A stretch of DNA of 27,858 bases, taken from positions 1 through 27,858 of the forward strand of contig CAZKGJ010000002.1 of assembly GCA_964552415.1 (NCBI GenBank), written 5' to 3'. This document shows, in pieces, positions 1-27,858 of this stretch (positions are counted from its first letter, which is position 1; every line of letters begins with the position of its first letter). The position numbers were made by a program, and so were the translations under genes. The notes under the pieces were generated by a model. That model saw nothing but the letters and a program-made list of their open reading frames with translations. It had not been told where the DNA came from and searched no databases. This DNA comes from an uncultured Candidatus Saccharibacteria bacterium (lineage in GTDB: Bacteria > Patescibacteriota > Minisyncoccia > JAHIHE01).

Positions 1-1
1 A

Positions 2-694
2 TATCCCGGAATGAAAACCTGGGAAATTTTCAGCAAAGTAAAAGAGTTTTTGGAAAAAGAAAACAAAAAAGCGTCAATGAGGTTCAGTTTGAAAGAAGCG
101 ATGAGAAAACTCGGTCCTGCCGGATATTCTTTTGAAAAATATGTGGCGGAAATTTTTGAAAATCTTGGCTACGACGTAAAAATCAATCAAATTGTTTCTG
201 GGAAATGCGTTAGTTATGAAATTGATTTTTTGGCGGAAAAAGACGGCTTTGTCTATGTGGGAGAATGCAAATACCACAAACTTCCGGAAGGGAAAGTTGA
301 TTTGCAGGTTGCCCTGGCAAACTGCGCCAGATTTGAAGATATAATCAACGGAGGAGGGCTTGCCAGAAAATCCGTCAAATCAATTCTTGTAACAAATTCA
401 AAATTTACCAGCGAGGCGATAAAATACTCCGAATGCAAAGGAATTGATATGCTGGGCTGGAGATACCCGCTTGAGCAGGGGCTTGAGTATCTTATTGAGA
501 GCAGAAACTTTTATCCGCTGACGATTTTGCCTTCGTATAAAGGTCGGCTGGCGGAAATCTTTTCCCGGCGAAAAATGATGCTGGTAAAAGATATTTTGGA
601 AATTGCGGAAATAAAATATTCTCCAGATCAGGAACTGGCAAAAAACGGAATTGATAGGGCTGTGGAAGAAGCGGAGATATTGTTAAAAAAATAA
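2..694 (+). CDS. ATP-cone / Mrr-like restriction endonuclease domain protein (5'-partial; frame is open to the window edge)
   Basis: Frame is open upstream of ATG 11 (YPG-MKT). The N-terminus resembles the tail of an ATP cone. PD-(D/E)xK-type motifs FEKYVAEIF, EIDFLAEK and ECKYH, plus LVTNSKFT, are Mrr_cat-like. Confidence 0.7.
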   Translation, partial: YPGMKTWEIFSKVKEFLEKENKKASMRFSLKEAMRKLGPAGYSFEKYVAEIFENLGYDVKINQIVSGKCVSYEIDFLAEKDGFVYVGECKYHKLPEGKVDLQVALANCARFEDIINGGGLARKSVKSILVTNSKFTSEAIKYSECKGIDMLGWRYPLEQGLEYLIESRNFYPLTILPSYKGRLAEIFSRRKMMLVKDILEIAEIKYSPDQELAKNGIDRAVEEAEILLKK

Positions 695-696
695 AT

Positions 697-2010
697 ATGA
701 AGAAAATTGTTACGGCACTCGCGGCGATTTTTGCTATAGTCATTTTAGCTGCCGCCGGAATTTTTTATTGGAAATACCTGAGAGGCGCTCGGCCGGCAAT
801 CGGGCCCGCGATAGCGCCGACAATGGAAAAGGGGGGAGGAAATATTTCGGAGTCCTTAAACACTACAGGTATTCCCTTAAAATTGCCTCCGGGATTTTCC
901 ATATCAATTTTTGCAAAAGATTTGGTCGATCCGAGAGTTATAGCTTTTGACCCGAATGGGAATTTATTGGTTAGTATTACCAGTGAAGGAAAAGTGGTTG
1001 CTTTGCCGGACAAAGATGTTGACGGCGTTGCCGATGAAACGGTGATTGTCGCGAGCGGACTTGATCGTCCGCATGGCTTGGCTTTCAGGTGTACGGGAAG
1101 TTCGGGCCTCCGCCGCGCCGAAGCGGGCTACGGCCTCGCGGAGGCGGGAGTGCAAAAATGCCGATTATACATCGCTGAAACCAACCAGATTGCGATGTAT
1201 GATTACGACCGGGAAAATTTAAAAGCGATAAATAAACGGAAAATCGCGGATTTGCCTGCTGGAGGAAATCATTTTACGCGAACTATCGGTTTCGGGCCTG
1301 ATGGCCGTCTTTATGTTTCCATTGGTTCTTCATGCAATGTATGCAATGAAGCGGACAGCCGGCGCGCCAAAATATTTTCCATGAATCCAGACGGAAGCGA
1401 TTTTAAAGAATTTGCGCGCGGATTGAGGAACACTGTATTTTTCACTTGGCACCCCTTAACCGGAAAAATGTGGGGCACTGATATGGGCAGAGATTTTTTG
1501 GGCGACGATTTGCCGCCGGACGAAATCAATATAATTGAATACGGAAAAAATTACGGCTGGCCCACCTGCTACGGGAAGAATATTCACGATACTGATTTTG
1601 ACCGAAACAAGTATATTCGCAACCCCTGCATTGAACCGTTTGAAACACCGTCTTTTATTGATATTCCCGCGCACTCCGCGCCGCTGGGCTTAGCTTTCGT
1701 ACCCAAAGATACAGAACGTGGAAAATTCGGGGCTGGTAAAGTTTGGCCGGAAGAGTATTGGTATAATTTGTTTGTCGCTTATCATGGTTCTTGGAACCGG
1801 ACAGTGCCGACCGGCTACAAAATCGTCAGGTATAAATTGGATGAAAGCGGTAATTTGCTTGGCGTTGAAGATTTTATTTCCGGGTGGCTTAAAAACGGCG
1901 ACGGAGCGTACGGCCGGCCGGTTGATATTATAATTCTGCCCGGCGGGATTATGTATATTTCGGACGATAAAGCCGGATTAATTTATAAAGTGGTCTATAC
2001 AGGCAAATGA
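697..2010 (+). CDS. PQQ-dependent sugar (glucose/sorbosone) dehydrogenase family, N-terminal membrane anchor
   Basis: N-terminal hydrophobic segment. Family motifs FGPDGRLYVSIGSSCNVC, RGLRN, GKNYGWP, AHSAPLG, HGSWNR and GRPVD. Confidence 0.85.
   Translation: MKKIVTALAAIFAIVILAAAGIFYWKYLRGARPAIGPAIAPTMEKGGGNISESLNTTGIPLKLPPGFSISIFAKDLVDPRVIAFDPNGNLLVSITSEGKVVALPDKDVDGVADETVIVASGLDRPHGLAFRCTGSSGLRRAEAGYGLAEAGVQKCRLYIAETNQIAMYDYDRENLKAINKRKIADLPAGGNHFTRTIGFGPDGRLYVSIGSSCNVCNEADSRRAKIFSMNPDGSDFKEFARGLRNTVFFTWHPLTGKMWGTDMGRDFLGDDLPPDEINIIEYGKNYGWPTCYGKNIHDTDFDRNKYIRNPCIEPFETPSFIDIPAHSAPLGLAFVPKDTERGKFGAGKVWPEEYWYNLFVAYHGSWNRTVPTGYKIVRYKLDESGNLLGVEDFISGWLKNGDGAYGRPVDIIILPGGIMYISDDKAGLIYKVVYTGK
1107..1148 (+). 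repeat. GC-rich palindromic element inserted in frame in the dehydrogenase CDS
   Basis: cctccgc (1107-1113) pairs with gcggagg (1138-1144), with an inner gccg-a-agc/gct-a-cggc stem. Encodes LRRAEAGYGLAEAG between HGLAF and RLYIAE. Confidence 0.65.
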
Positions 2011-2017
2011 ATCTAAA

Positions 2018-2413
2018 ATGTCAAGAATTTTAGCAATTGATTACGGCAAAAAAAGGGTGGGTTTGGCTGTTGCACAAAACGGCACAAAAGTCGCGCTTCC
2101 TTTTGGAATTATTGAAAATAAAGGTAGGGAAAACTTGATTAAAAAACTGCAAGAAATTTGCCGAGAAGAAAAGATTGGCCAAATTGTAGTGGGATTGCCA
2201 ATAGGGCTGGCCGGAAAGCCTACCGAGCAGACAAAAAAAACAAAAAATTTTATAGCAACGTTGAAAGAAAAATTTGACTTGCCTGTGGATGAGCAAAGCG
2301 AAGTTTTTACTTCCCGACAAGCAAAAGAAGTGTTTAAACAAGCCGGCATAAAAAAAAGGCGGGTTGACGCCTCTGCCGCAGTTTTGATTTTGGCAGATTA
2401 TTTGGAAAGATAA
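2018..2413 (+). CDS. yqgF: YqgF/RuvX family RNase H-fold nuclease (pre-16S rRNA processing / putative Holliday junction resolvase)
   Basis: ILAIDYGKKRVGLA, IVVGLP, E..TS and VDASAAVLIL motifs; 131 aa. Confidence 0.92.
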   Translation: MSRILAIDYGKKRVGLAVAQNGTKVALPFGIIENKGRENLIKKLQEICREEKIGQIVVGLPIGLAGKPTEQTKKTKNFIATLKEKFDLPVDEQSEVFTSRQAKEVFKQAGIKKRRVDASAAVLILADYLER

Positions 2414-2454
2414 TTTCTAAAAAATTTTATCCAAGACATTGCGCTTTCCAGAAA

Positions 2455-2682
2455 TTTGAGCTATTGCCTCGCGATTATCTAAAGCTCGTTTGACGAAGCA
2501 AAAACCAAAAGAAAACAGAGTAGCGGATAGCTTCTTTGATAATCCATAACGGTTGAGGGGAGAAGCTGTTAGTATTAAAAATATTTTATATTTTTTTCCG
2601 CTACTCTACATAAGTGGATACTGGTTTCCCATAGGAGGTTATTTTACGAGAAACAGAAAGCGACAGAGGAGCTCCACTTATT
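2455..2682 (-). ncRNA. Putative rod-shaped ncRNA, 6S RNA-like
   Basis: Nested inverted repeats 2458-2462/2670-2674, 2485-2489/2646-2650, 2502-2507/2622-2627 and an 11-bp perfect pair 2517-2527/2597-2607. Minus-strand sigma70 promoter immediately upstream; no long ORF. Confidence 0.45.
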
Positions 2683-2688
2683 ATCATA

Positions 2689-2717
2689 AATTTATCACAA
2701 TAAGTTTCTTTTGTCAA
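2689..2717 (-). promoter_or_regulatory. sigma70 promoter for the putative ncRNA
   Basis: Minus strand TTGACA (2717-2712), 17-nt spacer, TAAATT (2694-2689). Confidence 0.55.
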
Positions 2718-2742
2718 ATATAGGGTGTGTATAAGTTTTTCT

Positions 2743-2770
2743 TTGGAATTTTGTGCAATTGTGGTATACT
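2743..2770 (+). promoter_or_regulatory. Extended -10 promoter for the GT2-galT-tpiA-fba block
   Basis: TTGGAA (2743-2748), 16 nt, TGgTATACT (2762-2770). Confidence 0.45.
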
Positions 2771-2803
2771 TACTTTAATTTTAGATTGTAATTTTGCATT
2801 TTT

Positions 2804-2832
2804 GCGCCAGGGGCGCATCCGCCCTTGGCGGA
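2804..2832. repeat. Tandem GC-rich mini-hairpins (REP-like)
   Basis: gcgcc-agg-ggcgc followed by tccgcc-ctt-ggcgga. The same tccgcc-nnn-ggcgga core recurs at 12349-12363. Confidence 0.6.
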
Positions 2833-2871
2833 GATTTTTGAATTTAAACCCACTTAAAGTTGACGAAACCT

Positions 2872-3624
2872 ATGGAAAATCAATTCGGCTCGTTAAACAG
2901 CAACGACATCTATCTTTCCGTCATTATTCCGGTTTATAACGAAGAAAAAAGGATCGGCCGCACCCTTGAAGCAATTGATAAATTCCTGCACAATAAAAAT
3001 TATTCGTATGAAATTATTGTTATGGAAGCAGGAAGTTCTGACAAGACAGCTGAAGTAGTGCGAAATTATATGAAAACCATTCCGAATTTACGTCTGCGAA
3101 AAGCGCAAAGCGGAATCTTCAAAGGAAACAAAATAAAAGAAGGTATGCTTGTGGCAAAAGGCAGATATCGTCTGTTTACCGATGCTGATAATGCCACACC
3201 GATTGAAGAAGTGGAAAAACTTCTGCCGTTTTTCAATCGGGGATACGAAGTGGTTATCGGCTCCAGGGCAGTTGACAGGTCAACGATAAAAGTTCATCAG
3301 CCCTTTTACCGCGAGTTTTTGGGTCGGGTTGGTAATATGCTTATACAATCTCTGGCGGTGCCGGGTATAAAAGACACCCAGTGCGGGTTCAAATGTTTTA
3401 CTGCAAAGGCCGCTGAAGATATTTTTTCCAAGCTTACTATTATGGGCTGGGGTTTTGACATAGAAGTTTTGGTTTTGGCAAATCTTAAAAAATACAAGAT
3501 AAAAGAAGTGCCAGTAATTTGGATAAACGACCCGAATTCAACCGTCTCTGCCGGCGCTTACTTCACCACCTTATGGGAACTTTTTAAAATCAAAATTAAT
3601 CTGATTACAAAAAAATATGGCTAA
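2872..3624 (+). CDS. Glycosyltransferase family 2 (dolichyl-phosphate beta-glucosyltransferase-like)
   Basis: SVIIPVYNEEKRI, FTDAD, VIGSR, DTQCGFK and GWGFDIE motifs. ATG 2872 preferred over TTG 2860. Confidence 0.9.
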   Translation: MENQFGSLNSNDIYLSVIIPVYNEEKRIGRTLEAIDKFLHNKNYSYEIIVMEAGSSDKTAEVVRNYMKTIPNLRLRKAQSGIFKGNKIKEGMLVAKGRYRLFTDADNATPIEEVEKLLPFFNRGYEVVIGSRAVDRSTIKVHQPFYREFLGRVGNMLIQSLAVPGIKDTQCGFKCFTAKAAEDIFSKLTIMGWGFDIEVLVLANLKKYKIKEVPVIWINDPNSTVSAGAYFTTLWELFKIKINLITKKYG

Positions 3625-4618
3625 AGTTTCAGAGCTCCGTCGGGACCTAGTAAGCGGCACATGGGCGGTAATCGCAACTGGACGCGCAAAGCGTCCGGAT
3701 GATTTTAAGGCCAAAAGACAGTTAATTCCCGAAAACGAAAAAGATTGCCCGTTTTGCCACCTGGGTAAAGATAAAAATAAACAAAGAAAACCAACCCTGG
3801 TTTATAAAGACCTGAAAGGAAATTGGAGCTTAATAGTGCTGCCGAATAAATATCCTGCTTTTGGTCCTTCTTTAAAACTAAACCATCGTGACAAGGGACC
3901 TTTTTCGGTAATGGACGGGGCTGGCTTTCACGAGATAATAATCACCAGAGATCACAACCGCCATATCGCAAAAATGAAAACCGAAGAAATTGAAGAAATC
4001 GTAAGCGCTTATCAGGAAAGATATTTGTCTCTGATGAACAGGAGATTTATAAACTATATTTCTGTTTTCCATAATCACGGACAGGAAGCAGGAGCAACAT
4101 TAAGTCACCCTCATTCACAATTGATTGCTATGCCAGTTATTGATCCAGATGTTTGGAGGAGTCTGAAAGGGTCGGCTGATTACTGGCAGAAGAACAAAAG
4201 ATGCGTTCATTGCGTGATGATTGAGTGGGAAAAAGAAAACTCCGAACGCGTGGTTTTTGAAAACGAAGAATTTATCGCGCTGTGCCCTTTTGTTTCCCGC
4301 ACTGCTTTTGAGGTAAGGATTTATCCGAAATTCCACGCATCTTATTTTGAAAGAATTAACCAGATAAGCAAAACTAAATTGGCCGAAACATTGAGGGTCG
4401 CACTGGCAAAAATTAATCAGGGGTTAAATAATCCTTCTTATAATTTTTTTCTGCATACCGCCCCCTGCGACGGAAAAGATTACTCGCATTATCACTGGCA
4501 CTTTGAAATTCTTCCAAAAACATCTATCTGGGCAGGCTTTGAGCTCGGTACGGGAATTGAAATCTCTACAATTGAACCGGAGCGCGCTGCAAGGTTTTTA
4601 AAAGAACAAGAAATTTAA
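3617..4618 (+). CDS. galT: Galactose-1-phosphate uridylyltransferase
   Basis: SELRRDLVSG, CPFC, NKYP and the catalytic HPHSQ motif (AGATLSHPHSQ); GFELGTG. Overlaps the GT2 stop by 8 bp. Confidence 0.92.
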   Translation: MAKVSELRRDLVSGTWAVIATGRAKRPDDFKAKRQLIPENEKDCPFCHLGKDKNKQRKPTLVYKDLKGNWSLIVLPNKYPAFGPSLKLNHRDKGPFSVMDGAGFHEIIITRDHNRHIAKMKTEEIEEIVSAYQERYLSLMNRRFINYISVFHNHGQEAGATLSHPHSQLIAMPVIDPDVWRSLKGSADYWQKNKRCVHCVMIEWEKENSERVVFENEEFIALCPFVSRTAFEVRIYPKFHASYFERINQISKTKLAETLRVALAKINQGLNNPSYNFFLHTAPCDGKDYSHYHWHFEILPKTSIWAGFELGTGIEISTIEPERAARFLKEQEI

Positions 4619-4630
4619 TTCTATACTTTT

Positions 4631-5395
4631 GTGATTGATAAAAAAATAATCATTGCCAACTGGAAGATGAACCCGCCGACTTTAGCCGAAGCTAAAACAC
4701 TTTTTAATGTTATTAGGCATGAAGCAAAAAAGGCTGGAAATATTAATGTTATTGTGGCGCCGCCGGCGATCTGGCTTTCTAATTTTAAAACCGGCGAAAA
4801 TGAGAACCTGTCTTTGGCGGCTCAAAATATGCACTGGAAAGAAAAAGGCGCTTTTACCGGAGAAATTTCAGCACTGATGTTAAAAGACGCTGGCGTCAAA
4901 TATGCGATTATCGGTCATTCGGAGCGAAGAAATTATTTTACAGAGACCGATGAAATTGTGAATAAAAAACTGCGCTCGGCGCTCAAAACCCATTTAATTC
5001 CGATTCTTTGCGTCGGCGAATCAGCCGAAGAGAAAATAGCCGAAAAAACATCCGAAACAATAAAACTTCAACTGATAAAAGCGCTTGAGGGCATAAGTAA
5101 GATTCAGCCGGACAATATTATTATCGCTTATGAGCCGGTCTGGGCAATAGGAAGCGGCGCTATTCCCGCTTTTGATGAAGTTTTGAGCGTTAATCTGCTG
5201 ATTAAAAAAATTATTGCGAGTATTTATAACCGTAAACTTGCCGACAAAATACCAATTTTATACGGTGGAAGCGTAAACTGCCGCAACGCCAGAGATTTTA
5301 TTGAAAAAAGCAGAGCTTTCGGACTATTGGTGGGGGGAGCAAGTACAAAAGCGACGGAATTTTTAGGTATTATTAAACAAATGGATATTCTATAG
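4631..5395 (+). CDS. tpiA: Triosephosphate isomerase
   Basis: ANWKMN, GAFTGEIS, IIGHSERR, AYEPVWAIG, LYGGSV and LVGGAS motifs. Confidence 0.96.
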   Translation: MIDKKIIIANWKMNPPTLAEAKTLFNVIRHEAKKAGNINVIVAPPAIWLSNFKTGENENLSLAAQNMHWKEKGAFTGEISALMLKDAGVKYAIIGHSERRNYFTETDEIVNKKLRSALKTHLIPILCVGESAEEKIAEKTSETIKLQLIKALEGISKIQPDNIIIAYEPVWAIGSGAIPAFDEVLSVNLLIKKIIASIYNRKLADKIPILYGGSVNCRNARDFIEKSRAFGLLVGGASTKATEFLGIIKQMDIL

Positions 5396-5430
5396 TTTTG
5401 CAAGTATAGATTTTTCTTTAATTTTTTCTT

Positions 5431-6291
5431 ATGTTTCTTCCTGCAAAAAAATTATTGTTTGACGCTAGAAAACACAGTTATGCTGTTGGCGCATACAACA
5501 CATCCAATCTTGAAATTACTCAAGCGATAATCAGCGCGGCTGTGGTTAAAAGTTCGCCCCTGATAATAAACATTTCCGAATCTGCAATTGAATATGCTGG
5601 ATTGTTTCCGATAATATCTCTGATAAAATCATTGGTTGAGCAAGGACGAGCGAAAAATTTGCCCATAGCCATTCAGTTGGATCACGGCAAAAATTTAAGC
5701 AAGCTCCCTTTGTTTATCAAAGCAGGGTTTACCTCTGTTATGTTTGACGCTTCACGGTTGCCGTATGCGGAAAATGTTTCTTTGACAAAAAAAGCCGTAG
5801 AGCTGGCGCGCAAATCAGGCGTTAGCGTGCAGGCAGAGCTGGGGGCGGTTCCGTATAAAGAAGAGGAATCGGATTTTTTAAGCTGGGGAAAAATAATGAC
5901 CGACCCGAATTTAGCGAAAAGGTTTGTTGAAGAAACCGAAGTGGATTTTTTGGCCGTGGCAATAGGAAACGCACACGGATTTTTTAAAGAGCGTTCGGAG
6001 CTGGATTTTGATCGCCTGAGGAAAATTTCAAAATTGGTAAAAATTCCTTTGGTCCTGCACGGAGCGTCGGATTTCCCCGCAGAAAGAACAAAAGAAGCGA
6101 TAAAGGGAGGGGTTGCCTCTTTTCATATTGATACTGCTTTGCGAATAGCTTTTACCGAAGGAATCAAGGAATTTTTGGCGGAAAATCCTGCGGTCTACGA
6201 CCCGCGCCTGATTTTAAGTCGCGGCCGGCAAAGGGTTCAAAAAGAAGTTGAAAACAAGATGGAAATTTTTGGCAGCGCAGGAAAGGCATAA
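5431..6291 (+). CDS. fba: Class II fructose-bisphosphate aldolase family
   Basis: AVGAYN, LDHG, SVMFDAS, AVAIGNAHG, LVLHGAS and YDPR motifs. Confidence 0.88.
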   Translation: MFLPAKKLLFDARKHSYAVGAYNTSNLEITQAIISAAVVKSSPLIINISESAIEYAGLFPIISLIKSLVEQGRAKNLPIAIQLDHGKNLSKLPLFIKAGFTSVMFDASRLPYAENVSLTKKAVELARKSGVSVQAELGAVPYKEEESDFLSWGKIMTDPNLAKRFVEETEVDFLAVAIGNAHGFFKERSELDFDRLRKISKLVKIPLVLHGASDFPAERTKEAIKGGVASFHIDTALRIAFTEGIKEFLAENPAVYDPRLILSRGRQRVQKEVENKMEIFGSAGKA

Positions 6292-6307
6292 CAAAAACGG
6301 CGGCTTG

Positions 6308-6337
6308 TTGCGCAATTTATCCATTTTAGGGTATAAT
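6308..6337 (+). promoter_or_regulatory. Putative sigma70 promoter
   Basis: TTGCGC (6308-6313), 18 nt, TATAAT (6332-6337), upstream of the membrane protein gene. Confidence 0.4.
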
Positions 6338-6419
6338 GTAACAAAGCACAATTAGTATCTACGTCCGCTTTCCGCCAGCCAGCTGTAAGCGGGCGGCTAA
6401 GAGAAAGGGGGTGAGAAGA

Positions 6420-7088
6420 ATGCTTAATCCAGAGATTGCCGTTTCTATAATCAGTTTTTGGAATAAAATCATCGGCTTTATACCCAATATTATCGCCGCT
6501 TTTGTAATTGTGATTATTGGTTGGATAATTGCGATGGTTTTTGGAAATTTCGTCAATAAAATTTTGGCGGCTTTGGGTGTTGATAAAATCGCGGTTTCTT
6601 CCGGCTTTAAAGAGAAATTTGAAAAATCGGGAGTAAAATTAAATTTCGCCAAATTCGGCGGAGAGTTGGTAAAGTGGGTAATAATTTTACTGGCTTTGAT
6701 TGGAGCGTCTGAAGCTGTGGGGTTGGTACAGGTAGCGCAATTTTTGAACCGAATATTGGATTATATACCAAATCTGGTCATTGCGTTGATAATTTTGAGC
6801 GTAGGCGTGCTTATTGCCGATTTTGTTTCGCAGGCTGTCAAAGGAAGTCTTAATGCCATGGGGATGAAAGCTGCAGAATTTTTGGGCATAATGTCCAAGT
6901 GGGTAATAATAATTTTTGCGGTCCTTTTGGCGCTTGACCAGCTTGGCGTTGCGCTGGAATTTATTAAAATTCTTTTCACGGGAATTATTGCTATGCTTGC
7001 CATTGCCGGCGGTTTGGCTTTCGGTTTGGGCGGCAAGGGACTGGCTGAAGAAATACTCGGCGAAATTAAAAAAGATATAGGTAAATAA
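6420..7088 (+). CDS. TM-helix-repeat membrane protein (CmpX / MscS TM1-like)
   Basis: Repeated IIGFIPNIIAA / ILDYIPNLVIA units and a C-terminal ALAIAGGLAFGLGGK. SD-like aaagggggtg before ATG 6420. Confidence 0.75.
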   Translation: MLNPEIAVSIISFWNKIIGFIPNIIAAFVIVIIGWIIAMVFGNFVNKILAALGVDKIAVSSGFKEKFEKSGVKLNFAKFGGELVKWVIILLALIGASEAVGLVQVAQFLNRILDYIPNLVIALIILSVGVLIADFVSQAVKGSLNAMGMKAAEFLGIMSKWVIIIFAVLLALDQLGVALEFIKILFTGIIAMLAIAGGLAFGLGGKGLAEEILGEIKKDIGK

Positions 7089-7113
7089 AAACGATTATTA
7101 GGTACTTTAAAGC

Positions 7114-7147
7114 TCAATCCCCCGTCACAAAAGTGGTGGGGGATTGA
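7114..7147. terminator. Strong hairpin, probable terminator after the membrane protein gene
   Basis: tcaatccccc/gggggattga 10-bp stem plus 5 inner bp (with G-U) and an aaaa loop. No clean U tract. Confidence 0.5.
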
Positions 7148-7172
7148 CATTTGACGGTTAAAGCATTATAAT
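7144..7172 (+). promoter_or_regulatory. Consensus sigma70 promoter for the Zn-ribbon gene and rplY
   Basis: TTGACA (7144-7149), 17 nt, TATAAT (7167-7172): a perfect consensus match. Confidence 0.75.
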
Positions 7173-7211
7173 ATTATTGTGCTAAAATTTTTTTAATAAC
7201 CATTCGTGCAT

Positions 7212-7562
7212 ATGGAGAGATTTTATCCAAATTTAGACATAAAATCATTTACTAGTTGTCCTTTGTGCAATAATCAGTATGGTTCACGTGAAATAAAGAT
7301 TCTAAGCAGAGAAGACGAGTCGGTTACACTTTATCTTAACTGTCCAAACTGCAAAAATGCGATAATTTCGGTAATTAGCGCTGGAGTATTAGGAATAACA
7401 GTTGCAAGTATGGTTACCGATCTCAGCACATCAGAAGTTGAAAGAATTAAAAACGAAAAGGCCGTAAGCACAGACGATGTTTTGACAATTTATGAATTTT
7501 TATCCCGCAAAAGCAAACCAGTCCGCAAAAAAACAAAAGCACACATAAGTATTAAAAGTTAA
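7212..7562 (+). CDS. Hypothetical zinc-ribbon protein
   Basis: CPLC and CPNC pairs followed by a hydrophobic stretch and TDL...DDVL. Alternative start GTG 7206. Confidence 0.7.
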   Translation: MERFYPNLDIKSFTSCPLCNNQYGSREIKILSREDESVTLYLNCPNCKNAIISVISAGVLGITVASMVTDLSTSEVERIKNEKAVSTDDVLTIYEFLSRKSKPVRKKTKAHISIKS

Positions 7563-7578
7563 TATCAGTAATATTTTT

Positions 7579-8271
7579 ATGGAAAATCTTGAACTGGAGG
7601 CGAAAAAACGTGAAACCGGAAAAAAGGCAAAACAGCTGCTGGTCAAGGAGAAATCAATCCCCGCGGTTGTCTACGGACATCAGCTGAAAAGCGAAGCGAT
7701 AGCAGTTCCTTATATACAATTTGAGAAAATTTTCAGAAACGCCGGAGAAAATACTTTGATTTGGCTTAAAATCGGCACTGCCAAAAAACAAGTTTTGATT
7801 TATGATTTCCAGAAGGACCCGGTTACGGATAAATTTATCCACATTGATTTTTATGCCGTAAGAATGGATGAAAAGATAACAGCCGCAGTTCCGCTGAATT
7901 TCACGGGAGTTTCACCGGCGGTTAAAAACGAAGGCGGAATTTTAGTCAAAAATATGGAAAGCATTAAAGTCAAATGTCTACCCAAGGATTTGCCACATGA
8001 AATAAAAATTGATGTATCAGCGCTTAAATCTTTTACAGACAGGATAAAAGTATCGGATTTGAAGGTGGGCCCCGGTGTGGAAATTCTCATTGATGATAAA
8101 AACCAGGTTGTCGCGAACGTCGTGCTTCCAAAAGCCGAGAAAGAAGAAGTCGGCAAACCGGAAGAAAAAGTTGAAGAGGTTGAGGGAGTCAAACCGAAAG
8201 AAGAGCCTGTATCGGACGAGAAAAAGAGCGCAGCGAGTAAAGCCGAAGACAAAGAGTCGCCCAAAAAATAA
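7579..8271 (+). CDS. rplY: 50S ribosomal protein L25 / CTC
   Basis: IPAVVYG, HIDFYAV, GVSPAVKNEGG and CLPKDLPHEI motifs; acidic low-complexity tail. Confidence 0.95.
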   Translation: MENLELEAKKRETGKKAKQLLVKEKSIPAVVYGHQLKSEAIAVPYIQFEKIFRNAGENTLIWLKIGTAKKQVLIYDFQKDPVTDKFIHIDFYAVRMDEKITAAVPLNFTGVSPAVKNEGGILVKNMESIKVKCLPKDLPHEIKIDVSALKSFTDRIKVSDLKVGPGVEILIDDKNQVVANVVLPKAEKEEVGKPEEKVEEVEGVKPKEEPVSDEKKSAASKAEDKESPKK

Positions 8272-8374
8272 GTTCCATTTGGCGTATATATTATTAAAAG
8301 CTCAAGGTTATAAAATTATTTTTTAATGTTTTATAGCATTGAGCTTTTGTCTTAAGAATGGATTAGTTTCATCT

Positions 8375-9703
8375 ATGGCTAAAAAATGCTTATTAAATTT
8401 ATTTATCGCCGTTATTTTTTTATTTTCTTTCTTTTTTGGTTTCAGCATATGGCAAGTCCAGGCCGATACTATAAGCGATTCCAAAGCCGCCCTAGAGGAG
8501 AAGAAGGCCAAGTTGGAGGAAGAAATCTCGCGCCTGCGGCAAGAAATAGACGCTCTCAAGCTTCAGGTCGGCCAGAAAGAGAGCGAAAAGAAGAATTTAA
8601 AAAAAGAGGTTGATATTCTGAACGGGAAAATCAGGGCGATTGAGCTGGAAATAAAAGCCACCGAGCTCGAGGTTGAACAACTTTCTTTTGAAATCAGCTC
8701 AACGGAAGAAAAAATAAAAACCAAAGGAGACGATTTGCTAAGGCGGAAGGATTTTTTGACAGAGTTGATGAGGGTACTGTATTTTTCGGATAATAAGTCG
8801 CTTACCGAAGTTTTTATTACATATGATAAATTATCCGATTTTTGGGACGAGTTTCAAAAAAATGAAACGTTACAAAGAAACATCAAAGACGCCATAGAGA
8901 ACATAAAAATTGCAAAACTGGAGCTTGAAAACAATAAGGTGAAATTATTGGACGAGCAGGAAGAAAAAAATTATCTGCTGGAGCTGAAAGAAAATCAAAA
9001 TCGGGATCTGACACTAAACAAAAAAGAAAAGCAGAAGATTTTGACTTCAACAATCAATGAACAGAAGGAATTGCAAAAACAACTTGAAAAAGGCGAGAAG
9101 CTTCTTCCCGCGATGATTGCACAGCTTCGTTCTTTGGAAATCGCCGGACAGGTGATTAACGCCGATATGGCCATAGCAGCCGCAAAATTCGCCTCGCAGG
9201 CGACCGGAGTAAGACCAGCGTATCTGCTCGGAATTTTAAAAGTGGAAACGAACTTGGGCGCAAATCTCGGCAGCGGATATTATAAAACAGATATGAATCC
9301 GTCTCAACAGCCGACTTTTTTGGAAATAATAAACGAACTTGGTCTGCCGGAAACTGTTCCGGTAAGCAAGAAGCCGAGAACTTACAGCGGCTGGGGCGGC
9401 GCGATGGGTCCGGCACAAATGATGCCTTTAACCTGGACGGCTTATAAGGCAGGCGTAACTTCTATCACCGGCAGTAATCCGCCCAACCCCTGGGACATAA
9501 AAGACGCGGTTGTGGCAATGGCTTTGAAGGTGTCCCAAGTTGCAGGAGTTGTCGGCGCGAATTTCAATGCGGAATACGAGGCGGCGGCAAGATATTTTGC
9601 CGGCGATAACTGGAGAAAATTCGTTTGGTATGCCAAAAATTCTTCTGGCACAGGAGTAATGGATTGGGCAGAAAGATACGAGGAGTTGTTAAAGGGTGGA
9701 TAA
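8375..9703 (+). CDS. Secreted coiled-coil protein with a C-terminal lytic murein transglycosylase domain
   Basis: Signal peptide ending VQA, a long E/K coiled coil, then LLGILKVETNLG and GGAMGPAQMMPLTW (lysozyme-like fold). ATG 8375 preferred. Confidence 0.8.
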   Translation: MAKKCLLNLFIAVIFLFSFFFGFSIWQVQADTISDSKAALEEKKAKLEEEISRLRQEIDALKLQVGQKESEKKNLKKEVDILNGKIRAIELEIKATELEVEQLSFEISSTEEKIKTKGDDLLRRKDFLTELMRVLYFSDNKSLTEVFITYDKLSDFWDEFQKNETLQRNIKDAIENIKIAKLELENNKVKLLDEQEEKNYLLELKENQNRDLTLNKKEKQKILTSTINEQKELQKQLEKGEKLLPAMIAQLRSLEIAGQVINADMAIAAAKFASQATGVRPAYLLGILKVETNLGANLGSGYYKTDMNPSQQPTFLEIINELGLPETVPVSKKPRTYSGWGGAMGPAQMMPLTWTAYKAGVTSITGSNPPNPWDIKDAVVAMALKVSQVAGVVGANFNAEYEAAARYFAGDNWRKFVWYAKNSSGTGVMDWAERYEELLKGG

Positions 9704-10636
9704 AGCTATTCTAATTATTCTGTTTAACCCTCGCAGATCTTTTAGTACTTTAATTTTATTTTTTGGTAAATATTTTTTTGCCAAGTTTTTAATTGCTGGA
9801 ATCTGGTGCGGGTCTGATTCTAAAAATATTTTTGCTTCTTTTGTCAGATATTTTGACAGGGAGGGAAAAATTTTCTCAAAATATTCTAAACCGTTATTTT
9901 TTGCCAGTAAAGATTTTTTCGGCTCGTGCTTGATTTCATAAAATTCGGCCGGCCGGCTTCCGTTTTTCAGCCATTTCCTATAATAATAATAATCATTTTC
10001 CACGTAAGGCAGGTTTGCCAGCAAAAAATCTAATTTTACGTTTTTCGGCAATGCTGCAAGTAAGTTTCCGCGACTAAAAATAATATTTTTGGCGCAATTA
10101 TGCGTTTTAGCGTTTTTTCTTGCTGCTTTCAACGCCTTTTCCGAAATATCAGTCGCGTAAATTTTTACGCGGTTGATTAGACCATTGTCTTTTAAGGATT
10201 TTGCAATTAATATGGCGATGGCGCCGGAACCGGTGCCAATATCGGCGATAATGATTTTTTTACCAGTTTCCAATTTTTTAAAAATTTCCCGTAAACTTTC
10301 TTCAACTAATATTTCGGTCTCCGGCCTGGGAATGAGAACATTTTTATCAATCCGAAAATTCAGGCCGTAAAATTCTTTTTCGCCAGTAATATAGGCAACA
10401 GGTTCAAATTTTGCTCTGCGCCGCACAAAGCCAAAAAATTTTTTCCGCGCGGCTTTGGATACATTGTAATCACTGTTAATATATAGCCAGGTTTTGTCGC
10501 TATCAGGCTGCAAATAAGCATGGGGGGATTTTTTTAGAGCATAAAGCAATAATATTTCCACATCAAGAGCGGATGATTCTATTTGCCTTGCCGCGAGTAT
10601 TTTTGCCCCCTTTTTAAGCACTTCTCTTACAGTCAT
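9689..10636 (-). CDS. prmC: Release factor glutamine methyltransferase
   Basis: EPVAYITGEKEFYG, VLIPRPETE, DIGTGSGAIA and ANLPY (NPPY equivalent); adjacent to prfA. Confidence 0.93.
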   Translation of the reverse strand: MTVREVLKKGAKILAARQIESSALDVEILLLYALKKSPHAYLQPDSDKTWLYINSDYNVSKAARKKFFGFVRRRAKFEPVAYITGEKEFYGLNFRIDKNVLIPRPETEILVEESLREIFKKLETGKKIIIADIGTGSGAIAILIAKSLKDNGLINRVKIYATDISEKALKAARKNAKTHNCAKNIIFSRGNLLAALPKNVKLDFLLANLPYVENDYYYYRKWLKNGSRPAEFYEIKHEPKKSLLAKNNGLEYFEKIFPSLSKYLTKEAKIFLESDPHQIPAIKNLAKKYLPKNKIKVLKDLRGLNRIIRIALSTL

Positions 10637-11685
10637 TTTTGCTTCTCTGTTTCATTTTTAATAGAATTGACAATATTTTCAATATTTCCCTCCAAAATTT
10701 TATCAAGATCCTGCCAGCTTTTTTTAATTCTGTGGTCAGTTACGCGGTTTTGGGGGAAATTATAAGTCCGGATTTTTTCGCTTCGGTCAGCTGTTCCGAT
10801 TTGCGCTTTTCGCGTTTTGCGTTCTTCTTTTTCCCGTCTTTCTTCCTGCTGCGCGAGCAGTTTGCTTCTTAAAATTTTTAAAGCCCGTTCCTTGTTTTTA
10901 TGCTGAGATTTTTCATCCTGGCATTTTACAATCAATCCGGTCGGAAGATAAGTTATTCGCACGGCTGATTCGGTTTTATTTACATTTTGTCCGCCTGGAC
11001 CGCCGGACCGAAAAGTGTCAATTCTTATATCCTGCGGCTTGATTGCGATTTCTTTTTCTTCAGCTTGGGCCAAAACCGCCACCGTGGCGGTGGAGGTGTG
11101 CACTCTGCCTGCCTTTTCGGTAACTGGTATTCTTTGAACCCTGTGGACTCCGCTTTCATATTTCATTGTGCCGTAAACATCTGTGCCGTTAACTTCAAAT
11201 ACAACCTCTTTTAATCCACCTGTGGAAGACGGACTGGAGTCAAGCAGCCGCGTCTGCCAGCCGTTTTTTTCTGCGAATTTAGCGTACATTCTAAACAAAT
11301 CCGCGGCGAATAGCGCTGCCTCTTCTCCGCCTGCGCCTGCGCGAATTTCTACAATTACGTTCTTCAAATCAATGGGATTTTTGGGAATAAGCTCGTTTTT
11401 TATTTCATTCTCCAAGACAGCCTGCTCGTTGCGTAGAGTCTTTATTTCTTTTTTAGCCAGATCAGAAAGTTCGTCTGTCTTTTCTTTCGCAATCATTTCT
11501 TCAAGATCTTTCAACTCTTTGGATATTTTTTCAAACCGCTCATATTTTTTCAGCGCATCAAGAAGCAGTTTCTGCCTCTTAAGCAACTGCTGGCTTTTTT
11601 GGGCATCAGAAAACACTTCTGGGCTTTCTAGTTCAGAAGTAATTTTTTCATACTCACTTTTTACTTTTAAGATTTTTTCTTTCAT
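10633..11685 (-). CDS. prfA: Peptide chain release factor 1
   Basis: EIRAGAGG, ESGVHRVQR, PVT specificity motif, GGPGGQ and RTYNFPQNRVTDHR. Start could be 11694 or 11685. Confidence 0.97.
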   Translation of the reverse strand: MKEKILKVKSEYEKITSELESPEVFSDAQKSQQLLKRQKLLLDALKKYERFEKISKELKDLEEMIAKEKTDELSDLAKKEIKTLRNEQAVLENEIKNELIPKNPIDLKNVIVEIRAGAGGEEAALFAADLFRMYAKFAEKNGWQTRLLDSSPSSTGGLKEVVFEVNGTDVYGTMKYESGVHRVQRIPVTEKAGRVHTSTATVAVLAQAEEKEIAIKPQDIRIDTFRSGGPGGQNVNKTESAVRITYLPTGLIVKCQDEKSQHKNKERALKILRSKLLAQQEERREKEERKTRKAQIGTADRSEKIRTYNFPQNRVTDHRIKKSWQDLDKILEGNIENIVNSIKNETEKQK

Positions 11686-11694
11686 AAATATCAA

Positions 11695-11766
11695 ATTAAC
11701 GGTTAACAGTTAGCAATTAACAGTCAAAATTTTTATTGTCAATTGTTTACTGCTGATTGTTAATTG
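11695..11766. repeat. Heptamer-periodic imperfect inverted repeat, copy 1 (upstream of prfA)
   Basis: Left arm ttaacgg-ttaacag-ttagcaa-ttaacag; right arm ttgtcaa-ttgttta-ctgctga-ttgttaa. Confidence 0.65.
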
Positions 11767-11833
11767 GGTTGCACATACAACAAACCCCCGAAACCATATA
11801 GATAGCAGGGGATTATTAGTGTTACTTTTGTTA

Positions 11834-12124
11834 TTACTCCTTGCCAGTTTCTTTTCTTGCAGCAGTTTTTTCTTTCGCCGCAACCACTTCTTTTTTTGCC
11901 TTTTTTGCTTTCGGTTTGGATATTTTCTTTTTCGCCATCAGCTTTTCAAATCTTTCCACACGTCCAGTGACGTCAATTATTTTCTTTTTACCAGTGTAAA
12001 AAGGGTGGCAGGCAGAACAGATCTCCGCAAGAAGTTCGGGTTTAGTTGACCTGGTTTCAAAGGTTGCGCCGCAAGCGCATCTTACTATTGATTTGGCGTA
12101 TTTCGGATGAATATTTGGTTTCAT
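11834..12124 (-). CDS. rpmE: 50S ribosomal protein L31 (Zn-binding type) with Lys-rich tail
   Basis: [23 protein letters not shown] and GRVERF. True start is 12124, not 12163. Confidence 0.95.
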
Positions 12125-12133
12125 AAAATAAAA

Positions 12134-12213
12134 AATTAACAGTAAACAATTAGCAATTAACAACCTAAACCATGATCTGTTCGTTAACTGTTGATTGCTA
12201 ATTGTTGATTGAT
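12134..12213. repeat. Heptamer-periodic imperfect inverted repeat, copy 2 (upstream of rpmE)
   Basis: Left arm ttaacag-taaacaa-ttagcaa-ttaacaa; right arm ttaactg-ttgattg-ctaattg-ttgattg. Shares ttagcaattaaca with copy 1. Confidence 0.65.
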
Positions 12214-12225
12214 TTCAATAAAATC

Positions 12226-12254
12226 ATTCTATCATACAATATCTTTCTTGACAA
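12226..12254 (-). promoter_or_regulatory. sigma70 promoter for rpmE-prfA-prmC
   Basis: Minus strand TTGTCA (12254-12249), 17 nt, TAGAAT (12231-12226), with a TG extension. Confidence 0.6.
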
Positions 12255-12276
12255 GGGTAAGAGAGTAAGTTATTAT
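12248..12276 (+). promoter_or_regulatory. sigma70 promoter for rpsB-tsf
   Basis: TTGACA (12248-12253), 17 nt, TATTAT (12271-12276). Confidence 0.65.
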
Positions 12277-12284
12277 ATCAAGGG

Positions 12285-12456
12285 TACATTTAGTACCCGT
12301 ATCAAGACTTGTACTAAAGTTTGTTTTTTATTGCGGCACCGTAGCATCTCCGCCATAGGCGGAGATATGAAGGCGAACCAAGAGATATCAGCGCGGTTGA
12401 AACTTATTGTAAAAAACCTATTCTGATACTCCGCGGCTTGCCGCGGGGTCGGGTTT
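12285..12456 (+). promoter_or_regulatory. Long structured rpsB 5' leader
   Basis: About 170 nt between promoter and ATG, with hairpins atctccgcc-ata-ggcggagat (12346-12366) and actccgcgg-cttg-ccgcggggt (12428-12449). Confidence 0.45.
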
Positions 12457-13164
12457 ATGGAAGATATTATAATTAACCCTAAGGAGACAAATCTGATGGA
12501 AATGCTAAAAGCAGGCGTTCATTTCGGCCATAAAACAACGAAATGGAATCCCAAAATGGCGCAGTATATTTTTGGGGTAAGAAACGGTATTCATATCATT
12601 GACCTTGAACGAACAATCAGCGGTTTAAACTCTGCTCTGGCGTTCGTAAATAAAATTGCCTCAAGCGGAGGCGTAATGGCTTTTATAGGAACCAAAAAGC
12701 AGGTTAGGGGACTAATAAAGGAATCTGCGGTAAAAATCGGAATGCCCTACGTGGCAGAAAGATGGATTGGCGGACTTTTTACTAATTTTGAAGTTATCTC
12801 GCGACAAATAAAATTGCTTGATCAGCTGGAAAAAGACCGCGATACGGGGAAATTTGATAAATATACAAAAAAAGAACAGCTTAATCTCATCCGTAAAATA
12901 AAAAAATTAATTCAGAAATTCGGCGGTATAAGAACATTGAAAAAAGCGCCTGAGGCGATTTTTGTCGCGGACATCAATGTTGACAGAATCGCAGTTGACG
13001 AAGCGAGAAAGAAGAACGTGCCTATAATCGCAATAGTGGATACAGATACCGATCCTTCACTGGTGAATTATCCGATTCCGGCAAATGACGACGCAATCAG
13101 TTCAGTCAAACTGATTGTTGAAAAAATCGCCAACGAATTTATAAAAAATAAAAAACAAGCTTAA
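12457..13164 (+). CDS. rpsB: 30S ribosomal protein S2
   Basis: MLKAGVHFGH, WNPKM, RNGIHIIDL, ERWIGG and PIPANDDA. Confidence 0.98.
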   Translation: MEDIIINPKETNLMEMLKAGVHFGHKTTKWNPKMAQYIFGVRNGIHIIDLERTISGLNSALAFVNKIASSGGVMAFIGTKKQVRGLIKESAVKIGMPYVAERWIGGLFTNFEVISRQIKLLDQLEKDRDTGKFDKYTKKEQLNLIRKIKKLIQKFGGIRTLKKAPEAIFVADINVDRIAVDEARKKNVPIIAIVDTDTDPSLVNYPIPANDDAISSVKLIVEKIANEFIKNKKQA

Positions 13165-13168
13165 AACA

Positions 13169-13759
13169 ATGATTGATGTGCAGAGGATAAAAGCGCTACG
13201 CGAATCAACGGGAGCAAGCATGGTTGATTGTCAAAAAATTCTTAACGAGACAAAAGGAGATTTTGAAGCAGCAAAAAAAATCTTGACGGAAAAAGCCAAA
13301 AGAGTAGTTGATAAAAAAACTGGCCGTCTGACAGGCGAAGGAGTAGTGGAAGCATATATTCACGGCAACAAAAAAATCGGCGTTCTGTTGGAATTGACCT
13401 GCGAAAGCGATTTCGTCGCCAAAAATTCGCATTTTTTGGAACTGGCGCATAATATAGCCATACATATTGCAGCGGCCAATCCTCTTTGCATTGATTCTCC
13501 CCAAGAAAATCAAGAAATTAAGAAAATAATTGAAGAAGAAAAAAAGAAAGCGATGGAGGAATTTAAAAGGAAGCCAAAAGAAATGATTGAAAACATTATC
13601 GCGGGCAAAATTAAAAAATATACCGACGGAATAACTCTATTGAGGCAGGAATATGTCAAAGATCCTAAAAAAACCGTGGGCGATATCATCAATGAGGCGA
13701 TTGCAAAGCTCGGAGAAAATATAAAAGTAAAAAGGTTTTGCCGCTTTCAGGTCAAATGA
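13169..13759 (+). CDS. tsf: Elongation factor Ts (short form)
   Basis: LRESTGASMVDC, LTCESDFVA and VKRFCRFQV; follows rpsB. Confidence 0.96.
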   Translation: MIDVQRIKALRESTGASMVDCQKILNETKGDFEAAKKILTEKAKRVVDKKTGRLTGEGVVEAYIHGNKKIGVLLELTCESDFVAKNSHFLELAHNIAIHIAAANPLCIDSPQENQEIKKIIEEEKKKAMEEFKRKPKEMIENIIAGKIKKYTDGITLLRQEYVKDPKKTVGDIINEAIAKLGENIKVKRFCRFQVK

Positions 13760-13805
13760 CGGTAATTTTAATAAAACAACGTTTTTTTGTTTCAATACAG
13801 CGCTT

Positions 13806-13826
13806 CCTGCTTACTATCTAGGCAGG
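13806..13826. repeat. Degenerate cctgc...gcagg palindrome
   Basis: cctgctta/taggcagg 8-bp stem (one G-U) with a ctatc loop, in the tsf-yaaT spacer. Confidence 0.4.
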
Positions 13827-13848
13827 TTTTGATATATAGCCCGATTAT

Positions 13849-14709
13849 ATGATTGCACAAGCTAAAATTTATCCATGGGCAAAAAAATCCGAATTTGACA
13901 TTGGCAATTTAAAACTACAAAAAGGAAATTATATTATCGTAAAAGACGCTGATGATCGAGAAGGCGATATAGAAGCGATTGAGATACTTGCCGTTAGAGA
14001 AAAAACTTCCGCTGAAAATGCGAGGCCGATTATAAAAATCGCCAACGCTTCCGATATTGAACGAATAAAACAATACAGCATAAAAAAATCTGAGGTATTG
14101 AATTTTATAAAAAGTAAAGTGAGGAGCGGTAATATTAAAATTAAAATTATAGACATACAATTCAGTTTTGACAGTTCGCGGATAAATGTAGCTTTTACCG
14201 CAGCGCAGAGGGTGGATTTCAGAGAACTGGTAAAAGATATTTCAAGGCATTTTCAAAAGTCAATAAAAATGATTCAGGTCGGCGTTCGGGACAGTGCGAG
14301 AAATTTCGGAGGAATCGGTGTATGCGGAAGGTGTTTGTGCTGCGCCAGCTTTTTGAAAAAACTTGAAAGCGTGACTATAAGCGACGCCAAATCTCAACGG
14401 CTGGACAGCAGATCGGCAAGCCGTCTCAGCGGCGTATGCGGTCGTCTTAAATGCTGTATGGCATACGAGGCCAAGTTGTATAACGAGCTGAGTAAAAGCT
14501 TACCCGAAATTGGGCGAGAGGTAATCACGCCGCGTGGAGAAGGCGAAGTTGTGGACTTGGATATTTTATCTCGCAGGGTAAAAGTGCGGCTGGCAGACAA
14601 AACCTCCACCCTTTTTAACTTCGGGAATATAAAATTAATCAGCCGTAATGCGGGGCTGATAAAAAAAGTTAATACGAAATCCATTGTTAGTATTCGCAAG
14701 AATTTCTAA
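13849..14709 (+). CDS. PSP1-domain / stage 0 sporulation YaaT (RicT) family protein
   Basis: RVDFRELVKD, GGIGVCGRCLCC and SGVCGRLKCCMAYE motifs. Confidence 0.88.
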   Translation: MIAQAKIYPWAKKSEFDIGNLKLQKGNYIIVKDADDREGDIEAIEILAVREKTSAENARPIIKIANASDIERIKQYSIKKSEVLNFIKSKVRSGNIKIKIIDIQFSFDSSRINVAFTAAQRVDFRELVKDISRHFQKSIKMIQVGVRDSARNFGGIGVCGRCLCCASFLKKLESVTISDAKSQRLDSRSASRLSGVCGRLKCCMAYEAKLYNELSKSLPEIGREVITPRGEGEVVDLDILSRRVKVRLADKTSTLFNFGNIKLISRNAGLIKKVNTKSIVSIRKNF

Positions 14710-14725
14710 TGTGGCTTGTAAATTT

Positions 14726-15244
14726 ATGAGTTACGACGCCGTCTTATCAACCTTGATTATTCTTTCGTTTTCTGGCATAATTATAACCTTAGTTAGAAAA
14801 ATTCCCGAAGTTTCTTTAGAATATCAGCAGAACAAAGCATTGTACGATACTATAGCCGATAAAAGCGGAAAACTTTCAAGGGCGGAAAATTTGTTTCGTT
14901 TTGTCCTAGTAAGACTTGAGAAGCTCTTGCGCCAGATAAGAATATACATCTTGAAACTGGATGGAAAAACATTCGGATGGATTCAATATTTGCGCAAAAG
15001 ATCTTTGGAAATTACTTACAATGCCAATAAAATTCCGCTGAAATTGCATTTTAAAATAGAAGAAGGCAGGATTTTAAATATACTTGCCAAAAATCCTAAG
15101 AACCCAGAAAATTACAAAAAATTGGGATTATTGTATCTTCAAAGCAAAAATTTTAAAGATGCCAGCGAAGCGCTGAAAGAATACCTGAAACTGAATCCAT
15201 ATGACAAAGAGATTAAAAAAATCTTAAAAGAAATGCCGACTTAG
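14726..15244 (+). CDS. Membrane-anchored TPR-like protein
   Basis: N-terminal TM segment and a C-terminal TPR-like NPKNPENYKKLGLLY...A...L.LNP. ATG 14726 preferred. The stop codon overlaps the split tRNA shell. Confidence 0.7.
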   Translation: MSYDAVLSTLIILSFSGIIITLVRKIPEVSLEYQQNKALYDTIADKSGKLSRAENLFRFVLVRLEKLLRQIRIYILKLDGKTFGWIQYLRKRSLEITYNANKIPLKLHFKIEEGRILNILAKNPKNPENYKKLGLLYLQSKNFKDASEALKEYLKLNPYDKEIKKILKEMPT

Positions 15245-15418
15245 CTCAATGGCAGAGCAACTTTTTTGCGACGGCCCCGCACCTTTTACGCCACCTTAGC
15301 TCAGGGGCAGAGCAACTGTTTTGTAAACAGTAGGTCCTCGGTCCGAATCCGAGAGGTGGCTCTCACTAAAAAGTGTGGGGTAAATAAATCGTCGGTTCAA
15401 GTCCGACAGTCGGCTCCA
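15235..15418 (+). pseudogene. Split tRNA-Thr-like shell interrupted at the anticodon by a ~100-110-nt insert
   Basis: Acceptor GCCGACT (15235-41)/AGTCGGC (15408-14) plus TCCA, D arm GCTC/GAGC, and T arm GTCGG-TTCAAGT-CCGAC are all perfect. The anticodon region is interrupted after 15268. Confidence 0.7.
15290..15361 (+). tRNA. tRNA-Thr(TGT), nested
   Basis: Full cloverleaf GCCACCT/AGGTGGC with ACTGT-TT-TGT-AA-ACAGT. T loop is TCCGAAT (C55 variant). No encoded CCA. Confidence 0.9.
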
Positions 15419-15419
15419 C

Positions 15420-15503
15420 GGGCGGATACCGAAGTAGTCAAACGGGGCAGACTGTAAATCTGTTGGCCTCCGGCCTTCGAAGGTGCAAATCCTTCTCCGC
15501 CCA
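15420..15503 (+). tRNA. tRNA-Tyr(GTA)
   Basis: GGGCGGA/TCCGCCC acceptor, GCAGA-CT-GTA-AA-TCTGT anticodon arm, long variable arm. Confidence 0.93.
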
Positions 15504-15512
15504 CATAAATAC

Positions 15513-15585
15513 GCCGTTATAGCTCAGTTGGCAGAGCAACTCCATGGTAAGGAGTAGGTCCGCGGTTCAAATCCGCGTAACGGCT
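15513..15585 (+). tRNA. tRNA-Thr(GGT)
   Basis: GCCGTTA/TAACGGC acceptor, ACTCC-AT-GGT-AA-GGAGT anticodon arm, T arm CGCGG-TTCAAAT-CCGCG. Confidence 0.95.
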
Positions 15586-15615
15586 CAGATAATTTTAACA
15601 ATATTTCAAAATAAT

Positions 15616-15771
15616 ATGTCGCAAGAAAGATTAACAAAACTGCAGTGTACGGCATGCAAAAAAATCAATTATCTTACTTTTAAAAGCAAAGGTGCTGCGA
15701 AAGACAAGATGGAAATTATCAAATTTTGCAAATCGTGCCGTAAACATACGCCACACAAAGAATCAAAATAA
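15616..15771 (+). CDS. rpmG: 50S ribosomal protein L33 (Zn-binding type)
   Basis: LQCTACKKINY, KFCKSCRKHTPHKE. True start is 15616; the longer ORF in the track overlaps a tRNA. Confidence 0.95.
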   Translation: MSQERLTKLQCTACKKINYLTFKSKGAAKDKMEIIKFCKSCRKHTPHKESK

Positions 15772-15777
15772 AGACGT

Positions 15778-15945
15778 AGGAGCGTAATTCAGTGGCAGAA
15801 TGACAGTCTTTCTACATGCCACAGCATAGGGCCTTGATGTCAATGGCAGCATGGCAGTCTCCAAAACTGCTCGTAGAGGTTCGAATCCTCTAGGCCCTGC
15901 AATGCGACGGGCAGGCAAAACCGGATACGGGGGTCAGTATCTTTT
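15778..15945 (+). pseudogene. Split, decayed tRNA-Trp-like shell interrupted at the anticodon
   Basis: 5' half AGGAGCG-TA-ATTC-AGTGGCA-GAAT-G-ACAGT-CT (15778-15809). 3' remnant CA-AA-ACCGG-ATAC-GGGGG-TCAGTAT-CTTTT from 15916. The 3' acceptor strand is not recognisable. Confidence 0.55.
15828..15899 (+). tRNA. tRNA-Trp(CCA), nested
   Basis: AGGGCCT/AGGCCCT acceptor, GCAGT-CT-CCA-AA-ACTGC anticodon arm, T arm AGAGG-TTCGAAT-CCTCT. Confidence 0.93.
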
Positions 15946-15960
15946 ATTATTGCAATAATA

Positions 15961-16680
15961 ATGATAAAAATGATAAAAAAAAACCCAAATCATATTGTGT
16001 TTATTATGGACGGCAACAGAAGATGGGCAGCAAGCCATCTTTTGGAATCTTATAATGGACACGAAAAAGGCGCGCTGGTTGTAAAAGAAATGATTAACGA
16101 GGCGGTAAATCTAAAAATTCACTGCTTTTCTTTCTGGGGTTCTTCACTAGACAATATTGTTAAACGTCCAAAGGCAGAAGTGGCATATCTGTTTAAACTG
16201 TTCAGGAAAAAATTTGACGAATTGGCAGAAGACAAAGAAATTCATAATAATCAGATAAAAGTAAACGTGCTGGGGAGGTGGAACGTTCTATTCCCCATTG
16301 AGACAAAAAGCGCGATTCAAAAGGCGATAGACGCAACCAAAAATTACGGCAAATTTTATTTAAACTTTTTGCTTGCTTACAGCGGTAAAGACGAAATGGA
16401 AAGCGCGATTAAGGACATAGTGGATCACGCAAGGGAAAACACTGATTTAAAAATAAATTCTTCTTTAATCAAAAACCATCTTTTTACCAAAGACCTGCCA
16501 CCGGTTGATTATCTCATCCGCACTGGCGGTAACCCCCACCTCTCAACAGGATTTATGATGTGGGATGTTGCCGACGCGCAGTTATATTTTTCCGAAAAGC
16601 TTTGGCCCGATTTCACCCGAGAAGATTTTAGAAAAGCGATTACTGATTACGGTAAGCGGAGAAGAAAATTCGGAGCATAG
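15961..16680 (+). CDS. uppS: Undecaprenyl diphosphate synthase (cis-prenyltransferase)
   Basis: HIVFIMDGNRRWA, YSGKDE, VDYLIRTGG and LWPDF motifs. Confidence 0.94.
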   Translation: MIKMIKKNPNHIVFIMDGNRRWAASHLLESYNGHEKGALVVKEMINEAVNLKIHCFSFWGSSLDNIVKRPKAEVAYLFKLFRKKFDELAEDKEIHNNQIKVNVLGRWNVLFPIETKSAIQKAIDATKNYGKFYLNFLLAYSGKDEMESAIKDIVDHARENTDLKINSSLIKNHLFTKDLPPVDYLIRTGGNPHLSTGFMMWDVADAQLYFSEKLWPDFTREDFRKAITDYGKRRRKFGA

Positions 16681-16746
16681 CGAACAAAAATCCCGATTTA
16701 ATTTTAAATACAAATTTATAAGTATTTATTTTTGTTTTTGCGGCAA

Positions 16747-17376
16747 ATGTTTAAAAAAGAGGCACTAATCAAAGAGCTTATTGATGAAGGCTATCTCAAG
16801 ACGCCTGCGATTGTAAGTGCTTTTAAAAAGATAGACAGGGCTGATTTCGTGCCGCAAAATTTAAAAGCTGAGTCCTATATCAATGAGCCGCTGCCCATAG
16901 GATTTGGACAAACAATTTCTCAACCGCTTACGGTTGCTTTTATGTTGGAACTGCTGAAACCAGAACTCGGGCAAAAGATTTTAGATATTGGTTCCGGCTC
17001 CGGATGGCAAACCGCTCTTTTGGCGCAGATTGTTGGCAAAAAAGGCAAGGTGTTCGGCGTAGAGATAATTCCGGAGCTTAAAGAGTTTGGTGAAAAAAAT
17101 GTCGCAAAATACGATTTTACTAAATCAGGAATTGCGAAAATAATTTTGTCCAACGGTTCTGTCGGACTGCAGAGTGAAGCGCAGTTTGACGGAATTATTT
17201 CTGGAGCAATGGCGGAAAAAATTCCGGAAGCGTTGCGCAGCCAGCTGAAAATCGGAGGAAAGATGGTGATTCCCTGCCGCGGAAGCGTCTGGCTGGTAAT
17301 CAAAAAAGCGGAAAACGAATTTGAGGAGTATGAATATCCTGGATTTGCCTTTGTGCCGCTGGTGACTAAAAAATAA
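16747..17376 (+). CDS. pcm: Protein-L-isoaspartate O-methyltransferase
   Basis: IDRADFVP, PLPIGFGQTISQP, LDIGSGSGWQTA and FAFVPL motifs. Confidence 0.94.
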   Translation: MFKKEALIKELIDEGYLKTPAIVSAFKKIDRADFVPQNLKAESYINEPLPIGFGQTISQPLTVAFMLELLKPELGQKILDIGSGSGWQTALLAQIVGKKGKVFGVEIIPELKEFGEKNVAKYDFTKSGIAKIILSNGSVGLQSEAQFDGIISGAMAEKIPEALRSQLKIGGKMVIPCRGSVWLVIKKAENEFEEYEYPGFAFVPLVTKK

Positions 17377-17433
17377 ACCCAACTCCGCTGAATCTGCCGT
17401 TTTTTATTTTTAGTTTTCAGTTTTTAATTTATT

Positions 17434-18465
17434 ATGTTATCTGTTCAAAAACTTGTCTTATACATTTCTATACCATTGATTATCTTGACCGCGACTTTAG
17501 GCGCTTATTTTTATATCCAGACACAAGTTGAAAAACCGGCAGATTTAGCAGGTTTTTATAAAAATTTTAGAATTTCTTTCGGAGAAGGAACCGAAAAGAT
17601 AGCAGAGAATCTGGTTTACAACGGCTTTATCAAAAACGCTTTTTATTTTAAATTCTATATTTGGGAGAAAAATCTAACGGCGTCAATCAAGGCAGGGGAA
17701 TATTATCTTTCTTCGGCAATGAGCATCGGTCAGATAGCCGAAATTATAACCAGCGGAAAAACGGTCGGCCAGGAAACTACCGTATTGATCCCCGAGGGGC
17801 TTACAAGCGCGGAAAGCGAAAAAATATTGACTGATGCGAACCTAATTAAAAACGGCGAGTTTACCGACGCGATAAAAAAAGAAAACATGAGAAAATATCC
17901 CAACTACGAATTTTTGGCTGACAAACCAAAAAATGCCGGTCTTGAGGGCTATCTTTTTCCCGATACATATCGCTTCTTTAAAGACGCGAAAGCCGAGGAA
18001 ATTGTAAAAAAAATGCTTGAAAATTTTGATAAAAAATTTGATAAGGAAATGCGGTTGGAGACGGCAAAGCAAAATGAAACAATTTTTGAGATTTTAACAC
18101 TCGCCTCAATTATTCAGGAAGAAGTTTTCGGTTTCAATGATATGAAAACTGTTGCCGGCATTTTTAAAAACCGTATTTCAGCCGGTATGGCTTTGGAAGC
18201 CGACTCTACAATAAATTTTATTACCGGTAAAAAAATACCGCAGGTGTCCTCAGATGACTTAAAAATTGATTCGGCGTACAATACTTATAAATATGCCGGT
18301 TTGCCGCCCGGGCCGATATCAAATCCCGGCCTTGATGCGATAAAAGCCGCGATTTGGCCAGAAAAAACTCCATATTGGTATTTTTTAACCACGCAGGACG
18401 GCAAAGTCATTTACAGTAAAACATACGAGGAACACTTGAAAAATAAGGCGAGATATTTGAAGTAA
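17434..18465 (+). CDS. mltG: Endolytic transglycosylase MltG
   Basis: N-terminal TM segment; IPEGLT, LEGYLFPDTY, LASIIQEE, YNTYKYAGLPPGPISNPG. Confidence 0.94.
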   Translation: MLSVQKLVLYISIPLIILTATLGAYFYIQTQVEKPADLAGFYKNFRISFGEGTEKIAENLVYNGFIKNAFYFKFYIWEKNLTASIKAGEYYLSSAMSIGQIAEIITSGKTVGQETTVLIPEGLTSAESEKILTDANLIKNGEFTDAIKKENMRKYPNYEFLADKPKNAGLEGYLFPDTYRFFKDAKAEEIVKKMLENFDKKFDKEMRLETAKQNETIFEILTLASIIQEEVFGFNDMKTVAGIFKNRISAGMALEADSTINFITGKKIPQVSSDDLKIDSAYNTYKYAGLPPGPISNPGLDAIKAAIWPEKTPYWYFLTTQDGKVIYSKTYEEHLKNKARYLK

Positions 18466-18493
18466 TACCCTGTTTTGCCAAAAAAAGAAAAAG

Positions 18494-18522
18494 TTGCAAA
18501 AAATATTAAAAATACCTATATT
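18494..18522 (+). promoter_or_regulatory. Putative sigma70 promoter at the start of the accessory region
   Basis: TTGCAA (18494-18499), 17 nt, TATATT (18517-18522). Confidence 0.5.
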
Positions 18523-18584
18523 ATTAAGATAGCTATATATAAAATGAGGGCTTATATTATTAATAAGGGTAAAATTTCAAACTT

Positions 18585-19043
18585 ATGAATGTTCAAAAGC
18601 TATATCAAAAACTGGACCAAGATTTTGAACTGGAAAGACTGAAAGACGATTGGAAAGAAATGGATTTTAACGAATATATCAGCGAGAACTTTAAAAAGCG
18701 CTATATGGGTTTAGTTTTGGATAATTCCGAAGAAATATTCAAAGTCTATACCGCCGTTTTTCCAAGTGATGAAGTTTTGCAAAAAATTCTGAATTTTAAG
18801 GAAAAAGATATTTTGCTTTTTACCCATCACCCGATGGACTGGAATATTATGGGTAAAGAAATTTTTAAAAACATACCAAGAAATTTCCTCCAAAAACTTA
18901 AAGAAAACAAGATAAATATTATCGGAGCCACCCATTATTCTACGGAGAAATTTGCTTGTATGGCAATGCTTGATTATTTTAAACAAACCGGCCTTCCGGC
19001 AGAATTTATCGAAGGCAATCCGGATTTAAACGATTTGGAATAA
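18585..19043 (+). CDS. Nif3/YbgI-like protein, apparently internally deleted
   Basis: Has the N-terminal LLFTHHP and C-terminal GATHYSTEK motifs but is only 152 aa, lacking the central region. Confidence 0.6.
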   Translation: MNVQKLYQKLDQDFELERLKDDWKEMDFNEYISENFKKRYMGLVLDNSEEIFKVYTAVFPSDEVLQKILNFKEKDILLFTHHPMDWNIMGKEIFKNIPRNFLQKLKENKINIIGATHYSTEKFACMAMLDYFKQTGLPAEFIEGNPDLNDLE

Positions 19044-19046
19044 ATT

Positions 19047-19499
19047 ATGGTGAAAATAAGAAAAATAAAATTATCGGATTTAGCCAAATGCGCCGAAATT
19101 TTGGAAAAATCCTATGGCAAGCCGCCTTACAACGAAAAATTCCCTGGAGGCGTCGCCTTTGATTATGTGAAAGGAAAATTTGATTATTGCAAAGAGCACA
19201 GTTTTGTAATTGAAGAGGATAAAGAAGTAATAGGTTTTGTTTTTATTAACTTATCTTACTGGACTTTCGGCAAGCAGGCTATAATCGAAGAAATCGTGAT
19301 CTATGAAATCAGGCAAAGGAAAGGCTATGGAAAAAAACTGATGGAATACGCTGAAAATTATCTTAAAAATTTAGGTGTGAAATCACTGATGCTGTGGGGG
19401 AGAAAAGATGCTAATGCTTATAATTTTCATCTTAAAAACGGATTCATAGAAGACGAAAATATGGCAGTTATGTTCAAGAATTTTAGTAAGCAATTATGA
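19047..19499 (+). CDS. GNAT family N-acetyltransferase
   Basis: Acetyl-CoA motif IEEIVIYEIRQRKGYGKKLM, plus AYNFHLKNGF. Confidence 0.88.
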   Translation: MVKIRKIKLSDLAKCAEILEKSYGKPPYNEKFPGGVAFDYVKGKFDYCKEHSFVIEEDKEVIGFVFINLSYWTFGKQAIIEEIVIYEIRQRKGYGKKLMEYAENYLKNLGVKSLMLWGRKDANAYNFHLKNGFIEDENMAVMFKNFSKQL

Positions 19500-20350
19500 G
19501 AATCTTATTAACTGGAAAACCAGGAGTCGGAAAAAGCACTGTTCTTAAAAAAGTTGCCGATGGTTTTAAATTGCCGAAATATGGAATAATGGCAAGAGAA
19601 ATAAGAGATGTACGAGATCAAAGAATAGGGTTTGAAGCTGTAACGCTTGACGGTAAAAGCTGTATGTTTACGCATAAATCTGCCCTTAAAACCGAATTTA
19701 CCGTCGGGAAGTATTATGTGGACGTTAAAGCTATTAATGAGTTTGTTGTCCCAGAATTAAGAAAAGGTTTAAGTAACGATAAAGCCATTATTTTAATCGA
19801 TGAAATAGGGAGAATGCAATCGTTTTCAACCGAATTTTTGAATGCTGTAAGAGATTTATTTTTAAGCAAATCAAACCTGCTGGCAACGATAGTTTTTGAG
19901 GACGAACCGTGGAGCCTGGAATTTAAAAATCATCCAAGCATAATACTTATTGAAGTTAATATCAAGAATCGCGAATATCTGGTTGAAATATTAGAGGCCA
20001 TTTTTTCTAATATGGGAGCTTATGGCAAGTTAAATCCGCAGCAACAAGAATTTGTAAATGGAAAATTAAGAGAATTTGTCTCTCAAAATAAATTCATTCA
20101 GGCAAAAAAGCTTTTTAAAAATGCCATAGTATATGTTGCCGAAAAAAGAATAAAAAAGATTCTTGATAATAGCGAATTAATCGAGTATTCGGTAAGTGGT
20201 AAAGACAACAAACACAAAGTTATATTTTATAAAATAACGAATAAATATAAGTGCGATTGTGATCTATTCAGTGGAAAAGGTGAATTTAAGAGAAATGCTG
20301 GTGAATGTTCGCATATTATGGCGGTAAAAATATTGAACATTAAACAGTAG
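19496..20350 (+). CDS. THEP1/NTPase_1-type P-loop NTPase fused to a C-terminal SWIM-like Zn finger
   Basis: Walker A ILLTGKPGVGKST, VGKYYVD and IILIDEIGRMQ; C-terminal CDC-x15-CSH. Confidence 0.8.
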   Translation: MRILLTGKPGVGKSTVLKKVADGFKLPKYGIMAREIRDVRDQRIGFEAVTLDGKSCMFTHKSALKTEFTVGKYYVDVKAINEFVVPELRKGLSNDKAIILIDEIGRMQSFSTEFLNAVRDLFLSKSNLLATIVFEDEPWSLEFKNHPSIILIEVNIKNREYLVEILEAIFSNMGAYGKLNPQQQEFVNGKLREFVSQNKFIQAKKLFKNAIVYVAEKRIKKILDNSELIEYSVSGKDNKHKVIFYKITNKYKCDCDLFSGKGEFKRNAGECSHIMAVKILNIKQ

Positions 20351-20362
20351 AGTTAAAAAAAA

Positions 20363-20391
20363 TTGACATTATTATCAAGATATTATATAGT
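20363..20391 (+). promoter_or_regulatory. sigma70 promoter for the kamA-ligase unit
   Basis: TTGACA (20363-20368), 17 nt, TATAGT (20386-20391). The leader has the hairpin gttctatt/aatagaac (20401-20421) and SD AAGGAGG (20446-20452). Confidence 0.7.
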
Positions 20392-20460
20392 TTAAATACG
20401 GTTCTATTGGGAAAATAGAACTTGTTCATTATATAGACGATTATAAAGGAGGAAAAAACA

Positions 20461-21444
20461 ATGAAGAAAAGGCTAGAAACTGTACAAATGAGAGAAAAAG
20501 TTACTCCTCATATTAATAGACTGATTGAGAGCGGTAATCAAGCTATTAAGCTACAATTCAAACAATCTTCCGAGGATTGTCCGGTCCCACTATTGTTCTC
20601 TGATGATGATCCTTTAGGAGAAGAATCCAATTATTCGCCAATAAAAGGAATTATCCATAAGTTCACGAACCGTGTTCTTTGGAAAGTTTCATATAGATGC
20701 GCCGCTCATTGCCAGTTCTGTACAAGGAGGCGGCAGATAGGCAACAAAGACGGAGATCTGACAGTGGAAGACATAAAGTGTGGATTAGAGTATCTCGCTA
20801 TGCATTCGGAAGTAGATGATGTAATTTTGAGTGGCGGAGATCCTTTTTATACTCCGAAAATAACTTTGCGGATCATAGAAGGACTTATTCGGATACAATC
20901 CGTTAAGGTTATTCGTATCGGAACGCGATTACCGATTCACGCTCCGAAGAGTTTAGAAAATCCGCTTCAGAAAAAATTACTGAAGAAACTGTCCACTATT
21001 GCCAAAAAACGACCGCTGTTTATACTTTTGCATATTGAGCATCCAGATGAATTAACAATAGAGACTGTTAAGGCGATAAATCTTTTAAAAAGAACAGGAG
21101 CGATATTGCTTTCGCAAACCGTATTTTTAAAAAACATCAATGATGATAAAAATATTCTCGAGAAACTTTTTATCTCCCTTTACCATCTCGGTGTTATGCC
21201 TTATTACATCTACAGATGCGATTATGTTCAAGGGCTTGAGCGATTTGTCTGCTCAATTGAAAAGGAACAGCAGATAATGACAGATCTGCGACGATGCCTT
21301 TCTGGAATTGCCGTGCCAACATACATTGTCGATGTCCCGGGTACAGGAAAGATTCCGGTTCCATTGGCTTTTTGGGAAGGAGTAGATCTTTCAAAATGTA
21401 CTGATTTCAACAACAGAACCATCGTTATAAAGGAAACCGATTGA
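20461..21444 (+). CDS. KamA-family radical SAM aminomutase (lysine 2,3-aminomutase-like)
   Basis: DPLGEE..SPIKGIIHKFTNRVL, CAAHCQFC (CxxxCxxC), VILSGGDP, IRIGTRLP, SQTVFLKNIND, GVMPYY and PTYIVDVPGTGKIP (PLP lysine region). Confidence 0.88.
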   Translation: MKKRLETVQMREKVTPHINRLIESGNQAIKLQFKQSSEDCPVPLLFSDDDPLGEESNYSPIKGIIHKFTNRVLWKVSYRCAAHCQFCTRRRQIGNKDGDLTVEDIKCGLEYLAMHSEVDDVILSGGDPFYTPKITLRIIEGLIRIQSVKVIRIGTRLPIHAPKSLENPLQKKLLKKLSTIAKKRPLFILLHIEHPDELTIETVKAINLLKRTGAILLSQTVFLKNINDDKNILEKLFISLYHLGVMPYYIYRCDYVQGLERFVCSIEKEQQIMTDLRRCLSGIAVPTYIVDVPGTGKIPVPLAFWEGVDLSKCTDFNNRTIVIKETD

Positions 21445-21462
21445 TATGAGGAGGTAGAAAAA

Positions 21463-22467
21463 GTGAGAATCACAATTCTCTATAATATTGCAGAATATGA
21501 TAGAAAAGGAATACCATCAGATTTGATTTGCGAACAGGAGATTTTGATAATAGTTCCGCTCGTAGCTGATATACTTCGCAAAAAAGGACACAAAGTGGAA
21601 ACGCTAAAAGCAAGCTATAATCTCTGGAACGAGCTTAGGGAAAGAAAGGGTAAAACTGATATTGTTTTCAATTTAGCCGAGGCATTCGGAGGAGAAAATG
21701 CAAACGAAACTCTTGTGCCGGCCATGCTTGAAGCACTGGATATTCCGTTTACAGGCGCGTCGTCGCATAATATGTATTTCACCTTGGATAAAGAGAAAAC
21801 AAAAATTCTTCTCGCTGACTACGGAATTCCTATTGCGCCGCATCAAGTATTCCGCCATGGCGGCGAAAAACTGAAATCATGTTTGTCTTTTCCCCTGATT
21901 GTAAAACCTATCAGAGAAGAAGCAAGTATAGGAATCCATCAAGATAGCGTCGTTCTGAACGAACAAGAACTGAAGCGTAAAATTAGAGACACCCTCGAAA
22001 GATATCGGCAACCGGCACTAGTTGAACGATTCATTATCGGAAGAGAGGTTTCGGTCGGCATAATCGGCAATGCGCCGGACTTGCACGCGTTCTCGCCCCT
22101 TGAGTTCTTGTTTAAGGAAGCAAAATCTCCTTATGAAGAAATTCGTTCGTACGAATACAAGTGGGGAGGGAAAAAAGAACAGATGGTTAAGGCAAGTCTT
22201 TCCTACGAAGTCAAGCAAAAACTTGCTGAATATACGCGTCTGGCTTTCGTTGCTACGGAGTGTCGCGATTATGCGCGTATGGATTATCGGATTGATACCG
22301 AGGGTAATATTTATCTTCTGGAAGTAAACTATAATCCCGGCATAGGCCCTAATACGCACGGACTCAACAATACGGTAACCATGATGGCCAGCTTTGAAGG
22401 GTGCACGTTTTCTGATTTAATCGGAAAAATCGTGCAGATATCGGCAAAAAGATACGGTATTTCATAA
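21463..22467 (+). CDS. D-Ala-D-Ala ligase-like ATP-grasp enzyme
   Basis: VFNLAEAFGG, LDIPFTGAS, LDKEKTK, PLIVKPIREEASIGI, CRDYARMDYR and LEVNYNPG. SD GAGGAGGT before GTG. Confidence 0.88.
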   Translation: MRITILYNIAEYDRKGIPSDLICEQEILIIVPLVADILRKKGHKVETLKASYNLWNELRERKGKTDIVFNLAEAFGGENANETLVPAMLEALDIPFTGASSHNMYFTLDKEKTKILLADYGIPIAPHQVFRHGGEKLKSCLSFPLIVKPIREEASIGIHQDSVVLNEQELKRKIRDTLERYRQPALVERFIIGREVSVGIIGNAPDLHAFSPLEFLFKEAKSPYEEIRSYEYKWGGKKEQMVKASLSYEVKQKLAEYTRLAFVATECRDYARMDYRIDTEGNIYLLEVNYNPGIGPNTHGLNNTVTMMASFEGCTFSDLIGKIVQISAKRYGIS

Positions 22468-22473
22468 AAATTT

Positions 22474-22509
22474 AACAGGCGTTTATCACTTATAAGCGCC
22501 CTGTTTTTT
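22474..22509 (+). terminator. Intrinsic terminator after the Ddl-like gene
   Basis: aacaggcgtttat/ataagcgccctgtt stem (one bulge, one G-U) with a cactt loop, ending in a T6 tract. Confidence 0.7.
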
Positions 22510-22531
22510 AAAAACTAATTAGTTTATCAAT

Positions 22532-23920
22532 ATGGCGAATAAAAAGAACAATTATAAGCATATTATTTTCGCAAACGTTGCCGAAGCTTTTAAAAATGTT
22601 TTGGATAAAGTTACAAATAAAAAAGAGAAAAAGGAAAGAATTAATCTTGAACATAATCTTTGCCATAGATCTCTTTTTTGGGAAAAAGACGACAAAGTAG
22701 TTATAACTCCCTTTGCAATACCACCGGCATTCATAGATCAGAATTGCCATATCATGGATTTTAAGAATGTAAAAAATTTATTTCCGCGCAAAATTGATAG
22801 TATAAGTTTATCGGATGCTATACTAAAGGATAAATATTTACTACAAACTATTATCCAATTCATTAAGAATAATCCGGGAATCAATCTTTCTCCCTATGCA
22901 GTCACTCCTGATTTTTTGAAATTACTGGAAGTTTTTAGAAAAGGAAAAATGATTTTTCGAACAAATGAAGTGCCGCTGGCATATTCAAGATGGATTGTTT
23001 CTTATCTGGATTCGAAAGTTGGCTTTCGCGAAGAAGTTCTTAAACTGCGAAATAAGAAAATAAATATTCCGGAAGGTTTTGTTTGCGAAAAGAAAGAAGA
23101 AGCAAAAAAAGCGGCTATTTGGTTTTATATGCATAATCGTTCTTGCATAATTAAAGCAAACCATGGAGAATCGGGATGGGGATTAATCCCGCTAAAAAAG
23201 AAAAATTTTATTTCGGTATCAAGTTTGGAAAAAGAAATTGAAAACAATCTTTTCAATGATTCGATTTGGAAAAACGAATTTATTGTAGTGGAAGAATTTA
23301 TTGAACCTAACCTAAAAATAGGAGGCGGCTCGCCTTCAGCGGAGTTACTTTTAACCGATAAAGGCCCAAGATTAACTTATATCTGCGGGCAAATAGTCGG
23401 GGAAGGCGGAAATTTTTTGGGAGTTATTATGGGCAAAAAATTAATGGGTGATCAAATTAACGCAAAGCTTACTTATTCAAGCTATGCCATAGGAGAAAAA
23501 TACTGGAAATTGGGCTATCGAGGATTTTTTGATATAGATTTCGTTATTTCCCGAAATGGGGAGCCTTATGCTACAGAGACTAATGCAAGAAGAACCGGCG
23601 GTACTCATATTTTCGATATAGCAAGAAGGGTTTTCGGCTCGAATTGGGATAGAGATGCTTACCTTTTCTCACAGGATTCGTTTAAATATGCCGGAAAAAA
23701 TTTGCCAACAGGTATTTTGATCGAAAAAATGAAGCAAATTTTATTTCCCGTGCAAAACAGACAAAAAGGTGTTATTATGACACTGGTTAATCAGCAATTG
23801 CCAATATTTGGTTTTGCTATAGTTGCCCCGACTTTATTAGAAATAAAAAATTTGTATACGGAACTTTGCAAAACATGGCAGGTAAAGCACGATAATTTTA
23901 TAATACCGACTAATAATTAA
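22532..23920 (+). CDS. ATP-grasp peptide ligase (PGM1-related / preATP-grasp type)
   Basis: IIKANHGESGWG, VVEEFIE, GGGSPSAE, GYRGFFDIDF and ETNARRTGGTH motifs; 462 aa. Confidence 0.75.
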   Translation: MANKKNNYKHIIFANVAEAFKNVLDKVTNKKEKKERINLEHNLCHRSLFWEKDDKVVITPFAIPPAFIDQNCHIMDFKNVKNLFPRKIDSISLSDAILKDKYLLQTIIQFIKNNPGINLSPYAVTPDFLKLLEVFRKGKMIFRTNEVPLAYSRWIVSYLDSKVGFREEVLKLRNKKINIPEGFVCEKKEEAKKAAIWFYMHNRSCIIKANHGESGWGLIPLKKKNFISVSSLEKEIENNLFNDSIWKNEFIVVEEFIEPNLKIGGGSPSAELLLTDKGPRLTYICGQIVGEGGNFLGVIMGKKLMGDQINAKLTYSSYAIGEKYWKLGYRGFFDIDFVISRNGEPYATETNARRTGGTHIFDIARRVFGSNWDRDAYLFSQDSFKYAGKNLPTGILIEKMKQILFPVQNRQKGVIMTLVNQQLPIFGFAIVAPTLLEIKNLYTELCKTWQVKHDNFIIPTNN

Positions 23921-23928
23921 AATGAATC

Positions 23929-24438
23929 ATGCCAAAGAAAAAACTTCTAAAAATTAAACCTTTCCAAGAAACGTTATATCATAGTTATTGCGGACCAGCC
24001 ACTTTGAAAATACTGTTTAATTATTATGGAATAGAAAAAACTGAAAAAGAATTAGCCAAAATGGCAGGGTGGGATAAAGATTTGGGAATAGACGATAAGG
24101 GAATAAAAAAAGCGGCAAAATCGCTTGGCTTCACGATAAAAATAAAAAATAATAGTAATTTTCGGGATATTCAAAACTGGTTAAATAAAGGCATTCCGGT
24201 AATCGTCAATTGGTTTACGCGAGGCAGAAATGATTATCCCGATTCGGAAACAGCCGATGGCCATTATTCCGTGGTAGCTGGTTTAGATGATAAATTTATT
24301 TATCTTCAAGACCCGGAACTCGGAAAAATGAGAAAAATTAAAAGATATGATTTTATGCGGGTATGGTTTGATTTCAAGGGGGATTATTTAAAACCAAAGG
24401 AATTAATAATCAGGCAAATTATCGCGATATATAGATAA
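23929..24438 (+). CDS. Stand-alone C39-like cysteine peptidase
   Basis: Q-x5-YCGPATL catalytic Cys, GHYSVV His and YLQDP Asp; no ABC or TM domain. Confidence 0.85.
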   Translation: MPKKKLLKIKPFQETLYHSYCGPATLKILFNYYGIEKTEKELAKMAGWDKDLGIDDKGIKKAAKSLGFTIKIKNNSNFRDIQNWLNKGIPVIVNWFTRGRNDYPDSETADGHYSVVAGLDDKFIYLQDPELGKMRKIKRYDFMRVWFDFKGDYLKPKELIIRQIIAIYR

Positions 24439-24446
24439 AGTTTATT

Positions 24447-25817
24447 ATGTTTGAAAAGTATCATTTATCGGAAAAAGCAAAAATTATTACTGATTCGGTT
24501 CCCGGCAAAGAATCTTTGAAGCTTTTAAAGATTCAGGAGAAAGTGGAAAGCAATAACCGATCGTATCCAAGAGGAATTCCTATTGCTTTTGATTCAGCTA
24601 AAGGAGCAATTATTAAAGATATAGATGGCAATCAGTATATAGATTTTTTGTCTGGATGCGGCGTTTTTAACCTCGGACACAATAATCCCGACATTATTAA
24701 AGACTTGGAAGAATTTCAAGGGAAAATAATGCAAGCCGTTGATTTTCCGACCAAAGTAAGAGAAGATTTTGTTATTGATTTGCTCGGGATTCTTCCAAAG
24801 CCATTAAATGGTAAATATAAAGTCAATTTCGGGGGTCCAACCGGATCCGATGCGGTAGAGTCGGCTCTTAAGTTAGCCAGAATAAATACCGGAAGGCATA
24901 CAGTTATAGCTTTCCATGGAGGATATCACGGTATGACAATGGGGGCATTAAGCGTAACCAGCAAACTTTCCCATCGAGAAAAAACACCCCCGCTGATTCC
25001 GGGTGTCCATTTTATGCCTTTCTGCAGTTCGTATCGCTGTCCGTTTAAGAAAAGCAAAGAAAATTGCGGAAAAGAATGCCTGCGTTATTTCGAGTATGTT
25101 TTGGAAAATCCAAGTTCCGGCGTAGATAAACCATGCGCGATAATCATTGAACCGATTCAAGGAGAAGGCGGCATCTACATACCGAAAGAAGATTGGCTGG
25201 AGGAGATAACCGATATAGCCAGAAGAAACGATGTCCTTGTTATCTTTGATGAGGTTCAATCTGGATTTTACAGAACAGGAAAACTTTTTTCTTTTGAGCA
25301 TACCCGTGCTGTCCCCGACATTATAATCATGTCCAAAGGAATTGGTGGCATTGGTTATCCTTTGTCTTTGATAATTTATAATAAATCTTTGGATAGATGG
25401 GAGCCGGGAACCCATATCGGAACATTTAGAGGCAACCAACTTGGAATGGCAGCCGGCATTTCGGCAATGAAATTCGTAAAAAAGATGAAACTCGAATTGT
25501 ATGTAAAAAAACTTGGGGAAAAAATGTTTGGCGAGTTAGAACAGATTAAAAACGAGTCCAAATATATCGGTGATGTACGCGGAATTGGTATGATGTTTGG
25601 GATCGAGTATGTAACGGATAGAAAAAGCAAAAAGCCCTTTATGGAAATGGCAAGGAATATAAGAAAAATATGCTACAAAAATGGCCTGCTTGTTGAAGTA
25701 GGCGGCCATTATAATAATGTCATCCGGCTTCTCCCTCCGCTGATTCTGACATCAAAAATAGCAAGTAATGGACTTGCTATATTCAAAAAGGCTAATAAAT
25801 TAGCAAAAAAAGCTTAA
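24447..25817 (+). CDS. Diaminobutyrate--2-oxoglutarate aminotransferase (class III PLP; Dat/EctB-like)
   Basis: NNRSYPRGIP, YIDFLSGCGVFNLGHN, GPTGSDAVE, EPIQGEGG, DEVQSG, MSKGIGG and HIGTFRGNQL. Confidence 0.88.
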   Translation: MFEKYHLSEKAKIITDSVPGKESLKLLKIQEKVESNNRSYPRGIPIAFDSAKGAIIKDIDGNQYIDFLSGCGVFNLGHNNPDIIKDLEEFQGKIMQAVDFPTKVREDFVIDLLGILPKPLNGKYKVNFGGPTGSDAVESALKLARINTGRHTVIAFHGGYHGMTMGALSVTSKLSHREKTPPLIPGVHFMPFCSSYRCPFKKSKENCGKECLRYFEYVLENPSSGVDKPCAIIIEPIQGEGGIYIPKEDWLEEITDIARRNDVLVIFDEVQSGFYRTGKLFSFEHTRAVPDIIIMSKGIGGIGYPLSLIIYNKSLDRWEPGTHIGTFRGNQLGMAAGISAMKFVKKMKLELYVKKLGEKMFGELEQIKNESKYIGDVRGIGMMFGIEYVTDRKSKKPFMEMARNIRKICYKNGLLVEVGGHYNNVIRLLPPLILTSKIASNGLAIFKKANKLAKKA

Positions 25818-25833
25818 TTTCTGGGCGAAAAAA

Positions 25834-26802
25834 TTATTCAAGAATTTGTCCAATTTTATTTCCTTCGGCTTTTTTAAAGTAATGTACAGCCATTGCAATA
25901 TCAAAGATAGCCATGCCCATTGGGTTAAACATTACCGCGTCCGTTGGGTGTATTTTTTTTAAGAAATCAGTGCTAATAATGTCTGTAATAGATAAAACAT
26001 CCTTCTTCTGCAACCCTTTTTCTTTGTGAAATATTTCAATATCCGTATTTTCTCTGCAAACTTCATTCCAATCGTCAACAATAATATTTTTTTTCACATA
26101 TTCGTATATGTCTGTTTTAAAATCTCGCAACGAAATGTTTAGCAGTAAGGATCCTTCTTTGGGCTTTTTGTTAATGTAGCGAGTTTTCGGCGCGGTGCAT
26201 GTGATAAAAACATCTGCGTCATGGTAAGCTTTTTCCCAACTTCTTGTTATGATTATTTTATCTCTTAAAGAACAGTTTATCAAATTCTTATCAATTTTGC
26301 GCAAATCGTATAAATATATTTTTGATATTTTATTGCCGAATATTTTCGTAACCATGTCAAAATGATTTTGACCAATAGGTCCCCATCCGGTAATGCCCAA
26401 ATTGAAATTTTTTAAGGGCCTTATTTTATCGAAATGTTTTAACATAAGGCCGCTTACCGAGACTGTTCTAATTATACTTAATAACGCCGTGTTTATAACC
26501 GCGATAATTTCTCCGGTAGTAGAGCTGTTTAAGATTACGATACTATGTGCTCTTGGAATATTTCTTTCTATATTCTTCGGAAAACTCGCTATCCATTTAA
26601 TGCCAGCCATATCAAATTCTTTGCCGATGAATGCCGGCATGGCAATAATTCTATTATTCAAATCCCTAAATCTTAAATAGGGTTTGACAGGCTGAGAGTA
26701 ATCATTTTCCTTTAAGCATTCCGTTGCTTTTGCGATTATGCTGATATTCTCAATCCAATCTATGCCCAATTGTCTTATGTGTTTTGCATTTAAATACAGC
26801 AT
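25834..26802 (-). CDS. sbnB: 2,3-diaminopropionate biosynthesis protein SbnB (ornithine cyclodeaminase-like)
   Basis: PVKPYLRF, RIIAMPAFIG, AGIKWIASFP.N...PRA, LLLNISLRD and FNPMGMAIFD; directly follows sbnA. Confidence 0.9.
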   Translation of the reverse strand: MLYLNAKHIRQLGIDWIENISIIAKATECLKENDYSQPVKPYLRFRDLNNRIIAMPAFIGKEFDMAGIKWIASFPKNIERNIPRAHSIVILNSSTTGEIIAVINTALLSIIRTVSVSGLMLKHFDKIRPLKNFNLGITGWGPIGQNHFDMVTKIFGNKISKIYLYDLRKIDKNLINCSLRDKIIITRSWEKAYHDADVFITCTAPKTRYINKKPKEGSLLLNISLRDFKTDIYEYVKKNIIVDDWNEVCRENTDIEIFHKEKGLQKKDVLSITDIISTDFLKKIHPTDAVMFNPMGMAIFDIAMAVHYFKKAEGNKIGQILE

Positions 26803-27765
26803 TTATTTGTGATTGGCTTTATTGATAAAATTGTCGTACCATTCTTGGTTATAAATCGTATTCATATACCGGTTCCCGCTATCCGGAAATACCATTATAA
26901 CATTTGGTTTTTTATTATGATGTTTTTCGGAAAAGTATTTTTTGACTGCGGCAAAAACCGTCCCAGAAGATCCTCCCGCAAAAATGGAATGCTGCTCCAA
27001 CAATTCATGGCACATTTTTACGCTGGAAATCTCATCCATCACTACAACATCATCAATTTCAGCTTTTTTTATGATTTTTGGAACAATGCTTGAACCCATG
27101 CCATAGATATGCCTTTTCTTAGGCGATCCCCCGAATATTACGGAGCCCTCAATATCTACGGCAATTATTTTTGCATCTGGAAAGCGCTCTTTTATTTTCT
27201 GCGATACGCCAGTTATTGTTCCTCCCGAGCTTACCGCCATAAAAACATAGTCGATTTTATTCAAGTCATTGCAAAGTTCATCTCCCAGAGTGCTGTAATA
27301 TGCTTCTGCGTTATATTCATTTTCATATTGGTTAACCCAATAGGAGTTTGGCATAGTCTTTTTAAGTTCTTTAACTTTTTTAATTCGATTTATCAGATAG
27401 TTTCCGTTTTTGTCCGCTTCTGCCACTTTTACTATCACAGCTTCCAATTTCCTTATTAAAGTTTCACTAAACGGGGAAGCTTTTAAATCGATAACGCAAT
27501 AGAATTTTAATCCGTATTTTTTTGCATATGCGCTTAAAGATAAGCCGAAGTTACCGGAAGATGATTCTATAAGAGTCGTTTCTTTATCGATTATCTTTTC
27601 TTTTATAAGTTTTTCTATTAAATAAGATGCAGCTCTGTCTTTGATACTCCCGGTAGGATTGTAAGATTCCAGTTTTGCAAACAAATTTATATTTTCCAAA
27701 CCTTTTGATTTTATTTCAACTAAAGGAGTTTTACCGACTTTATCCAAAATGCTACTATAAATCAT
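26803..27765 (-). CDS. sbnA: 2,3-diaminopropionate biosynthesis protein SbnA (cysteine synthase-like PLP enzyme)
   Basis: KLESYNPTGSIKDRAA, IESSSGNFG, WVNQYEN, AVSSGGT and FAGGSSG. The TAA stop abuts the sbnB ATG. Confidence 0.9.
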   Translation of the reverse strand: MIYSSILDKVGKTPLVEIKSKGLENINLFAKLESYNPTGSIKDRAASYLIEKLIKEKIIDKETTLIESSSGNFGLSLSAYAKKYGLKFYCVIDLKASPFSETLIRKLEAVIVKVAEADKNGNYLINRIKKVKELKKTMPNSYWVNQYENEYNAEAYYSTLGDELCNDLNKIDYVFMAVSSGGTITGVSQKIKERFPDAKIIAVDIEGSVIFGGSPKKRHIYGMGSSIVPKIIKKAEIDDVVVMDEISSVKMCHELLEQHSIFAGGSSGTVFAAVKKYFSEKHHNKKPNVIMVFPDSGNRYMNTIYNQEWYDNFINKANHK

Positions 27766-27798
27766 ACCCTTGTTATTAGGTGGTTATTTCAACAGAGT

Positions 27799-27826
27799 AT
27801 CATAACAAAAATTGTTTATTTGTCAA
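27799..27826 (-). promoter_or_regulatory. sigma70 promoter for sbnAB
   Basis: Minus strand TTGACA (27826-27821), 16 nt, TATGAT (27804-27799), with a TG extension. Confidence 0.6.
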
Positions 27827-27858
27827 GGAGGTTTTGGTGATTGCCTCAAATCTCAAAA

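Follow-up and report, generated by a model that had tools for sequence, protein, structure and literature searches.

Nested tRNA genes in a Saccharibacteria genome suggest in-place replacement of a resident tRNA-Thr(UGU) by a hairpin-ended cassette

The window, the whole 27,858-nucleotide stretch of DNA analyzed here, contains an intact tRNA-Thr(UGU) gene lodged between the two halves of another. We read this nest as a hairpin-ended, MITE-like tRNA cassette that interrupted a resident tRNA-Thr(UGU) gene in the anticodon arm and took its place, a reading to which we assign a probability of roughly 0.7. The first-pass annotation had reported a tRNA within a tRNA at 15235-15418, and all of its features are found there, the inner gene by ARAGORN and Rfam and the outer halves by profile HMM. 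Among the origins it had suggested, in-place replacement of a tRNA by a mobile mini-element fits the termini shared with other genomes, the non-tRNA cargo that they enclose elsewhere, and the pairing of native outer halves with an immigrant inner tRNA.

The outer gene retains fully paired acceptor (GCCGACT/AGTCGGC, 7/7), D (4/4), and T (5/5) stems, as had been described. Its two parts give partial matches to the tRNA profile HMM, at 15235-15265 on model positions 1-31 (genome-wide E 9e-4) and at 15385-15416 on model positions 42-73 (E 4e-3). The outer 3' part, originally taken to start at 15367, begins at 15385 by comparison, which places the cassette at 15269-15384, with an uncertain assignment of the last 4 nt (TAAA) to cassette or target. 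The cassette measures about 116 bp and is gene-less; no ORF covers the region except a spurious 63-codon frame that runs through the tRNAs. The 3' relic is directly adjoined by tRNA-Tyr (15420). The inner tRNA, the sole tRNA-Thr(UGU) found in the 92%-complete assembly, is presumably the working gene and appears to lack a promoter-like site. The TPR gene upstream ends inside the 5' relic, with its stop codon at 15242-15244.

Table 1. Coordinates of the two nests in the window
Feature	Coordinates	Strand	Composition	Basis
Resident 5' relic	15235..15268	+	tRNA-Thr(UGU) positions 1-35: acceptor 5' strand, D arm, anticodon-stem 5' strand, loop to TG	
Cassette left arm	15269..15289	+	CGACGG, left inverted-repeat arm CCCCGCACCTTTTA (15275-15288), C	
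Inner intact tRNA-Thr(UGU)	15290..15361	+		ARAGORN Thr(tgt); Rfam tRNA 65.3 bits
Cassette right arm	15362..15384	+	CTCAC, right inverted-repeat arm TAAAAAGTGTGGGG (15367-15380), TAAA (15381-15384; cassette or target)	
Resident 3' relic	15385..15418	+	Position 43, variable loop, T arm, acceptor 3' strand, discriminator T, encoded CCA	
Second nest 5' relic, resident tRNA-Trp positions 1-33	15778..15809	+		Partial tRNA HMM match 15781-15810; resembles intact native tRNA-Trp of same-genus G001
Second cassette	15810..15915	+	18-nt leader, intact tRNA-Trp(CCA) 15828-15899, 16-nt trailer ending GGGCAGG	ARAGORN, Rfam
Decayed 3' relic, resident tRNA-Trp	15916..15953	+	CAAAACCGG..., AT-drifted T arm and acceptor	By-eye alignment to G001 native tRNA-Trp

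Logan contigs from three runs of the mine-drainage source sample match the locus with 0 differences and bridge both nest junctions at even depth. In Logan X1, record 1 spans 15000-15335, record 4 15313-15559, and record 8 15548-16100. The one break between these contigs is internal to the inner tRNA, in its conserved core; it is spanned by base pairing of both acceptor stems, inner and outer, and of the inverted repeat. Because the three runs are probably the source data of the window's own assembly, and thus not independent, it is related nests elsewhere, in assemblies from NCBI, ENA, JGI, and Logan, that give independent support. An assembly chimera of two strains or organisms could draw on tRNA cores, which are shared k-mers: a contig end of the relative L041 is a visible Thr(GGT)/Thr(TGT) chimera, and tRNA genes terminate many contigs of this genome. 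The nest junctions, however, are not placed at shared k-mers, and together with the bridging contigs, the pairing across the only break, and the related nests in the other assemblies, this leaves a chimera a negligible chance.

The inverted repeat reported on either side of the inner tRNA is present in the sequence, and its arms are paired in the predicted fold. The leader-trailer duplex of the inner tRNA has an energy of -20.1 kcal/mol (z -4.9), which makes it the outlier of the 33 genomic tRNAs whose flanks are long enough to be scored; most tRNAs of the genome lack a comparable helix. The minimum-energy fold of 15235-15418 (z -4.2) combines the outer acceptor, D, and T arms with a long helix capped by the inner cloverleaf, and both the minimum-energy and centroid folds contain a continuous 14-bp helix with 10-15 unpaired bases on its flanks.

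Position and sequence, taken together, mark the outer halves as the native resident gene. A comparison of the locus across relatives, as the annotation had advised, finds the outer 3' half, tRNA-Tyr, and tRNA-Thr(GGT) in the same order as the native Thr(TGT)-Tyr-Thr(GGT) genes of G002 and G047. The outer acceptor stem is identical to those of un-nested native tRNAs in the same-order genomes G021 and G029; over the 5' relic, 30 of 34 positions match the G029 gene, a tRNA-Thr(TGT). The inner tRNA shares 97% identity with its counterpart in the L038 nest and 96% with an un-nested tRNA of G035; its type is native to other families, which marks it by sequence as a different, immigrant tRNA. Relative to the native G029 tRNA, the resident gene lacks bases 40-42 or 36-42, amounting to 3-7 target bases lost at the insertion point. 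We read the outer halves as a relic rather than as exons because these bases are missing, because the rebuilt anticodon arm is unique to this genome, and because no group I core, bulge-helix-bulge, or archaeal splicing endonuclease was found.

Were the outer gene a working tRNA-Thr, its tRNA-bearing insert would be cut out and the exons joined. Deletion of 15269-15366, the first-pass rebuild, does yield a perfect ACTTT/AAAGT stem with a TTTGTAA loop that ARAGORN calls tRNA-Thr, the outer acceptor, D, and T stems are intact, and the genome encodes the RNA ligase RtcB. The rebuilt arm thus stands, but the call is non-discriminating: when every deletion around the inner tRNA was enumerated in six nests, ARAGORN called 21-69% of these arbitrary deletions some tRNA (40% in this nest), an indication that relic halves can mislead tRNA annotation. 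The spliced product also requires a 16-nt variable region in a class I tRNA, and a strict 5/5 anticodon-stem test is passed by this genome only, with four of five sister nests yielding no product and L047 yielding only a steric impossibility. Permissive cmscan of 15100-16100 (E up to 10) returned four tRNAs and chance matches, with no group I intron or other Rfam family, and ARAGORN with intron search on the locus, a check the annotation had recommended, found the inner tRNA only. The folds contain no bulge-helix-bulge, nor a 3-4-3 motif at the insert borders, and the tRNA splicing endonuclease family PF01974 has no match in the genome, whereas four archaeal controls were positive. The ends left by RNase P and RNase Z are not joined by RtcB, and the shells of relatives decay freely. 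Splicing of the outer gene is therefore highly improbable, and the intron-like insert suggested at first is unsupported. So is the suggested conformational switch: alternate pairing of 15367-15380 with the outer anticodon stem is matched in none of five sister nests.

Comparison across genomes shows that the cassette arms are members of a family of termini that flank nested Thr tRNAs, and also non-tRNA cargo, elsewhere in the Patescibacteria. The ends CCCCGCACC...GGTGCGGGG(TAAA) recur around tRNA-Thr-in-tRNA-Thr nests of at least seven other Patescibacteria lineages. Full sister Thr nests occur in L038, L044, L047, L049, L050, and G001; nests bounded by these termini include those of L044, L047 (as a variant), L049, L050, and G001. 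All seven full Thr nests consist of one tRNA gene with 30-85 bp arms (100-165 bp) and the same termini. In L092 the termini bound a tRNA-Thr(CGU) that interrupts an outer Thr(CGU) at the variable loop, and in L089 and L091 they bound non-tRNA cargo in intergenic DNA. GGGGTAAA closes both the L092 cassette, at its different target position, and the non-tRNA elements of L089, in which TTTA/TAAA extends the repeat. Two sister nests are inserted in the D arm or variable loop rather than at anticodon-arm positions 33-36. Resident shells also differ, being GCCGAGA-type in L038, GCCGACT-type here, and of a third kind in G001, and the nests of L038, L047, and G001 are layered.

The phylum-wide pattern search for the termini has low specificity, with 19 matches in 16 genomes against 8 for the reversed control pattern, and only matches with extended complementarity were kept. 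A scan of viral contigs gave 51 matches, about the chance expectation, none of them enclosing a tRNA, and a metagenome scan with the upstream protein recovered only the G001 species again. The genes neighboring four sister nests include no common nuclease; at two of these nests a TPR protein gene lies upstream, as it does here, which is the arrangement of the native locus.

In the six-nest alignment, 92.4% of cells pair, a value reached by 0 of 500 shuffles, and slid controls give 35-45%. The distal CCCCGCACC helix is conserved across sister nests, and the proximal part covaries with compensating changes. Such covariation, which is not required of a protein-bound terminal repeat, hints at selection on folded RNA or single-stranded DNA.

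The covariation would also fit a shell that is itself a functional non-decoding RNA, its acceptor/T minihelix and long helix forming a scaffold kept by selection for aiding transcription of the inner tRNA, its processing by RNase P/Z, or its stability. The outer acceptor stems of six nests pair in 92.9% of cells, with both-side changes at 4/7 pairs. Between G000 and G001, the conservation of the outer 3' half is close to that of tRNA-Thr(GGT). Its identity to the G001 counterpart is ~86%, though the neighboring protein is only 72% identical, and the outer halves are nearly perfect here, which could reflect selection on the shell. Covariation of shells is, however, expected if each represents an independently invaded native tRNA, and the better pairing of own than of crossed halves (6.4 vs 4.9 of 7) says no more than that each shell's two halves go together. 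A functional shell is further at odds with the decay, loss, or breakage of shells in G001, L044, L045-L048, layer 1 of L038, and the Trp and Glu nests of this genome, and with the lack of a flanking helix around most of the genome's tRNAs. We consider this explanation unlikely.

The same genome holds three further cases. In the tRNA-Trp nest (Table 1), the 3' relic retains ~60% identity to the native tRNA-Trp of G001, a weak, by-eye alignment, and the cassette trailer resembles those of the G001 Glu cassette and the A-type Thr cassette. A tRNA-Glu nest lies on contig C12 and a tRNA-Ser case on C55/C96, where C55 has the nested tRNA-Ser and C96 an intact one; the 3' halves of the Trp and Glu shells have decayed. 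The break point falls at anticodon-loop positions 33-36 in all four nests (Thr, Trp, Glu, and Ser). In the Ser case the left junction lies in the anticodon and the right junction within an 11-nt identity (CCGCCAGTTGG) at the tRNA 3' end, as would fit recombination of uptake DNA with no dedicated mobile element, that is, homology-facilitated illegitimate recombination followed by gene conversion with the tRNA halves as homology arms. Conserved tRNA halves would act as such arms in spreading an existing nest, and the cassette carries no mobilizing gene. Recombination leaves unexplained, however, why the clear cases break at anticodon-arm positions 33-36 (four of four in this genome), why the flanks always form a helix, and why the same termini bracket non-tRNA cargo elsewhere, and we judge it quite unlikely as the full account.

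No transposase, integrase, or nuclease was found in or beside the Thr cassette, and no nuclease gene in or beside the Trp cassette. Near the locus the window contains no recombinase; the genome's only tyrosine recombinase, on C104, adjoins a tRNA-Leu 3' part. Anticodon loops are integrase targets, as Williams reportedly described in 2002, and the nest could accordingly be the scar of a tRNA-targeting integrative element (a prophage or island with a tyrosine or serine recombinase) whose body was later deleted. Besides the C104 recombinase, a serine-recombinase fragment ~0.6 kb from the L050 nest and an intact tRNA followed by a duplicate 3' half in both L045 and L046 fit such a scar. Integration, however, yields a hybrid tRNA and one displaced 3' fragment rather than a complete foreign tRNA between both halves. 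The Thr nest has no direct att repeats and no direct repeat of a tRNA segment, no recombinase lies near it, and independent deletions would not yield the one reduced form and the termini shared by seven full Thr nests. An integrative-element scar is accordingly very unlikely.

For a cassette of the kind we favor, candidate movers would be encoded elsewhere. Contig C96 carries an HNH homing endonuclease and a PD-(D/E)XK nuclease between two tRNA-Ser genes, and in L038 a LAGLIDADG gene lies immediately upstream of, and overlaps, a tRNA-Ser. This genome contains no LAGLIDADG gene and no IS200/IS605 transposase, and none of its GIY-YIG matches adjoins a tRNA; GIY-YIG as well as LAGLIDADG proteins do occur next to tRNA genes of relatives. 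A reverse-transcriptase fragment falls just below the Pfam cut-off; an RNA route (anticodon-nuclease cut, RtcB ligation, reverse transcription) was set aside for want of a credible reverse transcriptase. The termini do not form a dispersed repeat in this genome: CCCCGCAC is present six times against 6.0 expected, and the longer junction words a single time. No target-site duplication or flanking direct repeat was seen, target bases being missing instead. Movement of the cassette is inferred, not observed, as empty and filled alleles of the Thr site were not seen.

The cassette would be (formerly) mobile DNA of MITE-like form that lands in a tRNA gene of its own kind, kills that gene, and provides a functional substitute. 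Where a tRNA gene is single-copy, only same-isotype insertions would survive, and the host would come to rely on the copy brought by the invader. Transcription of the inner tRNA probably starts at the promoter upstream of the resident gene and reads through the 5' relic; RNase P and 3' processing would then probably free the inner tRNA, and the outer halves would stay unjoined and decay. The mover may be encoded outside the cassette, for example the HNH homing endonuclease of the tRNA-Ser cluster; alternatively, the nest may spread by plain homologous recombination after DNA uptake from a nest-carrying donor. That Patescibacteria harbor a class of such minimal selfish elements, tRNA-only hairpin cassettes that invade their own kind of tRNA gene at the anticodon arm, destroy it, and addict the host, mobilized in trans by HNH, LAGLIDADG, or GIY-YIG nucleases in tRNA clusters and building "Russian-doll" loci through repeated rounds, is a tentative proposal that falls just short of an even chance.

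Like MITEs and bacterial palindromic elements (Correia/NEMIS, RPE, REP/BIME), the cassette is a small, gene-less hairpin bounded by inverted repeats that can sit inside genes, with the same termini found around different cargo at several sites and in many genomes. Unlike them, it carries a complete tRNA gene of the disrupted gene's own kind, is single-copy in the genome, lacks a visible target-site duplication, and has a proximal repeat that covaries as if pairing matters; we know of no partner transposase. Phage T4 SegB is a free-standing homing endonuclease in a tRNA gene cluster ("intronless homing"). Selfish DNA is likewise tied to tRNA genes here, with the HNH gene between tRNA-Ser genes and the LAGLIDADG gene at the L038 tRNA-Ser, but the Thr cassette has no adjacent nuclease gene. 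Homing of the SegB type acts through homologous repair that converts flanking markers, and to our knowledge no case leaves a gene nested in a split copy of itself.

Integrating prophages and islands also target tRNA genes, with att sites in the anticodon loop (a frequent target) or the T loop, and compensate the damage with their own sequence, but what they bring is limited to the displaced 3' segment, and they come with an integrase and direct att repeats; the cassette has neither, brings a whole tRNA gene, and leaves both old halves in place. Group I introns of bacterial tRNAs, such as cyanobacterial tRNA-Leu(UAA), share the insertion inside the anticodon loop. The 116-nt insert, by contrast, has no P3-P9 ribozyme core (typically >200 nt, RF00028), its joined flanks do not give a normal tRNA, and function is replaced rather than restored by splicing. 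Archaeal disrupted tRNA genes include bulge-helix-bulge introns and split and tri-split tRNAs (PMC4090602, PMC10714607), and they too break near the anticodon with a helix between the flanks. Here, however, the host is bacterial, RtcB is present but neither PF01974 nor a bulge-helix-bulge was detected, and the interrupting sequence is itself presumably the working tRNA. A literature search on tRNA introns and nested tRNA genes in CPR/Patescibacteria turned up no relevant work, and the hairpin-bounded tRNA cassette is apparently an unpublished kind of selfish DNA.

If the replacement reading is true, essential tRNA genes of reduced genomes are overwritten in place by foreign copies, which would open a route for horizontal tRNA replacement and represent genetic addiction that requires neither toxin nor splicing. 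The layers of a nest would record successive invasions and could be used to trace gene flow among uncultured Patescibacteria. Nests also coincide with assembly breaks at tRNA loci.

The Thr nest (15235-15418) lies in contig C2 of a 0.71-Mb genome of 109 contigs that is 92% complete. It comprises an intact tRNA-Thr(UGU) positioned between two halves of an outer tRNA gene, and the sequence features given in the first-pass annotation are confirmed. A tRNA profile HMM, trained on the tRNAs of this genome and its relatives, recovers both outer halves as partial matches, which possess a fully complementary 7-bp acceptor stem and intact D and T arms. The minimum-energy fold of the nest (z -4.2) contains the outer acceptor, D, and T arms, and the inner cloverleaf tops a helix of 14 bp formed by 15275-15288 and 15367-15380. 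The leader-trailer duplex of the inner tRNA, at -20.1 kcal/mol (z -4.9), is the outlier among the 33 genomic tRNAs with sufficient flank for scoring. The stop codon of the upstream TPR gene (15242-15244) falls within the outer 5' relic, as it does in the same-genus genome G001.

Table. Nested tRNA genes and their parts; coordinates without a contig prefix refer to the window
Feature	Location	Description
Outer tRNA-Thr, 5' half	15235-15265	partial match, model positions 1-31; tRNA profile HMM, genome-wide E 9e-4
Inner tRNA-Thr(UGU)	15290-15361	intact; ARAGORN and Rfam, 65.3 bits
Outer tRNA-Thr, 3' half	15385-15416	partial match, model positions 42-73; tRNA profile HMM, E 4e-3
Trp nest, second in window	15778-15953	18-nt leader, intact tRNA-Trp(CCA) at 15828-15899, 16-nt trailer, 3' relic
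Trp 5' relic	15778-15809	resembles intact native tRNA-Trp of G001
Glu nest	C12:111-375 (L057)	tRNA-Glu(CUC) within split tRNA-Glu(UUC)-like gene, break at base 33/35
Ser pair	C55:1-260 (L058) versus C96:1-260 (L055)	first 55 nt of C55 identical in C96, divergence after anticodon base 35

Misassembly, a concern of the first-pass annotation, was checked with Logan contigs from three runs of the mine-drainage sample, which reproduce the locus with 0 differences and even depth. The X1 Logan contigs span 15000-15335, 15313-15559, and 15548-16100, with the sole break located within the conserved core of the inner tRNA. Because pairing of the inverted repeat and of both acceptor stems bridges this break and the junctions lie away from shared k-mers, an assembly chimera is excluded. 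These runs are probably the source data of the window; independent support for the nest comes from related nests recurring in other assemblies. A contig-end chimera does occur in one public assembly (L041:4116-4191), joining a tRNA-Thr(GGT) 5' part to a tRNA-Thr(TGT) 3' part via a shared k-mer, and several contigs of the present genome (C20, C47, C71, and C104) end inside tRNA genes.

Two genomes of the same family (G002 and G003) and G047 carry a plain Thr(TGT)-Tyr-Thr(GGT)...Trp array at this locus. The Thr gene abuts Tyr in G002 and G047, as the outer 3' half does in the window. The closest matches to the outer halves are native tRNA-Thr(UGU) genes from within the order: the acceptor stem (GCCGACT/AGTCGGC) is identical in G021 and G029, and the 5' half agrees with the G029 gene at 30 of 34 bases. 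The inner tRNA, with acceptor GCCACCT, shares 97% identity with its counterpart inside a distant nest (L038) and 94-96% with un-nested tRNAs from other families (G035 and G048); the assembly contains no other tRNA-Thr(UGU). The Tyr adjacency, the same-order acceptor stem, and the likeness of the inner copy to other families thus mark the outer gene as native and the inner tRNA as an immigrant.

At the same place in G001, seen in at least five assemblies (L006, L034, L039-L043, and L051), a broken outer Thr tRNA holds two cassettes, one in the D arm and one in the anticodon arm, each an intact tRNA-Thr(UGU) flanked by complementary arms. L038 (NCBI assembly GCA_017973895.1), a more distant relative, displays a three-layer nest in which a 5' fragment is followed by another Thr tRNA, itself interrupted behind anticodon base 35, and then by an intact tRNA. 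An exact-pattern scan for the 3' junction, with one genome per species, revealed full sister nests in four more MAGs (L044, L047, L049, a Buchananbacteria MAG, and L050) and three further loci with a 3' relic only. In all these nests, the resident gene breaks off at ...TTTTG (base 35); the left cassette arm starts with C and carries CCCCGCACC or a near variant, while the right arm bears a terminal GGTGCGGGG followed by TAAAT. The tRNA-proximal part of the helix has a different sequence in each lineage and keeps its complementarity (TTTTA/TAAAA, ATT/AAT, ATTTGCCA/TGGCAAAT, TTTCA/TGAAA, and CAT/ATG). Across the six-nest alignment, 92.4% of cells are paired, a value reached by 0 of 500 shuffles, with slid controls at 35-45%. 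Since the resident tRNA hosting the cassette differs between lineages, the cassette has entered more than once.

The termini recur around other cargo among 400 sampled genomes of the Patescibacteria, searched with a pattern that required TAAA. They bracket a tRNA-Thr(CGU) that interrupts an outer Thr(CGU) gene at its variable loop (L092) and ~90 nt of intergenic, non-tRNA sequence in L089 and L091, with the inverted repeat of L089 lengthened by TTTA/TAAA. Because they enclose both a Thr(CGU) nest and non-tRNA cargo, the cassette arms are the termini of a hairpin family of MITE-like form. The same sample suggests that TAAA at 15381-15384 is part of the cassette, evidence partly ascertained by the search pattern itself, and the right border is therefore given as 15380-15384. 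An inverted repeat of 15-21 bp, CCCCGCACCCC(C)TCCTT...AAGGAGGGGGTGCGGGG, recurs in AT-rich viral contigs (L103, L111, L113, L125, and L127, among others), where it encloses ~70 nt with no tRNA inside. In G001 (L006:1390-1710) and at L038:3930-4190, the tRNAs are set apart by AT-rich spacers built from ATAACCAATAAC-like repeats and inverted copies of them; the window has no such spacers.

Three more tRNA genes of the genome are interrupted, and the break falls at positions 33-36 in all four cases (Thr, Trp, Glu, and Ser). The Trp nest, directly downstream, has a well-kept 5' relic, a decayed 3' relic, and an inner tRNA-Trp that differs from the native one. As the native tRNA-Trp of G001 is uninterrupted, this insertion is younger than the genus. 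In the Glu nest, the 5' half is paralogous to the intact tRNA-Glu(UUC) on C20 and ends at base 33; a CCCCGCC... leader, the intact inner gene, and a trailer come next, and the outer gene resumes at base 35. An additional Glu 3' fragment lies downstream, and a hairpin (TCCGCCTTCGGCGGA) occupies the T arm of the relic; G001 possesses the same inner tRNA-Glu and trailer and lacks the outer 5' half. In the Ser pair, the shared segment comprises the promoter region of tRNA-Ser(UGA) and the 5' half of the gene. The C96 gene is intact; on C55 the segment is followed by a double hairpin of 51 nt, which is dispersed as a repeat in G001, and then by a different intact tRNA-Ser(UGA). The two contigs may represent alleles within the population, one filled and one empty. 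A separate hairpin, TCCGCC-NNN(NN)-GGCGGA, has 11 intergenic copies in the genome, including 2818-2832 and 12349-12363 of the window, often right after a second hairpin; a related one sits at TG/T of a Thr tRNA relic in L047. These hairpins look like a REP-like repeat family. Full-text literature searches found no paper on bacterial tRNA genes nested within other tRNA genes, the nearest topics being archaeal disrupted tRNAs and CPR rRNA introns; the feature is unusual and apparently unpublished.

The first-pass annotation proposed an intron-like insert or a conformational switch. Deleting 15269-15366 does rebuild the anticodon arm it described (ACTTT/AAAGT) and gives a product that ARAGORN classes as tRNA-Thr, but the call is non-discriminating and the sister nests lack this arm. 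ARAGORN accepts many arbitrary deletions as some tRNA because the other three arms are intact (21-69% across six nests and 40% in the window's nest). Under a strict splice test requiring a 5/5 paired stem and TGT within a 7-nt loop, the annotated solution appears in this genome only; four sister nests yield none, and L047 yields just one, which is sterically impossible. Relative to its native counterpart, the resident gene lacks bases 36-42, or 40-42 when TAAA is counted as target. An Rfam search returned no match besides tRNA, the fold of 15235-15418 contains no bulge-helix-bulge motif, and no archaeal splicing endonuclease was found in the 92% complete genome, where RtcB is present. The shells also decay: in G001 the shell is mismatched and has itself been invaded, in L044 the acceptor carries two mismatches, and in L045 the 5' shell has been lost (for L046 and L048, situated at contig ends, only the 3' relics are visible). 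An intron is rejected on these grounds. The switch fares no better, as the alternative pairing with the outer stem is limited to this genome, a by-product of an A/T-rich helix in its lineage. A shell retained as a functional RNA or scaffold is unlikely, at roughly one chance in ten; it keeps that standing because three points trouble a mobile cassette: the shell here is near-perfect, its 3' half is 86% identical to that of G001, and the proximal helix covaries.

The third proposal of the first-pass annotation, a mobile mini-element replacing a tRNA in place, is supported by the native outer gene, the immigrant inner tRNA, and the termini recurring elsewhere. From this anatomy and distribution, we infer a mobile hairpin cassette in a resident tRNA gene, which would be transcribed by read-through from the resident promoter, with ordinary tRNA processing freeing the inner tRNA. 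The cassette (15269-15384) contains no promoter-like site, and neither it nor the window encodes a candidate mobilising enzyme. Elsewhere in the genome, C96:227-1834 (minus strand, L055) encodes an HNH homing endonuclease (HNH_repeat and HNH domains, 221 aa) and a PD-(D/E)XK/Cas4-like nuclease (248 aa), both between a partial tRNA-Ser(GCU) and tRNA-Ser(UGA). At L038:5500-6314, a LAGLIDADG_3 ORF (259 aa) begins directly upstream of tRNA-Ser(UGA) and runs into the 5' end of that gene. The ORF is preceded by a promoter-like TTGTGATAAGAT motif, which also precedes tRNA-Ser in the present genome. The C96 nuclease genes and the LAGLIDADG gene are leads, candidates rather than evidence for the Thr locus. 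The sole tyrosine recombinase of the genome (C104:38-671, L036) adjoins a tRNA-Leu 3' part at the contig start and may mark an integrated element.

Follow-up and report, generated by a model that had tools for sequence, protein, structure and literature searches.

Complete tRNA genes nested within interrupted tRNA genes of the same isotype in a Candidatus Saccharibacteria genome

Anatomy of two nested tRNA loci

The window, by which we mean the whole 27,858-nt stretch of DNA analyzed, comes from an uncultured Candidatus Saccharibacteria bacterium (genome G000 in our numbering). At two places in it, a complete tRNA gene lies inside the remains of an older tRNA gene of the same isotype. The older tRNA-Thr gene is interrupted after anticodon base 35 (Thr locus, 15235-15418), and the older tRNA-Trp gene after base 33 (Trp locus, 15778-15941). 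We call the interrupted gene the shell, the intact tRNA gene within it the cargo, and the insert the cassette. The features on which the original prediction was built, namely the two inserts, their sizes, the same-isotype cargo, the repeats and a shared 8-mer, are all present where it had placed them, as assessed by ARAGORN, Rfam and alignment. The loci are composed as follows.

14684..15244, + strand: upstream ORF of 186 aa (ORF list and sequence reading)
15235..15268, + strand: 5' part of the old tRNA-Thr shell, with acceptor GCCGACU, D arm, 5' strand of the anticodon stem and loop bases 32-35, ending UUUG
15269..15274, + strand: junction filler CGACGG, which with 15267-68 makes the 8-mer TGCGACGG
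15275..15288, + strand: left inverted repeat of a type-A cassette, CCCCGCACCTTTTA (repeat-pair search)
15290..15362, + strand: cargo, a complete tRNA-Thr(UGU) (ARAGORN and Rfam, 65.3 bits)
15367..15385, + strand: right inverted repeat TAAAAAGTGTGGGG (15367-15380) and tail TAAAT (15381-15385) (repeat-pair search)
15386..15418, + strand: 3' part of the old tRNA-Thr shell, with variable-loop remnant, T arm (15391-15407), acceptor 3' strand, U73 and CCA
15778..15809, + strand: 5' half of the old tRNA-Trp shell, up to U33 (full-length alignment with the 5' half of the intact tRNA-Trp of G001)
15810..15827, + strand: left flank of the Trp cassette, a decayed left repeat (comparison by eye with type-B repeats)
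15828..15900, + strand: cargo, a complete tRNA-Trp(CCA) (ARAGORN and Rfam, 40.1 bits)
15901..15915, + strand: right-hand flank of the Trp cassette; the type-B right repeat GACGGGCAGG occupies 15906-15915 (16-mer search in class genomes)
15916..15941, + strand: what is left, in decayed form, of the 3' side of the old tRNA-Trp; it starts at anticodon base 35 and now forms a hairpin with a T run after it (comparison with the 3' half of G001)

The outer tRNAs were not called by the intron mode of ARAGORN, even with lowered thresholds, and the old tRNA-Thr was then detected by brute-force deletion combined with ARAGORN: when the middle of the locus was removed in silico, a tRNA was called in 384 of 1554 deletion variants. 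The acceptor pair of this shell, GCCGACT/AGTCGGC, is that of the intact tRNA-Thr(UGU) in relatives of the same order, and its acceptor, D and T stems are still perfect. The insert measures ∼117 nt (15269-15385). The inverted repeats, predicted to be short at both inserts, amount to a real 14 bp at the Thr locus (15275-15288 against 15367-15380, 12/14 complementary) but are weak at the Trp locus (∼9/14). The cargo is the sole tRNA-Thr(UGU) of the assembly. We note that the TAG stop of the upstream ORF (15242-15244) lies, together with its final codons, within the 5' end of the old tRNA-Thr; the same overlap is present in the congeneric genome G001 and in the distant G099, and it may help retention of that end of the shell.

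The Trp insert is 106 nt long (15810-15915), and its cargo is the single tRNA-Trp in the assembly. The shell and the intact tRNA-Trp of G001 are orthologs, with the same position between the L33 gene and uppS. The 3' half of the shell has decayed: the T stem and acceptor strand are gone, and what is left at 15916-15934 matches the G001 3' half at 15 of 19 positions. None of 2000 shuffles reached this score, although three further sites of the window, including the cargo tRNA-Trp itself, equal it. A parallel case with a well-kept 3' half, Trp in Trp, is found in G068 (L172). An Rfam scan of 14900-16300 with E values up to 10 returned four tRNAs and chance-level matches only, with no intron model.

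The host genome was binned from a metagenome and is fragmented; its contigs overlap with k = 55, strain bubbles are present, and several contigs end within tRNA genes, as might be expected were the nested loci chimeras of strain variants of the tRNA cluster created in assembly or binning. Against this, contigs assembled separately from three runs span every junction in the window with no differences and at even depth, although the runs derive from one source sample and are thus not independent samples. A variant strain in run X3, with two SNPs upstream, has the same left junction, and homologous nested Thr loci occur in G001 and G099, each assembled separately. The nested arrangement is real, and an artefact is refuted for practical purposes; we give it next to no weight. 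The outcome under which the original prediction would have been abandoned, a pattern absent elsewhere and traceable to misassembly, is not what we find.

Intact sites, cargo origin and shell decay

Close relatives contain filled and empty alleles at one and the same site for Trp, Arg(UCU) and Thr. The tRNA-Trp gene is intact ("empty") in G001, G002 and G003 and filled in G000. The tRNA-Thr gene is intact in G002 and ∼15 relatives of the order, seven of which have the acceptor stem of the window shell. The reverse case is provided by tRNA-Arg(UCU), which is intact in G000 and orthologous to an interrupted gene in G001. For Ser(UGA), both alleles lie on one branch of the G000 assembly graph: contig C55 holds the old Ser 5' half followed by a cassette, contig C96 holds the intact old tRNA-Ser, and the two have exactly one 55-mer in common (C55:1-55 and C96:125-179), which we read as probable population variation. 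A metagenome scan with the downstream UppS protein gave 59 loci, all non-syntenic and with identities no higher than 57%, and these tell nothing about the tRNA cluster.

The Thr cargo is identical at 70 of 73 positions (96%) to the resident tRNA-Thr of G035, a genome of a different family, and its differences from its own shell are compensated stem changes. Judged by these alignments, the Thr cargo is of foreign origin. For the Trp cargo, neither the 32 genomes of the order nor the 401 of the class yielded a donor; the best matches are 80-84% identical over ∼50-60 nt of tRNA. Across the 28 same-anticodon tRNA pairs of G000 and G001, 12 are at least 92% identical and 10 are at most 78% identical. 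The Thr cassettes of these two genomes are 78% identical and the neighboring DNA 71-81%, so old vertical inheritance fits as well as separate arrivals. The right junction lacks the same 3 nt in G000, G001 and G099, and so could stem from one ancient event that was later lost in many lineages.

These data also bear on a simpler history, in which local tandem duplication of tRNA-Thr and tRNA-Trp was followed by deletion to half copies with no mobile element. Partial tRNA copies beside intact ones are indeed common in these genomes, and Pro(GGG) of G001 is a 19-nt exact repeat of a tRNA 3' end. However, the compensated stem changes indicate that cargo and shell each evolved as a working tRNA in different lineages, the Thr cargo is a near match to the tRNA of another family, relatives have one intact gene at the site, and the junctions fall in loops and bear conserved inverted repeats found in 80 of 401 genomes. 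Duplication is already disfavored, and we regard it as very improbable.

The shells themselves show decay. Those of Thr and Arg in G001 have broken pairs and extra insertions, and in the window the Trp 3' remnant is decayed. Once the hairpin is removed, the anticodon stem of the Thr shell is 3 nt short in each of G000, G001 and G099. The perfect stems of the window Thr shell would not be expected of an old pseudogene and count against the reading of these loci as mobile cassettes.

Cassette families and candidate enzymes

The two inserts belong to different repeat families, the Thr cassette to type A and the Trp cassette to type B. The original prediction had proposed testing ccccgcac/gtgtgggg for enrichment at nested tRNA junctions. 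The type-A pair CCCCRCAC...GTGYGGGG is present in 80 of 401 class genomes, compared with ∼5 for the reversed control pattern. G000 has one such pair, and some class genomes have 10-17. Between them the repeats enclose tRNAs (13 of the 31 copies examined), noncoding DNA, or a gene for a GIY-YIG nuclease of ∼85 aa. In other copies they are perfect up to 17 bp, and many of the 31 copies listed are followed by a tail, (G)T[AG]AA. The type-B end (a 16-mer with tail) occurs at 15 sites in 13 of the 401 genomes, with no hit for its control. A TCCGCC-loop-GGCGGA hairpin common to the Ser and Glu cassettes was discarded as a cassette marker, being a general motif of G000 (at least nine copies, most of them in a 5' leader immediately before the start codon), and the CRISPR repeat of G000 proved unrelated to the cassette repeats.

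Type-A repeats are found in the D, anticodon and T loops of tRNA genes with the same anticodon as the cargo, and also outside tRNA genes. The anticodon is therefore a frequent insertion point, as predicted, but not the exclusive one. Further nested cases occur in G000 itself (Ser and Glu), in G001 (Thr twice, Arg and Val), and elsewhere in the class, among the 401 genomes. In L174 and L182, both Thr in Thr, the insertion lies exactly between bases 35 and 36 without loss of target. Wherever a D- or T-loop insertion leaves the shell anticodon readable, it equals that of the cargo (five of five: Arg(UCU) and Val(CAC) of G001, L110, L114 and L129), as it does in the Ser(UGA) allele pair, and shell and cargo have the same orientation in every case with both identified. 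These findings support the central claim of the original prediction, that in this lineage tRNA alleles are swapped by a recurrent DNA-level process with palindromic ends, which places a complete tRNA of matching anticodon in the anticodon loop of the resident gene. The window junctions show no target-site duplication, so that classical transposition is not indicated, and L174 and L182, the clean cases, show none either. Some of the non-tRNA copies are bordered by repeated GTAAAC or CAAAAC.

The shared 8-mer fared less well. It is present at both inserts (15267-15274 at the Thr junction and 15903-15910 in the Trp insert), but genome-wide it is not enriched, with 10 copies against ∼8 expected. 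Because the inserts come from two different families, it is not a common end sequence. A disabled tRNA-Ser(GCT) next to a GIY-YIG gene has a third copy, which is part of a palindrome in its D loop (G000:C1:27476-27491), and that site and the Trp flank have 10 nt in common, ATGCGACGGG. With the two defining copies set aside, one of eight copies is near a tRNA (p ∼0.15), which is not significant alone, and the match between the Thr and Trp inserts is suggestive only.

The distribution of the hairpins speaks to two further explanations. The original prediction had offered scars of anticodon nucleases as an example of the process. Anticodon nucleases cut RNA, and the same hairpins occur in D and T loops too, as well as around protein genes and at sites outside tRNA genes, so this proposal is unsupported. 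Alternatively, the insert could act at the RNA level, as an intron-like or processing device whose hairpin is cut in the transcript, freeing the cargo, and whose shell halves, by rejoining or by staying paired, form another functional tRNA or a processing scaffold. Consistent with such a device, the 185-nt Thr region folds as a cloverleaf within a cloverleaf around a 9+5 bp hairpin (-70 kcal/mol, z = -4.2), the stems of the Thr shell are perfect, one repeat mismatch is G-U-compatible on the tRNA strand, several loop positions are used as in archaeal tRNA introns, and the 0.71-Mb genome encodes the RNA ligase RtcB. In another copy, however, it is only the opposite strand that is compatible with the repeat mismatch, and the hairpins also surround protein genes and noncoding DNA. 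The archaeal splicing endonuclease EndA (PF01974) was not found in G000 (92% complete), while the control was positive in four archaea. With 3 nt of the anticodon stem missing, joining the Thr halves would not give a normal tRNA; the Trp shell lacks the T stem and acceptor strand, and the G001 shells have broken pairs and further insertions. Two apparent signs of a spliced shell were rejected. The pairing of ACTTT (15260-64) with AAAGT (15370-74) as an anticodon stem is not conserved in G001 and derives from the AT-rich inner part of the repeat, and covariation at 27-43 vanished once the shared 3-nt deficit was recognized. On balance we consider an RNA-level device improbable.

The Y1/REP transposases and integrases named in the original prediction are not borne out. 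The Y1/REP (RAYT) family PF01797 is absent from G000, G001, G068, G202 and G086, three of which are the most element-rich and are 100% complete, while the control search detected it in 6 genomes out of 14. Crossing over by tyrosine integrases is common in the anticodon or T loop of tRNA genes and restores the gene, and on contig C104 a tyrosine recombinase gene adjoins a tRNA-Leu fragment; these facts would suit inserts that are remains of integrase-mediated islands or prophages, placed at the anticodon loop and then almost fully deleted. Integration of that sort should give hybrid tRNAs, with part of the tRNA directly repeated, rather than a complete foreign tRNA within inverted repeats, and no direct repeat of this kind is present at either insert, each of which is merely 106-117 nt. 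Moreover, each of five genomes has one strong chromosomal-type match to tyrosine recombinases, and two have a weaker second; this count of one or two is constant whether a genome contains 10, 14 or 17 type-A pairs. No integrase is linked to the cassettes, and the sole tyrosine recombinase of G000 is on another contig. We hold this origin to be highly unlikely.

One enzyme is physically associated with the hairpins. Type-A repeats exactly enclose a mini GIY-YIG ORF in L149, L150 and L156, and the left repeat of the window Thr cassette is identical over 14 nt to that of a GIY-YIG-bearing cassette in G086. The predicted protein, of ∼85 aa, matches the GIY-YIG catalytic domain only. Genes for tRNA or tmRNA lie within ∼160 nt at 9 of the 20 GIY-YIG loci examined (eight called by ARAGORN, and tRNA-Ser of G000 recognized by eye); in G000, two tRNA-Ser(GCU) genes, one palindrome-disabled and the other intact, flank an 86-aa GIY-YIG gene (G000:C1:27723-27983). 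Mini GIY-YIG genes are similarly frequent in five genomes without type-A pairs (1-8 each) and in five genomes with many (3-8 each), so there is no simple correlation of copy number in this comparison of five genomes with five. Neither cassette of the window has a nuclease gene inside or near it or an enzyme tied to it, and the link between the putative nuclease and the cassettes is a physical one only.

Proposed mechanism and comparison with known systems

The anatomy of the loci, the intact sites in relatives, the foreign Thr cargo, a family with a range of cargo and the decay of shells are the established elements of our account. We think it probable that both loci are scars of small palindrome-ended DNA cassettes that broke the resident tRNA gene and supplied its replacement. 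Each cassette, of ∼105-120 bp, would consist of a GC-rich inverted repeat (hairpin) whose tip is a complete tRNA gene, inserted at the DNA level into the resident gene, between bases 35 and 36 of tRNA-Thr(UGU) in one case and past base 33 of tRNA-Trp in the other. The shell, having lost its anticodon loop and not being restored, would be dead, and the cell would depend on the cargo, oriented as the shell is. No better promoter match was found for the cargo, so the simplest reading is transcription from the upstream signals of the old gene through its 5' half; the normal enzymes of tRNA-end processing would then free the cargo from the transcript. Families of such cassettes, spread in this class of very small genomes, would land in the hairpin loops (D, anticodon, T) of tRNA genes and elsewhere, and could persist in a single-copy essential tRNA gene only by bringing the same tRNA.

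Movement of the cassettes between genomes, we infer, is by homing-like repair (cut and copy) and not by transposition. It is possible, but clearly less likely than not, that the cut is made by the ∼85-aa GIY-YIG nuclease sometimes carried by the same hairpins. More tentative still is the full scheme of a non-autonomous homing system, in which the catalytic-domain-only GIY-YIG protein would cut the hairpin tips of tRNA genes (D, anticodon, T), repair would copy the filled allele, and the element would bear, in place of a self-splicing intron, a spare of the very tRNA it disrupts.

On our best reading, the cassettes drive frequent replacement of tRNAs by foreign copies. Few genes are as conserved and essential as those for tRNAs, most of which are single-copy in these sub-megabase genomes; the evidence points to their repeated overwriting by copies from other lineages, with nested dead shells left behind. 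On this reading it is a widespread and apparently undescribed mode of overwriting essential tRNA genes: a full-text literature search, whose reach took in few subscription journals, gave no account of one tRNA gene lying within another in bacteria. tRNA sequences would accordingly be poor vertical markers in these bacteria. Overwriting would account for partial tRNA matches and for contig breaks at tRNA genes in metagenome bins, and broken tRNA halves are open to misreading as intron-containing or split tRNAs. If a nuclease drives the process, it offers a simple model of a selfish element that spares its host by carrying the spare part, and a function for the very common stand-alone GIY-YIG (UPF0213-type) proteins. 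If the homing reading is true, it adds a third route, beside introns and att-site duplication, by which selfish DNA can live in an essential RNA gene, and an engine of frequent foreign tRNA replacement in ultrasmall genomes. Might tRNA turnover itself be selected, for example as an escape from tRNA-targeting toxins?

Several known systems resemble these loci in part. Group I introns of bacterial tRNA genes, as in tRNA-Leu(UAA) and tRNA-fMet, are ribozymes of at least 200 nt that splice themselves and restore the host tRNA. They likewise sit in the anticodon loop of tRNA genes with a patchy distribution among relatives, whereas the insert here is a tRNA and a hairpin of 106-117 nt, with no Rfam intron, and the host gene is replaced, not restored: on removal of the insert, the Thr shell lacks 3 nt, and the Trp shell lacks the T stem and acceptor 3' strand. 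Tyrosine-recombinase integrative elements that target tRNA genes also land in anticodon or T loops and maintain the tRNA supply of the cell, but they span kilobases, bring their own integrase and provide only the displaced part of the tRNA via att duplication; here a whole tRNA is contained in ∼110 bp with no linked integrase. REPIN/RAYT, IS200/IS605 and miniature inverted-repeat elements are similarly gene-less hairpin units of ∼100 nt that form related families; they occur in many copies, as type-A pairs do in some class genomes but not in G000, which has one. By the measure of the miniature elements, terminal inverted repeats are present here and a fixed-length target-site duplication is not; unlike REPIN/RAYT and IS200/IS605, these cassettes are accompanied by no Y1/RAYT gene (five genomes) and no target duplication at tRNA sites, and their cargo is a functional tRNA gene matched to the interrupted one.

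Archaeal introns at noncanonical tRNA positions and split tRNAs (Fujishima et al. 2010, Kanai; cited in PMC10714607) are alike in their insertion into D, anticodon and T loops, as mobile units and in the helices formed by their flanks. They differ in needing the splicing endonuclease (not found in G000), in yielding a functional host tRNA and in carrying no tRNA. By eye, the window junctions form a long perfect helix without the 3-4-3 bulge-helix-bulge pattern. The GC clusters and double-hairpin elements of fungal mitochondria are short, GC-rich, palindromic mobile DNAs (PMC4478555), which, like our cassettes, are palindromes in AT-rich compact genomes without a known dedicated transposase; they are organellar and are not reported with a replacement for the interrupted gene.

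A further parallel is SegB, a free-standing, site-specific GIY-YIG homing endonuclease encoded in the tRNA gene cluster of phage T4; by cutting a relative's tRNA region, it brings about the inheritance of its own region through nonreciprocal copying (PMC2330249). In both settings a GIY-YIG gene lies among tRNA genes and tRNA alleles are replaced without an intron. The candidate nuclease here differs from the phage enzyme in being ∼85 aa long, matching the GIY-YIG catalytic domain only, and its activity is putative. The elements of these bacteria, moreover, are wrapped in inverted repeats, the window cassettes lack a nuclease gene, and the old gene is kept as two halves around the new one.

Two interrupted tRNA genes and their assembly

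The window is contig C2 of G000, a 0.71-Mb metagenome bin from mine-drainage samples (109 contigs, 92% complete, 40.7% G+C). Its small genome and its habitat agree with the ultra-small CPR/Patescibacteria. The conserved bacterial tRNA cluster in the window has the order upstream ORF, tRNA-Thr(UGU), tRNA-Tyr, tRNA-Thr(GGU), L33 gene, tRNA-Trp, and uppS. In the relative G002, the spacer between tRNA-Thr(UGU) and tRNA-Tyr is zero (L003:1456-1613). Two of the window genes consist of an old, interrupted tRNA gene (the shell) and a complete tRNA gene within the insert (the cargo):

15235-15268, Thr shell, 5' part: acceptor 5' strand, perfect D arm, anticodon-stem 5' strand, and loop bases 32-35
15275-15288 and 15367-15380, 14-bp inverted repeat around the Thr cargo, complementary at 12 of 14 positions
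15290-15362, Thr cargo, a normal tRNA-Thr(UGU) by ARAGORN and Rfam
15386-15418, Thr shell, 3' part: variable-loop remnant, perfect T arm, matching acceptor 3' strand, U73, and CCA
15778-15809, Trp shell, 5' half up to U33, aligned over its full length to the 5' half of the intact tRNA-Trp of G001, a sister species in the same genus
15810-15915, Trp insert, 106 nt
15828-15900, Trp cargo, a different complete tRNA-Trp(CCA)
15916-15934, Trp shell, 3' remnant, matching the G001 tRNA-Trp 3' half at 15 of 19 bases

The nested loci are not an artefact. Per-run contigs from three runs of one source sample span 15000-15335, 15313-15559, and 15546-16168 with no differences and jointly bridge all junctions, a variant strain has an identical left junction, and homologous nested Thr loci occur in the separately assembled G001 and G099 (a distant genome). 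The two same-isotype inserts of the original prediction are thus real.

The Thr shell is interrupted 3' of G35, and the full 185-nt locus folds as a cloverleaf within a cloverleaf (z = -4.2). Of 1554 variants with its middle deleted in silico, 384 gave a tRNA call by ARAGORN. The still-perfect stems of this shell speak for insertion at a rather recent date or for a constraint; one constraint is visible in the stop codon of the upstream ORF, located within the shell 5' end in G000, G001, and G099. At the Trp locus the remainder of the old 3' half has decayed into a hairpin and a T run; the same layout is found at L172 in the class genome G068 with both old halves well kept.

Sharing of the 8-mer tgcgacgg by the Thr junction and the Trp insert had been offered as a possible junction signal, and genome-wide it is not enriched (10 copies, about 8 expected). 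At the Thr locus it consists of U34, G35, and six filler bases and adjoins the left repeat, and at the Trp locus it shares bases with the right repeat. On contig C1, a third copy makes up the right arm of a D-loop palindrome, with 10 nt common to the Trp flank. These positions hint, at a level that is statistically only suggestive, that parts of several palindromes are stacked at these junctions.

Probable replacement of tRNA genes at the DNA level

The Trp gene is single and intact at the same site in G001 and in the relatives G002 and G003; in G001 it lies in exactly the same place, with the L33 gene on one side and uppS on the other. The Thr gene is likewise single and intact in G002 and about 15 order relatives, seven of them with the acceptor stem of the window shell (GCCGACT/AGTCGGC), and the Thr site of G003 differs from both states: 16 nt of the old gene persist as a stump, together with a new tRNA-Thr. 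The Thr cargo is identical at 70 of 73 positions to the resident tRNA-Thr of G035, a genome of another family, and the stem changes that set it apart from its own shell are compensated; cargo and shell are therefore separate lineages and not a recent duplication. Among 28 same-anticodon tRNA pairs of G000 and G001, 12 are at least 92% identical and 10 are at most 78% identical, the bimodal pattern that frequent replacement by foreign copies would produce. We consider it likely that DNA cassettes (inserts with their repeats) break and replace tRNA genes. Full-text literature searches returned no published description of this layout.

The Thr cassettes of G000, G001, and the distant G099 have synteny and a 3-nt right-junction deficit in common, and those of G000 and G001 are 78% identical, no closer than the surrounding DNA. 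A single old insertion could have been retained in some lineages; alternatively, the whole filled (interrupted) allele could have spread by recombination, with its flanks copied along.

Further nested loci and two repeat families

A survey in which every G000 tRNA was searched against the genome revealed further cases. Contig C55 carries the first 36 nt of a tRNA-Ser(UGA), ending within the anticodon. GC-rich hairpins over 51 nt separate this 5' half from a second tRNA-Ser(UGA), which is complete and of different sequence, and on C96 the same 5' half continues into an intact tRNA. The two contigs have exactly one 55-mer in common, an assembly-graph branch, and therefore filled and empty alleles of this gene probably coexist. 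On C12, a Glu-type 5' half to base 34 precedes a complete tRNA-Glu(CUC); hairpins over about 100 nt then lead to a 3' fragment from base 35. At the end of C1, a tRNA-Ser(GCU) disabled by D-loop and T-loop palindromes precedes an 86-aa GIY-YIG gene and an intact tRNA-Ser(GCU). A strain bubble with no remnant was also seen: C48 and C85, which both join C35, share their context but differ in the tRNA-Arg(CCG) gene they carry.

The original prediction placed the insertion point in the anticodon, which holds for the window Thr and Trp genes and for Ser and Glu on C55 and C12, but D and T loops are targets too. In G001, the Thr shell holds two cargo tRNAs (D loop and anticodon loop), and the D loop of an old tRNA-Val(CAC) houses a cassette with a further tRNA-Val(CAC). 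Two loops of an old tRNA-Arg(UCU) are occupied there, the D loop by a hairpin without cargo and the T loop by a cassette bearing tRNA-Arg(UCU); this Arg shell has since lost base pairs, and its uninterrupted ortholog is kept in G000. For three Arg genes with T-loop inserts of the type-A family described below (L110, L114, L129), deletion of the element leads ARAGORN to call the outer tRNA with the same anticodon. With L172 and the loci L174 and L182 below, the nested layout recurs well outside the window. Shell and cargo are co-oriented wherever both were identified, and the proposed match of cargo to target extends to the anticodon wherever that of the shell is readable (five D-/T-loop cases and the Ser allele pair).

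Flanking inverted repeats had been described for both window inserts. That of the Thr cargo is clear and that of the Trp cargo weak (about 9/14); the two belong to different families. Type A, which encloses the Thr cargo, is CCCC[GA]CAC... paired with ...GTG[CT]GGGG, with (G)T[AG]AA as the usual tail. With 78-108 nt allowed between arms, type-A pairs were found in 80 of 401 class genomes vs about 5 for the reversed pattern, with 10-17 copies in some genomes. Thirteen of 31 copies examined hold a tRNA (ten different anticodons); in the other 18 the arms enclose DNA of other kinds, about 80-100 nt long. Some forms consist of the hairpin alone. Type B, in which CCTGCCCGCC or CCCGCCTGC pairs with GGCGGGCAGG or GGCAGGCGGG, matches the Trp right end, the C12 Glu left end, and D-loop inserts of G001 and G099. 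In the tRNA-Thr(UGU) genes at L174 and L182, a type-B cassette with tRNA-Thr separates base 35 from base 36 precisely, and no target base is missing. The Trp insert terminates in GACGGGCAGG and then CAAAAC, and this 16-mer has 15 sites in 13 of the 401 class genomes (0 for the reversed control).

Other repeats and hairpins were observed alongside. At 2803-2832 of the window, in a 5' leader, two GC-rich hairpins with perfect pairing adjoin each other after a promoter-like TATACT. At least nine TCCGCC-loop-GGCGGA hairpins occur in G000, mostly right upstream of start codons with the 3'-arm GGAG positioned like a ribosome-binding site; they may serve in regulation or mRNA stabilisation, or represent another small palindromic repeat family. 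Downstream of tRNA-Gln, about 100 nt are present as two inverted copies about 1.5 kb apart (G000:C61:1655-1760 and 3250-3350), beginning at the last tRNA-Gln bases and including a 12-bp-stem hairpin. A contig end (G000:C5:21552-22529) carries a CRISPR array whose 36-nt repeat, present at least 16 times, is unrelated to the cassette repeats. An odd tRNA-like gene upstream of tRNA-Pro(GGG) (L025:274-348 on G000:C6; L042:683-756 in G001; 87% identity) scores 35.8 bits to the tRNA model, and has no normal anticodon by ARAGORN; about 90 nt downstream of it are conserved as well.

Candidate enzymes and known mobile systems

The original prediction looked to Y1/REP-associated transposases or integrases. 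In five genomes, among them the three with the most elements, Y1/RAYT transposases are absent. Each of these five has one strong tyrosine-recombinase match, with a weaker second match in two, and genomes with more elements do not have more such matches. G000 has a single tyrosine recombinase (C104:1-671), with about 90 nt between it and the 3' end of a tRNA-Leu(UAG) that the contig end truncates; it could be either Xer or the integrase of an island. Separately, tRNA-Pro(GGG) of G001 (L042:1001-1185) has GC-rich hairpins over 94 nt downstream, and beyond them its 3' end is repeated exactly over 19 nt, an att-like direct repeat in contrast to the nested cases; in L041, one of these hairpins is found downstream of tRNA-Glu, oppositely oriented. 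No archaeal splicing endonuclease was found in G000, though a full-length RtcB RNA ligase (G000:C18:7807-9099, 566 bits) is retained despite the 0.71-Mb genome and could serve in repair of cleaved tRNAs.

At L149, L150, and L156, an 83-85-aa GIY-YIG ORF of the UPF0213 type (best solved relative 1ZG2) is bracketed exactly by a type-A repeat, which at L149 equals the window left repeat over 14 nt. A tRNA or tmRNA gene lies within about 160 nt at 9 of 20 GIY-YIG loci examined (eight by ARAGORN, the G000 tRNA-Ser locus by eye). Nuclease-driven homing, with GIY-YIG as the putative cutter, is a tentative reading that we place below even chances, because small GIY-YIG genes are equally frequent in genomes without type-A pairs and none lies near the two window cassettes. 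Insertions favour the loop tips of the three tRNA arms and those of hairpins in the elements themselves, which may reflect recognition of DNA in hairpin or cruciform shape.

Follow-up and report, generated by a model that had tools for sequence, protein, structure and literature searches.

Organization of the tRNA-Trp locus

The window, that is the whole stretch of 27,858 nucleotides analysed here, belongs to a metagenome-bin assembly of 710 kb (109 contigs, 92% complete) which we denote G000; G001 is a genome of the same genus, and G002 and G003 are of the same family. An insert of 105-106 nt, which carries a complete tRNA-Trp of its own, splits the window's resident tRNA-Trp gene, located next to rpmG, inside the anticodon between U33 and C35. 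The interrupted outer copy is called the shell below. The first T of the insert may be the mutated C34 of the shell, and therefore the left junction lies either between positions 33 and 34 or between 34 and 35. A nested tRNA-Thr gene is present in the same tRNA cluster. Features of both loci are as follows.

15235..15418, + strand: tRNA-Thr nest, with shell halves at 15235-15268 and 15381-15418, split between positions 35 and 36
15269-15380, + strand: Thr insert of 112 nt, carrying tRNA-Thr(UGU) at 15290-15362 inside 13-bp arms
15616..15771, + strand: rpmG, ribosomal protein L33 (Pfam PF00471, E 1.9e-16)
15778..15809, + strand: 5' half of the outer tRNA-Trp shell, ancestral positions 1-33, comprising the acceptor 5' strand, D arm, anticodon-stem 5' strand, C32 and U33 (by identity, genome-wide blast and shuffles)
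15810..15827, + strand: 5' flank ('arm') of the insert, unlike tRNA-Trp (p=0.6), pairing with the 3' flank
15828..15899, + strand: inner complete tRNA-Trp(CCA) with A1-U72 and G73 (ARAGORN, Rfam RF00005, Trp model R1)
15900..15915, + strand: 3' flank ('arm') of the insert, from its sequence, with a G-rich run at the end as in other cassettes
15916..15934, + strand: 3' remnant of the outer shell, ancestral positions 35-54, comprising C35, A36, the remaining anticodon loop, anticodon-stem 3' strand, variable loop, T-stem 5' strand and T54 (by identity, blast and shuffles)
15935..15960, + strand: non-homologous spacer up to the uppS start, without similarity to tRNA-Trp (p=0.7); the T loop, T-stem 3' strand and acceptor 3' strand of the shell are missing here
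15961: start of uppS (PF01255), the downstream neighbour of the Trp locus

The outer tRNA-Trp shell

rpmG is a conserved upstream neighbour, followed by tRNA-Trp in G001, G002, G003, G008, G442, G521 and others, and it anchors the orthology of the locus. The original prediction, made from the window alone, had described a Trp-like 5' half at 15778-15809 that stops at position 33, and these coordinates proved exact: 29 of the 32 nucleotides are identical to the intact rpmG-linked tRNA-Trp of G002 and G003, with a local alignment score of 49 against 11 +/- 2 (maximum 24) in 2000 shuffles (p<=0.0005). The 3' remnant was predicted to resume with CA-AA-ACCGG and to continue into a wobble-paired T arm, GGGGG/CTTTT. 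The resumption is borne out by identity to the G002 gene at all 19 positions of 15916-15934, again far above shuffles (p<=0.0005), but the T arm is not homologous. The 11 nucleotides at 15935-15945, which include CTTTT, resemble tRNA-Trp no better than shuffled sequence (p=0.7) and therefore only GGGGGT survives of the T arm of the shell. When the G002 gene was used as a blastn-short query against the whole 710-kb assembly, the top two matches were the two shell pieces (E 9e-6 for the 5' piece and 1e-4 for the 3' piece), while the inner gene reached an E of only 2. The rejoined outer copy is 94% identical to the G002 gene over 51 nt, as compared to 71% for the inner copy, supporting the outer copy as the orthologue of the rpmG-linked tRNA-Trp of the relatives.

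Two of the three substitutions in the 5' half break anticodon-stem pairs, leaving two of the five pairs broken and uncompensated. As predicted, the outer 3' acceptor strand is lost, together with the T-stem 3' strand and all other sequence 3' of T54. The rejoined halves are not called by ARAGORN, even with relaxed settings (-ps80), and its intron and overlay options found no outer Trp, whereas they did find the outer Thr shell, miscalled as Ala with a 98-nt intron. Judged by its sequence, the outer copy is a dead, non-functional shell.

The insert and its inner tRNA-Trp

The predicted coordinates of the 106-nt insert (15810-15915) are exact, and ARAGORN and Rfam both report in it a single tRNA-Trp(CCA) at 15828-15900 with a cloverleaf and a 7-nt anticodon loop. 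The inner gene scores 40.1 bits with Rfam RF00005 (gathering score 29) and 88.5 bits (E 1e-22) with R1, a Trp model built in this analysis. It is the sole complete tRNA-Trp(CCA) and the sole R1 Trp match in the 92%-complete assembly; its CCA end is not encoded. The identity set of bacterial TrpRS, as in the tRNA-Trp of E. coli and B. subtilis, consists of the anticodon CCA, G73 and A1-U72, and the inner tRNA has this anticodon, the A1-U72 pair and a discriminator G. The inner copy, taken by the original prediction to be the functional one, is presumed to be the working gene; no other tRNA-Trp was found in the assembly, apart from the shell with its broken stems. None of the RNA sequencing runs searched contains the locus. 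No promoter-like site was found in the insert, and so transcription of the inner gene presumably starts at the old upstream signals and includes rpmG; its transcript would then be matured by RNase P and 3' processing.

The inner gene is foreign-looking. Among the Trp genes sampled from its order and class, identities to it are 59-73%, and the best matches (73% and 70%) are two other cassette-borne copies; it matches Trp genes of distant lineages at up to 62 of 72 positions. Identity to the shell is 71%, so it is not a copy of the shell. With the insert as blast query at order and class level, only the tRNA part was matched (75-84% identity) and never the arms, and no close relative of the window's Trp cassette was found.

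The inverted flanks noted by the original prediction (tgcc..gcat / atgc..ggca) do pair, over 4+4 bp, but the strength of the duplex is only marginally above chance (-10.5 against -6.4 +/- 2.2 kcal/mol, p=0.048). These arms match no other cassette in 201 genomes of the class or in a metagenome scan. A 10-mer at 15902-15911 also occurs in a hairpin of a dead tRNA-Ser copy in G000 (C1:27476-27491). The metagenome scan, which combined the T loop with the 10-mer of the Trp 3' arm, returned 13 matches, all of them chance matches in unrelated high-GC DNA. CCTGCC...GGCAGG palindromes are seen elsewhere in G000 (C36, C71 and C90), outside any tRNA context.

The nested tRNA-Thr and the relative age of the two insertions

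The original prediction saw the same kind of event at Trp and Thr, and this is confirmed: in both, the resident gene is split in its anticodon by an insert with a complete tRNA of the same isotype. The Thr cassette folds with z=-3.4. Its arms belong to the same sequence family as those of the Trp cassettes of G008 and G442 and of a nuclease cassette in G336, whereas the Trp arms of the window are of a different, weak sequence type. The Trp event had been thought the older of the two. The comparison with G001 points the other way, since this genome shares the Thr insert, at the same site and with homologous arms, yet has an uninterrupted tRNA-Trp; the Trp insertion is probably the younger. Nor is the state of the Trp shell a sign of age, with no substitution in the 19 nucleotides of the 3' piece and 3 in the 32 of the 5' piece. 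It looks worse than the Thr shell because of one deletion at the T loop, not because of slow decay.

Nested tRNA-Trp genes in relatives

Nested Trp genes at the rpmG-linked locus were also found in three other families. A search of 46 relatives gave 30 Trp loci, 3 of them nested, and G521 has a further one. One of these is in G008, whose congener G010 has an intact gene that matches the G008 shell at 36/36 and 21/21 positions (57/57). Filled and empty sites with precise boundaries can thus be compared among close relatives, G000 with G001 and G008 with G010. The junction pair CTCCAA| ... |CGA[TA]TCC is present in four dead Trp copies of three families, with differing fillers, and Trp shells in relatives lack 17 internal nucleotides. 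No target-site duplication was seen at the Trp, Thr, Glu, both G001, G008 or G442 junctions, and the Trp, Thr, Glu and both G001 insertions are precise.

A single mobile lineage of inner Trp genes was considered for G000, G008 and G442 but is not supported, their pairwise identity being only 67-73%; G008 and G442 have matching arms and junctions, yet the tRNAs that they carry agree at only 67%. A D-loop/T-arm pattern common to the inner Trp genes was discarded as a cassette signature: it matched more than 119 genomes, mostly Firmicutes and Mollicutes, and is therefore a common bacterial Trp type, uninformative on cassette lineage.

A family of hairpin-armed cassettes

Comparison among genomes shows the Trp insert of the window as one member of a family of hairpin-armed modules in Patescibacteria. 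Such modules lie inside tRNA genes of the same isotype, namely Thr, Glu and Ser in G000 and Trp, Ile, Gln and Leu elsewhere. Their arms can be nearly identical between genomes, and their cargo is variable: a tRNA, a gene for a GIY-YIG nuclease of ~85 aa, other short DNA, or nothing. Arms of the type CCCGCACYTTT surround tRNA-Thr in the window, tRNA-Trp in G008 and G442, and tRNA-Ile and tRNA-Pro in G174; in G336 they bound ~20 intergenic elements and, on C3, one GIY-YIG ORF, around which 16 bp pair perfectly. In two relatives' Trp nests the hairpin arms, of 12 nt, match the Thr cassette of the window; elsewhere such arms enclose the ~85-aa GIY-YIG gene. The search for paired arms covered 401 genomes, and a reversed-pattern control gave 0 matches. 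Pairing is strong for the arms of the Thr, G008 and G442 cassettes (p=0.001), in contrast to the marginal value for the Trp arms of the window. Half-sites in G336, G174, G008 and G075 pair only at a spacing of 68-280 nt, and the single ORF found between them is the GIY-YIG nuclease. Rfam assigned no family to the arm-bounded elements of G336 and G075. Empty hairpins are present in the D, anticodon and T regions of dead tRNA copies.

Orphan tRNA fragments without a partner were also seen (a tRNA-Ser 5' half on C55 of G000 and a Thr 5' scrap in G003). Another nested locus of G000, for tRNA-Ser (C55 against C96), lies at a branch of the assembly graph.

Several loci bring the nuclease and the tRNA genes together. 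In G000 (C1:27462-28067), a dead, hairpin-riddled tRNA-Ser(GCU) is accompanied by an 86-aa GIY-YIG ORF at C1:27723-27983 and a live tRNA-Ser(GCU); G336 and G174 have nuclease-plus-tRNA modules within Leu and Gln shells; and the rpmG-linked Trp locus of G521 contains a truncated GIY-YIG remnant, 40% identical to the G000 nuclease (E 5e-9). Among 17 small GIY-YIG loci, 3 have a tRNA at a distance of less than 100 nt (P 0.0075 by a rough binomial estimate) and 4 are wrapped in inverted repeats of 16-23 nt, the shuffle maximum being 11-13. No nuclease gene is present in the Trp cassette of the window. The ~85-aa GIY-YIG proteins are common in these genomes and have no visible DNA-binding domain, and for these reasons their adjacency to tRNA genes could be partly coincidental. 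Their similarity to group I intron endonucleases is sub-threshold (29 vs 56 bits). We found no description of nested replacement tRNA cassettes in the literature, and a family of selfish cassettes that break a tRNA gene and supply a spare is apparently unpublished.

How the cassettes may spread

On our best reading, the Trp cassette is non-autonomous, supplies a replacement tRNA and was spread either by nuclease-driven homing or by transposition through its hairpin ends. To the whole reading, in which a dead Trp shell, a live replacement-tRNA cassette, membership of the family and nuclease-driven homing are combined, we give a probability of roughly 0.6. Its descriptive part (the insertion, the dead shell, the live inner gene and the family membership) is very probably correct, while homing as the mechanism has slightly less than an even chance.

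In homing, a small GIY-YIG nuclease of autonomous relatives would break tRNA genes, mostly in the anticodon loop but also in the T and D regions, and repair of the break would take as its template a donor allele that has the cassette between shell halves. The repair would copy the cassette in precisely and leave no target duplication. As the tRNA gene that is hit is essential and present in a single copy, a cassette would survive only if it brought a working tRNA of the same isotype, and would thereby be made indispensable. The Trp cassette of the window would be a non-autonomous or relic copy, since it has no nuclease gene. It counts against homing that this cassette is without a nuclease and that its arms are only marginally paired and match no other cassette. 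A bolder form of the idea, which is tentative, is a splice-free homing in which a minimal nuclease of ~85 aa, probably structure-specific, breaks tRNA loops and a nuclease-resistant spare tRNA in hairpin arms averts lethality. If true, such a 'gene-replacement drive' would keep overwriting tRNA genes and leave Russian-doll shells, and it would carry tRNAs horizontally from one CPR lineage to another. The arm-wrapped nuclease of G336, at 280 bp, would then rank with the smallest autonomous mobile elements known.

Alternatively, the arms could be terminal inverted repeats recognised by a trans-acting enzyme, as in MITE-like transposition. Insertion would then take place in exposed loops or at many other sites with no need for homology, selection would retain insertions in single-copy tRNA genes only if the cargo is of the same isotype, and the nuclease would be either the enzyme or irrelevant. 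We consider this unlikely, although it would account for arms of 12-16 nt that are nearly invariant across families and classes around variable cargo, as well as for the empty hairpins in dead tRNA copies. The divergence of the G008 and G442 cargo despite matching arms does not fit the simple descent of one homing element, and the ~20 intergenic elements of G336, with unrelated, non-tRNA cargo, argue for arm-directed transposition independent of tRNA homology. However, target-site duplications are absent at every tRNA insertion, no transposase-like gene is seen inside the arm pairs (only the GIY-YIG ORF), and the presence of all observed tRNA cassettes in shells of the same isotype would need very strong filtering. 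The identical junction pair and the 17-nt deletion shared across families are explained more easily by donor copying, and the Trp arms of the window are not of the conserved type.

An ordinary rearrangement, either a tandem tRNA-Trp duplication with partial deletions or the scar of a deleted integrase island in the anticodon loop, is very improbable. Integrative elements do often target anticodon and T loops and leave tRNA fragments, and unpartnered fragments such as those of tRNA-Ser and tRNA-Thr mentioned above exist. Against this, the two pieces of the shell lie in register on either side of the inner gene and fit together again to within one nucleotide, at 71% identity the inner gene is no copy of the shell, the junctions have no att-like direct repeats, no integrase lies within about 2.5 kb (the genes there are tsf, PSP1, TPR, rpmG, uppS, PCMT and YceG), and the same nested design recurs in five isotypes and many genomes.

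There is even less room for an intron or split tRNA, in which the outer tRNA-Trp would still be made and the insert removed at the RNA level by archaeal bulge-helix-bulge splicing, by group I self-splicing, or by RtcB joining after RNase P/Z had freed the inner tRNA. The insert does lie in the anticodon loop, the site of all known tRNA introns, its flanks can pair, and RtcB is encoded in the genome, which is not sufficient. This reading is already contradicted by the sequence: the outer copy has no 3' acceptor or T-stem strand, two pairs of its anticodon stem are broken, ARAGORN does not recognise a tRNA in its rejoined halves, and the shells of relatives lack 17 internal nucleotides. Moreover, the tRNA-splicing endonuclease family PF01974 has 0 matches in the 92%-complete assembly, with 4 archaea detected as control, a cmscan of 14500-16800 at E<=10 gave only tRNAs and three chance hits, without a match to any group I or II intron model, and an insert of 106 nt has no room for a ribozyme core.

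A chimera of two strains' tRNA-Trp loci, conceivable in a metagenome bin of 109 contigs with a tRNA-Ser nest at a graph branch, can practically be dismissed, as single Logan contigs from 3 runs of one mine-drainage sample (the probable source, assembled independently) cover 15546/15548/15637-16000 across both junctions with 0 differences and with the depth of the flanking single-copy DNA, and analogous nests occur in unrelated assemblies.

If replacement-tRNA cassettes do spread as proposed here, the tRNA genes of ultra-small bacteria would not be stable housekeeping loci: selfish cassettes would overwrite them repeatedly and become indispensable by killing the resident copy. This would explain the odd tRNA fragments and 'pseudo-tRNAs' of CPR genomes, provide a route for horizontal tRNA transfer and give a role to the tiny GIY-YIG proteins, a very large family. 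In practice, nested tRNAs are to be expected in annotation, and pipelines should leave shells uncalled.

Comparison with known systems

Bacterial MITEs and palindromic repeats include the Correia, RPE and REP/REPIN elements. They are small elements without ORFs that end in inverted repeats and have many copies, a description that fits the G336 family. MITEs differ from the cassettes in that they duplicate their target site, are uniform inside and descend from a transposase-bearing IS; here duplications are absent at tRNA sites, the cargo varies and the sole ORF inside arms is the nuclease.

Prophages and islands enter tRNA genes at the anticodon or T loop by means of tyrosine integrases, and they rebuild the part that they displace. 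The same loops are targeted here, the damage is offset by tRNA sequence that is brought along, and fragments are left. However, integrative elements bring only the displaced 3' (rarely 5') part and have att direct repeats and an integrase, whereas here a whole gene is carried on about 100 nt with neither att repeats nor an integrase.

SegB of phage T4 is a free-standing GIY-YIG homing endonuclease in the tRNA gene cluster of the phage, and when it cuts the tRNA region of a relative, its own gene and the tRNA genes around it are inherited non-reciprocally (PMC2330249). As here, a GIY-YIG gene lies beside tRNA genes with neither intron nor splicing (PMC2330249). SegB differs in having about 220 aa with a DNA-binding part and a demonstrated activity, whereas the nuclease of the cassettes is ~85 aa, predicted, and absent from the window's cassette; T4 has neither tRNAs nested in dead tRNAs nor hairpin arms, and both are present here.

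Group I introns occur in the anticodon loops of bacterial tRNA-Leu(UAA), fMet, Ile and Arg, and some carry homing endonucleases (bioRxiv 10.1101/2020.01.27.920355). They share with the cassettes a precise anticodon-loop insertion, the absence of target duplication and a patchy distribution among close relatives (bioRxiv 10.1101/2020.01.27.920355), but have a ribozyme core of at least 200 nt and functional exons; here the core is absent, the exons are dead and a spare gene provides the rescue.

Archaea have bulge-helix-bulge introns in tRNA genes as well as split and tri-split tRNAs, and in Thermoproteales such introns have transposed (Fujishima 2009, 2010, cited in PMC10714607). They resemble the cassettes in being short inserts in tRNA genes, with paired flanks and evidence of movement between tRNA genes. 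In contrast, these introns need a splicing endonuclease, which is absent here, and intact exons, and are not known to carry a whole tRNA.

The rRNA genes of CPR bacteria contain insertion sequences and introns with homing endonucleases (PMC11270868). In the same phylum, essential RNA genes are thus riddled with mobile insertions linked to homing endonucleases, but those insertions either belong to the group I/II introns or are excised from the rRNA, and carry no replacement gene (PMC11270868). Bringing a spare, if the present reading is true, would be a third solution to landing in an essential gene, beside self-splicing introns and inteins.

The nested tRNA-Trp locus

The assembly, of which the window is contig C2, comprises 710 kb in 109 contigs (40.6% G+C, 92% complete) and, judged from gene content and relatives, is that of an ultra-small member of the Patescibacteria (CPR). 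The order of the locus is tsf, PSP1, TPR protein, a tRNA cluster (Thr-UGU, Tyr, Thr-GGU), rpmG, tRNA-Trp, uppS, PCMT and YceG. Here a complete tRNA gene of the same isotype has been inserted into the resident tRNA-Trp gene, and the resident gene is dead. The nested feature is real: it is mobile DNA of a selfish kind, homing or MITE-like, whose distinctive strategy is to 'bring a spare'.

Features of the tRNA-Trp locus (window positions, forward strand)
15769-15771: rpmG stop codon, just 5' of the outer tRNA-Trp 5' half
15778-15809: outer tRNA-Trp 5' half, positions 1-33 (acceptor strand, D arm, anticodon-stem 5' strand, C32, U33)
18 nt between the shell 5' half and the inner tRNA-Trp: insert 5' flank
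15828-15900: inner tRNA-Trp(CCA) as called by ARAGORN and Rfam, the sole Trp call at the locus
16 nt between the inner tRNA-Trp and 15916: insert 3' flank
15916-15934: outer tRNA-Trp 3' half (C35-A36-A37-A38, anticodon-stem 3' strand, variable loop, GGGGG-T of the T arm)

Logan contigs, produced by an independent assembler, were taken from three runs of one mine-drainage sample, the probable source of the genome. Per run, one contig spans 15546, 15548 or 15637 to 16000 with zero differences and with a depth equal to the adjacent single-copy DNA, and no insert-free contig was found in the three runs. Both junctions, for which the original prediction had asked read support, are therefore covered, and a binning or assembly chimera is excluded, but all three runs come from the same sample and do not count as independent samples.

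The outer copy is the ancestral gene

In two genomes of the same family and another genus (G002 and G003), rpmG is followed by a plain, uninterrupted tRNA-Trp, to which the 5' piece of the shell is identical at 29/32 positions and the 3' piece at 19/19. The two pieces score 49 and 38 in local alignment vs 11 +/- 2 for 2000 shuffles (maxima 24 and 26), which bears out the predicted Trp-like split shell. When the G002 gene was blasted against the whole assembly, the shell pieces were the top two matches (E 9e-6 and 1e-4) and the inner gene reached only E=2. Across 51 shell positions, identity is 94% to G002, 92% to G003, 78% to G001 (same genus as the genome studied) and 71% to the inner gene. 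On these piece identities, search ranks and positional identities, sequence comparison makes the outer copy the orthologue of the relatives' rpmG-linked tRNA-Trp and the inner copy the arrival, a question that had been left open between the two.

The shell stops within the T loop and its acceptor 3' strand is missing. A T arm of G-U pairs only had been read here, which is not borne out, as the 11 bases past 15934 have no similarity to tRNA-Trp (p=0.7). Among the three substitutions of the 5' piece, C27 to A and G29 to A disrupt anticodon-stem pairing, the 3' strand having stayed unchanged, and so indicate that constraint has relaxed. No tRNA was recognised in the rejoined halves, even at relaxed thresholds. 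The left junction is uncertain by one base: C34 has either mutated to T15810 or been lost.

The inner gene and its flanks

The inner gene forms a regular cloverleaf with a CCA anticodon, an A1-U72 pair and G73, its CCA end is not encoded, and it is the sole tRNA-Trp found across the 92% complete assembly. Its identity to the Trp genes sampled from its own order and class is 59-73%, the best of these being cassette-borne copies in two other families (G442, 73%; G008, 70%), and with Trp genes from distant lineages, Saccharibacteria included, it reaches 62/72. The length of tRNAs is too small for a firm phylogeny. Judged by its sequence, the inner gene is clearly no copy of the shell. The insert contains no promoter-like site, so the gene is probably transcribed together with rpmG, like the ancestral gene.

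The inverted segments predicted in the flanks do pair, at 4+4 bp, but barely above chance (p=0.048 against shuffles), and the insert as a whole is no more stably folded than its shuffles (z=-0.13). The closing helix is 13 bp (z=-3.4) in the Thr cassette 540 nt upstream and 17 bp (z=-6.2) in the G008 Trp cassette. The window Trp arms differ in sequence type from the Thr arms, and no family could be established for them; a 10-mer of the 3' arm recurs in one hairpin of a dead tRNA-Ser copy in the same genome, and the 3' arm is similar to one arm of a Thr cassette in G001. We read the Trp cassette as a non-autonomous or relic copy, with weak arms and no nuclease, which is fixed because it now carries the sole tRNA-Trp.

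Nested tRNA genes elsewhere in the assembly

Other tRNA loci of the same assembly (C1, C12, C55 and C96 are further contigs)
Window 15235-15268 and 15381-15418: tRNA-Thr nest, shell with perfect acceptor and T arm, insert between positions 35 and 36
C12:112-260: tRNA-Glu nest, shell split in the anticodon, insert at 33-35, cassette tRNA-Glu(CUC) at 158-233
C55:1-200: tRNA-Ser(UGA), 36-nt 5' half, then 51 nt, then a different complete tRNA-Ser(UGA)
C96:49-136, minus strand: intact tRNA-Ser(UGA)
C1:27462-28067 (L064:1240-1845): tRNA-Ser(GCU) module, dead copy, then 86-aa GIY-YIG ORF, then live copy

The Thr insert of 112 nt holds tRNA-Thr(UGU) between 13-bp arms. Further Glu 3'-half debris and a TCCGCC-TTC-GGCGGA hairpin lie 3' of the Glu cassette, within C12:112-400. 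The first 55 nt of C55 are identical to C96, where they cover the initial 36 nt of the intact tRNA-Ser(UGA) and the sequence just upstream of it, with divergence between positions 35 and 36; since C55 looks like it starts at an assembly-graph branch, filled and empty alleles may coexist in one population. The C1 module, the sole nuclease-bearing one seen in this genome, has three GC-rich hairpins in the D and T regions of its dead copy, and its live copy is cut off by the contig end.

A mini-hairpin, TCCGCC-NNN(N)-GGCGGA, occurs at least 11 times in the assembly, two nested-tRNA loci among them, its sites including window 2818-2832, C4:18519 and 18556, C25:3270, C29:4026, C51:122, C55:71, and C106:1081 and 1098. 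This mini-hairpin may represent the hairpin family in an 'empty' form.

Age and recurrence among relatives

The design is recurrent and has been gained recently within genera, with precise boundaries and no target duplication. In G001 a Thr insert with homologous arms occupies the same site, the D stem of that shell holds a second tRNA-Thr cassette (L002:900-1190), and tRNA-Trp is uninterrupted. By parsimony, the Thr event would precede the genus split and the Trp event would be the younger, not the older as originally supposed; the worse look of the Trp shell is due to one truncation at the T loop. The original interpretation was largely right, failing on relative age and on the T arm.

Among 30 Trp loci gathered from 46 relatives with a tRNA-Trp covariance model, three are nested: the present one, that of G008 (other family, same order) and that of G442 (other family, same class). 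The G008 shell matches the intact gene of G010, a congener, at 36/36 and 21/21 positions and is without 17 internal nt, positions 38 to about 55. G442 has the same junctions, after CTCCAA in the anticodon loop and before CGA[TG]TCC in the T loop. A genome of a further family, G521, carries a longer array.

L222:1350-1990, minus strand: rpmG, dead Trp, truncated GIY-YIG (52 aa), live Trp, second dead Trp

The first dead copy has two empty hairpins, and in both dead copies the junction pair is that of G008 and G442, filled by short empty hairpins. The window shell is also broken at both loops (33-35 and after T54). Given the junction pair common to G008, G442 and G521, tRNA-Trp breaks are, as mapped here, clustered in the anticodon loop and the T loop.

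The MAG DTUPAT2 (L115:4300-4480) has an intact tRNA-Trp and, after it, a dead 3' half with the hairpin CCCCGTATTAAATACGGGG interrupting its T loop, as well as a repeat of the downstream flank. The Trp type carried as cargo in G442, which starts GGG[TA]C[CT]ATAGTTCAATGGCAGAAT, serves as the normal rpmG-linked Trp of several other families (G578, L216:1440-1561; class genomes, L217, L221, L223 and L224), and in G578 a 5' scrap of the other, 'host-type' Trp lies ahead of it. Such a pattern hints at complete replacements whose shells have since been lost.

Conserved arms, varied cargo and GIY-YIG genes

The arms are conserved across changing cargo, and small GIY-YIG genes are physically associated with such loci. 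The Trp arms of G008 and G442, TCCCGCAC[C]TTTT and AAAA[G]GTGCGGGA, are nearly identical to the window Thr arms. At 70-100 nt spacing the arm pattern has matches in 4 of 401 genomes of the phylum (reversed control, 0). In one genome, G174, arms enclose tRNA-Ile (within an Ile shell) and tRNA-Pro. In another, G336, about 20 intergenic arm pairs enclose variable non-tRNA DNA of 56-260 nt; its 12-nt arms, CCCGCACCTTTT and AAAAGGTGCGGG (L028, L030-L033, L076), have about 39 half-sites genome-wide, several of the elements have a 26-nt core in common, and an Rfam search of the arm-bounded elements gave no family match. GTCAA[CT] or ATTGAC is seen at both sides of the G336 elements and is duplication-like or -35-like. 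One G336 arm pair, perfectly complementary over 16 bp, encloses only a GIY-YIG ORF of about 84 aa.

L076:1449-1737: arm-wrapped G336 nuclease copy, 280 bp

We surveyed 17 small GIY-YIG loci in six genomes: three are no more than 100 nt from a tRNA (rough P 0.0075), and four are enclosed by inverted repeats of 16-23 nt that vary in sequence. The ORFs of 85-106 aa at L069 (G008:C44), L073 (G001:C63) and L082 (G001:C156) each sit in such a repeat of 16-23 nt, and these repeats are mutually unrelated. Nuclease-plus-tRNA modules are present within Leu and Gln shells of G336 and G174, which bear extra empty CCCGCC...GGCGGG hairpins. As far as sequence can tell, the link of small GIY-YIG genes to nested-tRNA loci holds as an association and not as a demonstrated mechanism.

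Possible mechanism

Our preferred reading, to which we give a probability of about 0.45, is nuclease-triggered homing. A nuclease would break the resident tRNA gene, the break would be repaired from a donor whose shell halves supply the homology, and repair would copy in the cassette together with any deletion present in the donor. Such homing would account for one and the same junction pair and 17-nt loss appearing in separate families, as well as the host-like shell sequence, the isotype match and the absence of duplications. A rather less probable course is arm-directed transposition that needs no homology, insertions surviving only in cognate genes, to which the intergenic arm-bounded family of G336 and the cargo tRNAs of G008 and G442, just 67% identical, would point. 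Homing and such transposition are not mutually exclusive, and the hairpins themselves may be a substrate of the nuclease. Removal of the insert at the RNA level is rejected because the exons are dead, no tRNA-splicing endonuclease family was found in the genome and no intron ribozyme at the locus. RtcB, which is common among bacteria, is present.

Comparison with known systems

The Trp case adds clean proof by orthology that the shell is the ancestral gene, a presence/absence contrast within a genus, recurrence at one locus in four families with common break points, and the demonstration of one set of arms with Thr, Trp or nuclease cargo. We found no published description of the nested replacement-tRNA design in the literature. 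Group I introns in tRNA anticodon loops have the same site and precision, but they splice; archaeal BHB introns and split tRNAs have similarly paired flanks, but require EndA. MITEs have the same small inverted-repeat form, but produce duplications, and integrase-borne islands use the same target loops and restore the tRNA, but deliver only part of it, with att repeats. The rRNA genes of CPR bacteria are full of endonuclease-bearing insertions (PMC11270868). None of these systems, nor SegB of phage T4, brings a whole replacement gene inside a broken one. T4 SegB, a free-standing GIY-YIG homing endonuclease which drives the inheritance of a tRNA gene region, is the nearest functional analogue of the nested tRNA cassettes (PMC2330249).

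Follow-up and report, generated by a model that had tools for sequence, protein, structure and literature searches.

In dapdiamide-type clusters, NRPS-independent ligases use L-2,3-diaminopropionate (Dap) from SbnA/SbnB-type synthesis, and in viomycin VioB/VioK serve for Dap and VioP for beta-lysine. SbnA/B chemistry, with CmnB/CmnK of capreomycin as SbnA/B homologues, is summarised in PMC10906522. NRPS-independent peptide assembly by an ATP-grasp ligase together with a papain-like enzyme has a precedent in CtaD/CtaG (closthioamide) and BtrJ/BtrH (butirosin), where the papain-like enzyme handles the acyl or peptidyl product (PMC7183216, PMC12865890). We examined a locus from a tiny-genome Patescibacteria bacterium of mine drainage origin which had been predicted, from its sequence, to hold seven genes for a cationic short peptide; the combination had not been recognised as a described cluster, and no description of it was found in the literature searched. 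The window (the whole stretch of DNA analysed, 27,858 nucleotides) is an entire contig. All seven claimed genes were found as open reading frames in their places with family matches, and they and the neighboring signals are arranged as follows.

20363-20391, plus strand: promoter-like site TTGACA-17-TATAGT upstream of kamA, 11/12 matches, inside a 110-nt intergenic gap.
20401-20421, plus strand: 8-bp inverted repeat GTTCTATT/AATAGAAC in the kamA leader, read from the sequence; a candidate operator or 5' hairpin.
20461-21444, plus strand: KamA-family radical SAM/PLP 2,3-aminomutase, 327 aa, short EpmB-like form.
21463-22467, plus strand: DdlL, non-canonical Ddl-like ATP-grasp ligase (Dala_Dala_lig_C, 6e-30).
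22478-22510, plus strand: terminator-like hairpin (22478-22500; 9-bp stem, 4 GC pairs) plus T-run, between the ligase genes.
22532-23920, plus strand: PGM1L, PGM1-fold ATP-grasp amide/peptide ligase, pre-ATP-grasp domain present.
23929-24438, plus strand: C39L, stand-alone cytoplasmic C39-fold cysteine peptidase or transacylase (Peptidase_C39 / C39_2).
24447-25817, plus strand: Dat-family (diaminobutyrate-2-oxoglutarate) class-III aminotransferase (TIGR00709 456 bits, above cut-off 401.6).
25834-26802, minus strand: SbnB-family NAD-dependent dehydrogenase, OCD/mu-crystallin fold (TIGR03944 301.7 bits, just under cut-off 326.9).
26803-27765, minus strand: SbnA-family PLP enzyme, L-2,3-diaminopropionate synthase, first step (TIGR03945 387.9 bits, above cut-off 349.95).
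27799-27826, minus strand: promoter-like site TTGACA-16-TATGAT (with TG) upstream of sbnA, 11/12 matches.

The two promoters said to bound the gene set rank first among the sigma-70-like matches between 19400 and 27858; as a class such sites are not enriched there (24 observed vs 30.7 expected). The contig ends 93 nt past the sbnA start, and these last 93 nt contain the promoter only and no ORF. The terminator-like hairpin divides the plus-strand genes into a kamA-ddlL unit and a ligase-C39-dat unit; the inverted repeat had no Rfam family match. Cluster GC is 36.4% vs 40.7% for the genome, and 7/7 cassette proteins are predicted to be soluble and cytoplasmic. No precursor peptide or exporter was found, nor was a carrier protein in the locus or the genome; the exporter reported as absent from the window is likewise not conserved across the related loci.

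All seven genes occur jointly, with two different gene orders, in the window and in L009/L010, L012, L022, L042 and L128, and the recurrent loci come from other Patescibacteria contigs, from independent assemblies of several studies and lineages. The core trio (C39 with the PGM1-like and Ddl-like ligases) was present in about 25 non-redundant loci, its hosts being Saccharibacteria, Daviesbacteria, Collierbacteria, Yanofskybacteria, Staskawiczbacteria, Paceibacterota and one Parcubacteria genome, and among the 27 loci whose flanks were long enough, C39 adjoined the ligase in 26. Recurrence in at least 3 of 24 loci was seen for no other gene, and there is no conserved exporter, resistance gene, regulator or uptake system. 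KamA is the only supply module in L035 and L036; KamA and Dat occur without SbnAB in L025, and SbnAB without Dat in L034; L040 and L044, which bear Dat, are truncated by a contig end. The cassette is nested and modular: the C39-fold protein is its anchor, both ligases are almost always attached, and SbnA/SbnB, Dat and a KamA subtype are added independently. The proposed seven-gene cluster therefore holds as a recurrent association but not as a fixed unit, being the core plus three independently added modules; that these occur separately is what one would expect of inputs which belong to one chemical class and can replace one another.

The ligases, Dat, SbnA and SbnB diverge in a concordant way (rho 0.5-0.83); genes that co-occur elsewhere and diverge in concert are the opposite of what was to refute the original prediction (no co-occurrence, discordant trees), which therefore survives that test. 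As a single MAG contig taken from a metagenome, the window might be explained by a chance juxtaposition of unrelated genes or an assembly mosaic, but the gene set in independent assemblies, with conserved adjacency and concordant divergence, refutes this explanation, to which we give practically no credence; the stretch is, moreover, in four sequencing runs of the sample (from which this DNA may itself derive). Between distant CPR genomes the cluster proteins share 55-81% identity, as compared with 43-51% for release factor 1 and 31-38% for aldolase, and a search of relatives from the same genus, family or order did not find the cassette. Because its proteins are more alike than release factor 1 and close relatives are without it, the cassette moves horizontally; it is mobile and almost restricted to Patescibacteria.

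Among the supply modules, KamA scored 198.3 bits against TIGR00238 (cut-off 199.2) and matched LAM 2A5H at E 1.8e-48. Equivalents of CxxxCxxC, Arg134, Asp293, Asp330 and the PLP lysine Lys337 were all retained in the alignment to 2A5H, including the two aspartates that bind the lysine epsilon-ammonium, and these lysine-type substrate residues support the original prediction. KamA was recruited as two subtypes (52-82% and 38-39% identity), with rho to the other genes of 0.1-0.35. The claim that Dat makes Dab was not sustained here, its precursor being missing: asd was not found in the host genome (G000, 92% complete), where the only AA_kinase is a PyrH-sized one. A SerA-type dehydrogenase, which bears on the SbnA reaction, was not found in this genome either, and therefore neither Dab nor the SbnA reaction has its canonical precursor accounted for. 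No SbnA- or Dat-family gene was found anywhere in eleven trio-only genomes; Dap and Dab are therefore optional inputs, and in-house diamino acids are not required.

We tentatively read the cassette as a pathway that joins basic diamino or beta-amino acids into a short peptide independently of NRPS and of any carrier, a reading that is plausible rather than secure. The original reading is kept in its NRPS independence and its two ATP-grasp ligases, and modified as to a fixed seven-gene unit and as to Dap and Dab, which become optional. A small peptide or pseudopeptide would be made in the cytoplasm without NRPS, carrier protein or ribosomal precursor: the Ddl-like ligase would join two amino acids via an acyl-phosphate intermediate, and the PGM1-like ligase may then add a further amino acid onto the amino end of this product, by the PGM1/BesA reaction type. 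Basic diamino or beta-amino acids would be the preferred building blocks, with L-Dap coming from SbnA/B, beta-lysine from KamA and possibly Dab from Dat; trio-only genomes would presumably import Lys or Orn. The C39-fold enzyme may then hydrolyse or transfer the product, for maturation, turnover, self-protection or transpeptidation. Our proposals for what either ligase takes as substrate come from the neighboring genes only.

DdlL scores 144.6 bits vs a Ddl family cut-off of 243. It retains the ATP-grasp catalytic core (equivalents of the ATP/Mg and acyl-phosphate residues K215, R255, D257, E270 and N272), whereas H63, S150 and Y216 (now Trp) are altered, the GGxS loop is replaced, and the S281/L282 loop carries a 5-residue insertion; every D-Ala-shaping element is thus changed, and the changes are invariant across the subfamily. 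DdlL might instead give a terminal dipeptide (or a variant) to MurF, the PGM1-like ligase extending a peptidoglycan precursor by a side-chain or cross-bridge residue (compare the ATP-grasp D-aspartate ligase of Enterococcus faecium), the C39-fold enzyme being an isopeptidase that trims or recycles stem peptides, and SbnAB, Dat and KamA supplying a diamino acid where lysine/DAP synthesis is missing. This cell-wall option is stronger than the original prediction implied, because the host and about half of the carriers have no Ddl homologue besides DdlL: PF07478 has no other match in G000, where four Mur ligases occur, nor in the complete Daviesbacteria chromosome and 10 other carriers (12 of about 21). 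Nine carriers, however, have a canonical Ddl (145-255 bits) in addition, and same-order relatives have 4-6 Mur ligases, mostly no Ddl, and no cassette, so that the lack of Ddl is a lineage trait uncompensated by the cassette. Neither alanine racemase nor glutamate racemase was found in G000, and the absence of an exporter fits internal use; but the D-Ala pocket residues are altered in DdlL, and the patchy, horizontal distribution is unusual for wall core functions. The best Foldseek match of C39L is the pseudomurein endoisopeptidase PeiR, and one stand-alone C39L adjoins MurJ and an M23 peptidase; the PeiR TM-score is, however, no better than for C39 domains. Taken as a whole, a role in the wall is unlikely, yet it is to be taken seriously.

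The AF2 model of PGM1L (pLDDT 90.5) gave 8ynd, 3wvq (PGM1) and 8yi6 (BesA) as top Foldseek matches (E 1e-23 to 1e-26), the next fold appearing only at E 1e-16; sequence links to PGM1 and BesA were weak, but the fold match was clear. For C39L (pLDDT 83), in which Gln13, Cys21, His112 and Asp128 are invariant and no TM segment or signal peptide was found, the Foldseek matches were PeiR, ComA/PCAT1, 3erv, Alr0975 and CtaG. C39L occurs in 1795 clusters, as compared with about 90 for the ligases, and 10 of 11 high-identity C39L carriers were without the ligases; its role, therefore, need not be biosynthetic. It was rejected as a bacteriocin leader peptidase by context (cytoplasmic, no ABC partner, no precursor ORF, mostly without ligases). 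The C3 paralogue had a weak BtrH_N match.

Since PGM1-family enzymes add an amino acid to peptide N-termini, the C39-fold protease could cleave a ribosomal protein or peptide encoded elsewhere, and PGM1L could attach a non-protein amino acid or a DdlL dipeptide to the new amino end, following pheganomycin logic; alternatively the ligases could extend a conserved protein in RimK-like fashion. C39L is far more conserved than the adjoining ligase (mean identity 65-70% vs 43%), as expected if a conserved macromolecule is recognised, and it stands alone in many genomes. We nevertheless consider such a modification improbable: in 24 loci the surroundings of the cassette showed no conserved ORF of at least 35 aa, a precursor would not fit into the short intergenic gaps, an ABC exporter is missing, and no candidate target was identified. 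Somewhat more doubtful again is that C39L hydrolyses peptides that are imported or come from a host or a competitor, unusual bonds and isopeptide bonds among its targets, perhaps in the role of an orphan immunity enzyme that detoxifies, with the ligases re-using the released amino acids, so that the cassette would be nutritional or protective and not the producer of a bioactive compound. Most carriers having C39L alone is the pattern of an orphan resistance or utility gene, and the organism is without amino-acid and D-amino-acid synthesis; but the repeated recruitment of Dap and beta-lysine synthesis genes beside the ligases is left unexplained, and no uptake system is linked.

Parts of the cassette resemble, and depart from, described systems. 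PGM1L shares its fold, including the pre-ATP-grasp domain, with pheganomycin PGM1, the Streptomyces ATP-grasp peptide ligase 8ynd and BesA (TM 0.71-0.84, well apart from all other ATP-grasp folds), at only 16-18% identity; the cassette, unlike these systems, has no ribosomal precursor peptide gene or Streptomyces-type tailoring genes, and PGM1L is almost always paired with a C39-fold protein, which they do not have. DdlL has the fold and the ATP/Mg and acyl-phosphate residues in common with the canonical D-alanine-D-alanine ligases DdlB / VanA, and differs from them at the pocket and loop positions given above. The fold and the Gln/Cys/His/Asp catalytic set of C39L are those of the double-glycine leader peptidase domains of ComA, PCAT1 and LahT, which PeiR equals as a match, but C39L is a stand-alone, cytoplasmic protein of 169 aa without an ABC transporter or leader-peptide gene.

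An ATP-grasp ligase with a papain-like Cys-His-Asp enzyme is found here as in closthioamide CtaD/CtaG and butirosin BtrJ/BtrH (PMC7183216, PMC12865890); the ATP-grasp families differ, CtaG is a weak structural match to C39L (TM 0.53-0.55, rmsd above 8 A), and those pathways are thiotemplated, whereas the cassette has no carrier protein in its locus or genome. With viomycin/capreomycin the cassette shares SbnA-like, SbnB-like and lysine 2,3-aminomutase-like genes in one locus, but it is without NRPS, the ATP-grasp ligases would do the assembly, and the supply modules are independently present or absent. It differs from dapdiamide-type clusters in its ligase families (PGM1-fold and Ddl-derived), in the additional KamA, Dat and C39-fold enzyme, in its optional Dap genes, in its Patescibacteria hosts, and in having no exporter or resistance gene; in both, SbnA/SbnB homologues stand beside stand-alone ATP-dependent amide ligases, and a small Dap-containing peptide would be the expected output.

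The first 20 kb of the window carries housekeeping genes (RuvX, TIM, aldolase, L25, RF1, PrmC, L31, S2, EF-Ts, RicT, UppS, PIMT, MltG), among which lie three ORFs without a Pfam or NCBIfam match: 8339-9703 (+), 454 aa; 7206-7562 (+), 118 aa; and 14684-15244 (+), 186 aa. The window comprises contig C2 in its full length. The source genome (0.71 Mb, 92% complete, 109 contigs) came from a mine-drainage metagenome, and only the DNA runs of one mine-drainage sample contain the window stretch. The closest named relatives of its RF1 are from Patescibacteria ("Pacebacteria" and "Moranbacteria", about 58-61%). All seven ORFs of the original prediction were present beyond the housekeeping region and their family assignments held; they are set out here with the elements around them.

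20401-20421: 8-bp inverted repeat GTTCTATT/AATAGAAC, directly downstream of the kamA promoter
20461-21444, plus strand: KamA-family radical SAM enzyme (KamA)
21463-22467, plus strand: Ddl-like ATP-grasp ligase (DdlL)
22478-22510: terminator-like hairpin (22478-22500) and T-run between the two ligase genes, splitting kamA-ddlL from ligase-C39-dat
22532-23920, plus strand: ATP-grasp ligase with a pre-ATP-grasp domain (PGM1L)
23929-24438, plus strand: C39-family peptidase (C39L)
24447-25817, plus strand: Dat-family class-III aminotransferase (Dat)
25834-26802, convergent with the plus-strand genes: SbnB-family gene
26803-27765, convergent with the plus-strand genes: SbnA-family gene

The promoters that had been proposed to border these genes, at 20363 (+) and 27826 (-), were the top two promoter-like matches of the region (11/12 each); as a class, promoter-like sites were not enriched there. 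The hairpin between the ligase genes suggests that kamA-ddlL and ligase-C39-dat are expressed separately or with attenuation. Where the two units converge, the dat and sbnB stop codons are 16 nt apart, and the two units have terminator-like hairpins at 25758-25780 (-), inside the 3' end of dat, and at 25937-25951 (+), inside that of sbnB; each hairpin is located in the gene facing its own unit. An Rfam search of 19400-27858 at E up to 1, inverted repeat and hairpin included, returned no riboswitch or other RNA family. All seven proteins are predicted to be soluble and appear cytoplasmic, and PADLOC found no defence-system match for the five that were submitted.

Recurrence of the gene set was assessed by tabulating tblastn matches in 80 fetched loci and in metagenome contigs, and by ORF clustering. 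PGM1L has about 90 relatives in a large protein collection, and a pattern scan of species-representative genomes gave 197 stretches, nearly all labelled Patescibacteria. Its orthologues (at least 37% identity) were found with DdlL and C39L, the C39 gene adjoining the ligase in 26 of 27 loci with enough flank. The full seven genes, in two gene orders, occur in the window and in loci L009/L010, L012, L022, L042 and L128; other loci carry partial sets (DdlL, PGM1L and C39L, with KamA, KamA plus Dat, or SbnAB as the sole supply genes), the trio alone, as in a complete Daviesbacteria chromosome, or the ligase-C39 pair alone. Eleven trio-only genomes had no SbnA- or Dat-family gene genome-wide. No other gene recurred in at least three of the 24 non-redundant loci, be it for a transporter, a racemase or a carrier protein, and no other ORF of at least 35 aa did so. 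These locus patterns, taken with the wide spread of C39L, indicate a nested system, with C39L innermost, the two ligases as the next layer and the supply genes outermost. The one exception among the 27 loci, with a DdlL and PGM1L pair and no C39 gene (L019:8953-11380), is an island of 37-43% GC in a 212-kb contig of 45-51% GC, binned as Aminicenantes (8.2-Mb bin); either the pair was transferred from Patescibacteria to another lineage, or the contig is chimeric through binning or assembly.

Searches of relatives in the same genus, family or order did not turn up the cassette. When the window genome is compared with five other carriers, identity is 43-51% for RF1 and 31-38% for class II aldolase, whereas in these genomes it is 55-81% for DdlL, C39L, Dat, SbnA and SbnB. 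Pairwise divergences were correlated among the ligases, Dat, SbnA and SbnB (rho 0.5-0.83); that of KamA was uncorrelated with the other genes (rho 0.1-0.35), because two subtypes were recruited. The GC content is 36.4% for the cluster and 40.7% for the genome. The cassette-free relatives, the identities, the correlated divergences and the GC difference together indicate a co-inherited unit that has spread horizontally. A chance mosaic, in which the genes would not co-occur elsewhere and would have discordant histories, had been raised with the original prediction and is excluded; the genes do co-occur, and the divergences of the ligases, Dat, SbnA and SbnB run together.

The supply genes were compared with characterized enzymes and curated models. 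KamA aligned with Clostridium lysine 2,3-aminomutase (LAM, 2A5H) at E 1.8e-48, with an intact CxxxCxxC iron-sulfur/SAM motif (CAAHCQFC, equivalent to C125/C129/C132 of LAM), the PLP lysine (GTGK for GGGK337) and the carboxylate-binding Arg134 (CTRRR). In LAM, Asp293 and Asp330 bind the epsilon-ammonium of lysine, and they are replaced in glutamate 2,3-aminomutase; both are retained here (YRCD for YQCD293, IVDVPG for VVD330APG). KamA is a short form (327 aa, without the C-terminal LAM domain) and scored under every curated cut-off (AblA, 221 vs 525.4; EpmB, 180.5 vs 369.3; TIGR00238, a marginal miss at 198.3 vs 199.2), and from these residues a basic-amino-acid 2,3-aminomutase is a reasonable call. 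Dat scored above the TIGR00709 cut-off (456 vs 401.6) and below that of the EctB equivalog (389 vs 552). SbnA was above its cut-off (387.9 vs 349.95) and SbnB slightly below (301.7 vs 326.9); their genes abut (26802/26803) and co-occur, contig permitting, in every locus having either. In the 92%-complete genome no Semialdhyde_dh/asd match was found for an aspartate semialdehyde route, the sole AA_kinase being of UMP kinase size (233 aa), and no 2-Hacid_dh (SerA-type) match was found for an O-phospho-L-serine route, so that the canonical precursors of Dat and SbnA are unaccounted for in this genome; O-phospho-L-serine for SbnA may come by a kinase route or by uptake. In L009 and L010, the most closely related cluster, sbnA is preceded, at a distance of 8 nt, by a 136-aa ORF of like orientation that matches PEP_mutase (PF13714) (L009:8993-9403 (-), L010:7743-8153 (-)); the ORF falls short of a complete PEP mutase, and at this position the window has the promoter and the contig end.

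The supply modules, each independently present or absent, all point to Dap, beta-lysine and possibly Dab; most simply they would be interchangeable inputs to one ligase chemistry, and trio-only organisms might use imported Lys, Orn or similar. We propose tentatively, giving it somewhat less than an even chance of being right, that the cassette makes a small peptide from basic diamino/beta-amino acids by an NRPS-independent, carrier-free route.

The substrate pocket of DdlL was examined in an alignment of 12 DdlL orthologues with 8 canonical CPR Ddl. The ATP-grasp catalytic residues are kept (equivalents of DdlB K215, R255, D257, E270 and N272), whereas in the D-Ala pocket the E15 equivalent alone is retained: the GGxS(xE) loop is replaced, HG..GEDG (H63) becomes AEaFGGxNxNE, GSS (S150) becomes EAS, KY (Y216) becomes KW, and the S281/L282 loop has a 5-residue insertion. 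These changes are invariant across the 12 DdlL, in contrast to the 8 canonical enzymes, and the top NCBIfam score falls below the cut-off (144.6 vs 243). By its residues DdlL is thus classed as a separate subfamily and not as a canonical D-Ala-D-Ala ligase; in the proposed pathway it would join two amino acids.

A role of the cassette in peptidoglycan synthesis is kept in play by DdlL being the sole Ddl homologue both in the window genome, which has four Mur ligases and in which searches for alanine racemase and Asp/Glu racemase found none, and in 11 further carriers. Nine carriers, however, have a canonical Ddl besides DdlL. In the 30 relatives searched, all from the genus, family or order of the window genome, Mur-ligase matches number 1-6 per genome (4-6 in all but two of the 31 genomes when the window genome is counted), and most of these relatives have neither a convincing Ddl nor the cassette. 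These distributions, with the remodelled D-Ala pocket, weaken the idea that DdlL is a mere housekeeping Ddl and leave the peptidoglycan role rather unlikely. Six relatives (G004, G011, G012, G016, G020 and G024) have Ddl-like domains in open frames some 830 aa long.

For the second ligase, the structure model (pLDDT 90.5) matched the PGM1 / 8ynd / BesA group at E 1e-23 to 1e-26 and TM 0.71-0.84, with the pre-ATP-grasp domain present and identities of 16-18%. Since these matches were far ahead of the next ATP-grasp fold (1e-16), the predicted fold bears out the "PGM1-like" label first given from sequence. In the proposed peptide assembly PGM1L would add a further residue at the amino end, as do PGM1 and BesA. 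A RiPP reading, with a ribosomal precursor peptide encoded nearby as acceptor, was rejected: no ORF of at least 35 aa near PGM1L is conserved across the 24 loci, and the intergenic gaps of the window (8-64 nt) are too short. The mycosporine-like MysC/MysD reading was discarded for want of a linked DDGS/EEVS or O-methyltransferase gene. Complex prediction of PGM1L with C39L gave a score of 0.00, which counts neither for nor against an interaction. Distant paralogues of PGM1L (27-35% identity; L041-L096, e.g. L049, L051, L068) are common in Collierbacteria, Gottesmanbacteria and other Microgenomates, where they stand alone without a Ddl-like or C39 partner in surroundings that reflect lineage synteny only (VirD4-like ATPase, AAA, FtsK, RNase J, TsaD, NUDIX). 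An Agrobacterium plasmid homologue (24% identity) is in an unrelated natural-product-like locus.

C39L has a C39/papain-like fold with invariant Gln13, Cys21, His112 and Asp128. Among solved structures it comes closest to the pseudomurein endoisopeptidase PeiR and to the peptidase domains of ComA and PCAT1; further down the list are the phytochelatin-synthase-like Alr0975 and the amide-forming CtaG. No ABC transporter and no double-glycine leader/precursor gene was present in any of the contexts examined. C39L is far commoner than the ligases (1795 clusters at 90% identity, the best 120 of the 1795 all with identities of 71% or more); of 301 genomes sampled from the phylum, 27 have it, and the ligase is absent from 10 of 11 near-complete genomes with a high-identity C39L. 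Such very high conservation could reflect modification of a protein or peptide, which we consider quite improbable given that no substrate gene accompanies it. The excess of stand-alone C39L would fit salvage or immunity, but synthesis genes have been recruited repeatedly, and a function of this kind is very improbable. Under the peptide-synthesis proposal, the C39-fold enzyme would hydrolyse or transfer the product of the ligases.

A second C39 paralogue of the window genome (contig C3, 22209-25013, minus strand; L016:7210-10014) is 73% identical to C39L with a weak BtrH_N match; it is flanked by a NUDIX-APH fusion and another APH-type kinase, with a cytidylyltransferase, a class-III aminotransferase and a methyltransferase nearby. 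By gene content this looks like a further small-molecule cassette around the same C39-fold protein. Elsewhere (L129:6111-7504) a stand-alone C39-like gene adjoins a second Peptidase_C39_2 protein (255 aa) with MurJ and an M23 peptidase close by, which is a cell-envelope context.

A bolder version, which we regard as very doubtful, makes C39L the anchor of Patescibacteria-specific carrier-free cassettes (the C3 paralogue marking another), acting as a transpeptidase and not as a hydrolase, with an oligocationic Dap/Dab/beta-Lys/Lys peptide as product. By phytochelatin-synthase logic, the ligases would make a short unit, which the papain-fold enzyme would then transfer or oligomerise with peptide-bond energy; in organisms without polyamine/amino-acid synthesis, the product could substitute for polyamines within the cell or be linked to the envelope.

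Patescibacteria (CPR), with their tiny genomes, are generally regarded as making hardly any amino acids or secondary metabolites. A cassette that is conserved, is exchanged horizontally and spends up to seven genes on making and joining non-protein basic amino acids represents testable CPR-specific chemistry. Should the product of the proposed pathway target hosts or competitors, it would count among the few CPR natural products and come from a ligase combination undescribed in the literature searched; should it go into the cell wall, it would help to account for peptidoglycan in lineages without Ddl, alanine racemase or glutamate racemase. In both cases the cassette offers a first way into the function of an abundant CPR protein, the stand-alone C39-fold enzyme (about 1800 sequence clusters), as well as of two new ATP-grasp subfamilies of potential use as amide-bond biocatalysts.

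An ATP-grasp ligase is paired with a papain-like enzyme in the NRPS-independent assembly of closthioamide (CtaD/CtaG) and butirosin (PMC7183216, PMC12865890). The CtaD/CtaG and BtrJ/BtrH systems are thiotemplated, whereas the cassette is without a carrier protein: no PP-binding match was found in the window genome and no carrier recurred in the 24 loci. A thiotemplated mechanism of the CtaG/BtrH type was rejected on these results, and any transfer here would be carrier-free. Every component of the cassette comes from a known family, and Dap-using NRPS-independent ligase clusters are already known; nothing on this gene set in CPR was found in the literature searched. Within that literature it is the combination that is new: two new ATP-grasp subfamilies with an obligatory C39-fold partner and optional supply modules, working without carrier or precursor and near-restricted to Patescibacteria.
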